From an uncultured Pseudomonadota bacterium (GTDB taxonomy: Bacteria > Myxococcota_A > Polyangia > Fen-1088), in NCBI GenBank assembly GCA_963778795.1, contig CAVZVU010000001.1:1452776-1516775 (forward strand): a stretch of DNA of 64,000 nt. The letters are read 5' to 3'. This document shows, piece after piece, positions 1 to 64,000 of the stretch. The translations under genes and the position numbers were made by a program. A model generated the notes under the pieces. That model did not search any database, was not told where the DNA came from, and saw only the letters and a program-made list of their open reading frames with translations. The first letter of the stretch is position 1; the number at the start of each line of letters is the position of its first letter.

Positions 1-2625
<2,625 letters not shown>

Positions 2626-2641
2626 GCGAGAGCCGATCGCG

Positions 2642-4180
2642 GTGGTGAACATTCGAGCAACCGATCTGGACCGCGGGCGCGGCGCCGCCGCCGCCGGCGC
2701 GGGCAGCGAGCCGCCGTCGCGATCCGACGCGCTGCTGGCGGCGTGGCGCGCCTACTTCGCGCACGCCGACCAGCCGCCGCGCCATCCTGCCGCGCGCGAT
2801 TTCATGGATCGCGACCTGCAGACGGCGCTGGCCCGTCTGATCCCCGCCGACGCCACGGTGCTGGAGGCCGGGTGCGGGCTCGGCGAGCTGGTGGCGTCGT
2901 TGCCCAACGCGGTCCGCAAGGGGATCGACTTCCTGCCCGAGATGGTGGCCGAGGCGCGGCGCCGGCATCCCGAGATCCCGTTCGACGTCGACGACGCCTG
3001 CGCGCCCGATCCGGTGCTGGGCCCGGGGACGCAGCCGCGCGCCTGGGACGCGATCGTCTGCGATCGTCTCTGCCACAGCGTGCTCGACATCCGCGCGCTG
3101 CTGGCCGGCCTGCGCCGCCGCCTGGCGCCCGGCGGACGGATCTATCTGACGGCGTTCAACTATCTGTGGGAGGTCCCCACGCGCCTGGCCGAGCTCGCGG
3201 GCTGGAAGCGACCGGCGCCGACGTCGAACTGGCTGTCCGACAGCGACTTCAAGAACCTGTTCGACCTCGCCGGGCTCGAGGTGGTGCGCTACGAAGACCG
3301 GCTGATCCTGCCGCTGGATCGTCCCCGGCGCGTCGTCGGCGCTGAACCGCTATCTGGTGCGCCTCCCGGCGTTCAACCGGCTGTCGCTTTACCGCATCTA
3401 CGTGCTGCGCGATCGCGGGACCACGGCGCCGCCGGCGCCGGCGTGCAGCGGCGCGCCGCGCCAGCGTCACCGTGGTGGTCCCGACGCGCAACGAGGCCGG
3501 CAACGTTCAGGCAGCGATCGATCGCACGCCGGTGATGGGCAGCGGGACCGAGCTGATCTTCGTCGAGGGGGGCTCGACCGACGGCACCTGGGAGACGATC
3601 CAGTCGTGCATCGCCGCCTATCGCGGGCCGCTGACGCTGCGCGCGTTCCAGCAGACCGGCAAGGGCAAGGGGGACGCGGTCCGCCTCGGCTTCGCGAAGG
3701 CGACCGGCGATCTCCTGATGATCCTCGACGCCGATCTGACCGTGCCGCCCGAGGAGCTGCCGGAGTTCTTCGAGGTCGCCGTGCGCGGGCCACGCCGACT
3801 TCGTGCAGGGGACGCGCCTGGTCTATCCGATGGAGCCGGGCGCGATGCGCTTCTTCAACAAGCTGGGCAACGTCGCCTTCTCGCAGCTGTTCAGCTACCT
3901 GTTGCAGCAGCCGATCAAGGACACGCTGTGCGGCACCAAGGTGCTGTGGCGCGCCGACTACGAGCGCATCGCGGCGGCGCGGCACTACTTCGGCGACTTC
4001 GATCCGTTCGGCGACTTCGACCTGATCTTCGGCGCCGCGCGGCTGAATCTGAAGATCGCCGAGATCCCGGTGCGCTATCGCGATCGCACCTACGGCGAGA
4101 CCAACATCTCGCGCTGGAAGCACGGCTGGCTGCTGCTGCGCATGTCGGCGGTGGCGGCGCGCAAGCTCAAGTTCGTCTGA
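2642..4180 (+). pseudogene. bifunctional class I SAM-dependent methyltransferase / family 2 glycosyltransferase (frame-disrupted)
   Basis: N-terminal half has MT motifs VLEAGCGLGELV and RLAPGGRIYLT. C-terminal half has GT-A motifs VVVPTRNEAGNV, ELIFVEGGSTDGT, LMILDADLTVPPEE and KDTLCGTKVLWR. About 513 codons in total. GTG start assumed at 2642. Frame changes near 3335, 3455 and 3790. Confidence 0.75.
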
Positions 4181-4217
4181 GCGACCCGCGGCCGCACGGA
4201 CACGTCAGGCGGACCGC

Positions 4218-4993
4218 GTGCCGACGCCCGAACAGCGCGCAGGACGCTGGAGCGGTTTCGCCAGCACCGGCAGGCCTGGGACGACAACCGCGGCGTTGCG
4301 CACGCTCTACGCCGAGTGGTATCGCCGCATCGGCGCCGCGCTGCCGCCGCCCGACGCTGGGACCGGCAGATCGAGCTCGGCTCGGGGCCGGGGTTCGCGC
4401 GGGGATTCATCCCGTCGCTGGAGCTGACCGACGTGGTGGCGGCGCCCTGGCACGATCACGAGCTGACCGCCGAGGAGATCCCCGCCGCCGACGGCAGCGT
4501 CGGCGCGCTGGTGCTGTTCGACGTGCTTCACCACCTGCCGTCGCCGCGCCGATTCTTCGTCGAGGCGACGCGCGTGCTGCGGCCGGCGGGGCGCATCGTG
4601 CTGTGCGAGCCGCTGATCAGCCCGCTGTCTTACCCGGTCTACAAGCTGCTGCACGAGGAGCCGGTCGACATGTCGGTCGATCCGCTGGCGCTCGACGCTT
4701 CCGACGGTGAGCGCGCGGACAAGGATCCGTTCGATTCGAATCAGGCGATCCCGACGGTGCTGTTCGGGCGTCACCGGACCGCCTTCGAGCGGGCCTTCCC
4801 GTCGCTGAGGATCGTGTCGGTCGCGCACCTCGCCGGCCCGAGCTATGCGGCGTCGGGCGGATTTTCACGCGGCGCGTTGCTGCCGGTCGCGATGTGGCGC
4901 GCCCTGCACGGCATCGAGCGGCGCCTGCCCGAGTGGATATTTCGCTGGATCGGGTTTCGGCTGCTGGTGGTGATCGAGCGCCGGTTCTCGTAA
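4218..4993 (+). pseudogene. class I SAM-dependent methyltransferase (N-terminal frame changes)
   Basis: IELGSGPGF, ALVLFDVLHHLPSPRRFFVEATRVLRPAGRIVLCEP. The first ~35 codons switch between the frames of ORFs 4218 and 4316 (LRTLYAEWYRRIGAALPP in one, the rest in the other). Start position uncertain. Confidence 0.7.
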
Positions 4994-5266
4994 GGGGGAC
5001 AGCGCATTTCATGCGCGTCGACCTTTTGTTTCCTCCTGGAAAATTCTTGCGCGCGGAGCCTGAAATCGCGTGCAGCGCATTGCATTGGGCCGGTGATTGG
5101 ATTAGTCCTGTCTGCGCTACGGCGACGGCCGGGCGTGGTTGGTGGGCTCACCCACCGACTCTGCGATTCAACCTTAAAATAGGAGACGATCGTGAGGGGC
5201 GGAACCGAGGGCGGCGGAGCTAGGGGTGGAAGCAATACCAGGTGGCAGCGGGAGGAGGTCGAGTCG

Positions 5267-5413
5267 ATGTGGTATCGCGACGCTGACGGCGTGCGCGCGG
5301 AGCTCTTGGCGCAGAAGGAGATCCATCAGATGGAGATCCAGACCTGGCGCCACCCGCTGACGCGGCTCGCGACTATCTGGGCGGGTTGGCGGCGGCGACT
5401 CTGGCGGAGCTGA
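5267..5413 (+). CDS. possible small protein (48 aa), unknown function
   Basis: ATG at 5267 is preceded by GGAGGAGG (5251-5258) with an 8-nt spacer. Third-position GC is high. The ORF ends just before a hairpin at 5424-5477. It overlaps the low-complexity 3' tail of the convergent ORF 5373..6425. No homology recognised. Confidence 0.25.
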   Translation: MWYRDADGVRAELLAQKEIHQMEIQTWRHPLTRLATIWAGWRRRLWRS

Positions 5414-6425
5414 CGTCGCTGTCGCCGGCGCGCAAGGACGTCGGTGAGGATGATAATTGCGACGACGTCGGCGCCGGTGAGCGGGTCCGCGCCACCGGCG
5501 GCAGGCTCGCCGCGTGCTCACGATCGACCGACTCGCGGTAGTGATCGCATCGCTCCTTCCACTCGCGCGTGCTCTTCGGCATCGGGACGCGCGCGCGGGT
5601 GACGAAGGAGATCAGGTCTTTTCCGCCGCGGATCAGATCGCGCCCCTGCCACGCGTAGTGCTCGTCGGCCAGCGACGGCTCGGGCGGCAGCGTGGGGCGA
5701 AAACAGGACAGTCGCTCGGCGGCCGCCACGAACGACGCCCACACGTCGAAGATCTCGACGTCGGTGTGCAGCGTCTCGCACTTGGCGCGCGCGGTCTTGG
5801 CGAGGTCACTCACGTAGGCCTCGATGCCGTTGAACATCTCGAGCCCGTCGAAGGTCGACACCATCACTTCGGCGATGCCGTCGATCGCGCGCATGGTCTG
5901 CGAGATCTTGATGTACCGGCTGCGGTAGAAGTCCTCGATCGGGAAGGCGAAGGCCTTGAACGGCTCGCCCCAGAGCTCGTCGATCCCTTCTTCGCCGCTG
6001 CGGTGAAGCACCATCTTGCCGAGCGCGAGCGCCTCCTGCAGATGCTCGCTGCACTGCCGCATGAGGGCGTTGTCGGAGCGGATCTCCAACCCCAGCGCCT
6101 GGATGTCGACCACCTTGGTGAAGACCTGCGTCGCGCGATTGAACAGCGCGCCGGCGAGCATCGCGCCCTTGACCCGCTGCTTTTGCGGATCGGTCTCCGC
6201 CTCGAAGGCGCGCCGCGCCTCCTCGAGGCGGAAGCCGGGGATGTTGAGCCCGTGCTCGACGTGGTTGAACAGCCGGCGCGTGAGCGCCTCGATCAGCGCC
6301 TTCTTCGCCGCCAGCGTGTCGGCCGGCGCGTCGTAGGCCTTGATCCAGTAGCCGTCGTAGAAGACCCGCCACTGCCCGTCGATCTGACGCTTGGTTCCTG
6401 CTGCCATCTTGCCGTCGCTGTCCAT
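5373..6425 (-). CDS. hypothetical protein, predicted all-alpha, no domain recognised
   Basis: Uninterrupted 350-codon ORF with coding-like composition. The last ~45 codons (..AASLPPVARTRSPAPTSSQLSSSPTSLRAG..) look non-coding and run through a hairpin, so the true stop may lie nearer 5500. Confidence 0.7.
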   Translation of the reverse strand: MDSDGKMAAGTKRQIDGQWRVFYDGYWIKAYDAPADTLAAKKALIEALTRRLFNHVEHGLNIPGFRLEEARRAFEAETDPQKQRVKGAMLAGALFNRATQVFTKVVDIQALGLEIRSDNALMRQCSEHLQEALALGKMVLHRSGEEGIDELWGEPFKAFAFPIEDFYRSRYIKISQTMRAIDGIAEVMVSTFDGLEMFNGIEAYVSDLAKTARAKCETLHTDVEIFDVWASFVAAAERLSCFRPTLPPEPSLADEHYAWQGRDLIRGGKDLISFVTRARVPMPKSTREWKERCDHYRESVDREHAASLPPVARTRSPAPTSSQLSSSPTSLRAGDSDVSSARVAAANPPR

Positions 6426-6581
6426 GACTCCCCGTCAGTGTCCGCAGTCTACGCTCGGCGGTTCACACGCGCGCGACTGCGAAAAGAATTAGCCTCGCGT
6501 TTACGTCGCGGAAACATGCCGCGCGCGAGAGATGACCACGGCGCGCGCACGAGCTCAAGGGTTCTGACGTCAGAGTTGACC

Positions 6582-7817
6582 TCATGGCCGCCCGACGATC
6601 TGAATTCCGTTGACCGGCGCCCGGTGGAGCGGTGTGTTCGACGAGAAGCCGGGAAAAGCAGTAAGCGTGAATGCGCTGCCGCGAAGGCTCCGAAAAACCA
6701 CGTAGTTGCCGGCGCCGCCCGTTGCTTGCACGTAGGTGCCGGCGAAGCGCTGGGTTGTGCTCTGAACCTCGCGCACGGTCGAGGCGCCGATTGTGTAGTT
6801 GAATGCACGGATCTGATCTCCGCCCGGGGTGAAAAATGCGCTGGCGTAGACGTAGACGTCGTAGCCGTTGCTGGTGACGGCGCTCGGTAGCCCGCTCACG
6901 CTCACCGTCGCTGTCTGTCCGTTAGTGGGGTCGAGGTAGCCGTTCATCATTCGAAAATCGCCCGGCGTATCGGGCAAGCCGATCGCGAAGACGTTCGCGC
7001 TCCGGGGCCCGCGCCATTCGATCGCCGCCGTGGTCGTCGCGCCGTCAGCGTCGACCAGGTTGGCGAGCGCGCCGGCGCCGCGCGCGGCGCTGTTCCAGTG
7101 GGCCCGGCGCACCACGCCCGCGGCTTCGGCCGGCGCCATCGGCGTGCCGGTGCCGACGAAGTCGACGCTGATCACTCTCGGTGCTGCGCCCGTGATTGTG
7201 ACGCCGCCCGTTCCGGATGAGCCGCCGGTCGCGGTGGTGGCGCCGCCCGCTCCGGATGAGCCGCCGGTCCCGGTGGTGGCGCCGCCCGCTCCGGTCGAGG
7301 TCGAGGCCGAGCCGCCGGCGCCGCCCGGCGCGCCCGCGTCGGTGCCGTTTGCGCCGCCGCCGGCGCCGCGGCCGCCGCCAGCACCGCCGACGCCACTCGC
7401 CCCGCCGTCGCTGCCGGGCGATGCGCCGAGCGTGAGCCGAACCGAGACCTGGCGGTCGAGCTCGACGTCGACGTCGACGCTGTCGGTCGAGACAATCTTG
7501 CCGGCGATCAGACCGTCGGCGCGGATGCGCAGCCGATCGAAGTCTTGGTTGGGATAGATGACCAGCGTCCCCAGCAGCTCACCGCTCGGCGCCGGAACCC
7601 GCTCCGTGCTCGAGCTGAGCAGCGGCCCGGCCGTCGTGCCGTCGGGCGATCCGTCGCGCGCGAGGCCGAAGATCTCGATCGTCACCTGCTGCGGCACCGC
7701 CGCCTGCGGCGCGTTGGAGACCTCGAGGTAGATGCTGGTCGCGACGTTGCTCTCGCACGCGCCCAGCACCAGCGCCGCGCCAAACAGAATCGACGCCGCC
7801 TGCGTTCCAGATTTCAT
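6582..7817 (-). CDS. secreted lipoprotein with Gly/Ser/Thr-rich linker and C-terminal beta-rich, possibly carbohydrate-binding, domain
   Basis: Signal peptide plus lipobox MKSGTQAASILFGAALVLGAC. Gly-rich linker containing a 39-nt direct repeat (about 7203-7280). The C-terminal domain ends ..APVNGIQIVGRP. ATG at 7817 is preferred over the ORF-track start at 7853. Confidence 0.75.
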   Translation of the reverse strand: MKSGTQAASILFGAALVLGACESNVATSIYLEVSNAPQAAVPQQVTIEIFGLARDGSPDGTTAGPLLSSSTERVPAPSGELLGTLVIYPNQDFDRLRIRADGLIAGKIVSTDSVDVDVELDRQVSVRLTLGASPGSDGGASGVGGAGGGRGAGGGANGTDAGAPGGAGGSASTSTGAGGATTGTGGSSGAGGATTATGGSSGTGGVTITGAAPRVISVDFVGTGTPMAPAEAAGVVRRAHWNSAARGAGALANLVDADGATTTAAIEWRGPRSANVFAIGLPDTPGDFRMMNGYLDPTNGQTATVSVSGLPSAVTSNGYDVYVYASAFFTPGGDQIRAFNYTIGASTVREVQSTTQRFAGTYVQATGGAGNYVVFRSLRGSAFTLTAFPGFSSNTPLHRAPVNGIQIVGRP

Positions 7818-7878
7818 GACAAGTGAGTGATCGTCGCGCAGGGCGGTCGCCAAATCGCCGCGCAGCGACGATGCAAAT

Positions 7879-8016
7879 ACCGCCGAAACGCGCCGTCGAT
7901 CAGTGTCAACCGACTGCGTCGGGTAGTGTCAACCGACTGCGTCGGGCAGTGTCAACCGACTGCGTCGGGCGGCGTCAACCGACGGCGTCGATCAGCGTCA
8001 ATCGCGGTCGGCGCGG
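7879..8016. repeat. tandem array of a 23-nt unit (about 5 copies), each unit containing CCGAC-N3-GTCGG
   Basis: Units at 7902-7924, 7925-7947 and 7948-7970 are near identical (AGTGTCAACCGACTGCGTCGGGY). Degenerate units at 7971-7993 and 7994-8016, with a remnant at 7879-7901. Intergenic, upstream of the lipoprotein gene. Confidence 0.85.
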
Positions 8017-8032
8017 ACGAGATTGCGCGCGA

Positions 8033-8674
8033 TCAGCGGTGACGCCAGGCGCTGCACTGATACAGCGCGGCGGCGACCGGCGCGCGCGGTGGAAACGCGG
8101 CGCGCGCGACCGGCCGCAGCACGCGGCCGAGCGCCGCGGCGATGCGCGCGGGCTGGCTCACGTGATGATCGTCGATGCCCTGGAATCCGATCAGCTCGAA
8201 GGCCCGCGTCATGAGCGGGCTCACCATCGGGTAGCCGGTGACCAGCGTGCCGCCGAGCGCCAGCGCGCGCGCCAGGCCGCGCGCCGCGCCGTCGGCGTCG
8301 GCGATGTGCTCCAGCACGGAGAAGCAGACGATGGCGTCGAAGTGCGCCGGCGGCAGGTCGCCGTCGCGCAGCAGATCGGCCGCGACGAACCGCGCCTCAC
8401 AGCCGCTGGCGACCAGCGCGTCCAGCCCGGGCGCCAGCGTCAGATCGGTCCCGGTATAAGCGGGGAAGCGCTTGGTCAGCGTCGGAACCAGCACGCCGCT
8501 GCCGACGCCGACCTCCAGCACGCGCGTGCCCCCCGGCGGCAGGAGATCCAGGCCCATCTGCAGGCGGTGGCGGTAGAGCCAGCCAACCCAGGGGTGATAG
8601 TAGTAGGGCAGGGGATCGTGCGCGTCGTTGGGGCGCAACACCCCCTGCGCGGGCAACTCGAGTGTGAGGGTCAC
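8033..8674 (-). CDS. class I SAM-dependent methyltransferase
   Basis: VLEVGVGSGVL (motif I), AIVCFSVLEHI, LALGGTLV. The GTG start overlaps the upstream stop (GTGA). Confidence 0.85.
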   Translation of the reverse strand: MTLTLELPAQGVLRPNDAHDPLPYYYHPWVGWLYRHRLQMGLDLLPPGGTRVLEVGVGSGVLVPTLTKRFPAYTGTDLTLAPGLDALVASGCEARFVAADLLRDGDLPPAHFDAIVCFSVLEHIADADGAARGLARALALGGTLVTGYPMVSPLMTRAFELIGFQGIDDHHVSQPARIAAALGRVLRPVARAAFPPRAPVAAALYQCSAWRHR

Positions 8675-9572
8675 GGGCTGTTCGGTTCCTTTCTGTCATT
8701 TTGTGGCTGCGGTTGCGGTTGGGGCGCACCGGCGTGCGGGAAGCGCGGCCCCGCGATCAGTGAGTAGGCCTCGGGCGCGTACGGGTAGCGCTCGTCGACC
8801 AGGCGCTGCAGCTCGTTGGCCTCGCGCGCCAGCTCGGCCGCCACCGCCGGCCCGCGCAGCGCGCCGAGCTTGCGCCGGATCTGCTCGCGCGTCGGCTCGT
8901 CGTTGGTGACGGCGTAGGTCTGTTCCAGGTGGCGCACCGCCAGCGCGTCGCCACCCTGCTTGGTCAGCATCTGCGCCGCCAGGTTGGGCAGCCAGGGCGG
9001 CACGCCGTCGAGCAACGTCGCCTGGCGCAGCGCCTCGACGCCGCGCTGTCGCCAGGTCGGGACGCGCGGGTCGTCCTCGCCGGCCAGCGGCGGCAGCTCG
9101 AATAACAGATTGAACCCCTGCTGGAACCAGATCTCCCAGTCGCTGGGAAACGCGCGCGCGCCGCGCGTGAGGATCCGATCGGCGGCCAGCAGCGCGTCGA
9201 CCGAGAAGTCCTTGCCGTTGTAGACCAGCATGGTCGCGCCGCGACGGTAGAGGCTGTGGAACGCGGGGTCGAGATCGAGCGCCGTCGTGAGGTAGCGCTC
9301 GAGCCAGCGCTGCTCGCCGTGCGCCACGAGCTGGGCGCCGAAGTAGACATTGGTCCGCGCCGCGACCAGATCGGCGGCGACCTCGGTGTGGCCGAGGCTG
9401 GCCACGCGCAGCGCGCCGGCGCTGGGCAGCGCCAGCGTGTCGTCTTCGGCCGGCCAGGTCGCGCGCAGCGCCAGCGCCCGCCGCAGCGTCCCGCCGGTCA
9501 CCGCGACCAGCATCAGCGTGACCGCCAGCAGCCCGGCGATCTCCAGCGCCCGCCGCGCCGTCGCGGGGGCGG

Positions 9573-9576
<4 letters not shown>
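8671..9576 (-). CDS. membrane-anchored alpha-helical (TPR-like) protein, unknown function
   Basis: N-terminal TM LEIAGLLAVTLMLVAVTGG, then a helical repeat-like sequence. The GTG start overlaps the stop of the regulator gene (GTGA), and its own stop overlaps the next start. Confidence 0.7.
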
Positions 9577-11087
<1,511 letters not shown>

Positions 11088-11103
11088 GGGCGGCAGCTTC
11101 CGG

Positions 11104-11832
11104 TCACGCTTGCTTCCTCGCCACCAGGATCAGGAAGCCGCCCAGGTGTCGAAGCAGCGGAAGGTCGCAGGCCGCCTGCTCGGCCCAGTTGAACAGCTGC
11201 CCCGCGGGTGGAAACGCGAACACCTTCGAGGTCGGCGTCAGGATGCGGACGCCGCGCACGCCGATCAGCTCGACGCCTGCCGGCAAGTAGGATTGCGCTT
11301 TGCGGGCGGTGTCGTAGCGGGTGAAGACGTCGTGGTCGGTCGTGCCGTCAGCGATGCGCGCCGGCCCGCCCAGGCGCTTGGCCAGATAGCGCAACGAGTA
11401 CGGGTTGTAGAACTCGAGCAGCATGTGGCCCCCCGGCCGCACCAGCCGCGCCAGCTCGACCAGCGCCTTTTCGATCGGCGGGATATGGGCCAGCACCTTC
11501 ATGCTGTAGACCAGATCGACCGATTCGGAAGGGAGCGGCACGTCGGTGAGCGACCCCTGTACCACGCGCAGCCCCCGCCCCTGCGCCGTCTTCAGCATCC
11601 CGCGCGACAGATCCAGCCCCACCGCCGAACGCGCCACCAGCCCCGCCTGGCGCAGCAGCAGCCCGGTTCCGCAGCCGGCCTCGAAGACGTCCCGGCCCTC
11701 GCCGTACTGCCGGATGAGCTGCAGCTCCAGCTCGTCAATCATCCGGTGGTAACCGTGGTGCCGCTCGGCCTCGTAGGTCGTCGAGAAGCGGTCGTAGTAG
11801 GTCTGGGTCGTCGGGGGCGTGATCGTCGACAT
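11104..11832 (-). CDS. class I SAM-dependent methyltransferase
   Basis: VFEAGCGTGLLL (motif I), DLVYSMKVLAHI, VRPGGHMLLEF. ATG at 11832 (MSTITPP) is preferred over the ORF-track start at 11880. Confidence 0.85.
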   Translation of the reverse strand: MSTITPPTTQTYYDRFSTTYEAERHHGYHRMIDELELQLIRQYGEGRDVFEAGCGTGLLLRQAGLVARSAVGLDLSRGMLKTAQGRGLRVVQGSLTDVPLPSESVDLVYSMKVLAHIPPIEKALVELARLVRPGGHMLLEFYNPYSLRYLAKRLGGPARIADGTTDHDVFTRYDTARKAQSYLPAGVELIGVRGVRILTPTSKVFAFPPAGQLFNWAEQAACDLPLLRHLGGFLILVARKQA

Positions 11833-11844
11833 CTTTCGGCAGGC

Positions 11845-11850
11845 ATTATA
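11845..11850 (-). promoter_or_regulatory. possible -10 box (TATAAT on minus strand) 12 nt upstream of the methyltransferase ATG, implying a very short or absent leader
   Basis: A perfect TATAAT in otherwise GC-rich DNA. No convincing -35 box and no Shine-Dalgarno between it and the ATG. Confidence 0.3.
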
Positions 11851-11896
11851 GCGGGGCCATGGCCCAAGGGGCGGCTCCAACGCGGTTCACGTGGGT

Positions 11897-12115
11897 TCAA
11901 AGCGGGGCGGGGACCGACGAGGGCGCGGGTCCTGTCACGGGGTGGGGTCCTCCCCGCTGCGGTCAGATGGCGGGAGCAGCCTGGCTTGTTGTGGCAACTC
12001 CCGATCGCCATTCATCGGAATCGGTCGCGCAGGGCACGACACGCCGCCATCTGACCGCATCGGGGTCCCCCCCACCCCGGGCCACCCGCGCCCTCATCGG
12101 TCCCCGCTCTCAATG
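11897..12115. repeat. long-hairpin repeat element, copy A (about 70-nt self-complementary arms around a ~70-nt core)
   Basis: For example 11959-11973 GCGGTCAGATGGCGG pairs perfectly with 12044-12058 CCGCCATCTGACCGC, and the outer arms pair as well. The core at 11972-12047 is shared with copy B in the opposite orientation. Confidence 0.8.
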
Positions 12116-12167
12116 AGAGAGCTCTCGGCTCGTCCGACGCGGGATCGTTCCCATGTGTCGCAAGCGA

Positions 12168-12380
12168 TCTCGTTGAGAGCACCGAGAAGCGAAGGGCGCG
12201 GGTGACCGGAGTGGGGGGACCCAAATGGGAGCGGACCGCGGCGTGTCGTGCCTTGCGCGACCGATTCCGATGAGCGGTGTTCGGGGGTTGCCACAACAAG
12301 CCAGGCTGCTCCCGCGGTCCGATCCCATTTGGGAGGACCCACGCAGGGCAGGACCCGCGCCCTTTGCTTCTCGGTGCCCC
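12168..12380. repeat. long-hairpin repeat element, copy B (inverted relative to copy A)
   Basis: 12223-12241 pairs with 12311-12329 (1 mismatch). Core blocks 12287-12313, 12254-12273 and 12238-12250 are exact reverse complements of 11972-11998, 12012-12031 and 12035-12047. Confidence 0.8.
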
Positions 12381-12396
12381 CGTTAGGAGAAGGGGG

Positions 12397-13659
12397 TCAG
12401 GCTTCCGCGGCGGCGTGGCGTTGCCGGCGCGCCACGATAACGAACAGCACGCCCGAGATCCCGAAGGCGATCACCGCCAGCTGCAGCGCGGTGGCCACGC
12501 TGGTCGATTTGGCGACCCACCCGATCACCGCCGGCGCCGGCGCGTTGCCCAGCACGTGGATGCCGAACATGAACACCGCCTGCAGCGTCGCGGCGAACTG
12601 CGGCGGCCCCAGCTCGTCGACCACCGCCGCCGAGGGTCCGTTGTAGACCGATAGCAAGAATACCGCGACCGCGGTCAACACCATGAACAGGGGCTTGATC
12701 GTCACCACCAGGCAGCCGACGCCGAACGGGACCGCCAGCAGCATCGATGCGCCGATCGCCAGCGCGTGGCCGCCCGCCGCGCGGCGGTTGAAACGGTCGC
12801 CCGCCATGCCCCCCACGATCACGCCGCCCGCGCCGCAGCCGAGCCCCACGAACGCCATGAACGCGCTGCCGACGGCGACGGTGAAGTGGCGCTCCTCGAC
12901 GATCAGCCAGCGCGCCCAGAAGATCAGCGCGCTGGCGCCGAACGTCGCCAGGATGCCTCCCGCCAGCGCCAGCACGTAGGTGGTCGACAGCAAGTAGGAC
13001 CGCGCCGGCAGCGCCACGGGACGCGGCAACCGCGCGGGCGCCGCGATGAAGGCCGCCAGGATCGCCAGCAGGATCGACGGCCCGCCCGCGATCCAGAACA
13101 CCCCACGCCAGCCGATGACCGGCGCCAGCAACGCGCCCAGCGCCAGCCCGCTGGTGCCGCCGATCGCCATGCCGACGTTGTAGATCCCCAGCGCGCGCCC
13201 GCGCTTCGCCGGTTCGGCGTCGGCGCACAGCAGGGTGTTGGCGCTGGGGCCGTAGGCCCCCTCACCCACGCCGACCAGCGCGCGGAAGAAGAGCAGCATC
13301 GGGTACGACGTCGACAGCGCCGAGCCGATCGTGGCGACGGCCCACACCATGATGCCCGCGAAGATGACCTTGCGCGGTCCGATGCGGTCGGCGATCGGGC
13401 CCGACGCCAGCGAGGCGACCGCGAAGACCAGCAGATTCACCGTCGCCAGCAAGCCCAGCTGGGTCAGCGACAGCTTGAAGGTCTCGCCGATGAGCGGCGT
13501 CATCCCGTACACCACCTGCCGGTCCAGGTAGTTGAAGAAGTTGATCAGCGTCAGCAGGGGCAGCGGCGGAACGCCGCGCGGACGCGCCGGTGCGGGCGGC
13601 GTGCCAAAGGGCGAGGCGAAGGTGGGGTTGGCGGCGGCGGGGTCGGGCGCCCCGATCAT
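12397..13659 (-). CDS. MFS transporter
   Basis: 421 codons from MIGAPD. About 12 hydrophobic segments. MFS signature-like GPIADRIGPRKV between TM2 and TM3. The upstream part of ORF 12397..14247 is an out-of-frame read-through and was not included. Confidence 0.9.
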   Translation of the reverse strand: MIGAPDPAAANPTFASPFGTPPAPARPRGVPPLPLLTLINFFNYLDRQVVYGMTPLIGETFKLSLTQLGLLATVNLLVFAVASLASGPIADRIGPRKVIFAGIMVWAVATIGSALSTSYPMLLFFRALVGVGEGAYGPSANTLLCADAEPAKRGRALGIYNVGMAIGGTSGLALGALLAPVIGWRGVFWIAGGPSILLAILAAFIAAPARLPRPVALPARSYLLSTTYVLALAGGILATFGASALIFWARWLIVEERHFTVAVGSAFMAFVGLGCGAGGVIVGGMAGDRFNRRAAGGHALAIGASMLLAVPFGVGCLVVTIKPLFMVLTAVAVFLLSVYNGPSAAVVDELGPPQFAATLQAVFMFGIHVLGNAPAPAVIGWVAKSTSVATALQLAVIAFGISGVLFVIVARRQRHAAAEA

Positions 13660-14247
13660 CGAAGGCTCTCGAGGCAGGCGATCGCCTCGGGCTTCGACCA
13701 GTCGCGCTTGTTGATGAAGTAGTGGCGCACCTTGCCGCTGGCGTCGACCATGAAGCTCTCGGGGAACTTCTCGGTGCCGAAGGTCTTGGGCACGTTCTTG
13801 CTGAGGTCGAGCAGCACGCCCATCTTCGTCCCCTTGACGAAGAACTGGCGCACGGCGTCCCAGCTGTCGTCGACGCTGACCGCGAGCATGCGGATGTCGG
13901 TCTTCTCGATCCGCCGCGCCAGGTCCTCCATCGAGGGCACCTCCTCGACGCAGGGCGGGCACCAGGTGGCCCAGAAGTTGACCAGCACGGGGTGACCGCG
14001 CTGCGCGCTCAGCGACACCATCTTGCCGTTGGCGTCGGGCAGCTGGAAGTCGGGCGCCTCGCGGTTCTGCAGGAACGGCGGCACCGGATCGGGCGACAGC
14101 GCGCGGCAGGCGTTGGTGCGCGCCTTCTCGAGCCCGTCGTGGGTCGCCGCGAAGAAGCGCACACTCAGGAAGCCGAGGCCGGCGATGGTCAGCAGCACCG
14201 GCCAGAGCCGCGTGCGGGCACGCGGCCGGTTTCACGTCTGGGGTCAC
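13656..14247 (-). pseudogene. TlpA/ResA-family thiol:disulfide oxidoreductase (one N-terminal frame change)
   Basis: Thioredoxin-fold motif FWATWCPPCVEE. Signal anchor [12 protein letters not shown]. The likely start MTPDVKPAA at 14247 is joined to the main frame by a shift near 14215. Its stop overlaps the MFS start (ATGA). Confidence 0.85.
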
Positions 14248-14251
14248 TTCG

Positions 14252-15268
14252 TCAAAGCTCCAATCCGACGACCGGCGCGATCGCGCGCACCGACTCCATC
14301 AGGGTGGCGAACTGCGCCGGCGTCAGCGACTGCGGCCCGTCGGACAGCGCCTTCTCCGGGTCGGGGTGAACCTCGACCATCAGCCCGTCGGCGCCGAGCG
14401 CGATCGCCGCGCGCGCCAGGGCCGGCACCGACAGCGCGATCGCCGGTGCCGTGCGACGGGTCGACGATGATCGGCAGGTGGGTGAGCCGCTTGATGAGCG
14501 GGATCGAGCCGAGGTCGAGCGTGTTGCGGGTCATCGTCTCGAAGGTGCGGATGCCGCGCTCGCACAGGATCACGTTGTAGTTGCCCTGCTTGACGATGTA
14601 CTCGGCGGCCATCAGGAACTCTTGAATCGTCGCCGACAGGCCGCGCTTGAGCATGACGGCGCGGCGCTGCCCGCCGACCGCCTCCAGCAGCGAGAAGTTC
14701 TGCATGTTGCGCGCGCCGATCTGCAGCACGTCGGCGTAGCGCGCCACCAGCTCGACGTCGCGCGTGTCCATCACCTCGGTGACGATCGGCAGGCCGGTCT
14801 CGGCGCGCGCCTCGGCCAGGATGCTCCAGGCCTTCTTCCTTCATGCCCTGGAACGCGTAGGGCGACGTGCGCGGCTTGAACGCGCCGCCGCGCAGGAAGC
14901 GCGCGCCCGCCGTCTTGACCGCCGCGGCGGTCGTCATCGATCTGCTCGCGGCTCTCGACCGCGCACGGGCCGGCGATGACGCCGAAGTGGCCGCCGCCGA
15001 ACTGGCCGCCGCCGATCTTGATCGCGGTGTCGTCGGGCTTCACCTCGCGCGACACCAGCTTCCACGGCTGCGAGATCGGCACCGCGTCGGCGACGCCGGA
15101 CATGACGTTGAACAGCCCGGGGTCGAGCGGCCCCTGGTTGCCGGTGATCCCGATCGCGAGCCGCGTCGAGCCCGGCATCTCGTTGGGCGTGAACCCGAGC
15201 TCTCGGATCCGCGCCTCGACCGACGCGACGTCGTCCTTCGTCGCGTCGGCCTTCATGACGATCAGCAT
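14252..15268 (-). pseudogene. aroF: 3-deoxy-7-phosphoheptulonate (DAHP) synthase, type I-beta with N-terminal regulatory domain (frame-disrupted)
   Basis: MLIVMKADATKDDV.. (ferredoxin-like N domain), [28 protein letters not shown] and IVDPSHGTG are found in three frames. Frame changes near 14440, 14790 and 14930. C-terminus ..APVVGLEL, with the stop at 14252. Confidence 0.85.
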
Positions 15269-15379
15269 GTTTCGAGTGTACGCCGGCCGCGCCGAACAGC
15301 GGAAGGCGGGGCCGCCGAAGTCGGCCCTCCGTCTTCCACGTTGCACGCTCCACGTTCCGCGCGCCGGCGGCCACCCGAC

Positions 15380-18067
15380 CTAGGTCTTCCGCTTCGCGGC
15401 GAGCGCCTTGCCGTGGCCGCCGGCCTTCTTCGGCCAGCTCCTCGTCGGCGATCTTCTTGAAGGTCTCGAACGGGTAGGCGCCCGAGATCTTGCGGCCGTT
15501 GATGAACACCGCCGGCGTGCCGTTGACGCCGACGGCCTGGCCTTCCTTGGTCTCCGACTCGATCACGCTCTTGTACTTGCTGCTGTCGAGGTCGGCCTTG
15601 AACTTGGCCATGTTGAGGCCCAGCTCCTGCGCGTACTTCTCCAGGCTGGGGCGGTCGAGCGCGGTGTTGTTCTCGAACAGCTTGTCGTGCATCTCCCAGA
15701 ACTTCCCCTGCGCGTCCGCCGCCATCGCCGCCTCGGCCGCCGGCTCGGCGTTGTTGTGGAAGGGGAGCGGGTAGTTCTTCCAGACCATGCCGGACCTTGC
15801 CGCCGTACTCCTTCTCGATCTGCGCCAGCGTCGGCTCGACGCGCTTGCAGAACGGGCACTGGAAGTCGGAGAAGATGACCATGGTCAGCGGCGCGTTCTT
15901 CGGCCCCTTGGCCGGCGAGTCGCCCGCCTCGACCTTGTAGATGGTCTTGTCCTGCTCGGGCGTCTTCTCGGCCTCGGCCGCCGCCTGGCCGCGCCGGCGC
16001 CGCCGGCACCTCGGTCTTCGCGTCCTTCATGATGACGTCGTAGACCTTGGCCTTGGGCGTCCCCTTGGCGACCAGCGCCTCGGCGCTCTTGAGCTCCTCG
16101 TCGATCTTGGCCTTGAACGCCTCGAACGGCTGCGCGCCCGACAGGAACTTGCCGTTGATGAAGAAGGCCGGCGTGCCGCGCGCGCCGATCTTGCCACCGG
16201 CCGCCGCGTCGGCCTCGATCTCGGCCTTGCCCTTCTGCGCGTCGAGCGCCGCCTTGAACTTGCCCATGTTGAGGCCCAGCTCCTGCGCGTACTTCTCGTA
16301 GGTCGGGCGGTCCATGGTCTGCTGGTTGGCGAAGATCTTGTCGTGCATCTCCCAGAACTTCCCCTGCTCGCCGGCGGCGCGCGCCGCGATGGCGGCCGGC
16401 ATGGCGTTGGGGTGGAAGGGCAGCGGCAGGTCGCGCCAGGCGACGCGGACCTTGCCCTTGTACTCGTCCATCACCTTGTTGATGGTCGGCTCGACGCGCG
16501 AGCAGAACGGGCACTGGAAGTCGGAGAACTGCACGATGGTGACCAGCGCGTCCTTGGCGCCCTTGATCGGCGCGCCCTTGACCTCGGCCCGGAAGACCGT
16601 GGCCGCGTCGGGCTCACCCTGGCGCGCCGGCGCGGGCGGCGGCGGCGGCCGCCTTGGTCGAGGCCGGCCTTGGTCAGCTCGGCGTAGAGCTGGCCGCGCG
16701 ACGTGCCGCTCTTCAGCTTCTCGTCGGCCTTCTTGATCTCCTCGTCGATGACGCCCTTGAACGCCTCGAGCGGCTGCGCGCCGCGGAAGTTGCGCCCGTT
16801 GATGAAGAAGTTGGGCGTGCCGCGCGCGCCGAAGTTGGCGGCGTCGTCCATGTCCTTCTTGATGCGGTCCTTGTACTTCTCGGTGTCGAGCGACGGCCTT
16901 GAACTTGCCCATGTCGAGGCCGATCTCCTGCGCGTACTTCTCGAGGTTCGGGCGATCGAGCGCGCCCTGGTTGGCGAACAGCTTGTCGTGCATCTGCCAG
17001 AACTTGCCCTGCTCGCGCGCCGCCTCGGCCGCCTCGGCGGCGATCATGGCGTTGTTGTGGAAGGGCAGCGGGTTGTGGCGGAAGGCGAGCTGGACGTCGT
17101 TGCCGTAGTCCTTCAGCACCGGCTCGAGCGTCGGCGACGACGCGGCCGCAGAACGGGCACTGGAAGTCGGAGAACTCGACGATGGTGACCTTCGGCTGCT
17201 TGCCGCCCTTGGTCGGCGCGTCGCCGACGGCGACCTTGTAGACCTCGGCGCCGGCGCCCGGGCCCTTGGCGGGCGGCTGGTTCGGCGCGGCCGCGGCCGG
17301 CGACGGCGCGGTCTTGGCGCCCGCCATGAACGTCGCGTAGAGCTGGCCCGGCGGCGTGCCGCGCGCGAGCATCTTGTCGGCGCGCGCGATCTCGTCGTCG
17401 ATCACCTTCTTGAACTCTTCGTACGGCATGCGCGCCCGCGATCTGGCGGCCGTTGATGAAGAAGTTCGGCGTCCCCTGCACGCCGATCTGGCGCGCCAGC
17501 GCCAGGTCGGCGTCGATGCGCGCCTTGCCTGCGCGAGCTGTCGAGCGCCGCCTTGAACTTGCCCATGTCGAGGCCCAGCTCGCCCGCGTACTTCTCGAGG
17601 TCGGGGCGCTTGATGTTCTGCTGGTTGGCGAACATCTTGTCGTGCATCTCCCAGAACTTCCCCTGCGCCTCGGCCGCCAGCGCCGCCTCGGCCGCGAGCG
17701 GCGCGTCGGGGTGGAAGGGCAGCGGGTTGTGGCGGAAGTACGATCCGGACCTGCGTCGGGTACTCCTTCATGATCTTGTCGAGCGTCGGGACGACGCGGC
17801 TGCAGAACGGACACTGGAAGTCGGAGAAGGCGACGATGTTGACCTTCGCGGTCGCCGGGCCGCGCGCCGGTCCCTCGAGCGGGACGCGGAACCGCTCGAC
17901 GTCGCCGACGGCCGGATCGACCGGACGCCCTTCGCGACCGCTGCCATCTCGGTACCGGCAGACTTTTCCTTGTTGCTGCTGCTTCCATCTTTGTTCGCGA
18001 TCTTGGCGAGACCGTAGGATCCGCCGGCGACCACGACCAACAAAACGATGACCGTGCCTTTGTTCAT
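15380..18067 (-). pseudogene. exported protein with four tandem DsbA-like thioredoxin-fold domains (frame-disrupted, about 9 frame changes)
   Basis: Signal anchor MNKGTVIVLLVVVAGG. There are four modules of ~217 aa, each with FSDFQCPFC..RV and GTP.FFINGR. The string GCAGAACGG(G/A)CACTGGAAGTCGGAGAA recurs at 15847, 16502, 17148 and 17802. The linkers have no stop once frames are reconciled. Confidence 0.8.
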
Positions 18068-18161
18068 GGGGGGCTCCTGAGTGCGTTTGACGAAAAGCGA
18101 GAAAATGAAAATCGCGAACCCGAATGGTTCACCGGGCTCGACTGACCCTCTATCCGAGCGA

Positions 18162-18200
18162 TCGACCGTCTGACGACCGACCGTCTGACGACCGACCGGC
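18162..18200. repeat. 15-nt tandem repeat (CGACCGTCTGACGAC, about 2.6 copies) upstream of the DsbA-like gene
   Basis: Units at 18162-18176 and 18177-18191, with a partial unit at 18192-18200. Intergenic. Confidence 0.7.
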
Positions 18201-18241
18201 TTGGGTTACCGGCGAGCTACGCTCGTCCGGTGTCCCTTTTT

Positions 18242-18784
18242 TCAGGCCCGGGGAGGTCTCTCGAGCGGCCGCCGCCCGCGCGACGGGAACGCAGCCGGGG
18301 TGTCGACGCTGATGCGCGAAGAGGGGAAGACCAAGAACGACGGGAGTGCGAACAGAGCCATCGGCTGCGCCGGTGTGGGGTTGACGGTGCCGTCGCGGCC
18401 TTCACCGGGGCTTCCCGTGCACGCGGCGCGCACACCGGCGTTCGAACGCTCGCGCCGGGCCGGCCGGAGGCTGCCCGGGGTGCGCTCGCTCTCCGGATCG
18501 CGCGAGGCGCGGTAGGAGGCGTCGAACGGCGTGCCGTCACATTCACCGCCCGCCGCACCCGGCCGTGCGTCGGCGACCAGCGGGGACGGGCAGTCGATGA
18601 TCGCCTGGGTGGCATAGCGCGGCTCGTCGGTGGAGGGGGCGGCGTCGCCGTCCGCATCCGCCATCACCGCTGCGATGTCGCACGCCGACGGACCCTGATC
18701 GCAGGCCGGATCCGCGGCCCAAATAGCGGGCGCCGAGGCTGAACCCGGAAGGGCTGCGATGAGGGCGACGACGATACCGATCAT
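18242..18784 (-). CDS. hypothetical secreted Cys-containing protein (weak call)
   Basis: Signal-peptide-like N-terminus MIGIVVALIAALPGSASAPAIWAA and several Cys residues. The C-terminal third is low complexity, so a frame error cannot be excluded. Confidence 0.4.
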   Translation of the reverse strand: MIGIVVALIAALPGSASAPAIWAADPACDQGPSACDIAAVMADADGDAAPSTDEPRYATQAIIDCPSPLVADARPGAAGGECDGTPFDASYRASRDPESERTPGSLRPARRERSNAGVRAACTGSPGEGRDGTVNPTPAQPMALFALPSFLVFPSSRISVDTPAAFPSRGRRPLERPPRA

Positions 18785-18883
18785 GGCGCGAAACCGGCGG
18801 AAGCCTAGCCCAGGCTGAACATGCCAGCAAGCGCGGCCATTCCCGACGCAAAAATGTCACCGGGTCGCCGCGGAGCCCCGGCG

Positions 18884-18992
18884 CGAGGGGTCGGGACCCC
18901 TAGTGGGGTTCCCATCGCGTGGGCGTAGCTTGGCTTGCCAAGCGGAGCCCTTCGCGGGAGGGTTTGGGAACCCTCCGAGGGTTCCCATCTTG
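18884..18992 (+). repeat. REP-like structured repeat: one full copy (18914-18990) preceded by a partial copy; same family as the repeat inside the kinase gene at 39910-40071
   Basis: About 80% identity to the 81-nt unit over ~75 nt. Hairpins GCTTGG-CTTG-CCAAGC and GGGAACCC-N5-GGGTTCCC. Confidence 0.75.
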
Positions 18993-19051
18993 CTTGAAGG
19001 AAACCGGCGATCGGCCTAAATTTCCGCCTCGAACTTGGGTGGCCCACCGCG

Positions 19052-19423
19052 ATGAATAAAGGCGTCGTCGATCAGCGCGCGTCCAGCTCAGGCGCATCCG
19101 CCGGGGGTGCAGTGCGTGCGTCGACCGACGCGCTCCCGCCTCCGCTCGATCCCGAGGCCGCCGCCGGCCCACCGCAGCGCCGCCGCCGCCGGCAGCGGCG
19201 TCACGAGCTTCCCGAGCGGCACCCGGGCAATGGCAGGCAAGTCGCGGTCATCACATTGGTGGCGATCGCGGTCCTTTTCTTGATCCTCTACGCCCTGCTG
19301 CCGCGTGAAAAGACCATCCGCGAAGAGCCGCAGTCGTCGGTGGCTCCCGGATCCGCCCTGCCGTGCCCGGGCGCGGGCTCCGGCGATCTCTCCCGTCTGT
19401 TCGCCCGTCTGGTCGTCGGGTAG
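19052..19423 (+). CDS. hypothetical small membrane protein
   Basis: 123 codons with high third-position GC, an Arg-rich stretch, then the TM VAVITLVAIAVLFLILYALL. No homology recognised. Confidence 0.45.
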   Translation: MNKGVVDQRASSSGASAGGAVRASTDALPPPLDPEAAAGPPQRRRRRQRRHELPERHPGNGRQVAVITLVAIAVLFLILYALLPREKTIREEPQSSVAPGSALPCPGAGSGDLSRLFARLVVG

Positions 19424-19545
19424 CGCCGCCCCGGTTGAGGTCCGCCGAGCTTCGAGAGGAAGCGGAAGGGGTCAATCGGGCGGCTGGCCGCTGGCGGGCC
19501 GGCGCAGGTGACCTAGCTTCGATATGAGCGGGGAGGTCGCGCGCG

Positions 19546-20142
19546 ATGACTTGGTTGACTGAAGAGCTCGGGATTGCCTCGCGTTGGGGCTGGGTCGTGC
19601 TGCGGGGCGTATTCGCGGTCGTGTTCGGCTTTCTGGCGTTCTCTCATCCGGGAGTCATCGGGCTGACGATGGTCTGGATGTTCGCCGGCTACGCGTTCGT
19701 GGCCGGCATCGCCACCTTCGTGGCGGCGGTGCAAGGCGGTCGCGCGGGGACACCCCGCTGGGGAACGATGCTGCTGGAAGCGTTGCTCAGCATCGGGGTC
19801 GGCATCCTCGCGCTGCTCTGGCCGGCGACCACCGCCTTGGCGTTCGTCTGGGTGCTGGGGGTGTGGGCGGTGATCAGCGGCGTGCTCGAGATGGCCAGCG
19901 CCATCAAGCTGCGAAAGATGATCGAGAACGAATGGGCGCTCGGCTTGGCCGGCGTGCTGTCGTTCACTTTCGGCGCGCTGATGTTGCTGCGGCCAGCGCT
20001 GGGTGGGCTGGCGGTGGTCTGGTTGCTGGGCGCCTATGCCCTGTCGTTCGGCATCCTGATGATCGTCGTCGGGTTCAGGCTGCGCAGCCTGGCGCACGCG
20101 CTGGGAGACAGCGGCGGCGACCGCCGCCTGTCGAACGCCTAG
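19546..20142 (+). CDS. HdeD-family (DUF308) membrane protein
   Basis: Six hydrophobic segments with the repeated G.L..G...I..G pattern typical of HdeD/DUF308. GGGAGG lies upstream of the ATG. Confidence 0.8.
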   Translation: MTWLTEELGIASRWGWVVLRGVFAVVFGFLAFSHPGVIGLTMVWMFAGYAFVAGIATFVAAVQGGRAGTPRWGTMLLEALLSIGVGILALLWPATTALAFVWVLGVWAVISGVLEMASAIKLRKMIENEWALGLAGVLSFTFGALMLLRPALGGLAVVWLLGAYALSFGILMIVVGFRLRSLAHALGDSGGDRRLSNA

Positions 20143-20151
20143 CGAGAAGAG

Positions 20152-20224
20152 TGCCCAGGGACAGAGTCGAACTGTCTACACATGGATTTTCAGTCCATTG
20201 CTCTACCAGTTGAGCTACCTGGGC
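20152..20224 (-). tRNA. tRNA-Phe (anticodon GAA)
   Basis: Cloverleaf read by hand: acceptor GCCCAGG/CCTGGGC, D arm GCTC-AACTGGTA-GAGC, anticodon stem ATGGA/TCCAT with loop CTGAAAA, T arm GACAG-TTCGACT-CTGTC, discriminator A. CCA is not encoded. Confidence 0.95.
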
Positions 20225-20286
20225 CGGTATGAAGCGGGCGCTACAATGCCCGCGTCGGGGTTTGGGGTCAACAGCAACCGCCCGGC

Positions 20287-21606
20287 CTAACCCTCGCCTG
20301 GCTCTTCGGTCTCGGGCGGCAGCGGGGTGCCGCGCAGGCGGCGGATGCGGCGGTCACGCACGTCGAGCACGGTCAGGCGGAAGCCCGCGGCGTCGACGAC
20401 GTCGCCGGGAACGGGCAGCTCTTCGAGCTGGGTCAGCACGAAGCCGCCCAGCGTCTCGACCTCCGGCGGCACCGGCGGGAAGGACAGGCCCAGGTCGCGC
20501 TTGGCGACGTCGAGGGTGAGGCGGCCGTCGGCCTCGAAGCTGCCGTCGCTGTGGCGCGTGACCGGGGGAATCTCCTCGAGGTCCTGTTCGTCCTGGATCT
20601 CGCCGACCACCTCTTCGACCAGATCTTCGAGCGTGACGATGCCGGTGAAGGCGTGGCCGCTGCCGAGGATGATCGCGATGTGCACGCGGCGCCGCTGGAA
20701 CTCGCGCCGCAGCCACTCGAGGCGCGTGTCTTCCGACGCGTAGATCGGCTCGCGCACCAGGTCGCGCATCCGTTCAGGCCGGCGCCCGGACGCCAGCGCG
20801 GCGACGATGTCCTTCAGGTGGACGTAGCCGACGACGCGGTCGTTGGCCGGCTCGACCAGCGGGTAGCGGGTGTACTGGTTGGCGACCGCGACGCGCAGGT
20901 TGTCGTCGAAGGGGCGCCCCGCCTCCAGCGTGACCACGTCCCGCCGCAGCGTCATCACATGGCGCGCCACGCGGTGGGTGTAGTCGAAGACGCGATCGAT
21001 GAGGCGGCGCGCGCCCGGCTCGAGCTGGACGTGCTGCAACACCAGGCGCAGCTCATCCGGCGAGTGCAGCATCTCCGCCTCCGACGCCGGCGGCAGCCGC
21101 AGCATCTTCAGCACCAGCGCCGCCGCCGCCTTCAGGGTCCAGGTCAGGGGGAACGCCAGCACGTAGAACGCGCGGAAGGGGACGGCCGCCCACAGCGCGA
21201 CCGGTTCGGTCATCTGGATGGCCAGCGCCTTCGGGGCCAGCTCGCCGAGCACGGTGTGCAGGAAGGTGATCACGGTGAGGCTGACGGCGGCCGACAGCGT
21301 GTGCAGCGTGCGCGGCGAGATGGTGCCGAGCTTGCCGATCACCGGGCGCAGGATCTCGGCGAAGGCCGGCTCGCCCAGCCACCCCAGGCTCAGCGACGCC
21401 AGCGTGATGCCGAGCTGGCTGGCTGACAGATACCCCGGAAGCTGGCTGGTGATTGTTTGCAGCAGGCGGGCGCGGCGCTTGCCCTGGTTCGCGAGCTGCT
21501 GCAGCCGCGTCGGCCGGATCTTGACGAAGGCGAACTCGGCGGCGACGAAGAAGGCGTTCGCGAGGACGATGAGCAGCGTCACGATCAACGCGAGCGTCGG
21601 CGACAT
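20287..21606 (-). CDS. HlyC/CorC (CNNM) family transporter: DUF21 membrane domain, CBS pair, CorC_HlyC domain
   Basis: ANAFFVAAEFAFVKIR (DUF21 signature), then a CBS-pair region, then the C-terminal transporter-associated domain. The 439-codon ORF is intact. Confidence 0.9.
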   Translation of the reverse strand: MSPTLALIVTLLIVLANAFFVAAEFAFVKIRPTRLQQLANQGKRRARLLQTITSQLPGYLSASQLGITLASLSLGWLGEPAFAEILRPVIGKLGTISPRTLHTLSAAVSLTVITFLHTVLGELAPKALAIQMTEPVALWAAVPFRAFYVLAFPLTWTLKAAAALVLKMLRLPPASEAEMLHSPDELRLVLQHVQLEPGARRLIDRVFDYTHRVARHVMTLRRDVVTLEAGRPFDDNLRVAVANQYTRYPLVEPANDRVVGYVHLKDIVAALASGRRPERMRDLVREPIYASEDTRLEWLRREFQRRRVHIAIILGSGHAFTGIVTLEDLVEEVVGEIQDEQDLEEIPPVTRHSDGSFEADGRLTLDVAKRDLGLSFPPVPPEVETLGGFVLTQLEELPVPGDVVDAAGFRLTVLDVRDRRIRRLRGTPLPPETEEPGEG

Positions 21607-21718
21607 GCGTTAGAACACCTCCGCCGCGCGCGCTGGCGGCTCGAGGGGGATGGGGGGCAGACTGATCGGGATCACGTCACACATCTCGGGCGGGAGTCTC
21701 GCACGGGCTGCGCCGAAT

Positions 21719-22643
21719 CTAAACGTAGTTGAGTCCATACCAGGGGAGGGGGAGCGGCTCGGGCGGCGTGACCAGCCATTGGCTCCCCATCGCGAGCGCG
21801 AACGGGGCGGTCGTGCCAGCCGGCGGCGCGCGCGCCGCCGACGGTTTCGTCGTCGTGCCAGGGGACGACAACCTGATCGGCCACCAGCGGCGCCGCGGCC
21901 AGCAGCGCCGGCCGGTCGCCCGCGAGCTCGAGCACGCGGCGGGTCGCTCGCCGCGTGACCGCGAGATAGCCCGCCGGCCGGCCCCCGCTCTCCACGATCC
22001 ACAGGTCGGCCGGCCAGGCGAAGATCACCGAGGCTCGCAAGAGGGCGTGCCAATCGGTGGCGCTGCGCACGAAGCGCACCGGTTCGGCGTCGTAGAGGCG
22101 GGCCAGCAGCGGCGCGTCCTGGGCGCCCGCCGGCCGGACGCCGATCTTGACGCCGGAGGAGACGCCGACGCCGACGCCGACGTCGACGCCGACGTCAGAG
22201 GGCGCCGAGGGCGCGGGAGGCGACCAGGCGGTCGCCGGAGGTACCGGGGCGAACCCCAGCCGCTGGTAGAGCGGCCCGTCGCCCGACACCAGCGCCAGCG
22301 CCACACCGGCGGCGCGCGCCTGGGCCAGCGCATCGGCGACCACCGCCGCGCCCAGCCCCCGCCCGCGATGGTCGGCGCGCGTGAAGACCGCGCCGAGCGC
22401 GCCGACCTGCACGGTCACGCCGCGCAACGACGCCGGGCGGACGCACAACCCGGCGTGCGCGACGATAGCCCCCGCGTCGCTGATGACGCGCAGGTTGGCC
22501 GATTCGGTCACCGAAAACAGCAACGGGTAGTCGCGGCCCATGTCCCCACCCGAGGGCCGAAAGACCAGGTTTGCCGCGGTGATCAGCGCTGGCAGCTCGT
22601 GCGGTGAGCAGGCGCGCGGTCCGTCCACGCGGCGATTATCCAC
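21719..22643 (-). pseudogene. GNAT family N-acetyltransferase, Eis-like architecture (one C-terminal frame change)
   Basis: Acetyl-CoA motif HRGRGLGAAVV. The expected C-terminus ..PLPWYGLNYV, with its stop at 21719, is in another frame from about 21830. Internal (DV/GV) hexanucleotide repeat near 22160-22200. Confidence 0.7.
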
Positions 22644-22693
22644 CCAGCGCGCCCGGATTCATAAATGCCTCCGGCCCTGGTAGTGTCCCGCCC

Positions 22694-25068
22694 ATGTGGC
22701 GGTTGAAATCGAAGCTCGTGGGCGTGGGGGTGTGCGTGCTGTGGGTGGCGCTGGTCAGAGTCGCCTCGGTTCGCGCCGCCGAGGCGCTGTTCTCGCCGGA
22801 CTGCACCACCGACAACCTGCTGGCGCGCAAGGCGCCGGTGCAGCGACAGGACCTGCGCGGCAACCCCTGCGCTGGTCACCGACGAGGCGGTGGCGCCCGA
22901 GGGGGCGCAGTGGGACTCGCCGGTGGCGGTCATCCTCGACACGCCCGCCGGCTCGGTCACCTACGACCTCGGTCAGCCGACGTCGGTCAGCGCGTTCTAC
23001 GTGCAGGCCGACGCCAACGACACCTACAAGATCTTCGGCTCGCTCGACGGAACGCCTCAGAGCTTCAAGGTGATCTTCGAGGTCGACACCGTACAACGGC
23101 CACGGCCTGCGCGGCCGCGTGGTCAACGTCGACCCGACGATGGTGCGCTTCCTGCGCATCGGCGAGGGGCTGGGCGACAACTTCTATTCCATCTCCGAGT
23201 TCGCGGCCTACTGCCGCGCGCCGACGCCGTTCCCGCCGCAGTTCCGCACCGTCGATGCGCCGCCGGCGCGCGTGCCCGACGGTGCCGTGGTGGAAGTGCG
23301 ACCTGGTGGGACAACGACGTCGAGCGCGCGCTTCGAGATGTTGCTGGCGATCGGCGCGCATGGCGCTGATCCTGTGGGGCATCGGCCTGCGCAAGCAAGG
23401 GGACGCCTGCCGACCAGCTGAAGCTGCGCCGCCGGCTGTTGATGCTGGTCGGGATCCTGTCCTTCGGCGCGTACTGGAACTTCGGGTTCTTCCACTTCCG
23501 AAACTACATTCACGTCTGGGACACCTACCACTATTACATCGGCTCGAAGTACTTCCCCGAGCTGTCCTACGACCGACTTTACGAGTGCGTCTCCGTCGCT
23601 GATTCGGAGGTGCCGGGGATGCGCCGGCGGGTCGAGCTGCGCAAGATCATGAACCTGCGCACGAACATGATGGGGCCGACGACCGACATCCTCGACGCAC
23701 CCCGAGCGCTGCAAGGAGCACTTCACGCCGGAGCGCTGGGCGTCCTTCGCGAAGGACGTCGCCTACTTTCGCAACGCACACGGCGTGAAGCGCTGGGAAG
23801 AGGCGCAGACCGATCACGGCTACAACGCGACGCCGGTCTGGAACGTCCTCGGCACGACGCTGGCCAACCTCGCGCCGGCCAGCGACACCCAGATCAATCT
23901 GCTGTCGCTGCTCGATCCCGCCTACGCGTTCGGGATGATGGCGATGATCTGGTGGGCGTTCGGTTGGCGCACGCTGGCGATCGGGCTGGCGGTCTTCGCC
24001 ACCAATTTCCCGTCGCGCTTTTACTGGACCGGCGGCGCCTACCTGCGCTGGGACTGGCTGTTCTACCTGGTGGGCGGGCTGTGCCTGTTGCGGCGCGAGA
24101 AGTATTTTCTGGGCGGGCTCTTCCTGTCGTACACCACGTTGCTGCGCGTCTTCCCGGTGTTCGTCTTCATCGGGCCGCTGATGGTGCTGGTGCAGGAGTA
24201 CCTGAAGACGCGCCGGATCGACGGCCGCTACCGATCGCTGATCGCGGGCGCGGCGCTGGGCGTGGCGCTGCTGGTTCCCCTCAGCCTGGTGAAGAGCGGC
24301 GGCATCGAGGGCTACATCCACTTCAAGCAGAACAGCGAGAAGCACACGGCGACACCGCTGACGAACTACATGGGGCTGCGCACGGTGGTCGCCTACGCGC
24401 CGTCGGAGGCGGGGCGCTTCCTGCGCAACGATCGGCTCGACGATCCGTGGGGGGCGTGGAAGATCGCCAAGCTGCGCACCTTCCGCGCGCGCAAGGTGCT
24501 ATTCGCGGTCGCGGCGCTGGCGTTCGGCGCGCTGCTGTGGTTCTCGGTGCGCGGCACCGAGCCCTGGGTCGCCGCTTGCTTGAGCGCGACGATGATCGCC
24601 GTCGGCGTCGAGCTGACCTGTTACTACTATTCCTTCCTGATCGCGGTCACGTTGCTGTACCAGAAGCGGCGGGAAGTCGGGGCGACGCTGCTGGCGGTGA
24701 CGGCGGCCACGAGTTTCATTGATTGGGCGCCGACGCGCTTCCTCCCCGACGCCGGTATCTGGCGCTGGATGAAGATGCCGACCTGGCTCGACGAGCAGTA
24801 CATGTGGATGGCGATCGTCACGTTGATCGGCTTCGCCTGGATCCTCTATCGCTTTGGCTTCTTCCCCGCCGACCCGAATGAGGGCGTGGAGGATGGTCTG
24901 GTCGGCAGCGGGGCCGGCGAGGGCGGCGCCGCCGTGGCGGGCGCGAATCTCGCGGTCGCGGGGGGAGCACCCGCCAGCGCCGCCGCCGCTGCACCGGATG
25001 CGCCCGCATCGACGGGATCGCGCAACCGCGGGGCGGCACGCAAACGCAAGGACCGCCGGAAAAAATAG
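22694..25068 (+). pseudogene. polytopic membrane protein with N-terminal discoidin (F5/8 type C)-like domain, unknown function (frame-disrupted)
   Basis: Signal peptide MWRLKSKLVGVGVCVLWVAL. Jelly-roll-like region APEGAQWDSPVAVILD..YKIFGSLDG..LRIGEG. More than 10 hydrophobic segments from 23340 onward. Frame changes near 22870, 23100, 23290, 23400 and 23720. The last 1.3 kb is intact. Confidence 0.7.
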
Positions 25069-25080
25069 CGTCAAAACGAC

Positions 25081-25111
25081 GAGGCCGCGTCGGGTGAGCC
25101 GACGCGGCCTC
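25081..25111. terminator. perfect 13-bp stem hairpin between convergent genes (bidirectional terminator candidate)
   Basis: GAGGCCGCGTCGG-GTGAG-CCGACGCGGCCTC. Weak T/A tracts on either side. Confidence 0.65.
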
Positions 25112-25156
25112 TCAAATCAGGAGTTAACGGAGGGCGGAAATCGAGCGGGTTAACGT

Positions 25157-25525
25157 CTAACGTCGCCCTTTCTTCTTGGCGACCTTCTTCTTGGCGGGCG
25201 CCTTCTTCTTGGTGGCGCTCTTCTTGGCGGCCTTCGCCGCCTTTTTGGCGGGCTTCTTGGTGACACCCCGCCGTTTGGCCACGCGCGCCGACTTCTTGCG
25301 CTTCTGGCCGCCGATCGCGCGCTTGGCGCGCGACACATCTCCGTCGCGATCGACGAAGTAGATGTAGTTCGTGTCCATCTGGAAGCCGCCGTCCTTCACC
25401 ATCTCCGGCCTTCCCTTGGGAACGCCCGGCTGCTTCCGCTGGACCTTCCAAACCGCCCCGTCCTTCACGTAGTACATGAAATCTTTTTCACGAGCTACGC
25501 CCAGCTTTGCGACTTTCTCGGCCAT
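25157..25525 (-). CDS. small basic protein: duplicated beta-hairpin-like N domain plus Lys/Ala-rich histone H1/AlgP-like tail
   Basis: ATG at 25525 is preceded by GGAGGG. Internal duplication FMYYVKDGAVWKVQRK / YIYFVDRDGDVSRAKR. Tail KKPAKKAAKAAKKSATKKKAPAKKKVAKKKGRR. Confidence 0.75.
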   Translation of the reverse strand: MAEKVAKLGVAREKDFMYYVKDGAVWKVQRKQPGVPKGRPEMVKDGGFQMDTNYIYFVDRDGDVSRAKRAIGGQKRKKSARVAKRRGVTKKPAKKAAKAAKKSATKKKAPAKKKVAKKKGRR

Positions 25526-25802
25526 CTCAGCAGCCCTCCGTGTAGAAAGTGGTGCGAAAGAAGACCTCGGCATGGTAGCGGGGGGGCCACCCCTGTCAAG
25601 CGAAATCCCGCTCAAAAACCGGGCGATCTCGTCGGAGAACACCGCTTTTTCGCGAATCTCCCGCGAAATTTGGCCGAAATAACTTTGCACCCTACTGGCG
25701 GTTTTCGTGATGGTGTCGAGCGCCGACGAGATACGCGGCGATAGCCGACGGGATTCCGGCCGGACGTCTTGTGGGATTTGGCGCGGGATTTGGCGCGGAA
25801 AA

Positions 25803-26615
25803 TCAGCGCGGGCGGGCGAGGTAGACGTGTTGCTCGGTGTCGCTGTCGTCGCGCAGCGGGCTGCCGGCGAAGTCCGACCAGCTGGCGATGAGGCGCAGGC
25901 CCGCGCGCTCGAGGAGCACGGGAACCTCCGCGCGCGCGAGCTGTCGGTGGCACAGGCGCAGCACGCGCTCGGGGCCGGTCGCGCGTCCCCGTCCGTTCAC
26001 CGGCTGGTAGTACATGCGCATCAGCAGCGTGCGCCGCCGCCGATCGAGGTGGTGGTTGATCGTGTAGACCAGCCGCTGTCCCGTGGTGGGATCGCGAAAG
26101 GGCGTGCGATCCCAGCGCCGCGTCTCGTCGCGCTCGAGGAAGCTCCGCGCCGGCGCGAAGACGTCGAACGCAAACCAGCCGCCTGGTTCCAGCGCCCGGC
26201 GAACCGCGCGCAGAAACTGGCCGAGGTCGCGATCGGTCACCAGATGCTGCACGCTGTGAAACGCGGCCACGGCGAAACCGAAGCGGCGGCGCAGGGCGAA
26301 GCGGCGCATGTCGGCGCGCACCAGCAGCGCGCGCGCTCGCCGGGCGCGCGACAGGCGCGCGATCTTGGCGGCGGCGTGGGCCAGCATCGCCGGCGCGTGA
26401 TCGAGGCCGACCACGGTGTGACCGTCGCGCAGCAGCGGCACCATCAGGCGTCCGGTGCCGCAGGCGAGATCCAGCACCGGCCCGCCGTGCTCGGCGGCCA
26501 GCGTGCGATAGAAGCGGATGTCCTGGCGCCGGCGGCGGTAGTCGTGATCGTAGAGGGCGGCGTCCTCGAAGTGCTCGATCGCGCCCGCGGTCTCCTCCTC
26601 TCGCGAGATGCTCAT
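25803..26615 (-). CDS. class I SAM-dependent methyltransferase
   Basis: VLDLACGTGRLMV (motif I), VAAFHSVQHL, LEPGGWFAFD. The 270-codon ORF is intact. Confidence 0.85.
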   Translation of the reverse strand: MSISREEETAGAIEHFEDAALYDHDYRRRRQDIRFYRTLAAEHGGPVLDLACGTGRLMVPLLRDGHTVVGLDHAPAMLAHAAAKIARLSRARRARALLVRADMRRFALRRRFGFAVAAFHSVQHLVTDRDLGQFLRAVRRALEPGGWFAFDVFAPARSFLERDETRRWDRTPFRDPTTGQRLVYTINHHLDRRRRTLLMRMYYQPVNGRGRATGPERVLRLCHRQLARAEVPVLLERAGLRLIASWSDFAGSPLRDDSDTEQHVYLARPR

Positions 26616-26638
26616 TCGCGCGTTAATCTAGCCCCCAA

Positions 26639-27367
26639 ATGAGCGACGCGAGCGACGCAATTGTGCTTTTGTCGGGAGGGCTCGACTCGGCGACGGCGCT
26701 GGCGATGGCGCGCGCCGAGGGTTGGCGCTGCCACGCGCTCAGCTTCCGCTATGGCCAGCGCCACGCCGTCGAGCTCACGGCGGCGGCGCGCGTCGCGGCC
26801 GCGCTCGGGGCGGCCAGCCATCGCGTGATCGACATCGACCTGCGCGCGCTGGGCGGCTCGGCGTTGACGGCCGACGGAATCGACGTTCCCAAGGGGCGCA
26901 GCGAGTCCGAGATGGACGGCAGCGCCAGCGGCGGCGCCAGTCCTGGCGCCGGCATCCCGGTGACCTACGTCCCGGCCCGCAACACGATCTTTGTCGCCTA
27001 CGCCATCGCCGTGGCCGAGGTGACCGGCTCGACGGAGATCGTGCTCGGCGTCAACGTGCTCGATTCGTCGGGATACCCCGACTGTCGCCCCGAATGGCTG
27101 GCGGCGATGCAGGAGGTGGCGCGGCTCGGCACCAAGGCCGGCGTGCGAGGGGCGCCCGCGCGATCACGCTGCGCGCGCCGCTGATCCGGATGTCGAAGGC
27201 GGAGATCATCGCCGCGGGGGTGGCGCTGGGCCTTGACTACGGCCTCACCCACTCTTGTTACGACCCGACCGACGCCGGCGCCGCCTGCGGGGGCTGCGAC
27301 GCCTGCCAGCTGCGCCGCCGCGGCTTTCGAGGCGGCCGGGGTGCCCGATCCGACACGCTACGCCTGA
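26639..27367 (+). pseudogene. queC: 7-cyano-7-deazaguanine synthase (two frame changes)
   Basis: PP-loop [21 protein letters not shown], Zn-binding Cys cluster [18 protein letters not shown]. Frame changes near 27155 and 27325. Confidence 0.9.
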
Positions 27368-27377
27368 TCGGAGGCAA

Positions 27378-27442
27378 GAGGCCTCGGACATCAGGCCTCG
27401 GACGTCCTGCGAGTCTTCCCGGAGCCCGAGGCCCGAGGCCTC
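27378..27442. terminator. long imperfect hairpin between convergent queC and pcnB
   Basis: GAGGCCTCGG (27378-27387) pairs with CCGAGGCCTC (27433-27442). AGGCCTCGG (27393-27401) pairs with CCGAGGCC (27426-27433). Confidence 0.5.
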
Positions 27443-27460
27443 CTTAACGCCCAGGCCGCG

Positions 27461-29056
27461 TCAGTCGCGCCAGGTGCTCCAGGGGCCGCCGAACGCGCCG
27501 GTCCCCAGAAAGGGCGCCTTCTTCGCCGCGCGCCGCGACGGCTCGAGCAGCAGCGCCGTCGCGCCGGCCAATCCGTCGAGCGAGGTCAGCGATCGCGCGC
27601 CGTTGCCCGCCGTCGCGGAGAATCCGACTGCGGCCGCGCGCGGCTGGTCGCGCGGGGGGCGCTGCTCGCCCGGGCCAGCTTCGTCACGTCCGGGACCGCG
27701 GCTGCCCCGGCCACGCCGGCGTCGGCTCGAGCGATCGTAAAGCTCGACGGGCTCGAGCTCGGGCGCGGCGTCGTCCTCTCCCGCGGCCACCGCCTCGTCA
27801 CCGATGGCGCCGTCGCCGGCCCCGTCGCCGACACCGACAGCGATACCCTCTCCGACCAGCGGCTGACCGGCCAGCGCCGGGTCGAGCGACTCGGCCTCCG
27901 AGACGATCTCGCACAGGCGCAGCGCCTCGTCGAAGAACTCACGCCCCGCCAGCCGCGGCCGCTTTCGGCGCGGGTTCTTGGACGGCAGGATGTAGCGAAT
28001 GGCGAGCAGGATCTGTCGCGCGAGCTCACCGTCGCGCCGCGAGGCGCGCAGCCGCTCGAGCACCGGCTGGATCGACTGCGAGACGAGCTGTCCGATGTCG
28101 CCCACGCCGGTGCTGTCGGGATCCAGCGCGTCGCGCAGCGGCGGCAGCATCAGCACCGCCAGCAACAGGCTGTTGGTGGGCGGCACCGTCCGGCGCGCCG
28201 TCGAGCGGTCGAGCGCGGCCAGGTAGGCCCAGAGCCGGGCGCGCCTCAGCTGCGTCGCCGCCAGCTTGACCGGATCGGCTTCCGGCTCGGCCGCGGGATC
28301 GTCCTTCAGGCCGCGCGCCAGCTCGGGCGCCAGCAGCTCCAGCAGCTCGGCCTCGAGCAGGATCTCCATCGAGCGCTTGGCGGCGCCCGCGCGCAGCAGG
28401 CGATAGAACTCCTCGGAGACGCGCGCCTGGGCGCACTTCGCGATGTCGTTCCGGTGATCCATCATGCGCCGGTAGGTCTCCGGCTCGATGGTGAGATCGC
28501 AGCGCGCCGCGAACTTCACCGCGCGCAGGATCCGGATCGGATCTTCGCGGAAGCGAATGTCCGGGTCGCCGATGGTGCGCACCACGCGCGCTTCCAGGTC
28601 GGCCAGCCCGTTGACGTGGTCGATCACGTTGCCGGTCTCGAGGTCGTAGAACAGCCCGTTGATCGTGAAGTCGCGCCGGCGCGCGTCCTCTTCCGGCGTG
28701 CCGAAGACGTTGTCGCGGCGGATCAGCAGATCACCGCTCTCCGCCTCCGATCCGTTTTCGGGATCCTCCTCTTCCAGCTCGCGCGGGTTGGCGCGAAAGG
28801 TCGACGTCTCGATGATCTTCGGTCCGAAGAAGACGTGAGCCAGGCGGAACCGACGTCCAATGATGCGACAATTCCGAAAAAGCCGCTTGATCTCCTGAGG
28901 CGTGGCGCTGGTGACGACGTCGAAGTCCTTGGGCTTGCGCCCGAGGAGTAGGTCTCGCACGCAACCCCCGACCAGGTAGGCGGCGTGATCGTAACGCCTC
29001 AGCCTCTGAACGACCTTTGCGGCGTCGGGATCGATCTGATCCGGCGCAATCTGCAT
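27461..29056 (-). CDS. pcnB: polynucleotide adenylyltransferase (poly(A) polymerase I) family
   Basis: YLVGGCVRDLLLGRKPKDFDV (nucleotidyltransferase motif), RLAHVFFG, FREDPIRILRAVKFAARC. Long Arg/Gly-rich C-terminal tail. The 531-codon ORF is intact. Confidence 0.88.
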   Translation of the reverse strand: MQIAPDQIDPDAAKVVQRLRRYDHAAYLVGGCVRDLLLGRKPKDFDVVTSATPQEIKRLFRNCRIIGRRFRLAHVFFGPKIIETSTFRANPRELEEEDPENGSEAESGDLLIRRDNVFGTPEEDARRRDFTINGLFYDLETGNVIDHVNGLADLEARVVRTIGDPDIRFREDPIRILRAVKFAARCDLTIEPETYRRMMDHRNDIAKCAQARVSEEFYRLLRAGAAKRSMEILLEAELLELLAPELARGLKDDPAAEPEADPVKLAATQLRRARLWAYLAALDRSTARRTVPPTNSLLLAVLMLPPLRDALDPDSTGVGDIGQLVSQSIQPVLERLRASRRDGELARQILLAIRYILPSKNPRRKRPRLAGREFFDEALRLCEIVSEAESLDPALAGQPLVGEGIAVGVGDGAGDGAIGDEAVAAGEDDAAPELEPVELYDRSSRRRRGRGSRGPGRDEAGPGEQRPPRDQPRAAAVGFSATAGNGARSLTSLDGLAGATALLLEPSRRAAKKAPFLGTGAFGGPWSTWRD

Positions 29057-29099
29057 TTTGGGGTAGGCCTATCACGCCCGCGCGAGGCCAGCAAGGCGA

Positions 29100-30665
29100 T
29101 CACTCGAACGAGAGGGGCAGCGTCCCGTCGGGATCGTACTTTTGCTTGCCGCGCGTGGTGGCATTCTTCGACGTCCGGCCACTGGGTGTCGACTTGGCGA
29201 CCGGGTGTGCGGTCGTGCTCTCCGGTCGGGACGCCTTGGCGACGGGGGGCGACGGGGGCCGCGGCGCTGGCGGTGGCGAGGGCGCGCGGGGCGCCGTCGA
29301 CGCGACCGGGGTCGAGGTCGGCTTCTTTTCGTGAGCCGGAGGAGGTGGTGGCGTGCGCAGCTCGCGCACGGGCGTGGGCGCTGCCGCGATCGGCGCCGCC
29401 TTCGTTTCGTGCGGCGGCGAAGACGGAACGGACGACGGGGACGACGACGCGAGCGAGGCCGGCTTGCTCGGGGTCGAGGCGGGCTTGCTCGGGGCCGACG
29501 CTGGCTTGGCTTCACGCGCGGTCGCGGGCGCCGGGGTGGGAGCGGTCGCGGGCGCGAGACCGGACTTGGCGATCCGCACCGGCGGCGGTGGTGGCGGCGT
29601 GGGGGCCAGCGACGGGGCGACCTTGCCCGCGGAAGAGGACGACGGCGAGGTCGACGACGCAACGGTGGCCGTCGCTGGCGGCGCCTCTTTGATTCGCGGC
29701 GGGGCGACCGGCGCGACCGGGGGCGCTACCACGACGGGGGCGGGCGGCGGGATCGGGGGCGCGGCGGCCGTGGCGCTTCGCGGGGGCACCACGGTGGTCT
29801 TGACCTCGACGGGGGGCGGCGCCTCTGCGCCGCTGCCGTGCGAACTGACCCAAGCGACGACGACGACCGAAACCACCGCCAGCACGGCACCCGAGACCGC
29901 GAGCCGCGTGTAGAGCCGGCCGCGGGGATTCTCCGGTTCGTACTCGTCGTTGATCGGCGCGGTGTCGAAGAAGCTGTGGTCCCCGCCCGAGAATTCATTC
30001 AGCGAATCTCGGGCCGGCGCGGCCGGCTCAGGCGCGGGGGCCGGGGCAGCGGCGATCGACGCCACCGGCGGGATCATCTGGGCGGCGACCGGCACGGTCT
30101 CCGGCTCGACCGCCATCGCCGGATGGGCGGGGAGATGGACGTCGCGGCCGTGGGCCGTCCCGCGCAGACCGCCGCTGTCGGGGTCCATGTTCGCCGGGGC
30201 GACGCGCGCCTGAACGGCATGCATCTCGTGTCCGATCATCGTGCCGAAGGAGACGCGATTCGGACCCGAGCGCGGCGTGGACGGCGTGGCCGGCAACGGC
30301 ACAGCGTCGTCGACCATGGTCGGGACCTGCGACGGCAGCGGTGCCGTCGCGATCTCGGGCACCGAATGGGGCATCACCATCGTGTGCGCGAACACCGGCA
30401 GCGGGTTCGTTTCGCCGGGTGCCGGCGCGACCGCATGGCCGGCCGCGTGATTCGCGACGACGGTCGTCGCCGCGTCGGTCGCTTGACCGGTGCGCTCGCT
30501 GGGCAGGTCGTCGAGCGACCGTTCCGGGCGCGCCTCCGCGTCGGTGTCTGCCAGTGGGGCCGCCGCAGCTTCGACCGACTCTGCCGACTCTGCCGACTCT
30601 GCCGAACTTGCAAGAGCCTCGGCCAGCTGCCTTTTGCCGATTCCTCTCAGCGTATCGCCTGCCAT
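29100..30665 (-). CDS. hypothetical bitopic protein with long Pro/Ala/Ser-rich (TonB-linker-like) periplasmic region
   Basis: Single TM LAVSGAVLAVVSVVVVAWV. Pro-rich repeats (PSKPASTPSKPAS). SAESAESAES is encoded by a 9-nt repeat near 30580-30610. Conserved-looking C-terminal peptide KYDPDGTLPLSFE. Confidence 0.7.
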   Translation of the reverse strand: MAGDTLRGIGKRQLAEALASSAESAESAESVEAAAAPLADTDAEARPERSLDDLPSERTGQATDAATTVVANHAAGHAVAPAPGETNPLPVFAHTMVMPHSVPEIATAPLPSQVPTMVDDAVPLPATPSTPRSGPNRVSFGTMIGHEMHAVQARVAPANMDPDSGGLRGTAHGRDVHLPAHPAMAVEPETVPVAAQMIPPVASIAAAPAPAPEPAAPARDSLNEFSGGDHSFFDTAPINDEYEPENPRGRLYTRLAVSGAVLAVVSVVVVAWVSSHGSGAEAPPPVEVKTTVVPPRSATAAAPPIPPPAPVVVAPPVAPVAPPRIKEAPPATATVASSTSPSSSSAGKVAPSLAPTPPPPPPVRIAKSGLAPATAPTPAPATAREAKPASAPSKPASTPSKPASLASSSPSSVPSSPPHETKAAPIAAAPTPVRELRTPPPPPAHEKKPTSTPVASTAPRAPSPPPAPRPPSPPVAKASRPESTTAHPVAKSTPSGRTSKNATTRGKQKYDPDGTLPLSFE

Positions 30666-30732
30666 TGGGGCGGATTTTAGCCATTAATTGCCACAAAGAC
30701 ACAGCTATACTGACGTCTGTCGGCGGATCGTA

Positions 30733-31777
30733 ATGCGCGTCTGTTTCGTTGTGAATAATGTCAGGACGCAGCGGCCGACCTACACGACGTTGCACCTGGC
30801 GTTCGCCGCGTCCCGTCGCGGGCATGACGTGGCTTTCGTGTCGGTCGACGCCCTGTCGCAGGCCGAGGGCAGCGACATCGTCGGGGACCTCGTGCGTCCG
30901 CGGGCCGGGCGGCTGCGCGACGCGGTCGCCTACGCGAAAGCCATCGCCGCCGCCGACGCACCCCACGAGGAAGCGCGACTCACTGATTTTGACGTGGTTT
31001 TTCTCCGCAACAACCCCAATGCCGGCACGAAGGATGAGGACACGTTCAACCCGGCGATCGATTTTGGCCGGCGTCTCAAGCATTACGGGGTGATGGTCGT
31101 CAACGATCCCGACGGGCTTCTGCGGGCCGGGTCGAAGATGTATTTAGCCGGATTTCCGGTAGAGCTGCGCCCGAAGACCCTGATAACCCGCTCGGTCGAG
31201 CGGGTGCGGTCGTTTCTGCGCGAGCTCGACGGTCCGGCGATCATCAAGCCGCTGGCCGGCTTCGGCGGGCAGAACGTCTTCTATGTGGCTCGCGGCCAGA
31301 CCGCAAACCTGGCGCAGATGATCTCGACCGTGCGGCGCGACGGCTACGTCATCGCCCAGGAATACCTGCCGGCCATCGTCAAAGGGGACAAGCGGGTGCT
31401 GTTGCTGGGCGGCGACCCCATTCCGCGTCGGCGGTCACGTCGCCGCCTACACGCGGATGCGGCCCAAGGACGATATCCGCAGCAACATGCACGTCGGTGG
31501 CGCACGACGTCCGGCAGAGTTTACGGAAACCGAACAAAGGGTCTGCGACCTGCTGCGCCCACGCCTGGCGGCCGACGGCCTGTACTTCGTCGGCGTCGAT
31601 CTCGTGGGCGACAAGATCCTCGAGATCAACGTCTTCGCGCCCGGCGGCATCCACAACATCAACGAGCTCTACGGCATCGACGTCGGCACCGCGGTGATCC
31701 GCGACCTGGAACGCAAGGTCGAGCTGCGCGCCGTCTACCGTGACGGGATCCCGGCGCACGTTTTCATGCGCGCGTGA
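30733..31777 (+). pseudogene. gshB: glutathione synthetase-like ATP-grasp enzyme (one frame change near 31430)
   Basis: Colinear with GshB motifs: FDVVFLRNNP, KMYLAGFP..RPKTLIT, IIKPLAGFGGQNVFYV, GDKRVLLLGGDP, ILEINVFAPGG. Confidence 0.7.
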
Positions 31778-31786
31778 CGCCGGCTG

Positions 31787-31821
31787 AACGTGGACGTCCA
31801 CGTCACGTCCACGTCCACGTT
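31787..31821. terminator. hairpin between convergent genes (AACGTGGACG / CGTCCACGTT, includes the 16-nt palindrome ACGTGGACGTCCACGT)
   Basis: The stem is followed by TTTTA on the plus strand and sits 10 nt after the gshB-like stop. The stop of the minus-strand gene abuts it. Confidence 0.6.
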
Positions 31822-32298
31822 TTACACCTGGAGATGCAGGGGAAGGTTCTTCTCGATCGATTCCGTCGCGCCGTCGGCGACGAGGTGCCAGATGTGGCGG
31901 AGCTGGGCTTCGATGACCGTCCCCTCGTCCTCCTCGGCGTCGTCGTCCTCGTCCTCTTCGTCCTCGTCCTCTTCTTCGGCGTCGACGTCCAGCTCCTCGC
32001 GCATCTCCTCGAGCACGTCGAGCAGCAGCTGCGATGAAGCGACGCGATAGTCGCCTACGACGACGCGGCCCTCGAACTCGATCGGCAGGTAGATCTCCGC
32101 GCCGATGTCGTGCGCATCGAGCCGATCGAGGAACTCGGTGAGGGCCTCCTCGGACAGGCGGGCGGCGATGGTGTGCGTCGAGTGCTCGTCCGCCTTCCCG
32201 ACGCGTGGCGCCCCCGCTTCGTCCAGCAGCCGGACGAGGGTCTTCATCTCGTCGTCGTCCAACCGATGGGAAAGCGGAGCCAGCTCAATTTCTGCCAT
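31822..32298 (-). CDS. hypothetical acidic protein
   Basis: 158 codons with coding-like composition. Asp/Glu run EEEDEDEEDEDDDAEEDE. No domain recognised. Confidence 0.65.
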   Translation of the reverse strand: MAEIELAPLSHRLDDDEMKTLVRLLDEAGAPRVGKADEHSTHTIAARLSEEALTEFLDRLDAHDIGAEIYLPIEFEGRVVVGDYRVASSQLLLDVLEEMREELDVDAEEEDEDEEDEDDDAEEDEGTVIEAQLRHIWHLVADGATESIEKNLPLHLQV

Positions 32299-32346
32299 GC
32301 CTAACCGTGCCGTACCCGTCGACCGTCGTCAATCATTGAGGCCGGG

Positions 32347-35034
32347 ATGATAGAGTGCCGCGAGATGGAAGAGACGATCGCGCACCAGTTCGCGTCGGCC
32401 CGTCGACGCGCGGGCGACGCCGTGAGCAACGGCCGTGACGGGATCTCGGTGGCGCGCCAGCTCTCGTCGGATGTCGACGTCATCGTGAACGCCGTCGCCG
32501 GTCCGCACCTGGCCAAGTGTCCGACGCCGGTCGCGATCCTGGCCACCGGTGGTTTTGGTCGGTGCGAGCTGGCCCCCTATTCGGATCTGGATTTACTGGT
32601 GCTGTGCGCCGATCGCCCCGGTCGCGACGTGAGCGTCCTCGCCGAGGCGATCCTCTACCCGCTGTGGGACGCCAAGGTCGACGCCGGCCACGCCGTGCGG
32701 TCGTTCGATCAGGCGCTGGCGTTGCCGGAGTCGGACCTGGCCGCGGCGACGGCGTTGCTCGACGCGCGCTTCCTCATCGGCGATCAGGCGCTGGCGGACC
32801 GCTTTCTGGCCGAGTTTCGCGCGCGCGTCGCCGCGACCGCCGCCGAGGACTTCGTGGCCCGGTTGCGCGCCGAGCAGCGGGCGCGGCACAGCCGCTTCGG
32901 CGACACCATCTTCCTGCTCGAGCCCGACCTGAAGAACGGTCCGGGCGGGATGCGCGATCTGTGCGTCGGGCGCTGGGCGGCGATGGCGCGCTTCGGCAGC
33001 GGCGAGCCGCGCGACCTGCAGGCCAAGGGGGTGATGAACGAGCGGCTCGCGGTCGCGTTTCAGGCCGCGCGCGAGTGGTTGCTGCGCGTGCGCATCGCCG
33101 TGCACCACGCCGCCGGGCGGCGCCAGGACCAGCTGCGCTTCGCCATGCAAGAGGCGGTGGCGCCGATCCTGTGCGCCGACGCCAAGGCCAGCGAGGGCGA
33201 CATCCGCCCGGCGGTCGCGCCCGCCGTCGAGGCGCTGATGCACCAGTTTCACGCCCACGCCAAGCTGGTGCGGCGCGAGACCGAGCGCCTGCTGCAGCGC
33301 GCGACCCTGCGCGACGATCACCGGCGCACCACCGTGCCGGTCGTGCTGCGCGCGTCGCCGCAGCGCGACCCCAGCTTCGTGATCCGCGACGGCGCGCTCG
33401 AGCCGGTCGACGAGGCGGTGTTCGAGCAAGAAGCCGTCGGAGATGATCCGGATCTTCTCGGCCGCGGTCGAGCTGGACGTGCCGCTGGCGCTGCGCACGC
33501 GCGAGCTGATCGCCGAGCGCGCCGCCTCGGCCGGCGAGGCGCTGCGCGCCGATCCCGACACCGGGCCGCGCTTCATCGACTTCCTGTGCGACACGACCGA
33601 TCGGGCCAACCCGTCGCGCGTCGAGGAGATGCAGGACCTGGGCCTGCTGGCGGCCATCATGCCCGAGTGGGAGCCGAGCACCGGCCGCGTGCAGCACGAC
33701 ATCTACCACGTCTACACCGTCGACCAGCACGCGCTGTACGCGGTGGCGCGGCTGCACGCGCTGTCGCGCGGCGAGCTGCACGACGAGTTCCCGGTGCCGA
33801 GCGAGACCATCCAGGAGGTGCAGCGCCCGGTCGCCATGGTCGTCGGCACGCTGCTGCACGACGTGGGCAAGCCGTACGGCAAACCGCACAGCGACAAGGG
33901 CGCCGACCTGACCGTCGGCATCGCGCGCCGCCTGGGCCTCGAGGAGGAAGACGTCAAGCGCGCCGAGTTCCTGGTGCGCCAGCACCTGGTCATGGGGCAG
34001 ATGTCGCAGCGGCGCGACCTGGACGACCTCGACATGATCGCCGACGTTCGGCCAGCTGTGCGGCGACGAGGAGAACCTGCGCGAGCTGTACCTGCTGACC
34101 TTCTGCGATCTGTCGTCGGTCGCGCCCGACAACCTCACGGGCTGGAAGGAGACGCTGCTGCGCGAGCTGTTCCAGCGCACGCTCAACTTCCTGCGCCGCG
34201 GGCCCCGACCTGCTGGGCGCCGAGCGCGCCGAGATCGTCCACCGCCGCCAGCGGCGCGCCGCCAAGCTGCTGGGCGAGGATCCCGACGACGAGGCGCTGG
34301 TGCGGCTGTTCCGCGGCTTGCCCGATCGCTACTTCGCCGAGAACACCGCGCGCAAGATCGCGTCGCACATCCAGCTGATCCGCGCGCGCCGCGCGCGCCA
34401 GCGAGAGCTCGATCATCGACGTCAGCCACGAGCGGCGGCTGGGCATCACCGACATGGTGCTGGCGGCGATCGACGTGCCCGGGCTTGCTGGCCGAGGTGA
34501 CGGGCGTGCTGCACGCCAACCGCATCGACGTCGTCGACGCCGCCATCTACTCGCGCGAGTCGTCGGAGCCGGGCGAGCCGGCCGAGGCGCTCGACGTCTT
34601 CCGCGTGCGCGACAGCATGGGGCGCGCGGTCACCGACGAGGTGCGCTGGCGCAAGATCCGCGAGGACCTCGAGGCGGTGCTGTCGGGCCGGGTCAAGGTC
34701 GAGACGCTGGTGGCGTCGCGGCCCAAGATCGACTCGGTGGCGGCGTGGCGGACGCCCGAGGTGCCGACCGAGCTCAAGATCGACAACGAGGTCAGCCGCA
34801 ACTTCACCGTGGTCGAGGTGATCACCGAGGATCGCCCCGGCGTGCTGTACGCCATCACCCGCACGCTGTTCGCGCAGGGGCTGGACATCCACCGCTCGAA
34901 GATCGCGACCGAGGCCAACCGCGCCGTCGACGTCTTCTACGTGCGCGACAAGGCCAGCGGCGAGAAGGTCACCGACCCGGAGCGCGCGCGAGGCCCTGCG
35001 CGCGGCCCTGCTCGCGTCGCTGCCGCAAGGGTAG
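32347..35034 (+). pseudogene. glnD: [protein-PII] uridylyltransferase / uridylyl-removing enzyme (frame-disrupted, about 6 frame changes)
   Basis: Nucleotidyltransferase motif GGFGRCELAPYSDLDLLVL, HD domain LLHDVGKP, and two ACT domains (VLHANRIDVVDAAIY.., VLYAITRTLFAQGLDIHRSKIAT). Frame changes near 33430, 34045, 34200, 34395, 34485 and 34985, all +1. Confidence 0.85.
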
Positions 35035-35053
35035 TCGCTCGCGGGTCAGTTGA

Positions 35054-35137
35054 ACGCCAAGACGCCACGACGCCACGGTCCGAAACGCTCAGGAAGCCGG
35101 TCTTTGGCGTCGTCTGGCGTCATGGCGTTTCTTCTTA
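35054..35137 (+). terminator. long hairpin followed by a T-rich tract downstream of glnD
   Basis: ACGCCAAGACGCCACGACGCCA (35054-35075) pairs imperfectly with TGGCGTCGTCTGGCGTCATGGCGT (35105-35128), followed by TTCTTCTTA. Confidence 0.5.
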
Positions 35138-35169
35138 TCTGACCAGTATTGAGGCGAGTCGCTCGCTGT

Positions 35170-36264
35170 ATGCTGCCGACCATGCGCCGTCTCCGCACCC
35201 CCCTTTGCTGTCACCGCAGTCTTGGCTTCGTCGCTGGTCCTTGCCTGGCCGTCGCCCGCGCAGCGCGCAGGAAAAGGGCGGCGCCGGCGCGCTGCTCGAG
35301 CAGGGGCGAGCGCCTGTTCCGCCAGGGCGACCTCGCGGGCGCGCTGCGGGCCTTCGACGCCGCGACCAAGGCCGATCCCAAGGACGCGCGCGCGCGCTAC
35401 CTGCGCGGCGTCGCGCTGGAGAAGAAGGGCGACGTCGCCGGCGCGATGGCCGCCTACCGCCACGCGATCGCCCGCCGCGCCGACTTCGCCGAGGCGCACA
35501 ACAACCTGGGCGCGCTGCTGCAGTCGAGCGGCGAATCGGCCGCGCGCCGCCGTCGAGCTGGAGGCGGCGATCAAGGCCAAGCCCGACTACGCCGAGGCGC
35601 AGTACAACCTGGGCGTCGCGCGCGACGCGCTGGGCAAGAGGGTCGAGGCCGTCGGCCGCTTACAGGGAGGCGGTGCGCCTGCGCCCCAGCGACGGCAGCT
35701 ATCGCCTGAATCTGGGCGCTGCCCTGCGCCGGGTCGGCGACGTCGACGGCGCGCTGGCGGCGCTGCGCGAGGCGACGCGTCTGCTGCCCAAGGACGCGGT
35801 CGCCTGGGCCGACCTGGGGATGATCCTGTCCGACAAGAAGGTCTACGACGACGCGCAGAAGGCGCTGGAGAAGTCGACGGCGCTCAAGCCCGACTTCGCG
35901 CTGGCCTGGAACCGGCTGGGGCGCGTCGCAGCTGAAACAGGGGCACATTCCGGATTCGATCGCCGCGCAAGAGCGGGCGCGCAAGCTCGACCCGAAGAGC
36001 GGCGCGTTCGCCGCCGATCTCTGCCGAACGCTGTTCGAGGCGAAACAGCCGGTGCGCGCCATCACCGAGTGCCGCGCTGCGGTCGCGCTCGATCCGGGCA
36101 ACCCGCTGGCCCACTACGAGCTGGGCAAGGCGCTGGTCGCCAACGGCGACTGCAGCGCCGCCAACGCCGAGCTGGCGCGGTTCCGCGCGCTCCCCGGCGT
36201 CAAGCCGGAGGCCAAGGCCCAGGCCGACGCCATCGCCAAGTCCTGCGCGCCCCGGGCGCACTGA
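35170..36264 (+). pseudogene. secreted TPR-repeat protein (frame-disrupted, about 4 frame changes)
   Basis: Signal-like N-terminus, then repeated TPR consensus segments (ALRAFDAATKADPKDARARYLRGVAL.., FAEAHNNLGALL.., YAEAQYNLGVA.., AVAWADLGMIL.., PLAHYELGKAL..) spread over three frames. Confidence 0.75.
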
Positions 36265-36376
36265 GCCAGCGCCGGGCGGGCCAGTCGGGGCCACGGCCAG
36301 AGCCAGTGCCGTCGCTGAACCGGCGCCGAATCGGCCCGGAAAATTCGCGATTGCGGCGTCGTGGGCGAGTCGCTAA

Positions 36377-37855
<1,479 letters not shown>

Positions 37856-37863
37856 CGGGGCGC

Positions 37864-37945
37864 GGAACGGACCCTCACCCTCACCCTCTCCCTCCTATCC
37901 CCTCTCCCAGTCTGCTGGGAGAGGGCTAGGGTGAGGGTCCGTTCC
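37864..37945. terminator. compound long hairpin between convergent guaB and the response-regulator gene
   Basis: The outer 18-bp stem is perfect: GGAACGGACCCTCACCCT / AGGGTGAGGGTCCGTTCC. Inner stem CCCTCTCCCA / TGGGAGAGGG. Confidence 0.65.
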
Positions 37946-37957
37946 GGTCCTCCCGTG

Positions 37958-39330
<1,373 letters not shown>

Positions 39331-39334
<4 letters not shown>

Positions 39335-40956
39335 GCGCGCGGTCCCAAGGCAGGGGCCGCCGCCGCGGGGCGCGCCAAGGTGAGCTCGAAGCGGGTCACG
39401 TCTCCCTCGCGAGCGTAGATCACGTCGCCCCCGTGCGCACGGGCGATCGCGCGCGAGATCGCCAGGCCGAGCCCGGTCCCCTCGGGCTTGGTGGTGAAGA
39501 ACGGCTCGAACAGCTCGCCGACCCGCGCCGCCGGGACGCCGCCGCCGGCGTCCTGCACCCGCACGCGCACCGCGGCGCCGTCGTCGTACACCGTCGCTGC
39601 GACGGTGCCGCCGTCGGGCGAGGCCTCGATGGCGTTGCGCAGCAGGTTGTCGAGCGCGCGCGCCATGGCGTCGACGTCGGCGGGCAGCGACCCGCTGCCG
39701 CCCGCGGTCCGGATGGTCACGCCGCGCAGCGCGCTCCAGGGGGCCAGCGCCTCGACGCGCGTGCGCAACAGCGCCCCGACGTCGGTCTGGTGGCGCGGAC
39801 CGAGCGCGCGCCCCGACACGATCAATAGATCCGCGACCAGCCGGTCGAGCCGGGTGATCTCCGACGACGCGTGCGCGATCGCCTGGACCACCGCCGGCGG
39901 TAGAGGATCGGCGCGTGGACGGAGCTCGGCTTGCCGAGCGGAGTCCGTCGCGGGAGGGTCCGGGAACCCGCCCAGGGTTCCCGGTTGAATGGCGCGTGGA
40001 CGGAGCTCGGCTTGCCGAGCGGAGTCCGTCGCGGGAGGGTCCGGGAACCCTTCCAGGGTTCCCGGTTGAAACGCGTATGTAGGCGTATCGCCGGCTATCG
40101 CCAGATCGAGGCGCAGCTTGATCGACGCCAGCGGGTTGCGCACCTCGTGCGCGACGCCGGCCACCACCCGCCCGAGCGCGACCAGCCGCTCTTGCTGAGC
40201 CAGGTCGCGCCCGAGGCGCTCCTGGATCTCGCGCGCCTCGGCCAGGCGCCGCGCCAGGGTCGCGATCCCGTCGGCGATCGCGCTCAGCTCGCGCACGGGG
40301 GGGCGCGGCACCGGCGTCGACAGATCGGTGGCCAGCGCGCCCAGCGCGCTCTGGATCCCGCCGGCGCCGCGCTTGAACATGGTCAGCGCGCGCGCGGCGC
40401 TGGCGACCAGCAACAGCGCCGACAGCGTGAGCGCCCCGACGAGCAGCCGCCAGCTCTGCGAGTAGGGCGACGGCTTGATCGCGACTGCGACCCATGCCAA
40501 CCGCGGGCTGGTGCCGGCGGCGCTGGGGGTGCGCGCGACGCTCTGGGCCCCCTGGGCGACCCCGACCGGTTCGATTCGCCCCACCAGCACCGCACCCGCG
40601 AGCGGCGACTCGACGTCGACGGCTTGGTGCTCGGCCAGCGCGCGCGCCGCCGCCGCCGCCAGCGGCGGTCGCCAGTCGAGCGGCGCGCGCCCGCCCACCG
40701 CCTCGGGGTGCGCGGCGATCCCCCCGCGCATGCCGATCATCGCCGGCGCGGCCCCGTCGGGCTCGTCCTGGCTGGAGCCCAGCAGGGTTGCCATCTCTTC
40801 GCCGGCCGCCTCGTGGGCCCGCTCCAGGCGCTGCGCCATGCTGAAGGCGATGATCCGGTAGAGGGCCGCGGCCGACAGCACGGCGGTGAAGATCCCCAGG
40901 ATGGCGACGGTCGTCATCCCATGCCCGATCCGCCGCGGTAGCTTCATCACGGACAC
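39331..40956 (-). CDS. sensor histidine kinase (two TM segments, periplasmic loop, HisKA + HATPase_c) carrying a 54-aa repeat insertion in the DHp loop
   Basis: H box HEVRNPLASI, N box DNLLRNAIEA, G1 VQDAGGGV, G2 GTGLGLAIS. TM segments TTVAILGIFTAVLSAAALY and LLVGALTLSALLLVASAA. The start is GTG at 40956 or ATG at 40947. Confidence 0.9.
39910..40071 (+). repeat. two tandem 81-nt REP-like units embedded in-frame in the histidine kinase CDS
   Basis: Units 39910-39990 and 39991-40071 are near identical and homologous to the intergenic copy at 18914-18990. Confidence 0.9.
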
Positions 40957-41163
40957 GGCCTAGCAAGAAGAATTCCCGCCCGTGGCCGCGGCTGGCCCGC
41001 GGCGCCCGGGCCCGGAGCGTGGCGGGGCACTGCCTCGGGACGCGACACCTGTCGTGAAAGGCGACACGCGACGGCCCGACGACGGGCCGCAAGAAAGTCC
41101 CAAGAACGTCCAAAGACAGCCAGAAGACAGCCAGTGTCAGCCGATGTTTTCGTCGCCGACCGC

Positions 41164-41178
41164 TGGCATTCTTGTTGC
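41164..41178 (+). promoter_or_regulatory. candidate sigma-54 (-24/-12) promoter of the tolC-mdtABC operon
   Basis: TGGCAT-N5-TTGC (TGGCATTCTTGTTGC) matches the TGGCAC-N5-TTGC consensus with correct GG-N10-GC spacing. It lies 23 nt upstream of the ATG at 41201 and next to a divergent NtrC-type two-component pair. Confidence 0.55.
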
Positions 41179-41200
41179 CAAGGCACGAGGTTGTCTCCCT

Positions 41201-42591
41201 ATGCCCTATCCTCGGGTCGTTTCAATTCCCGCTCATTGTTGTTGGGTCCTGGTCTCGCTGGTCGCCGCGGGCACGGCGCTGGCTGCCGCCGACGCGCAAC
41301 CGACCCCGGCGCCGCGCCCGCTGACATTGTCGCAGGCGGAGGAGAACGCGCTCCACAATCAGCCGTCGCTGCGCCAGGCGCACGCGCAGACCGACGCCGC
41401 CCAAGGGCGCGTCGAGCAGGCGCGCGCCGGCTACTTGCCGCAGGCCACCGGCACGGCGACCTACCAGCGCATCACCGGCAATGTCGTCGTGCGTCCCGGC
41501 GCGTTCCCCGGCGCGACCGCGTCCGCGGGCTCCATGACCGCCGGGAACACGACGGTTCTGGGCAGCTGGACCGACAAGACCTACAATTTTTTCAACTTCG
41601 GTGTCGCGGCGTCGCAGCTGATCTACGACTTCGGTCAGACCAACAAACGCTGGAGCTCGGCCGAGGCCAGCCGCGACGCCTCGCAGATGAGCGAGCTGAC
41701 GGCCGCGCAGCAGGCGCTGCTGGCCGTGCGCAACGCCTATTTCCTCGCGCGCGCCGGCGTCGATCTGATCGCCGTGGCGAAGGAGACGCTGGCCAATCAG
41801 GAGAAGCACTTCGTCCAGATCCAGGCCTTCGTCGGCGCCGGCATTCGCCCCGAGATCGATCTCGCGCAGGCGCGCACCGCGGTGGCCAACGCCCGGGTGC
41901 AGCTGGTCACCGCCACCAACAACCAGGCGGTGGCGGTTGCCCAGCTCGAGCAGGCGATGGGGTTGGTCGAGGGGGTCAGCTACGATCTGGCCGACAGCTC
42001 GCTCGCGCCCGTGCGCCGGCGAGGACGGCACGCTGCAGGCGCTGGTCGACGGCGCGCTTGCCGCGCGCCCCGAGCTGGCGACGATCCAGCGCCAGCGGCG
42101 CGCGCAGGAGCTGACGCTGGCGTCGCTGCGCGGCGGCTACGGGCCGGCGCTGGACGCCACCGGCGGGGCGACCGAAGGCGGCGTCTCCATCGACCACCTG
42201 GTGCCCAACTGGTACGTCGGCCTGTCGCTGACCTGGTCGTTCCTGCAAGGCGGGTTGACCAAGGGGCAGGTGCATGAGGCGAACGGAACGCTGGCGGCGC
42301 TGGCGCGCGCAGGAGGACAACCTGCGCCTGAGCGTGCGCGTCGACGTCGAACAGGGGCAGCTGGGCGTGCGCGCCGCCAAGGCGACCATCGGCGCGGCGC
42401 AGGACGCGCTGGCGAGCGCGCGCGATCAGCTGCGCCTGGCCGAGGCCCGTTACGCGCAGGGGCTGGGCAGCGTGATCGAGCTCGGCGACGCGCAGGTGGC
42501 GATGAGCACGGCGGCGGCGCAAGACGTTCAGGCGCGGTTCAATTTGTCGGCGGCTCGAGCCCAGCTCATGGCCGCCCTGGGGGTCCGATGA
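41201..42591 (+). pseudogene. TolC-family outer membrane efflux protein (two frame changes near 42010 and 42290)
   Basis: Signal peptide, then two tandem OEP repeats (LTLSQAEENALHNQPSLRQA.., YLPQATGTATYQR.., ELATIQRQRRAQELTLASLRGGYGP..). Its stop overlaps the next start (ATGA). Confidence 0.85.
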
Positions 42592-44036
42592 ACACGAAGA
42601 GCCGAGCCGATCGTCGCCTGGAACATTCACATCCGCCCGAGAACCGCGCCGGCGATCCGCCTGCCGAGCGCGCGCCCGAGCGCCCGCAAGGCGTCGCCCG
42701 CGAACCGGTGCAGGGAGACGGCGTCGACGGCGACGTCCCGCCGGTGCCGGCCGCGCGCACGAGGCCGTTCGTCTGGACGGTTGTTGTGCTGATCGCGCTG
42801 GCGCTGGGCGCGGCGTTCGTCATGCATCAGCGCAGCCAGGCCAAGGTCGCCCCGGGCGCGGCGGCGGCGGGCGCCGACGGCGAGCGCGCCTCGTCGCGCG
42901 GTGGGCGCAACGCCGGCGCCGCCGGCGGGGCCGACCGCGTCGTCCCGGTGCTGGTCTCGACGGTCACGCGGCGCGACGTTCCGATCACCGTCGAGGGGCT
43001 GGGCAGCGTCATCGCGTTCAAGACGGTGAACATCCGCACCCAGGTCGACGGGCGGCTCGATCGCGTGGTCTTCAGCGAAGGGCAGGCGGTGAAGAAGGGC
43101 GATCTGCTGGCCCAGGTCGACAGCCGTCCGTTCACCATCCAGCTGCACCAGGCCGAGGCGGCGCTGGCGCGCGACCAGGCGCAGCTGCAGGGGGCAGAGC
43201 TGAACCTCAAGCGCTACGAGGCGGTGGTGGCCCAGCGCCTGATCCCGCAACAACAGGTCGACGATCAGCGCGCGCTGACCGAGCAGCTGAAGGGCACGGT
43301 TCAGTCGGACCAGGCCCAGATCGAGAACGCGCGCCTGCAGCTGGTCTACGCGCGCATCACCTCGCCGATCGACGGCGTGACCGGCGATCCGTCAGGTCGA
43401 CGCCGGCAACCTGGTGCACGCCGCCGACGCCAACGGCATCGTCGTGGTCACCCAGCTCGATCCGATCGCGATCATCTTCACGCTGCCGCAGGACGAGCTG
43501 CCGCGCGTGGTGCAGAGCCAGGCCGGCGGCCCGCCCGATGGTCGAGGCGCTGAGCCGCGACGGCGACCGCGCGCTGGGCACCGGCACGCTGACGCTGGTC
43601 GACAACCAGATCAACCAGAACACCGCGACCATTCGGCTGAAGGCGGTCTTCCCCAATCCGGCGCACACGCTGTGGCCCAACCAGTTCGTGAAGACCCGCC
43701 TGCGGCTGGAATGCAGCAAGGGGGCGCTGGTGGTTCCGGCGGCCGCGGTCCAGCGCGGCCCGCAGGGGACGTTCGTCTACGTGGTCGGCGAAGACGGCAA
43801 GGCCGCCGTCAAGCCGATCCAGATCGACACCATCGAGGGCGCGACGGCGCTGCTCACGGGCGGGGTCGAGACCGGCGATCGGGTGGTGACCGAAGGACAG
43901 AATCAGCTGCGTCCCGGCGCGCGCGTCAGCGTGCGCCAGCCGGGCAACCGAGAGGCGCGCCGGCCACGCGGGTGCCGCGGGCGGGGCGGCCCCTGGTGGC
44001 GGCGGCAAGCACGCGGGATCGAAGCGACCGAAATGA
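42588..44036 (+). pseudogene. mdtA: RND efflux periplasmic adaptor (membrane fusion protein), MdtA-like (about 3 frame changes)
   Basis: TM anchor FVWTVVVLIALALGAAFV, lipoyl/hairpin motifs VKKGDLLAQVDSRPF and YARITSPIDGVTG, beta-barrel region. Frame changes near 43385, 43535 and 43960. Its stop overlaps the mdtB ATG (ATGA). Confidence 0.85.
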
Positions 44037-47000
44037 ACGTCTCCGAGCCGTTCATCCGCCGCCCGATCGGCACGTCGCTGCTGATGGTCGGCGTGCTGAT
44101 CGCCGGCGCGGTCGGCTATCGCCAGCTGCCGGTCGCGGCGCTGCCGCAGGTCGACTACCCGACGATCGCGGTCACCACGTTGCTGCCCGGCGCCAGCGCC
44201 GAGACCATGGTGTCGGCGGTGACCACGCCGCTCGAGCGGCAGCTGGGGCAGATCCCGTCGCTGGCGCAGCTGACCTCGGTCAGCAGCGCGGCGACGTCGC
44301 TGATCACGCTGCAGTTCACGCTCGACCGCGACATCGACGCCGCCGAGCAGGACGTGCAGGCGGCGATCAACGCGGCGTCGAACCTGCTGCCGCGCACGCT
44401 GCCGACGCCGCCGACCTACAGCAAGAGCAACCCCGCCGACGTGCCGGTGATCGCGCTCGGCGTCAGCTCCGACACCGCGCCGCTCGAGCGCGTCGACGAC
44501 TACGCCGATTCGATCCTGGCGCAGAAGATCTCGCAGGTCAGCGGCGTCGGCCTGGTCACGCTGAACGGCGGCCAGCGGCCCGCGGTGCGCGTGCAGGTCG
44601 ATCCGGTCGCGCTCGCGGGGCGCGGCCTCAGCCTGGAGGACGTGCGCGCGGTCCTGGTCGCCGCCAACGTCAACCAGCCCAAGGGCAACCTCGACGGCCC
44701 GCGCCTCAACTACACCATCGCCGCCAACGATCAGCTGCAGCAGGCCGCCGGCCTACCGGCCGCTGGTGGTCGCCTACCGCAACGGCGCGCCGATCCGGCT
44801 GTCCGACGTGGCGCAGGTGCTCGACGGCGTCGAGAACTCGCAGCTGGCCGGCTGGGCCAACGGCCACCGCGCCGTGATCCTGAACGTGCAGCGCCAGCCG
44901 GGCGCCAACCTGATCCAGGTCGCCGATCACGTCAAGGCGCTGCTGGCCGCAGCTGGAGACGTCGCTGCCGCAGGGGATCAAGATCGAGATCCTCAGCGAC
45001 CGCACCGACACCGTGCGCGCGTCGGTCGACGACGTGCAGTTCACGCTGCTCCTGACCATCGTGCTGGTGGTCGCGGTGATCTACCTGTTCCTGCGCAGCG
45101 TGCGCGCCACCATCATCCCGGGCGTCGCGGTGCCGCTGTCGCTGGTCGGCGACCTTCGGCGTGATGGCGCTGCTCGGCTACAGCCTCAACAACCTGACGC
45201 TGATGGCGCTGACCATCTCGACCGGCTTCGTCGTCGACGACGCCATCGTCATGATCGAGAACATCGCGCGCTACATCGAGCAGGGCGACAAGCCGCTGGA
45301 CGCGGCGCTCAAGGGGTCGAAGCAGATCGGCTTCACGATCATCTCGCTGACGGTGTCGCTGGTCGCGGTGCTGATCCCGCTGCTGTTCATGGGCGGCGTG
45401 ATCGGGCGGCTGTTCCGCGAGTTCGCGGTGACGCTGAGCACGGCGATCGTCGCGTCGGCGCTGATCTCGCTGACGCTGACGGCGATGATGTGCGCTCACA
45501 TCCTGCGTCCGGTGCATCCCGGGGACGAGAGCGCGATCGCGCGCGGCGCCGAGCGGGTCTTCAGCTGGATGGTCAAGGTCTACGACCGCGGCCTGGTCTG
45601 GGTGCTCGCGCACCGCAAGACCACGATGGTCGCGACCCTGGCGACGGTGCTGCTCACCGTGGTGCTGGCGGTGGTGACGCCCAAGGGGTTGTTCCCGCAG
45701 CAGGACACCGGCATGCTGCTCGGCGTCACCGAGGCCGCCGCCCGACGTCTCGTTCGCGACGATGGCCGAGCGGCAGCGCGCCGTCGCCGACGTGGTCATG
45801 GGCGATCCCGACGTCGACACCGTGGCGTCGTTCATCGGCGCCGACGGCACCAACCCGACGCTGAACACCGGGCGGCTGTCGATCCGCCTCAAGCCGCGCG
45901 CCGACCGCCAGGCCAGCGCGCAGCAGATCATGGATCGCCTGTCGCCGCGGCTGGCCGACGGTCGGCGGCATCGTCGTCTACCTGCAGGCGGTGCAGGATC
46001 TGCAGATCGAGAGCCGCACCAGCCGCACCCAGTACCAGTACACGCTGGAGGACGCCGACCCCGCCGAGCTGACGCGCCTGGGCGCCGCGCGTGCTCGAGC
46101 GGCTGCGCGAGCTGCCCGAGCTGGCCGACGTCGCCAGCGATCAGCAGGAGGGGGCGCGCTTCGCTGTCGCTGGTCGATCGATCGCGACACGGCGTCGCGC
46201 CTGGGCGTCACCGTCGCAGATGATCGACGACACGCTGTACGACGCCTTCGGCCAGCGCCAGGTCTCGACGATCTTCACCCAGCTCAACCTGTACCGCGTG
46301 ATCCTCGAGGTCGCGCCGGCCTTCCAGCAGGGCCCGGACGCGCTGTCGCAGATCTTCCTGCGCTCGGCCAGCGGCGAGTCGGTGCCGCTGAGCGCCGTTC
46401 GCCCACTACGAGCGCGATCCAGGGCGCGCTGTCGATCGCGCACCAGGGGCAGTTCCCGGCGGTCACGCTGTCGTTCAACCTGGCGCGCGGCGTCGTCGCT
46501 GGGCGACGCGGTCGAGGCGGTCGGCGCGCGGTGGCCGAGCTCGGCGCGCCGCCCGGGTTGCACGGCGACTTCCAGGGCGCGGCGCGCGGCGTTCGGCGAG
46601 TCGCTGTCGAGCGAGCCGCTGCTGATCCTGGCGGCGATCGTCACCGTCTACATCGTGCTCGGCGTGCTCTACGAGAGCTACATCCACCCGATCACGATCC
46701 TGTCGACGCTGCCGTCGGCCGGCGTCGGCGCGCTGCTGGCGCTGCTGCTGTGCCGGCTCGGAGCTGTCGGTGATCGCGCTCATCGGCATCATCCTGCTGA
46801 TCGGCATCGTCAAGAAGAACGCCATCATGATGATCGACTTCGCGCTCGAGGCCGAGCGCGACCGGGACCTGATCGCCGCGCGAGGCGATCCACGAGGCCT
46901 GCCTGCTGCGCTTCCGCCCCATCATGATGACCACGATGGCGGCGCTGCTGGGCGGGCTGCCGCTGGCGCTGGGGCAGCGGGACCGGCTCCGAGCTGCGCC

Positions 47001-47191
47001 GGCCGCTCGGCATCTCGATCGTCGGCGGCCTGCTGGTGTCGCAGCTGCTGACGCTGTACACGACGCCGGTGATCTACCTGTACATGGAGCGGCTCGGCGC
47101 GCTGGATGAAGGGCATCGGCGCGCGGCGCGCCGCCCGCGGCCAGGCGATCGCCGGCGCGGGCGCGGCGCGGGTCAGCCGGAGACGCCGTGA
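44033..47191 (+). pseudogene. mdtB: RND multidrug efflux permease, MdtB-like (about 17 frame changes, 11 of them after 46085)
   Basis: Colinear with E. coli MdtB as I recall it: ..FIRRPIGTSLLMVG.., [84 protein letters not shown]. Its stop overlaps the mdtC GTG (GTGA). Confidence 0.9.
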
Positions 47192-50100
47192 ACATCTCCG
47201 CGCCGTTCATCCGGCGCCCGATCGCGACGTCGCTGCTGGCGGCGGCGCTGCTGCTGGCGGGGCTGGCCGCGTTCACCCAGCTGCCGGTCGCGCCGCTGCC
47301 GCGGTCGACTTTCCCGACCATCCAGGTGTCGGCGCGCGCTGCCGGGCGCCAGCCCGACGACCATGGCGTCGGCGGTGGCGACGCCGCTCGAGCGCCGCTT
47401 CGGCCGCATCGCCGGCCTGACCGAGATGACCTCGGCCAGCGCGCTCGGCTCGACGACGATCACGCTGCAGTTCGATCTCGACCGCGACGTCGACCGCGGC
47501 GGCGCGCGACGTCCAGGCGGCGATCAACGCCGCCGGCGGCGAGCTGCCGTCGAACCTGCCGACCCGCCCGAACTACCGCAAGGTCAACCCGGCCGACTCG
47601 CCGATCCTGATCCTGTCGCTGACCTCGGACACGCTGCCGCTGGCGCAGGTGTTCGACGCCGCGAACAGCATCCTCGCGCAGAAGATCTCGCAGCTGCGAC
47701 GGCGTCGGCCAGGTGTTCGTCGGCGGCGGGCAGCAGCCGGCGGTGCGCGTGCAGGTCGACGCGCAGCGCGCTGGCCGGCATGGGCCTCGGCCTCGAGGAC
47801 GTGCGCGCCGCGCTGGCGCGTCGACCGCCAACCAGCCCAAGGGCTCGATCGCCCAGCGACGGCGTCAGCTACGCGCTGTCGGCCAACGACCAGCTGTTGG
47901 GCGCCGACGCCTACCGCAGTCTGATCGATCGCGTACGCCGAACGGCGCCGGCGTGCGCCTGGGCGACGTCGCCAAGGTCTTCGACGACGTCGAGAACAAC
48001 CGGCTGGCCGCCTGGATCGACGGCAAGCGCGCCGTGCTGATGATCATCCGGCGCGCAGCCGGGCGCGAACATCCTCGAGACGATCGAGCGCATCAAGGCG
48101 GCGCTGCCGCGGCTGACCGCAGTCGATCTCGCCCGCGATCGAGCTCGAGATCGCGCTCGATCGCACCGAGACGATCCGCGCGTCGGTGCGCGACGTCGAG
48201 CTGACCCTGGTCCTGAGCGTGCTGCTGGTGACCGGCGTGGTCTTTCTGTTCCTGCGCAGCGCCGGGCGCGACCGCGATCCCGAGCGTCGCCGTGCCGCTG
48301 TCGCTGGTCGGCACGTTCGGCGTGATGTACCTGCTCGACTACAGCCTCGACAACCTGTCGCTGATGGCGCTGACGATCTCGACCGGGTTCGTCGTCGACG
48401 ACGCCATCGTCGTCACCGAGAACATCGCCCGCCACATCGAGGCCGGGCGCCGACCGCTCGCAGGCGGCGCTGCGAGGGCGCCAAGCAGATCGGCTTCACG
48501 ATCGTGTCGATCACGGCGTCGCTGATCGCGGTGTTCATCCCGATCCTGTTCATGGGCGGCATCGTCGGGCCGCCTGTTCCGCGAGTTCGCGGTGACGCTG
48601 GCGATCGCGATCGCGATCTCGGCGCTGGTGTCGCTGACGCTGACGCCGATGATGGCGGCGCGCCTGCTGCGACCGGCGGCCGCAGCCGACGAGCACGGAG
48701 GCGCTGCCCGCGCGAGCCGAGCGCGTCTTCGAGCGCGCTCGTGCGCGGCTACGAGCGCGCGCTCGGCTGGGTGCTCGACCACCCGCGCCTGATGCTGCTG
48801 GTGACGGCGGCGACGCTGGGGCTGACGATCTTGCTGGCGATCAAGATGCCGAAGGGGCTGTTCCCGCAGCAGGACACCGGTCTGCTGGCCGGCTTCACCG
48901 AGGCGTCGCAGGACATCTCGTCGTCGGCGATGCAGCGAGCGGCAGCAGCGCGCGTCAACGCCATCGTGCTGCGCCGACCCCGACGTGGCGCACGTGGTGT
49001 CGTTCGTCGGCAGCGCCAACGGCTCGACCGGGAACACCGGCACGGTCTTCGTCGCGCTCAAGCCCTACAGCCAGCGCAAGGCGACGGCCGACGAGATCGT
49101 CGGCGCGCCTGCGCCCCAAGCTGGCGCAGATCCCGGGCGTGACGCTGTTCCTGCAGGCGACGCAGGACCTGCGCGTCGGCGGCCGCGGCTCGCGCACCCA
49201 GTACCAGTACACGCTGGAGGACGCCGATCTCGACGAGCTGCAGCAGCTGGGCGCCGCGCATCTTCGACCGCCTGCGCACGCTGCCCGAGCTGCGCGACGT
49301 CGCCACCGATCAGCAGACCGCCGGGCTGCAAGTGTCGCGTCGTGGTCGACCGCGACAGCGCCGCGCGCCTGGGCGTCACCCCGCAGGCGATCGACGACAC
49401 CTGTACGACGCCTTCGGGCAGCGCCAGGTCGCGACCTCGTTCACCGCGACGAACTACTACCGCGTCGTGCTGGAGGCGACGCCCGCGATGCTGAGCGGGC
49501 CCGACCAGCTGTCGCAGATCTACGTGCGCAGCGCGCTCGGCGGCGTGGTGCCGCTGTCGGCGATCGCGCGCTTCGAGATCGGGCCGGCGCCGCTGTCGAT
49601 CACCCACCAGGGGCAGTTCCCGGCGATGACGATCTCGTTCAACCTGGCGCCCGACAAGTCGCTGGGCCAGGCGGTGCAGGCGATCCAGGCGGCGCTGCGC
49701 GCAGATCGGCATGCCGGCCAGCGTGCGCGCCGGCTTCAAGGGGACGGCGCAGGCGTTCACGCGCGTCGCTCGACAGCGAGCCGTGGCTGATCCTGATGGC
49801 GCTGCTGGTGGTCTACGTCGTGCTGGGGATCCTGTACGAGAGCCTGATCCACCCGCTGACGATCCTGTCGACGCTGCCGTCGGCGGCGCTGGGGGCGCTG
49901 GTCGCGCTGTGGCTGTTCAAGCTCGACTTCAGCATCATCGCCCTCATCGGCGTCGTGCTGCTGCTGGGCATCGTCAAGAAGAACGCCATCATGATGATCG
50001 ACTTCGCGCTCGAGGCCGAGCGCGCCGAGAACCTCGACCCCAAGGAGGCGATCCGCCGCGCCTGCCTGATGCGCTTCCGGCCGATCCTGATGACCACGCT

Positions 50101-50345
50101 GGCGGCGCTGTTCGGCGCGCGTGCCGCTGGCCGTCGGGCTCGGCGCCGGCTCGGAGCTGCGGCGGCCGCTGGGGGTCAGCATCGTCGGCGGGCTCTGCCT
50201 GTCGCAGCTGCTGAACCTGTTCACGACGCCGGTGATCTACCTGACGCTGGATCGCCTGCGGGGGCGGCGCGCCGGGCGGGTCGCCGAGCGCCGGCGCCGC
50301 CACCTGTCGGGGTCGAGTCTGTCACCCCAGGCGGGGTCGTCATAG
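47188..50345 (+). pseudogene. mdtC: RND multidrug efflux permease, MdtC-like (about 20 frame changes)
   Basis: [17 protein letters not shown].., [69 protein letters not shown] and [18 protein letters not shown] are found piecewise in all three frames. Confidence 0.9.
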
Positions 50346-50453
50346 CTCGGAACGATGGGCTGCGGCGGCGGAGCCGCCTTCGCCCTACGCGCTCGTAGCG
50401 TCGCCCGGCCGAGACGGTGGAATCGGGGCGGGGAAACCGAGTAGACTCCGCCC

Positions 50454-52012
<1,559 letters not shown>

Positions 52013-52022
<10 letters not shown>

Positions 52023-52738
52023 CCGCCCAGCTGGCGCTCGCGGTCGCGGGCGCGGTCGCGGGTCTCGCCGCGACGCCGTCCGCTCTCACCGCTGCGGGCG
52101 CTGCGGGCGCCGCGGGCGCCGCGACACCGGCCGCGCTCGAGGAGACGCGCGGCGCGGTCAGCGTCGACTGGGGCGAGGGGACGTTGACGGCGCGCGGGGG
52201 CGCGGCGGCCGATCTGCACATGCCGTCGGCGGATCTCGCGCGTCCGGGCGCCGAGCGGCGCGCGCGCGCGGCCGCGCTGGCGCGGCTCAAGCAGGCGCTG
52301 GCGGAGCTGCCGCTCGGGCGGAGGGCGCACGCTGACCGCCGACGACGTCGAGCGCGCGCTCTCGGGCACGCGCAGGTCGTCGACGTCGAGTATCAGTCGA
52401 ACGGCGGCGCCGTCGTTCGCATGCGGGTCCCCTTCGGTGACTGGCTGCCGGCCGAGCCGCCGGCGGGCCCCACGTTCAGCGTCGGTGAGACGCATCTGGC
52501 CGCCGCGCCCGAAATTCGGATCGGCGGCAAGGAGATCGTGACCGGCGCCGCGCGCTATCGGCTGGGGGCGCCGCCCGCCGGGGCGCACGCGGTCGCCATC
52601 CGGATCGATCACGACGGTCGCTGGCTCCCGCGCCAGAAGGGCGACAAGGTCGACAAGGTCGACAAGGTCGACAAGGATTTCACCGAGAAGCTCGCCGGGG
52701 CGGCCATCGTGATCTACGTTCAGAAGGTGCTGAAATGA
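52013..52738 (+). CDS. hypothetical exported protein with LPP20/FlgT-N-like segment
   Basis: Hydrophobic N-terminus. ..[33 protein letters not shown].. resembles the LPP20-type fold signature. 9-nt repeat (GACAAGGTC, about 3.9 copies) at 52643-52677 encodes [10 protein letters not shown]. There may be a compensated double frameshift at about 52318-52375. Start uncertain. The stop overlaps the next ATG (ATGA). Confidence 0.5.
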
Positions 52739-53914
52739 AAGGCGCCGGCAGTGTCTCTGTCTCCGCGGTCGTCTGCGTGACGATGGTCGTCGCGTGCGTC
52801 GTCGCGACGCTGGGCGCGCGCGCGGTGGCGTTCGCCGACGAGCCAGCGGCGGCGACGCAGCCGGGCGTGCGTCTGGTCAGCGGTCAGGCGGCGATCGTGG
52901 GCGGCAACACCGCGGGTGCGCGCGAGCGCGCGCTCGACGAGGCGATGCGCCAGGCGGTCGAGCAGGCGCTGTCCGAGCAGCTCGACGCGCAGACGCGCGC
53001 CGCGCAGGCGCGCGCCATCAAGACGCTGCAGGGGCGCGCGCGCAGCTACATCAAGCGCTATCGCACGGTCGACGAGAACGAGGCCAACGGCATCTACACG
53101 ATCCGCGTCGAGGCCGAGATCGACGACGCGGCCTTGCGGCGCGCCACCGAGCGCTGGACCTCCGGGTCGCCGCCGGCGGCTGGGACGCCGCCCGCGCGCC
53201 CCGCGGCTTCGATGATGGTGGTCGTGACCGGTCCGGCCGACGCCGCGACGGTGCTGCTGGCGGCGCTGGCGTCGAACGGCATTCGGGCGCAGCTGGGCGA
53301 TCCGTCGCTGAGCGAGCCGTCGCGCGCGATCCAGGCGGCCGGCCAAGAGCGCGCTGCCGATGGTGGCGTTCGTGTCGGCCACGGTCACCGACGAGGGGAT
53401 CGTGCGCGGCGCCGGGCAGGCGGCGGTGTCGTGCCAGCTCGGCGCCAAGGTGGTCTCCGTCCCCTCGGGGCAGTCGGTGGTCGAGGCGTCGGCGGCGCCG
53501 CGCGCCTTCGCCGAGCGCGCGGCCGCGGCGCGCGCCGATTGTCTCTCGCGCGCGGCGGCGCTCGTCGCGCCGCGCCTGTCGCCGAGCGGCGCCGGCCCGG
53601 TGGGCGGGGCCAGCGACCTGCGCGTGCTGGTGCTCGACGTCGACGTCGTCGAGCCGTCGGCGATCGCGGTCTTCCTGAAGTCGGTGCGCGGGCTCGGCAG
53701 CGTCTCGTCGGCGGAGATCCGGCGCATCGTCCTCGGTCGCGCCGAGATCCGCGTGCGCACGCGCCTGGCGGCCCCCGCGCTGGCGGCGGCGCTGTCGCGC
53801 GACAGCGCCGGCCCGGTCATCGTCTCGGACGTCGAGACCGCGGGCGATCTCGTGCGGCTGCGGGTTCGCCTGCGACCGGCGGCGTCGCCGCCTTTGCCGC
53901 TGGCCACGCCATGA
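52735..53914 (+). pseudogene. hypothetical exported three-domain protein, FlgT-like architecture (one frame change near 53345)
   Basis: Signal peptide. N domain GGNTAGARERALDEAMRQAVEQALSEQL..YIKRYRTVDENEANGIYTIRVEAEID is LPP20/FlgT_N-like. Two further alpha/beta-looking domains follow (MMVVVTGPADAAT.., LRVLVLDVDVVEPS..). The stop overlaps the next ATG (ATGA). Confidence 0.55.
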
Positions 53915-54264
53915 CCCAGGCGATGACCCAGGCGATGACCCACCCGATGCGACGTCTGCCGATGAACACCCGTCTCAGAACGCTCGGTCTGGTGGCGCTG
54001 CTGGCGATGGGCTGCGCGACCGCGATCCCGTACGGCGCGGTCGGCCTGCGCGTCGACAGCAACGTCCCCGACGCCACGGTCTGGGTCGACGACGTCCTGG
54101 TCGGCAACGTCGCCGACTGGGCCCGCGACGGCAAGCACATCCGCTCGGGCTTCCACCGCATCGAGATCCGACACGCCGGGTACTACTCGTTCTTCCAGGA
54201 GGTCGAGCTGCCGGAAGGCGCGCACACGATCGTCAACGCGAAGCTGCGCCCGACCGTCGACTGA
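53911..54264 (+). CDS. PEGA-domain lipoprotein
   Basis: Lipobox LVALLAMGC. PEGA-like LRVDSNVPDATVWVDDVLVGN..HRIEIRHAGYYSFFQEVELPEG. The N-terminus carries the 12-nt repeat ATGACCCAGGCG (MTQAMTQAMTHPM), so several in-frame ATGs exist. Confidence 0.75.
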   Translation: MTQAMTQAMTHPMRRLPMNTRLRTLGLVALLAMGCATAIPYGAVGLRVDSNVPDATVWVDDVLVGNVADWARDGKHIRSGFHRIEIRHAGYYSFFQEVELPEGAHTIVNAKLRPTVD

Positions 54265-54312
54265 CTCCCCGTCCTCGTCCTCGTCGCCGTCCTCGTGCGC
54301 GGCCCGCCCCGC

Positions 54313-55818
54313 TTACACCAGGACTTCGCAGAACTCGATCTGTCGCGGGACCTTGTACGGCGCCAGGTTGCGGGCGCAGTGGTCGATGATGTCCTCGACG
54401 CGGCAGACGCCGGCGCGCACGACGCGGGCGACGACCATGGGGCCGCCCAGATCGTCGGTGACGATGCGCGCCTGGGCCGCCTTCACCTTGGGGAAGGCCT
54501 CGAGGCAGCCCTCGACCTCGCCGAGCGCCAGCCGCTTGCCGTCGACCTTGACCAGGTCGTCCTCGCGCCCGCTGATCGTCAGCCGGCCCGAGCGGTCGAT
54601 GCGTCCCAGATCGCCGGTGCGATACCAGTTGTCGCCGTCGGCGCCACCGATCGGCACGCCGTCGGTTCGCTTGGGCAGGTGGATCTTCGGCACCGACAGC
54701 ATCGACAGGCCGTTCGAGCGAACCCAGATCGGCCCGTTCTCGCCCGCGGGGATCTTGTCGCCGCTGGCCGCCGCGACGCGCAGCTCGACCCCTTCGAACG
54801 GCTTGCCGACCGTCTCGGGGTCCTTGCCGCTGCGATCGATCGCCAGCGGGCCGGCCTGGGTGCTGTGGTAGCAGGAGAGCAGGCGGATCCCGAAGCGCTC
54901 CTGGAAGCTCTCGGCGATCGGCGCCGGCAGCATCGAGCCCGAGCTGAGGTAGCGCGCGTTGGCGATACGCAGCGGCTTGACCGTCGGCACGCGCACCAGG
55001 GAACCAAACAGGCCGGGGTTGCCGGGGAAGAAGTCGATGCTCTGCTCGCGCAGCAGCTTGGTGATCCGCTTGGGCGAGATCTCGTCCTCGAGGAACAGCG
55101 TGGTGCCGTGCGCCAGGTTGGCGAGCAGCCCGAAGTCGAAGCCGTAGCTGTGGTGCAGCGGAACGGTGCACAGCACGCGGTCGGTCGGCTTGATGTTCAG
55201 GGTCTTGCCGATCGCCGCCGCCGAGTCGGCCAGGTTCTCGGTCGACCGCACGACGCCCTTGGGGTCGCCGCCCACGGTGGCGGTGAACTGGACGACGGCC
55301 GCGTCGCTGCCCGCCAGCGCCGCCGCCGGGTTGCGCTTGTAGAGGCTGCAGGTCAGCAACGTCCCCTGCAGGCGCCGTCGGTTCTCGGGCACGAACTTGG
55401 ACGGCGGGCTCGGCCGAACGATTCCTGGCGGTCGGATCGCCACCGGGTTGGCGTAGAACGGCGGGCCGGACGCCGGCTGCCCGCCGCCTTCGCCGCCGCG
55501 CGGGCGGGTGATCAGCGCGCGCAGCGGCGCCGCCTCGAGCACCATCTCCAGCTCGCGGTTGCCGGTGGTCGGGTCGAGCGGAACGACCACGGCGTCGATC
55601 TTCGACAGCGCCAGCGCCAGGATCACGAAGTCCGGAACGTTGCCGAGCATGAGGCCGACCCACGACCCGGGTCCGATCCCCATCGCGTGCAGCTCCTGCG
55701 CGCGCCGGTCGACGCGGTGAAGCAGCCCACGCCACGACAGATAGGTGTCGCGATAGACGAGCGCTTTCCCGCTACCGCGTTCCGTCGAAACTCTCGAGAG
55801 CCAATCGTAAAGCTGCAT
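54313..55818 (-). CDS. AMP-dependent synthetase/ligase (acyl-CoA synthetase family)
   Basis: The 501-codon ORF is intact. Adenylation-family motifs ..GGDPKGVV.., YRTGDLG and GREDDLVKVDGKRL, with C-terminal PYKVPR. Confidence 0.88.
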   Translation of the reverse strand: MQLYDWLSRVSTERGSGKALVYRDTYLSWRGLLHRVDRRAQELHAMGIGPGSWVGLMLGNVPDFVILALALSKIDAVVVPLDPTTGNRELEMVLEAAPLRALITRPRGGEGGGQPASGPPFYANPVAIRPPGIVRPSPPSKFVPENRRRLQGTLLTCSLYKRNPAAALAGSDAAVVQFTATVGGDPKGVVRSTENLADSAAAIGKTLNIKPTDRVLCTVPLHHSYGFDFGLLANLAHGTTLFLEDEISPKRITKLLREQSIDFFPGNPGLFGSLVRVPTVKPLRIANARYLSSGSMLPAPIAESFQERFGIRLLSCYHSTQAGPLAIDRSGKDPETVGKPFEGVELRVAAASGDKIPAGENGPIWVRSNGLSMLSVPKIHLPKRTDGVPIGGADGDNWYRTGDLGRIDRSGRLTISGREDDLVKVDGKRLALGEVEGCLEAFPKVKAAQARIVTDDLGGPMVVARVVRAGVCRVEDIIDHCARNLAPYKVPRQIEFCEVLV

Positions 55819-56000
55819 GCTTTGCCGCCACTCGGCGCTGAGTCCGGAATCACCAGTCTATACGGCTCGTCTAGCTACGGGAACACTAAAGACCCACAAA
55901 TACCTACGATAGGGCAAGTAGCCGCGCAGGGCGTTGCGGCCGGGGATTGTCGTCCGAACTCGGTTCGCGCTTGGTCCGCACGCGTGGGCCGCGCACGGCG

Positions 56001-57258
56001 TCAGCGGGTCGCAAGCACGCGTGGCTGTTGATGATCGGCGGCTGGTATGCCGTGCGCTTCGCGGGTGGCCAGGTACTCGGCGACGATGCGCCTTGCCACG
56101 TAGGTCGCTTTGATGCGCCACTGCGGCTGGTTTCCCAGCGCGACCGCAAACGCGATGCTGGGGTGATCGACCGGGGCGTAGCCGATGAACCAGCTGTAGC
56201 CGAGGTAGCCCTTGTCGGTCTGCGCCGACAGCGTCCCGGTCTTGCCGGCGACGTCGACCGGCAGATAGCGGTGGCCGTGGCTGTCGTGGAAGGCCGCCTT
56301 GGCGGTCCCGATGCGCGTCGTCAGCTCCATCATGCGGCCCACCTCGCGCGCCGCGTCGAGGCCGACGACCCGGTGCGGTCCGGCGGCGGGCAGCAGCGCC
56401 GGCAGCTCGCGCCCCTGGGCGTCGAACGCACGCTCGATCAGCGTCGGTGACGGCATCTCGCCGTGGTTGGCGATCGCCGCCGCCAGCAGCGCGCCGTGCA
56501 TCGGCGACAGCGTCGAGTGCCAGAAGCCGGCCGCCGTGCGCGCGAACTCGAGCGCGTCGGCCGGCACGTCGAGGTGCGATGGCTCGACCGGCAGGTCGAA
56601 GGGGATCGTCTCCTCGAAGCCGAAGGCGTGGCCCACGCGGGTGAGCTGGGCGGCGGTGAGGTGCCGGCTCGCCAGCTTGGCGAGGATCGCGTTCTGCGAC
56701 TTGCCGAGGCCGTAGGCGAGCGTGTCGCAGCGACGGTCGATGATCGGCATGTCGACCAGGTTGTCGGGCAGGATCGACGAGACGCCGCCGTGATAGCAGG
56801 CGCGCGTCGCGCCCGACAGCCCGCCCTCCGTGACCAGCGCGGCGGCCGAGATCACCTTGAACACCGACGCGGCGGGCGCCCAGGCGCCGCAGCGCCAGCT
56901 CGCGCGCGCCCAGCCGCGGCTCGGCCGCCGATCGCCCGACCAGCGCCAGCACGCGGCCGTCGGGGATCGAGATCACCACCGCGCCGGCGTACGGGATCTG
57001 GAACGTGCGCAGCACCTCCTCGACCGGTTCCTGCAGCCGCGGATCGAGCGTCAGCTCGACGTGCCCGCCGTCCTCGCTGGCGACGACGTAGTGTCGACCG
57101 TCAGGACCGTCGCGCCTCATGGTTTCCAGCTGGAGCGTTGGCGGGTGGGCGTCGGCGACCGCGAGGCCGGGCGCGCTGAGCGCGAGGAGACCGACAACCA
57201 GAGCGCCGCGAGCCGGTGCGAAGGATCTAAGTAGATCAGAGCAAAAAGAGACCGTCAT
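56001..57258 (-). pseudogene. penicillin-binding protein, transpeptidase family (one frame change near 56875)
   Basis: Signal anchor. SxxK active site ASVFKVISAAAL, KTGT (VAGKTGTL) and FIGYAP. The N-terminal dimerisation-like region is in the frame of ORF 55858..57276. Confidence 0.85.
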
Positions 57259-57321
57259 GGTGCCACGGTCATACATGTAGGTGTAAGTGTCAAATTACCC
57301 ATTCTTTACGGATTTGATCGA

Positions 57322-58270
57322 ATGCCCTACGCTGAAACGCCTACCTTGGCGCGAACTCCACCCAGAGACCCGAACGACACCTCGGAGTCCGACCATGTTC
57401 GGGCGAAGACCGTCGTTACCAGCATCAGCCGCATCACCGACCGGCCGTCCGCGAAGGAGGCTTGCCTGGTGGTGATTTACGGCTCGGAGCTCGGGAAGAA
57501 GTACAACCTGAACTCGTCGTCGCTGGTGATTGGTCGCTCGTCGAAATGCGACATTCAGATCGACCAGGAGTCGATCTCGCGCAACCACTCGAAGATCGTG
57601 AACACCGGCAAGTCGATCCTGGTGCGCGACCTCGGGCTCGACCAACGGCACCTACGTCAATGACGAGCCGATCGACGAGTACGTGCTGCGCGACGGCGAT
57701 CTCATCAAGATCGGCCGCACGATCTTCAAGTTCCTGACCGGCGGCAACATCGAGAACGCCTATCACGAAGAGATCTACCGGCTGACGACGATCGACGGCC
57801 TGACGCAGATCTACAACAAGCGCTACTTCCTGGAGACGATCGAGCGCGAGATCGCGCGCTCGCAGCGCTATCGGCGCTCGCTGTCGCTGGTGATGTTCGA
57901 CATCGACCACTTCAAGAAGATCAACGACAGCTACGGTCACCTCGCGGGCGACTACGTGCTCAAGCACCTCGCGTCGACGGTGAAGACCAAGATCCGGCGC
58001 GAGGATTTATTCGCGCGCTACGGCGGCGAGGAGTTCGCGATCGTGCTTGCCCGAGATCGACGGCCCCAACAGCAAGGCGTTCGCCGAGAAGGTGCGCCAG
58101 CTGGTCGAGAAGCAGGACTTCCGTTCGAGAACACGCGCATCCAGGTCACCATCTCGATGGGCGTCGGCTCGATCGACGACGAGCACGCCGACGCGGCGAC
58201 GCTGATCAAGCAGGCCGACGAGTTCCTGTACGAAGCCAAGAGCGCCGGCCGCAACCGCGTCTGCGCGTAG
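57322..58270 (+). pseudogene. FHA-domain diguanylate cyclase (FHA + GGDEF; about 3 frame changes)
   Basis: FHA: [52 protein letters not shown]: [45 protein letters not shown]. Frame changes near 57635, 58045 and 58120. Confidence 0.9.
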
Positions 58271-58296
58271 GCTGCGGCGGCGCGTCCGCGGTCGAC

Positions 58297-58391
58297 GGGC
58301 CCCTCATCCTAACCTTCTCCCCGCAGACGGGGCGAAGGGACCGGAAGGCCACGAGCCCCCGCGGGGGGTCATAGGGACCCGGTGAGGGGCC

Positions 58392-58392
<1 letters not shown>
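58297..58392. terminator. compound hairpin between the convergent diguanylate cyclase and kinase genes
   Basis: Outer stem GGGCCCCTCA / TGAGGGGCCC. Inner stems CCTTCTCCCCG-CAGA-CGGGGCGAAGG and CCCCCGCGGGGG. The right arm abuts the kinase stop codon. Confidence 0.5.
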
Positions 58393-59967
<1,575 letters not shown>

Positions 59968-60113
59968 GAAGCGAAGCCGTTGCTTGAGAGTTTGCTGCCG
60001 GAACGTTTGCTGTCGGTGAGGCGGTCGATTCGTCTATCGACTTTCAGACACATCAAAGGGGTCGCAACAGAAAGCCGACCCTCCGAGTATCCCAACACAT
60101 CCCGGGACGGCGT

Positions 60114-61021
60114 TCAACAATCGGTCCATCGGCGGTTAGCCGAAAATAATGGAGCGCCGCTGGGCCAGCGCTCGGCGATCATCGCGTCGATGGTATGTCG
60201 TACCTGCTCCGCGGTGGCGGTGGTCACATCGTCGTCGGCGCGCCCTTCAGTGGCGGGGGGACAGTGAATGGGAGGACCGAAGCGGATCGTCCACTTCGTG
60301 GGTACGGGTAGGAGGCCGAGGGGGCCGAGCAGCGGAAAGGTGGGAGTGATCGGGATGTAGGGGATGCCCAGCGGCTCAGCGAGCGAGGTGATCTTGCCCA
60401 GCACCGGGTGGATCTCCTCGGCGCCGACGATGGCGACCGGGATGATCGGCACGTTCGCCTGGCGCGCCAGCCGCACGAAGCCACCGCGGCCGAAGCGGCT
60501 CAGCCGGTAGCGTTCGCGGTACATCTTGCCGACGCCTTTGAGCCCCTCGGGAAAAACGCCGACCAGGTTCCCGTCCCTCAGCAGCGGCATCGCCGTCTCG
60601 GTCGAGGCGCGGACGCCGCCGATGCGCGCGACGACGTTGGCCATCCAGGGCGAGCGAAAGGCGAAGTTGGCGACCAGCGTCCGCAGCCGGCGGTGGGCCG
60701 GGTGGTCGCGGAAGATGCCGTAGATCAGCATCGCGCCGTCGTAGGGGAGGCCGCCCGAATGGTTGGCGACCAGCAGCGCCGGGCCGGTGCCAGGGACGTT
60801 CTCGATGTCGATGGTGCGGACGCGAAAGTATTTGCCGTAGAGAAACTCGAGCACGTGGCGCGCGCGCGCTCGATGAACCCCAGGTCGTGTCCGCCGTCGG
60901 GCAGGCTCTGCGGGTCGACGCGCTCGTCGCCGTAGCCGGCGCGCATCGCCTCGACGATCGCGCCCAGGGCCGAGCGGATGTTTCCGTCGGACGGGCGGGT
61001 GATCGAAGTCGGGGCCGCCAT
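60114..61021 (-). pseudogene. lysophospholipid (1-acyl-sn-glycerol-3-phosphate) acyltransferase family protein (one frame change near 60865)
   Basis: LVANHSGGLPYD and VGVFPEGLKG blocks, then IPVAIVGAEE. The N-terminal ~50 codons (MAAPTSITRPSDG..) are in the frame of ORF 60725..62017. The ATG shares 1 nt with the upstream stop (TGATG). Confidence 0.78.
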
Positions 61022-62017
61022 CACGGCTCCAGCCGGCGCAGGATGGCGACGAAGTCGGGCGGCGGCTCGCAGCGGAAATCGAGGCGCGCGCCGGTGACCG
61101 GGTGCACGAACCCCAGCGTCGCCGCGTGCAGCATCAGCCGCGTCGGCCGGCAGCGGCTGCCGCCCGTCGCGCAGCAGGTCCCGGATGTAGACCGTCTCGC
61201 CGACCAGAGGATGGCCCGCCTCCGACAGGTGGATCCGGATCTGGTGGGTGCGCCCGGTCTCGAGGCGCACGCGGCACAGCGTGGCGCCGCGCAGCCGCGC
61301 CTCGGCGGTCACGTGGGTCACCGCGTGCTGCCCCTGGTCGCGGTGGCGCGTCGACCCGCGGATGCCGTCGCCGCGATCGGCGACCAGATACGATTCGATG
61401 CGGCGGCTCTCGACCTGCCCCTCGGCCACCGCCAGGTACTCGCGCGTCGCCTCGTGGCGCTGGAAGATCGTGTGCAGCCCGCGTTCGCCGAGGCGGGTCT
61501 TGGCGAAGCAGAGCAGCCCCGACGTGTCCTTGTCGAGACGGTGCACGATGTAAAGCGGCGTCGCCGTCGCCTTGCGCCCCGACTGGCGCCAGGCGTCGCG
61601 GATCAGATCCATCGCCGTGCCGGTCTCCTTGCGCTCGTAGGGGACGCTGGAGACGCCGGAGGGCTTCTCGATGACGATCAGGTGGGCGTCGTCATGCACG
61701 ACGCGAAATCCCTCGACGACCACGCGCGGGCGCGGCGCGTTCATGACGATCGCCAGTTGCTGGCCGGAGCGCACGCGCGCCGCGGGATCGATCGCCACGA
61801 CGCCGTCGAGGCGGACCTTGCCGCTCTCGCACAGGCGGCGCACGTCGCTCCAGCTGCGGCCGGGCAGCCGCCGGCGCAGGGCCGCCGCCAGCGTGGTGGC
61901 GTCGTCGGTAGCATCCAAAGTGAACCGGTTCCCGCTCGCCCCGCCGTCCGTTCCCGGCGTCGGCGTCGGCGTCGGCGTGGGCGTCGACGTCCTTTGCAAG
62001 CTCAACACCCTAGCCAC
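61021..62017 (-). pseudogene. RluA-family pseudouridine synthase with N-terminal S4-like domain (one frame change near 61140)
   Basis: HRLDKDTSGLL catalytic motif, GRTHQIRIH. The C-terminus ..MLHAATLGFVHPVTGARL..LEP is in another frame. TPTPTPTPTP is encoded by a hexanucleotide repeat near 61945-61985. Start uncertain. Confidence 0.85.
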
Positions 62018-64000
62018 CGACGAGCTCGAACACCCGGGCCAGCGCCTGATCCAGAAGCTCGGGGTGCACCCCGCCTCCCTGGGCCATGTCGGCGCGGCCG
62101 CCCCCCTTGCCGCCCAGCTGGCGCGCGACCTCGCCCACGATCTTGCCGGCGTTGAAGCGGTCGGTGAGATCGGGCGTCACCATCGACACCAGCGCGATCT
62201 TGTCCCCCTCGACGCCCGCCAGCACGACCACGCCCGAGCGGATCTTGTCGCGCAGCTGATCGGCGACCTCGCGCAGCGCCTTCGGATCGGCGACGTCGGC
62301 GCGGGTTGCCAGCACGCGGACGCCGCCGATGTCGCGCGCCTCGCTGACCAGATCGCGGCCGCCGCCCGACGCCAGCTTGCGCTTGAGCTTGTCGATCTCC
62401 TTGTCGCGCTCGCGCAGCTCGGCCTGCAGCTTGCCGAGGCGGGCGCTGACCTCGAACGGGCCGGCGCGCAGCAGCTCGCCCGCCGCGCCCAGCTCGTCCT
62501 CCAGGCGGCGCACGTAGGCGGCCGCGCCGGCGCCGGTGACCGCCTCCAGCCGGCGCACGCCCTGGGCGACGCCGGTCTCCTCGGTGATGGTGAAGAAGGC
62601 GATGTCGCCGGTGCGCGCGACGTGGGTGCCGCCGCAGAACTCCTTCGACTCGCCCATGGTGAGGATGCGGACGGTGTCGCCGTACTTCTCGCCGAAGAAG
62701 GCGATCGCGCCCGCCTTCTTGGCCTCGGCGATCGGCAGCACCTCGGTGGTGGCGGCGAGGTTGGCGCGCACGCGCGCGTTGACCAGATCCTCGACGCGCT
62801 GGCGCTCTTCGCGCGTCAGCGGCGCGAAGTGCGAGAAGTCGAAGCGCAGGCGGTCCGGCGCCACCAGCGACCCCTTCTGGGTCACGTGCTCGCCCAGCAC
62901 GGTGCGCAGCGCCCAGTGCAGCAGGTGGGTCGCCGAGTGGTTGCGGCGGATGGCGTCGCGCCGCTCGCCGTCGACCTCGAGCGTGACCGCGTCGCCGACG
63001 CGCAGCTCGCCCTCGACCACCTCGCCCAGGTGCACGTACAGCGTCGACACCGGCCGCTTGACGTCGTCGACCCGCAGCCGCGCCTTGCCGCTGGCGGAGC
63101 GGATCGTCCCGGCGTCGCCGATCTGGCCGCCCTGTTCGCCGTAGAACGGCGTCTCGGCGGTGACGACGGCGACCCGCCTGGAGTATGGCCCGACGGTGTC
63201 GACCTCCTTGCCGTCGGCCAGCAGCGCCACGATCTTCGACGACCCGCCCGTCCCCTCGTAGCCGCGGAACGGCGTCGGGCCGATGCGCTCGGCGACCTTC
63301 TTGAACACGTCGTCGACCGCGACCTCGCCCGAGCCGTGGAACTCGCTGCGCTTGCGCTGCTCGGCCATCGCGGCTTCGAAGCCGGCCTCGTCGACACTCC
63401 AGCCCTGCAGCTCGGCGATGACCCGGGTCAAGTCGATCGGGAATCCGTAGGTGTCGTAGAGCTGAAAGGCCACCTCCCCTGGAACGAGGTCGTCTGCGTA
63501 GGTCGCGCCTCCACCAGCGAGATCGATCCGCAGGATCTCCACCCCGCGGGCGAGCGTCGCGCGGAAGCGCGTCTCCTCTTCGAAGATGATCTTCCCGATG
63601 AGGCTCGAGCGCTCCTTCACCTCGGGATAGATCGCCCCCATCTTGGCGATCACGTCGTCGGCGACCGTCGCCAGGAAGGGCTTGTCGATGCCGATGAGCC
63701 AGCCGTGGTAGACCGCGCGCCGCATGATCCGGCGCAGCACGTACTCGCGCCCGGTCTTCTCGGGGAAGACGCCGTCGGCGATCAGGAACGCCGCCGCGCG
63801 CGCGTGGTCGGCGATGGCGCGCAGCGAGACCGACTCGCCCTGGTAGTCGGCGGGCACGAAGGTCTTGCCCGACAGCGCGACCGCGCGATCGATCATCGGC
63901 CGCAGCAGATCGGTCTCGTAGTTCGAGCGCACCCCCTGCAGCACCGCGCACAGCCGCTCCAGGCCCATGCCGGTGTCGACCGACGGGCGGGGCAGTGGGC
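62010..64000 (-). CDS. alaS: alanine--tRNA ligase, C-terminal ~660 codons (5' end outside window)
   Basis: VDTGMGLERL at the window edge, editing-domain motifs HSATHLLHWAL and CGGTHV, and a C-terminal DHHA1-like region GGKGGGRADMAQGGG. The frame is intact across 2 kb. Confidence 0.95.
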   Translation of the reverse strand, partial: PLPRPSVDTGMGLERLCAVLQGVRSNYETDLLRPMIDRAVALSGKTFVPADYQGESVSLRAIADHARAAAFLIADGVFPEKTGREYVLRRIMRRAVYHGWLIGIDKPFLATVADDVIAKMGAIYPEVKERSSLIGKIIFEEETRFRATLARGVEILRIDLAGGGATYADDLVPGEVAFQLYDTYGFPIDLTRVIAELQGWSVDEAGFEAAMAEQRKRSEFHGSGEVAVDDVFKKVAERIGPTPFRGYEGTGGSSKIVALLADGKEVDTVGPYSRRVAVVTAETPFYGEQGGQIGDAGTIRSASGKARLRVDDVKRPVSTLYVHLGEVVEGELRVGDAVTLEVDGERRDAIRRNHSATHLLHWALRTVLGEHVTQKGSLVAPDRLRFDFSHFAPLTREERQRVEDLVNARVRANLAATTEVLPIAEAKKAGAIAFFGEKYGDTVRILTMGESKEFCGGTHVARTGDIAFFTITEETGVAQGVRRLEAVTGAGAAAYVRRLEDELGAAGELLRAGPFEVSARLGKLQAELRERDKEIDKLKRKLASGGGRDLVSEARDIGGVRVLATRADVADPKALREVADQLRDKIRSGVVVLAGVEGDKIALVSMVTPDLTDRFNAGKIVGEVARQLGGKGGGRADMAQGGGVHPELLDQALARVFELVGG

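Follow-up and report, generated by a model that had tools for sequence, protein, structure and literature searches.

Bacterial hairpin MITEs such as ERIC/IRU, Correia/NEMIS, RUP and YPAL are single hairpins of 100–170 bp, with terminal inverted repeats (TIRs) of 20–30 bp and defined target duplications (e.g. TA). The BIME-1/RIP elements of the enterobacteria contain two inverted REPs flanking an IHF site, and BIMEs are present in high copy. Typical MITEs and REPINs number tens to hundreds of copies, and a genome with a high-copy REP-RAYT system has a single RAYT gene, often with the repeats on either side of it. The foldback (FB) elements and long-TIR MITEs of eukaryotes have TIRs built from tandem subrepeats. 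The REP unit itself is some 20–40 nt long, with one end marked by a conserved tetranucleotide, GTAG or CGTC (PMC3733652). REPINs are doublets of REPs that form hairpins and are mobilised by RAYT transposases (Bertels & Rainey 2011, PMC3116915; PMC3337134; Nunvar et al. 2010, PMC2817692). For the ends of IS200/IS605 and their miniature derivatives (PATEs), the enzyme superfamily is described in PMC6006769.

How does the present locus compare with these systems? The window, the whole 64-kb stretch of DNA analysed here, carries at ~11875–12393 what is probably a copy of a new foldback, long-TIR, MITE/REPIN-like family of mobile DNA, one that would be recognised in its folded, single-stranded form. 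We favour a mobile element because a near-identical insertion occupies an unrelated site in another myxobacterial genome. A MITE-like element whose terminal inverted repeats are long is one of three options that a first-pass annotation of the locus had listed, the others being a structured RNA family and a cruciform.

Two inverted hairpins form the ends of one insertion

The element is flanked by two minus-strand genes, both lying outside it and both as first annotated. Upstream is an MFS transporter of 420 aa (12397–13659), whose stop codon occupies 12397–12399; downstream is a class I SAM-dependent methyltransferase (11104–11832) with its ATG at 11832. Upstream of this ATG, at a distance of 14 nt, is a conserved TATAAT-like box.

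The first-pass annotation had placed a pair of elements at 11897–12380. The two hairpins are indeed there. Every coordinate and arm sequence quoted for the two copies, A and B, is present in the window, and the three core blocks are exact reverse complements (11972–11998 with 12287–12313, 12012–12031 with 12254–12273, and 12035–12047 with 12238–12250). The division into two separate elements did not hold, nor did the limits of the unit. Window positions 11870–12410 align over their full length, central spacer included, with positions 4925–5510 of L016, another Myxococcota contig, at 86% column identity. The locus in L016 is a different one, between the convergent genes folD and a PilZ/TIGR02266 gene next to parB/parA. 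This alignment, together with a comparison of all four hairpins (A, B, and C and D of L016), moves the boundaries of the unit out to ~11875–12393. The two inverted hairpins of ~205 nt are modules of one composite, the two ends of a single non-coding insertion of ~520 bp, and not independent elements side by side.

Within the composite, modules of ~230 bp are inverted tail to tail around ~50 nt of unique spacer. Copy A is 84% identical to the reverse complement of copy B, and the motif CTCCAAC at one end of the composite corresponds, inverted, to CTCCTAAC at the other, and the modules serve as TIRs of great length. Each is itself an imperfect palindrome, such that a ~230-bp end amounts to one hairpin.

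Module 1 (copy A, ‘type 1’) lies on the plus strand. Its outer tail (11875–11903, the left boundary being uncertain by a few bases) consists of CTCCAAC at 11875–11881, a variable stretch, and TTCAAAG at 11896–11902, and aligns with GCGCTTCTAAGC...TTTTCAAAG of L016. The hairpin (11904–12110) is made up of a 5′ arm (11904–11971), a core (11972–12047) and a 3′ arm (12048–12110), its stem interrupted by a conserved 3-nt bulge, TCC, and by a conserved 4 × 4 pyrimidine internal loop, TCCT/TCCC. The core, GGGAGCAGCCTGGCTTGTTGTGGCAAC ... TCATCGGAATCGGTCGCGCA ... CACGACACGCCGC, is nearly invariant in the four copies from two genomes; the only part that varies in module 1 is an apical stretch of ~10 nt (12003–12011). 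With three or fewer mismatches allowed, 31 nt of the core (11974–12004) occur twice in the 64-kb window, versus 0.00 expected. Directly 3′ of the hairpin, at 12109–12117 on the plus strand, is CTCAATGAG, a short palindromic motif of the form CTCRWYGAG that follows all four hairpins.

The central spacer (12118–12168) is not palindromic and is assigned to neither strand. Both of its halves are conserved between the window and L016, as GCTC.C.GCTCGTC.GA..CGG and CGTTCC.A..TGTCGC.AG.GATCTC, and the L016 spacer has ~28 additional, GATC-rich bases.

Module 2 (copy B, ‘type 2’) is inverted with respect to module 1 and lies on the minus strand. Its 3′ motif, CTCGTTGAG (CTCAACGAG on the minus strand), is at 12169–12177; its hairpin spans 12176–12380, with the core at 12238–12313. 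The outer tail (12381–12393) is CCTTCTCCTAACG on the minus strand, with GTTAGGAG at 12382–12389 of the plus strand, and ends 3 nt from the MFS stop codon. It aligns with GCTTAGAAGGAAGG of L016, where the tail is absent from the empty sites described below. The same comparison places the L016 motif CTTCTAAGC within the inserted DNA, and the L016 composite has CTTCTAAGC(G/A)GCGGCGCGCCGG at both ends.

The closest homologue of module 1 is L016:4964–5181. That of module 2 is L016:5262–5480 on the minus strand, with which it has the arm variant CCCAAATGGGATCGGA in common. Since A resembles C and B resembles D, the hairpin pair predates the split of the two composites. In addition, C and D have GGGAACGAGCC in common, as A and B have GGGAGC-AGCC; these variants shared within each composite suggest some exchange between its two modules.

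The folded shape of the modules is maintained

On a single strand, each module folds into an interrupted stem of ~65–70 bp that presents the sequence-conserved core of ~75 nt. Some blocks of the stem are fixed (AGGGCGCGGGT, the TCC bulge and the 4 × 4 pyrimidine loop); two others vary freely and are always complementary. The RNA folding energies are −156 kcal/mol for A and −135 kcal/mol for B (z = −10.8 and −9.8), and none of 200 shuffles folded as well.

Is it the fold that has been conserved? The arms had been said to co-vary while remaining self-complementary, and the alignment of A with B bears this out: 72 pairs are predicted, all of them intact, with both bases substituted in 16 and one base in three (GC↔GU or UG↔UA). 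When the 3′ partners were shifted by 1–3 columns, 0–2 pairs were compensated, and no shuffle in 500 reached the observed value. Across all four hairpins the compensated pairs number 18 of 72. The predicted helix within the core shows no covariation and has one break. The unpaired features, the TCC bulge and the 4 × 4 loop, are identical in 4/4 hairpins; because these asymmetric, non-paired features are the same in every one, simple homogenisation of arm to arm is disfavoured. From the compensated arm pairs and the conserved unpaired features we conclude that folding is under selection.

Which fold is kept? The whole region had been described as one large imperfect palindrome, which it is. The inverted repeat that links the copies was recovered as 12106–12123 and 12163–12180, at 83%, and for the whole strand the most stable fold is one giant hairpin (−216 kcal/mol versus −170 kcal/mol for two local hairpins). 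In the variable blocks A differs from B; the giant A:B hairpin is mismatched there and each local hairpin is perfect. It is the local hairpins, not the giant one, that are kept.

Module 1 is also conserved above the neutral rate. Over ~145 nt the orthologous copy of a 98% relative (contigs L002 and L003) has no change from the window; between the window and L002 the adjoining 72 nt of flank show five changes, and in the neighbouring gene 7.8% of third codon positions are different.

The insertion is present at some sites and absent from others

The window locus is empty in six syntenic contigs from at least three relatives (L004–L008 and L015). In these, 47–109 nt separate the MFS stop codon from the methyltransferase ATG, and the flanking proteins are 89–94% identical. 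In the 98% relative, module 1 stands at the same place as in the window; both metagenome contigs of this relative (L002 and L003) begin inside the module. The L016 locus is likewise empty in three relatives of at least 90% identity (L017–L019), which have ~18 nt where L016 has ~570. In L016 the position of the folD stop codon differs, the gene ending immediately ahead of the inserted DNA. At either locus the pattern may reflect loss in the relatives instead of gain.

We found no clean target-site duplication at either locus. The window has AAGGGG on both sides, offset by 3 nt on one of them, and the candidates are offset or imperfect. Comparison of L016 with its empty sites (L017–L019), limited by flanks that have diverged by ~9%, gave no clean duplication. 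A 13-mer common to the L015 spacer and, in opposite orientation, to the window flank is about what chance predicts.

Further copies exist elsewhere. A profile made from two spurious window ORFs, searched without a word index, retrieved ORFs lying over copies in five soil-metagenome runs (P0241, P0242, P0245, P0247 and P0248). In P0242 and P0247 a single alignment spans module 1, the spacer and the inverted module 2, and P0245 reaches the start of module 2; P0243, P0246 and P0249, from the same search, are unrelated repeat proteins. The core is thus not unique to this locus. Profile searches with nhmmer, using two and four hairpins, added no copy, degenerate ones included, to those already located in the window and the retrieved loci. 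The 64 kb of the window contain a single composite, and so do the 10.6 kb that were read of the 15.6-kb L016 contig. Copy number per genome may therefore be low, which counts against a MITE/REPIN-like element.

The element is non-coding and matches no catalogued family

Single-nucleotide indels in the core, in the apical stretch and beside GGGAGC, break any common reading frame. Coding is therefore ruled out, and the small ORFs, suspected from the outset to be spurious, are not conserved reading frames; all frames are open by composition. A small conserved peptide fails for the same reason, every frame being broken by indels. A six-frame chimeric protein query of both hairpins returned neither a protein family nor copies.

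As first supposed, the element belongs to no family described in the collections searched. Against Rfam 15 the whole window gave no match to the element at the gathering score, its sole match being a tRNA at 20152–20224. Below threshold, the element region drew plant miRNA-precursor models, by a wide margin, and a weak match to VA RNA (E 8.2), which are generic matches to a long hairpin. A literature search for a described myxobacterial family of such elements found nothing relevant. Exact scans with 19–20-mers of the core (genomes, metagenomes and viral contigs) and blastn against plasmids yielded chance matches in low-GC or unrelated DNA, or none. These exact-word negatives carry little weight, since L002 and L016 contain the exact word and were not returned; the collections evidently lack the relevant assemblies.

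Several specific candidates were rejected. The core contains TGGCAA without a TTGC at the right spacing for a sigma-54 promoter. A parS site does not fit GGTTCACGTGGGTTC of the left flank, which is no palindrome and whose CACGTG is CACATG in L002. There are no R boxes of an integron attC. For 6S RNA, Y RNA and Pxr there was no Rfam match; nor was there one for a retron msr-msd RNA, and no reverse transcriptase domain lies near either copy.

What might move the element?

Neither the ~45 larger ORFs of the window nor the genes called in L016 include one for a transposase, reverse transcriptase, integrase or Y1/HUH protein, and neither sequence contains an autonomous element with matching ends that could supply a transposase. 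We infer that the element would be mobilised in trans, cut and re-inserted by an enzyme encoded elsewhere. The conservation of folding over sequence in parts of the element points to a single-stranded intermediate and a structure-reading enzyme. Such an enzyme would read the folded module on single-stranded DNA, most plausibly in the manner of the IS200/IS605 TnpA or of RAYTs, which read hairpins. Insertion would take place just downstream of stop codons and leave no obvious target duplication. By carrying its module in both orientations, the composite would have one hairpin in the correct orientation available whichever of its strands became single-stranded. Host transcripts that read into the element would incidentally gain a very stable hairpin.

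The element is thus most likely an uncatalogued, non-coding, non-autonomous mobile element of miniature size, with selection acting on its folded shape. Against mobility it may be said that conservation above the neutral rate, together with the conserved unpaired features, would also fit an RNA or DNA function of benefit to the host.

Could each module then encode a structured non-coding RNA, or belong to one as a cis-acting part, the composite being a horizontally spread RNA cassette? Selection for RNA folding would explain the arm covariation; the RNA, shaped like a rod, would present the conserved 75-nt loop, and specificity could be set by the variable stem blocks. Strong arm covariation with conserved bulges and loops agrees with this, as does conservation above the neutral rate; copies A and B of the window both retain G–U pairs at the base of the stem; and module 2 has the same orientation at the two loci, 3–14 nt past the stop codon of the gene that would transcribe into it. 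But the modules are reverse complementary, and one transcript would hold the core in sense and complement, an odd arrangement for a sequence-specific RNA. The two strands fold equally well, with wobble-type mismatches numbering eight on one and six on the other, and show no strand bias. No consensus sigma-70 promoter or intrinsic terminator was found in the element or, by eye, at its conserved edges; Rfam has no match; and the element is not syntenic between the genomes. The marks of an independent small RNA gene (its own promoter and terminator, one functional strand and conserved synteny) are missing. The RNA option is weakened by these observations, and we regard it as doubtful.

A bolder proposal, which we think unlikely, combines function with spread. 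The module would be a folded RNA or single-stranded DNA of a new functional class, an invariant 75-nt loop on a rod, whose hypervariable paired stem blocks serve as address or specificity determinants for a partner enzyme; the composite would spread itself as a cassette and deliver the module in either orientation. If this minority reading were right, the module would represent a new class of structured nucleic acid, and stem blocks that determine specificity would mean a structure-guided mobile system new in the Myxococcota, not a passive MITE.

Might the composite instead serve the host as DNA? At the 3′ ends of genes it could act as a cruciform or a cassette for protein binding (compare BIMEs and REPs, which bind gyrase and IHF), as a bidirectional transcription barrier or as a stabiliser of mRNA 3′ ends, and it would have been spread by occasional recombination and not by transposition. 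The position immediately past stop codons, and between convergent genes in L016, would suit such a role, as would the extreme predicted stability of the hairpins, the conserved central spacer and the double-stranded block GGGCGCGGGT, conserved in four occurrences of alternating orientation. Close relatives nevertheless manage without the element at both loci, binding of double-stranded DNA leaves the compensated changes in the variable stem blocks unexplained, and no T-tract follows the hairpins. On balance a structural site of the host seems quite improbable.

A local accident, an inverted duplication or template-switch palindrome now decaying and kept complementary only by hairpin-templated repair, would account for the large imperfect palindrome with its giant best fold and for the variants shared within each composite, but it has next to no chance of being correct and is close to refuted by the alignment with L016, since the same composite, with its type-1 and type-2 arm variants and its spacer, stands at an unrelated locus in another genome, copies occur also in soil metagenomes, asymmetric arm features are conserved in every copy, and conserved and saturated blocks alternate where uniform decay would not make them do so.

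A mobile element recognised through its fold remains the explanation that we prefer. It is also a clear example of mobile DNA in which folding, and not sequence, is conserved in places. Elements of this kind seed spurious ORFs in protein databases and may break short-read assemblies, and very stable hairpins directly behind stop codons can alter transcript ends.

Comparison with known systems

One further candidate is set aside. A Tn3-derived TIME has a 38-bp IR with GGGG outermost and TAAG innermost, and a 5-bp duplication. The start of the module 2 stem, GGGGGCACC, resembles the IR of Tn21; here the TAAG-like motif lies outside and not inside, reversing the order, the remainder does not align, and there is no 5-bp duplication.

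By size and coding capacity the composite fits a MITE: at ~520 bp it is below ~600 bp, and it encodes nothing. Its copies are dispersed and polymorphic, with two unrelated loci in two genomes, five metagenomic ORFs, and empty sites at both loci. It resembles the bacterial hairpin MITEs in being small and non-coding, without a gene of its own, with terminal inverted repeats and intergenic presence/absence polymorphism; by analogy, it may be co-transcribed with neighbouring genes as stable hairpins. Unlike them, each TIR is here a 205-nt hairpin, the stems covary block by block, and no duplication is evident.

With IS200/IS605 the likeness would lie in recognition. By analogy, imperfect hairpins in single-stranded DNA, conserved in structure over sequence, would be what a transposase recognises, and no target duplication would be left. 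The ends of IS200/IS605, however, are not inverted repeats of one another and their hairpins are of ~20–30 nt; here no TnpA/TnpB gene lies nearby.

BIME-1/RIP elements also lie at the 3′ ends of genes and have two inverted palindromic units in tail-to-tail order on either side of a conserved central motif, but differ in size and in the high copy of BIMEs. The eukaryotic FB elements and long-TIR MITEs likewise have very long TIRs, with nearly the whole element palindromic around a short middle. They belong to another domain of life, and their TIRs are tandem subrepeats, not hairpins with a conserved loop.

The nearest architecture is that of the REPINs. In both, the topology is nested, with palindromic units inverted around a short spacer and the doublet as the evolving unit; in both, the elements are non-coding, extragenic at gene ends, thought to act as folded single-stranded DNA, and lack a clear target duplication. 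The differences are of scale and content. The units measure ~205–230 nt against 20–40 nt, and the composite ~520 bp against ~100 bp. The unit ends are TYAAR and CTCRWYGAG, with no GTAG or CGTC tag, the only conserved CGTC being in the central spacer. The window has no match to a RAYT gene or Y1 transposase, and the apparent copy density is low, at one composite per 64 kb. Each unit carries a conserved apical core of 75 nt, which REPs do not have. The nested design, in which each terminal repeat is itself a 205-nt hairpin with a conserved loop, is unusual, and the element adds a family built in this way to the Myxococcota, whose genomes are large and whose small mobile DNA is poorly charted.

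Two inverted hairpins and their covariation

The stop codon of the MFS transporter gene (12397–12399, minus strand) is separated by 564 nt from the ATG of the class I SAM-methyltransferase gene (11832, minus strand). What fills this interval? It holds two long imperfect palindromes in opposite orientation, A (11904–12110, plus strand) and B (12176–12380, minus strand), and A is 84% identical to the reverse complement of B. The three core blocks that the first-pass annotation had called exact reverse complements are exactly that in the window sequence, where the arm sequences it gave for both copies, and the inverted repeat linking the copies, were also found. Each palindrome folds with a z of about −10 relative to dinucleotide shuffles.

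The same annotation had read the arms as covarying so as to preserve a long stem. The A/B alignment bears this out: 16 of the 72 predicted pairs are changed on both sides and none is broken, one-sided changes (GC to or from GU, UG to or from UA) being confined to three pairs. Shifting the 3′ partners by one to three columns, as a control, left zero to two compensated pairs. The differences are unevenly spread. In two stem blocks about half the positions differ, with full compensation, while AGGGCGCGGGTCCTG, GGGTCCTCCC and the 75-nt core (11972–12047 in A, 12238–12313 in B) show little or no difference; of the six differences in the core, four lie within a single apical stretch of about 10 nt.

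Further copies and the extent of the unit

Do such hairpins occur elsewhere? Exact-word scans of public DNA collections returned chance matches only; these collections evidently lack the carrier assemblies, so the scans are no measure of abundance. A six-frame chimeric protein query found no match. We then scored a profile of two spurious window ORFs (the core read as ...AWLVVATP..SSESVAQGTTRR...) against 1.84 billion representative proteins. P0241, P0242, P0244, P0245, P0247 and P0248 are plainly translations of related elements, five of these ORFs deriving from soil sequencing runs; three further matches were unrelated repeat proteins. P0242 and P0247 each run from forward module through spacer to inverted module in one alignment, and P0245 extends to the start of the inverted module. 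Through P0244 we reached L016, an ENA metagenome contig of 15.6 kb and 73% G+C, with a forward copy (C, about 4962–5187) and an inverted copy (D, about 5259–5480) in the tail-to-tail order of the window. The 64-kb window, part of a 1.84-Mb contig, has one such composite, and nhmmer found no degenerate copies in it.

Window 11870–12410 aligns end to end with L016:4925–5510 at 86% column identity. It takes in the central spacer, the two hairpins with the CTCRWYGAG motif that follows each of them, and the outer tails, which read TTCAAAG at one end and TTAGRAGRAAGG at the other. The spacer is non-palindromic, is conserved in both halves and carries about 28 extra GATC-rich bases in L016. Judged by this alignment, the unit is the whole pair of modules. 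The stem variants follow position in the composite rather than genome of origin: A resembles C in having CCCCGCTGC(G/A)GTC, and B resembles D in having CCCAAATGGGATCGGA. Modules 1 and 2 thus already differed when the two composites went separate ways. Immediately beside the core, GGGAACGAGCC is common to C and D, and A and B have GGGAGC-AGCC instead, a pattern suggesting that the two modules within a composite have exchanged some sequence.

Compensated changes occur at 18 of 72 pairs when all four hairpins are compared. The covariation counts all come from four full DNA copies from two genomes plus one partial orthologue, and the copies are related to one another. In the outermost block, some of the pairs that look broken reflect MAFFT misalignment: the stretch is hypervariable, yet within any one copy its pairing is perfect. 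All four hairpins have the same TCC bulge and the same 4×4 pyrimidine loop. The predicted helix within the core received no support; it is invariant except for one break in D. All six frames are open across the element, as expected at 70% G+C, and 1-nt indels within the core distinguish family members, so no reading frame is conserved and the small ORFs are indeed spurious, as had been supposed.

Occupied and empty sites

The methyltransferase has many homologues labelled Polyangia/Myxococcales. The order of the two genes is retained in six syntenic contigs from at least three relatives (L004 and L005; L006–L008; L015), with flanking proteins 89–94% identical to those of the window. When the syntenic comparison suggested at first pass was run, only 47–109 nt lay between the genes in these six contigs; the relatives' loci indicate that the composite (about 520 bp, window about 11875–12393) is an insertion. 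A (T/C)ATAAT box is conserved just upstream of the methyltransferase ATG in all six; at window 11845–11850 and its counterparts in L004, L007 and L015, this TATAAT/CATAAT box stands 14–20 nt upstream of the ATG. Its position suggests that the methyltransferase has a promoter of its own on the downstream side of the insertion, and a 5′ leader that is very short or missing.

Hairpin A occupies the same place in a 98%-identical relative from two JGI metagenomes (L002 and L003), both contigs beginning inside A. Over roughly the last 145 nt of A, the window and L002 are identical; the 72-nt flank after A has five changes, and methyltransferase third codon positions differ by 7.8%; at the third-codon rate the calculated probability of no change in 145 nt is about 1e-5. 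A differs at only two positions, both within a variable stem block and 14–17 nt in from the end of the L002 contig, and neither change is compensated: they turn that arm into the L016 variant and leave two mismatches in the stem. Different copies may have been mixed here during assembly. Two bases typical of the L016-type arm lie in the first 17 nt of L002 (within L002:1–30), and contig starts inside module 1 (L002:1–30, L003:1) are consistent with an assembly that broke, or mixed copies, where sequence is repeated or folds strongly.

In L016 the composite lies between folD and a convergent PilZ-domain gene (Myxococcota-specific TIGR02266), beside parB and parA. L017, L018 and L019, whose PilZ proteins are at least 90% identical, have empty sites of about 18 nt versus about 570 nt in L016, and their folD extends into or up to the PilZ gene end. 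At L017:2218–2300 the folD frame continues far enough to overlap the convergent PilZ gene at its end; folD of L016 stops at a TAG (4926–4928) immediately ahead of the inserted DNA, with a C-terminus unlike that of L017. Relative to the empty sites, the inserted DNA takes in the CCTTCCTTCTAAGC and GCTTAGAAGCGCC tails. As to target-site duplications, raised at first pass, L016 and L017–L019 reveal no clean direct duplication; in the window AAGGGG stands on both sides, not flush with the ends. Target duplication is possibly absent.

Gene context

The roughly 45 larger window ORFs scanned have ordinary chromosomal functions (GMP synthase, IMP dehydrogenase, alanyl-tRNA synthetase, CCA/poly(A) polymerase, Ser/Thr kinase, sigma-54 activators, RND efflux, several methyltransferases). 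None of them matched a transposase, integrase or reverse transcriptase, and none of these was among the called genes of L016. Several window ORFs look frameshifted, so small sequence errors in the element are conceivable; module 1 is independently confirmed by L002 and L003. DAHP synthase, a single 337-aa gene in relatives, lies in two frames at 14244–15346 (14244–14774 and 14771–15346), and AcrB-type RND transporter matches are scattered over three ORFs (45080–46927 and 49143–49790). These are either pseudogenes or assembly indel errors; folD of L016 is similarly split.

Two other repeats were seen in the window. A hairpin at 37863–37946, with 30-nt arms (CGGAACGGACCCTCACCCTCACCCTCTCCC ... 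GGGAGAGGGCTAGGGTGAGGGTCCGTTCCG) that are 93% complementary, begins 8 nt past the stop of the IMP dehydrogenase gene and resembles a palindrome of the REP type, GGGTGAGGG/CCCTCTCCC; L015 has a related but smaller motif in its MFS-methyltransferase spacer, the composite's place in the window. At 39910–40075, where a histidine kinase gene has its long open frame, a unit of about 81 nt occurs in two tandem copies, each with small palindromes CTCGGCTTGCCGAG and CCGGGAACCCnnCCAGGGTTCCCGG; this may be an in-frame 27-codon duplication.

Discussion

What is the composite? It is non-coding, about 520 bp long with very long inverted ends, and turns up in different Myxococcota at loci unrelated to each other. 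Both loci are polymorphic for its presence among close relatives, and it lies no more than a few bases away from stop codons. Parts of its stem sequence have drifted, but each end has held to a particular fold. A mobile element behaves in this way, and the composite is probably a miniature, non-autonomous one.

Could it instead be a mobile structured RNA? The covariation, the conserved unpaired features and the above-neutral conservation would fit, as would the same orientation of module 2 behind the upstream gene at both loci. However, the core would then be present twice on one transcript, once in sense and once in antisense. A search of the element for sigma-70-type promoters and intrinsic terminators gave no consensus match. 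Both strands fold equally well and would-be G-U mismatches in the four hairpins number eight on one strand versus six on the other, so no transcribed strand is singled out. At gathering thresholds Rfam 15 reports only a tRNA in the whole window, outside the element; for the element region its matches are limited to plant miRNA-precursor models, all far below threshold, and a single weak one to VA RNA, generic matches such as any long hairpin gives. We regard the RNA reading as unlikely. More doubtful still is a DNA site that serves the host (a cruciform, protein-binding site or transcription barrier), which would leave unexplained both the stem covariation and the fact that close relatives do without the composite. 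A purely local palindrome accident is very improbable, the L016 alignment bringing it close to refutation.

If the composite is a mobile element, which form of it matters? The compensated changes keep local hairpins rather than an A:B duplex, and neither strand is favoured; we therefore infer that the relevant form would be a hairpin on single-stranded DNA. Such a hairpin might be read in trans by a structure-specific enzyme encoded elsewhere, and the two-orientation design would guarantee a correctly oriented hairpin on either strand. In the predicted fold of the whole single strand a giant hairpin is best (−216 kcal/mol versus −86 and −84 for the local hairpins); the variable blocks are mismatched in the giant hairpin but perfect in the local ones.

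The GTAG and CGTC tags that define REP sequences (PMC3733652) are not at the unit ends of the composite, which also differs from REPINs and hairpin-forming MITEs in unit size, in its conserved 75-nt apical core and in block-wise covariation. On these grounds we did not adopt a REPIN assignment. REPINs and hairpin-forming MITEs are nonetheless its closest analogues: the nested palindrome-in-doublet topology of REPINs (PMC3116915, PMC3337134), elements one fifth the size, is also that of the composite.

Follow-up and report, generated by a model that had tools for sequence, protein, structure and literature searches.

In an uncultured member of the Polyangia, the gene for a ZraS-like sensor histidine kinase carries, in frame and in tandem, two 81-nucleotide (nt) units of a structured repeat. 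The insert is very probably a non-autonomous mobile repeat, resembling REP sequences and the Rickettsia palindromic elements (RPEs), that survives in a tolerant loop of the protein. The repeat belongs to a dispersed family, common among uncultured soil myxobacteria, of at least 116 loci in about 46 MAG species of Polyangia/Myxococcota. The family is defined as previously undescribed: the whole window (the 64-kb stretch of DNA that was analysed) has no match at the gathering thresholds of Rfam, the insert gives only noise at E ≤ 10, and the literature searched contained no account of a REP or MITE family from myxobacteria.

The Kinase Gene and Its Insert

The kinase is encoded on the minus strand at positions 39331..40956, as judged from its open reading frame (ORF), its Pfam matches (HisKA and HATPase_c), its orthologues and the PDB structure of ZraS. 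These coordinates are those of the longest ORF, 541 amino acids in length, which runs through both units; orthologues suggest a start at 40947. The kinase partner, a sigma-54-dependent (NtrC-type) response regulator, lies on the minus strand at 37958..39334 according to its ORF translation, with an approximate start. The same gene order is found at an orthologous locus (L121), where the regulator matches Pfam Response_reg, Sigma54_activat and HTH_8.

The 162-nt insert occupies the loop of the DHp hairpin, where helix 1 gives way to helix 2. An earlier note on this DNA had already placed it there, after the H-box helix and ahead of the second DHp helix, and the orthologue alignment, Pfam, ZraS and AlphaFold agree on this position. 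The HisKA match stops at profile position 27 of 66, interrupted by the insert, and the solved ZraS structure 9jfj (E = 3e-30) aligns in two blocks, one on each side. In the AlphaFold (AF2) model, a helix spanning residues 222–288 is followed by a pLDDT below 50 for residues 290–348 and a further helix at 354–380. The insert is predicted to add a disordered, floppy loop of 54 residues, rich in proline, glycine and charged residues. The H-box helix, the second DHp helix and the HATPase_c domain are all present, and the kinase with its insert is probably still functional.

A single tandem array was detected by TRF at 39910-40070, with a period of 81, 2.0 copies, 97% matches and a score of 308. 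Unit 1 (39910..39990, plus strand; covariance model 73 bits, E = 4e-13) runs antisense to the mRNA of the kinase, and its minus-strand product is AFQPGTLEGFPDPPATDSARQAELRPR. Unit 2 (39991..40071, plus strand; 88.8 bits, E = 2.5e-16) gives AIQPGTLGGFPDPPATDSARQAELRPR. Direct comparison of these adjacent and nearly identical units revealed three mismatches: positions 61 and 62 of the unit, both within the loop of hairpin 2, and position 81. The reading of two 27-amino acid copies in frame also stands, the peptides being as originally quoted from minus-strand ORF 39331-40956. As five of the six frames are open across the array, the lack of stop codons alone is weak evidence, and only the length, a multiple of three, counts.

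The number of units derives from one assembly, and assemblies are error-prone at repeats. Nevertheless, it is very unlikely that an assembly error produced the duplication or the entire insert, or that the kinase is a fresh pseudogene, even though a six-copy gene elsewhere in the family (L039) appears to be frameshifted downstream. The three differences between the units argue against a simple collapse or expansion, and tandem arrays of 2–6 units occur in independent assemblies. The intact ORF and the presence of both domains speak against a pseudogene, as does a Ka/Ks of 0.16 between the window kinase and an orthologue, a pairwise value that is not assignable to the window lineage alone.

Each unit contains two hairpins, as the earlier note had suggested, with support from both folding and family covariation. 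Hairpin 1 of unit 1 (39912..39952, plus strand) is composed of outer CGCG/CGCG, middle GGAC/GTCC and inner GCTCGG(C)/(G)CCGAGC stems. It was identified by RNAfold and DNA folding (z about −3.8), and covariation across the family is seen in these columns; unit 2 has the equivalent hairpin at 39993-40033 (plus strand). Hairpin 2 of unit 1, CCGGGAACCC-GCCCA-GGGTTCCCGG, lies at 39960..39984 (plus strand), from a motif match, the covariance model and folding, with a unit 2 counterpart at 40041-40065 (plus strand). Four matches to the motif GGGAACCC-N5-GGGTTCCC occur in the window, where shuffled sequence would give 0.03.

A full copy is also present in non-coding DNA of the window at 18914..18990, in the same plus orientation, as shown by blastn and the covariance model (85.7 bits). 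No ORF with coding-like codon-position GC was found around it. Its hairpins are located at 18916-18956 and 18965-18987 (plus strand). Over 71 nt (18916-18986, plus strand; E = 2e-19) it is 85.9% identical to a kinase unit, slightly more than the 80% or so first estimated. A partial copy upstream had been proposed as well; it consists of hairpin 2 only (18893..18913, plus strand; a motif match with one mismatch) and abuts the 5′ end of the full copy. The full copies in the window number three. The compensatory differences between the coding and intergenic copies, GCTCGG/CCGAGC versus GCTTGG/CCAAGC and GGAC/GTCC versus GGGC/GCCC, are both in the sequence.

Orthologues and the Empty Site

The insert is specific to its lineage, being absent from all 13 aligned orthologues. 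The remaining homologues among the matches listed, at 347–529 amino acids against 541 for the window ORF, are too short for a full-length kinase with the insert. The closest orthologue (L119, 93.5% nucleotide identity) has a clean empty site, the window being longer by exactly 162 nt. No target duplication of more than 3 nt was found in this comparison, with a GCG ambiguity of at most 3 nt. A second filled and empty pair (L073 and L096), in which the insertion is not clean, brings the total of such comparisons to two. Metagenome scans for kinase alleles with 0, 1, 2 or 3 units, using a lineage-specific 30-mer and an H-box 35-mer, gave no match.

The DHp loop is variable across all orthologues, and one of them (P0005) carries an unrelated 19-amino acid insert at the same place. 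Raised divergence beside the insert was considered as additional inserted DNA; this was dropped as unproven, since the loop varies in all orthologues.

A Dispersed Repeat Family

The expectation of further copies was confirmed: in public genomes, at least 118 loci of 8 kb match a 20-base core pattern, all but two of them in Polyangia/Myxococcota MAGs. The matches come from about 48 assemblies, of which 46 are such MAGs and two are chance hits. As this genome scan fixed the sequence of hairpin 2, with the hairpin 1 columns outside the search pattern, hairpin 2 appears invariant in the scanned set partly through ascertainment. Among the loci listed, nhmmer detected 165 copies in 138 arrays within 0.93 Mb of carrier DNA.

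The unit comprises an interrupted long hairpin 1, a conserved linker TCGCGGGAGGGT, the palindrome GGGAACCC-N5-GGGTTCCC of hairpin 2 (21–25 nt) and a 10-nt AT-rich tail, with a length of approximately 77–90 nt across the family. In the search for target duplications, single copies showed a possible AT at either end. All 16 multi-copy arrays among the loci listed are head-to-tail on one strand, and the reverse-strand nhmmer matches represent only the palindromic hairpin 2 itself. The arrangement seen at the intergenic copy of the window recurs: of 77 single copies at other loci, 9 likewise have a hairpin 2 remnant 2–8 nt ahead of the CGCG. Copies from different subfamilies adjoin each other at two loci (L087 and L060), and a second small palindrome is nested within the hairpin 1 loop at two others (L092 and L098). 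These mixed neighbours and nested palindromes point to repeated insertion events.

The idea that tandem periods are always multiples of three because the arrays are coding was ruled out. One array of 4 × 87 nt (L027) is flanked by mazG-like and phoH-like genes that diverge from each other, another of 6 × 81 nt (L100) is at or ahead of the start of a hybrid kinase, and the periods of two-copy arrays range over 78–90 nt, multiples of three or not.

Structure and Strand Asymmetry

In the alignment of 98 distinct copies, pairing is found in 90.7% of cells and falls to 36–45% when the partners are slid. Cells in which both sides have changed number 257 against 86.5 in shuffles, and none of 500 shuffles reaches 257. 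The base pair at the foot of hairpin 2 covaries over the family (TA in 77, CG in 17), and copies beyond the search pattern contain the compensatory hairpin 2 changes GGGGACCC/GGGTCCCC and GGAAACCC/GGGTTTCC. In the paired columns, G·U outnumbers A·C by 52 to 6, indicating that the structure is carried by one strand.

Insertions in Other Genes

Codon-position GC flagged 15 of the 138 arrays as lying within genes. Pfam or orthologues support 11 of these in addition to the window array (12 including the window). In-frame inserts within real genes make up approximately 9% of arrays elsewhere. The supported hosts are a GNAT protein, SucD (in two species), a DEAD helicase (6 × 78 nt), a GAF-PAS kinase, a dynamin-like GTPase, a CDP-alcohol phosphatidyltransferase, an M16 peptidase, RimM, an S15 peptidase and IorA. 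The gene-borne copies occur in both orientations and use five of the six reading frames. This shows that the nucleic acid is conserved and the peptide is not, in keeping with the earlier proposal of selection on nucleic-acid structure.

The same observation contradicts the view of the insert as a conventional tandem repeat at the protein level, under selection for its peptide, e.g., as a kinase docking or linker motif. The two 27-amino acid copies are nearly identical, in frame and predicted to be disordered and linker-like. However, the orthologues lack them, the same DNA is also non-coding, and a search with the 57-amino acid insert peptide returned only four short unrelated proteins, which makes it useless as a census. 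Selection for the peptide is therefore extremely improbable as an explanation.

The sucD insert is common to two species, with 75 of 78 positions of the element identical against 90% for the flanks. This better conservation of the copy than of its flanks could fit a functional structured RNA (an sRNA, a 3′-UTR stabiliser or a terminator), with the kinase copy incidental. The strong sequence conservation of the linker and hairpin 2 over about 46 species, the tolerance of G·U on one strand and the many copies adjoining gene 3′ ends could also be read in this way. The orientation of copies is nonetheless unbiased, both with respect to flanking genes (33 facing along them and 32 against) and inside genes (10 sense, 10 antisense), and 10 arrays lie between divergent genes. 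A scan of the kinase site found neither a T-run terminator nor a sigma-70-like promoter, and the Rfam search described above returned no family for the insert. Tandem arrays, nested insertions and presence/absence polymorphism suit mobile DNA better, and a functional RNA is an unlikely reading of the family.

Relationship to Known Elements

The description of the repeat as REP-like holds as a resemblance and fails as a statement of membership. REPs, which carry a GTAG or CGTC tag, have termini that often supply stops to flanking ORFs, and a minority of them are intragenic and in frame (Di Nocera et al. 2013, PMC3733652). Both REPs and the Polyangia repeat are short GC-rich palindromes of high copy number, mostly extragenic, with G·T pairs in their stems, stop-supplying ends, an in-frame intragenic minority and clusters or mosaics. 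Hairpin 2, with 165 copies in 0.93 Mb, is a short multi-copy palindrome of this kind. The Polyangia repeat is nevertheless a composite of two hairpins of about 80 nt, whereas a REP is a single palindrome of 20–40 nt, and its copies are head-to-tail, whereas REPs form inverted pairs.

A classical REP/RAYT member or a palindrome-associated element derived from IS200/IS605 would have hairpins recognised, on single-stranded DNA, by a Y1 HUH transposase; this enzyme cleaves close to the hairpin foot, at a distance of a few bases, and inserts without duplicating the target. Several features accord with such an origin. The two subterminal hairpins are strand-specific, tolerating G·T and not A·C; terminal inverted repeats are lacking, the 5′ end (GAT)CGCGTGG not being complementary to the 3′ end CCCATNTCAATYG; and the kinase site is without target duplication. 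New copies have repeatedly joined 2–8 nt past an existing hairpin 2, a conserved 10-nt tail follows hairpin 2, and the ends of elements provide stop codons to neighbouring ORFs, like REPs (PMC3733652). Against this, neither a GTAG nor a CGTC tag is conserved: GNAG precedes the inner stem of hairpin 1, with GTAG in the minority, and in the 98-copy alignment CGTC is present only as a variant form of CATC, 9–10 nt from hairpin 2. Inverted REPIN pairs are also missing. A tblastn search with E. coli RayT of the window and 119 loci (0.93 Mb, a part of the genomes) gave a best E of 0.37, with no RayT-like ORF. Element orientation is unbiased with respect to local GC skew (71 positive, 66 negative, mean 0.002; a comparison of low power in 8-kb blocks) and shows no correlation with gene strand, so that a mechanism based on lagging-strand single-stranded DNA gains no support. 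Membership of the REP/RAYT or IS200/IS605 systems is possible but doubtful.

RPEs are approximately 100–150 bp in length and nearly half of them are intragenic; their hosts are obligate intracellular alphaproteobacteria with AT-rich, reduced genomes (PMC10969869). The Polyangia repeat resembles them in being structured, in its presence in frame in unrelated housekeeping and metabolic genes, and in adding a peptide compatible with the fold, and neither has a mobilising enzyme to name. The recurrent in-frame insertion with retention of the ORF that characterises RPEs is seen in 12 arrays. Unlike RPEs, the Polyangia repeat is found in a GC-rich (70%), free-living host, and about 9% of its arrays are intragenic, in several frames. 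As phylum and base composition differ, sequence homology is unlikely and the likeness is one of behaviour.

The bacterial and Rhizobium intergenic mosaic elements (BIME and RIME) are assembled from REP units that alternate in orientation, and they lie essentially outside genes. By description, they share with the Polyangia repeat two palindromic units, conserved linkers, variable combinations and tandem clusters. MITEs such as ERIC and the Coxiella QMITE, among others, make in-frame gene fusions (PMC10969869, PMC5896051). Like them, the Polyangia repeat is small, non-autonomous and multi-copy, with occasional in-frame fusions and presence/absence polymorphism (the window versus L119, L073 versus L096, and many host sites). 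It differs in lacking the terminal inverted repeats and target-site duplications by which MITEs are defined.

Proposed Origin and Persistence

For the non-autonomous mobile repeat favoured here, the following course of events is envisaged. A structured, dispersed repeat would have spread through the genomes of one uncultured Polyangia lineage, probably by transposition-like mobilisation in trans, perhaps via a hairpin-recognising enzyme. The loci yielded no gene for a transposase or any other mobilising enzyme, and the genes between oppositely oriented copies include no transposase. One copy would have inserted antisense into the kinase gene, at the point that encodes the tip of the DHp hairpin. 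The second unit may have arisen by duplication through slippage or unequal exchange, or as a separate copy joining the first. The insert would then have been kept owing to its length in multiples of three, its stop-free frame and the naturally variable surface loop in which it lies, where 54 additional disordered residues need not disturb the four-helix bundle. Across the family, what is conserved is a nucleic-acid structure on one strand and no peptide.

It is improbable that the family goes beyond selfish DNA, either as a single-strand element with a dedicated partner or as a recurrent donor of disordered peptides kept by selection. The former may represent a new mobilisation system without REP tag, inverted repeats or target duplication. 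The retention of peptide segments would be favoured by the greater conservation of the sucD insert over its flanks in two species, and by the six-unit arrays inside or next to helicase and kinase genes.

Implications

The presence of a hairpin repeat in frame within a gene is a known kind of event. The earlier note overstated it as unusual, as in-frame intragenic REPs and RPEs are documented and roughly 9% of the arrays of this family are gene inserts. The Polyangia repeat extends the RPE style of in-frame protein colonisation to the large GC-rich genomes of free-living bacteria, with hosts that include central genes (sucD and rimM) as well as signalling proteins. For genome annotation, it accounts for odd Pro/Gly-rich inserts of 26–29 residues, spurious N-terminal extensions and shifted stops in Polyangia MAGs. 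The DHp hairpin loop is believed to determine whether autophosphorylation occurs in cis or in trans, and a natural insertion of 54 residues at the tip of this hairpin could therefore be used to probe the tolerance of the loop.

The Kinase Gene and Its Insert

The minus-strand open reading frame (ORF) at 39331-40956 (541 aa) encodes a HisKA/HATPase_c sensor kinase. Within it, Tandem Repeats Finder reports 39910-40070 as a single strong array (period 81, 2.0 copies, 97% matches, score 308). The two 81-nt units of this array, 39910-39990 and 39991-40071, differ only at positions 61 and 62, within the hairpin 2 loop (hairpin 2 being the palindrome in the 3′ part of the unit), and at position 81. 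Both are read through by the ORF and yield the two 27-residue peptides that the earlier note had quoted. That note had also pointed to an insert that is in frame and free of stop codons. The ORF does run through it, but the array is open in five of six frames, so that in DNA of 70% GC a stop-free insert is nearly automatic. The absence of stops therefore carries little weight, and the meaningful property is a length divisible by three.

The insert of 162 nt, or 54 residues, had been placed between the H-box helix and the second DHp helix, and several lines of evidence agree. The Pfam HisKA match covers only profile positions 2-27 of 66 and ends where the insert starts. ZraS (9jfj), the best solved relative, aligns in two blocks, one on each side of the insert. 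The AlphaFold model of the kinase, of low overall confidence (mean pLDDT 62), has a helix up to residue 288, pLDDT below 50 for residues 290-348 and a helix from residue 354.

The gene next after the kinase encodes an NtrC-type sigma-54 regulator, and an OEP/MFP/RND efflux operon is divergent to the kinase; this arrangement is the same in orthologous loci. The 54 residues are absent from all 13 orthologues aligned with the window protein, and the other homologues listed are 347-529 aa long, against 541 aa for the window ORF. In the closest orthologue, at locus L119 (93.5% nucleotide identity), the site is empty. On the coding strand, L119 reads CAGTATGC joined directly to CAGCCCG, and the window reads ACATACGC, the 162 nt and then CGATCCT. 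Comparison of the two reveals no target duplication beyond a GCG ambiguity of at most 3 nt. The insert is thus specific to its lineage. P0005, another orthologue, has 19 unrelated residues (FEAAAGGNGSAALAHRASS) inserted at this loop (alignment A1, columns 410-427), which shows that the loop accepts insertions; the loop sequence is variable in all orthologues.

The Ka/Ks between the window kinase gene and that of L119 is 0.16, a value that spans both lineages and is not assignable to the window lineage alone; judged from this comparison of sequences, the gene looks functional. Relative to the closest orthologue, the 12 codons to either side of the insert have an about five-fold higher synonymous divergence (Ks of 0.84 vs. 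0.15), in a loop that varies among all orthologues. In the insert-flanking codons (39304-39909 and 40072-40110), the window allele has the unusual A/T-ending codons ATA, GAT, CCT, ACA and CTA.

Other Repeats in the Window

A further non-coding copy preceded by a partial one had been noted at about 80% identity. The full third copy, at 18914-18990, lies on the same strand as the kinase-gene units and is in fact 85.9% identical over 71 nt (E = 2e-19). A copy of hairpin 2 alone (18893-18913) directly precedes it, and no ORF with coding-like codon-position GC crosses 18914-18990. The window holds four occurrences of the palindrome motif, where 0.03 would be expected.

Several other repeats are present. 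A large inverted repeat at 11933-12340 has 128-nt arms (11945-12072 and 12213-12340; 83% complementary, 140 nt apart) and a shorter nested pair (11933-11973 and 12044-12084). Two tandem repeats lie near each other at 7894-8001 and 7198-7294: a 23-nt repeat, CGTCGGGCAGTGTCAACCGACTG (4.7 copies, 88% matches), and a 39-nt repeat (2.5 copies, 94% matches). The minus strand at 15436-17870 holds paralogous genes or domains, seen as four diverged repeats in tandem, each about 650 nt long. A tandem paralogue pair of about 3.16 kb at 44000-50300 is likely two RND transporter genes beside OEP/MFP genes.

A Structured Repeat Family

The expectation of a dispersed repeat with more copies in relatives is borne out. 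With one genome per species scanned in 8-kb blocks, the pattern GGGTNNGGGAACCCNNNNNGGGTTCCC is matched by at least 118 blocks from about 48 assemblies. All but two of the matches listed come from metagenome-assembled genomes of Polyangia, Myxococcales and “delta proteobacterium” from fens, soils and groundwater. The two, in Methylomirabilota and Rokubacteria, were rejected as chance, with only a hairpin-2-like palindrome present. Rfam has no family match for the element.

The consensus of 98 distinct aligned copies reads (A)TCGCGTGGGGAGCC...GCTTTGC...GCGGACCATCGCGGGAGGGTTTGGGAACCCTCCCAGGGTTCCCATNTCAATYG, and RNAalifold, together with our extended structure, gives two hairpins. Hairpin 1 has a CGCG/CGCG outer stem, a middle stem of 3-5 bp and an inner stem of 7-8 bp; hairpin 2 is a palindrome of 9-11 bp. 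The conserved stretch reaches 10 nt past hairpin 2, as an AT-rich tail, and about 2-4 nt before CGCG.

Selection on nucleic-acid structure rather than on the peptide had been proposed, and the covariation supports this. Paired cells make up 90.7%, vs. 36-45% when the partners are slid by 1-3 columns. Two-sided changes number 257 cells vs. 86.5 in shuffles, and none of 500 shuffles attains the observed count. The covariation of hairpin 1 is not a product of ascertainment, because its columns lie outside the search pattern. The invariance of hairpin 2 in the pattern-found set is one; copies found by the profile search only have compensatory changes there (GGGGACCC/GGGTCCCC and GGAAACCC/GGGTTTCC). 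Folded singly, as RNA or DNA, the copies have z-scores of about -3.8 to -4.9. In the paired columns, G·U exceeds A·C by 52 to 6; the structure is therefore maintained on the strand on which the consensus is written, the antisense of the kinase mRNA.

Distribution of Copies and In-Frame Inserts

The profile search of 0.93 Mb of carrier loci and the window yielded 165 copies in 138 arrays. Intergenic arrays were classed with a simple gene caller based on codon-position GC: flanking genes are co-directional in 33 arrays with the element in sense and 32 with it antisense, convergent in 14 and divergent in 10. The element has no preferred orientation relative to transcription in these arrays, nor relative to local GC skew (71 positive, 66 negative). 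A tRNA gene is located at 20152-20224 (minus strand; Rfam 69.8 bits) in the window, and tRNA genes lie directly beside family copies in L003, L030, L043 and L089.

The ORF is coding-like on both sides of the element in 15 arrays. Many unrelated genes carry in-frame insertions of this repeat: Pfam or orthologue comparison backs the window kinase and eleven other hosts. These include a GNAT acetyltransferase (L005), a GAF-PAS-HisKA kinase (L046), a dynamin-family GTPase (L054), a CDP-alcohol phosphatidyltransferase (L066), an M16 peptidase (L069), RimM (L074), an S15 peptidase (L092) and indolepyruvate oxidoreductase alpha (L098). In succinyl-CoA ligase alpha (sucD), the insert lies between CoA_binding and Ligase_CoA and is common to two species representatives (L016:3857-3934 and its orthologue L108:3436-3513); the element is 75/78 identical and the flanking coding DNA about 90%. 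A DEAD/DExH helicase carries six 78-nt units just before its DEFH box (L039:1525-1990). These six units are identical (156 aa), and the frame looks shifted about 100 codons farther downstream, which suggests a pseudogene or a long-read assembly error.

The element is translated in both orientations and in five of six possible frames, giving peptides such as QPGTLEGFPDPPA, GNPGRVPVPS, WEPSKGSQTLPRW, REGLGTLPGFP and RGRVWEPSQGSHHG; no peptide is conserved among the element-derived segments of host genes. Supported in-frame inserts amount to about 9% of arrays, while at least 73% of the bases of these genomes are coding. Genes thus host far fewer arrays than their share of the sequence would give, a pattern expected when most insertions within genes are purged.

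Junctions, Arrays and Proposed Mobilization

Tandem arrays reach six units. A period divisible by three was rejected as a property of the family, as some arrays are non-coding and arrays of two copies have periods anywhere from 78 to 90 nt. The junction with a further copy often falls 2-8 nt past an existing hairpin 2, and neighboring copies may belong to different subfamilies. Several copies carry another small palindrome (CACCCTGCCCACCCCGCGCGCTTCGCGCGCGCCCTCG) nested within the loop of hairpin 1, a composite that has spread in its turn. It is in frame at L092:5215-5271 (S15 peptidase) and L098:3053-3109 (indolepyruvate oxidoreductase alpha). The nested module has one orientation in these two loci and in L002, L025 and L049, and the other in L014, L022, L048 and L090.

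In about a fifth of arrays (about 24), a convergent gene ends within the AT-rich tail, its stop codon placed at variable offsets of 2-8 nt. In the filled and empty pair L073:3319-3398 and L096:7400-7445, the element sits at the junction of an upstream-gene stop and the mutY start, where it takes the place of the five final codons, the stop codon after them and the GTG start. Read as the reverse complement, it offers TGA and ATG codons (CCCAT to ATGGG). Gene callers then give N-terminal extensions, as in L008 and L073.

The family would spread as a non-autonomous mobile element mobilized in trans, with its strand-specific hairpins as the recognition features of the machinery. A hairpin-recognizing HUH-type enzyme is an attractive candidate for this role: the target duplication is absent, new copies are joined just 3′ of hairpin 2, and a 10-nt tail extends past it. 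However, the 0.93 Mb examined holds no RayT-like ORF, and both a GTAG/CGTC tag and a replication-strand bias are absent. The doubling in the kinase may have arisen through slippage, unequal exchange or a second insertion beside the first.

Relation to Known Repeats

In REP families, stems contain G·T pairs, the termini provide stop codons and a minority of copies is intragenic (PMC3733652); the Polyangia element behaves likewise. Unlike REPs, it has neither tag nor inverted pairs, and RAYT was not found in the loci examined; unlike MITEs, it is without terminal inverted repeats and target duplication. Rickettsia palindromic elements insert in frame into unrelated genes (PMC10969869). The Polyangia element resembles them in this behavior but belongs to a different lineage. 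No description of this family was found in the literature searched, and the element files under a known kind, as a REP/RPE-like mosaic repeat of uncultured Polyangia.

The observation and interpretation of the earlier note hold as a whole. Its view of the colonization of a protein loop as unusual is overstated, since such insertions are already documented and recur within this family. Two units of a dispersed and structurally constrained repeat have been gained by the kinase gene in a lineage-specific manner, at the DHp hairpin tip. The kinase would tolerate the 54 extra disordered residues, and it is a clean case from nature of a signaling protein colonized by a structured repeat.
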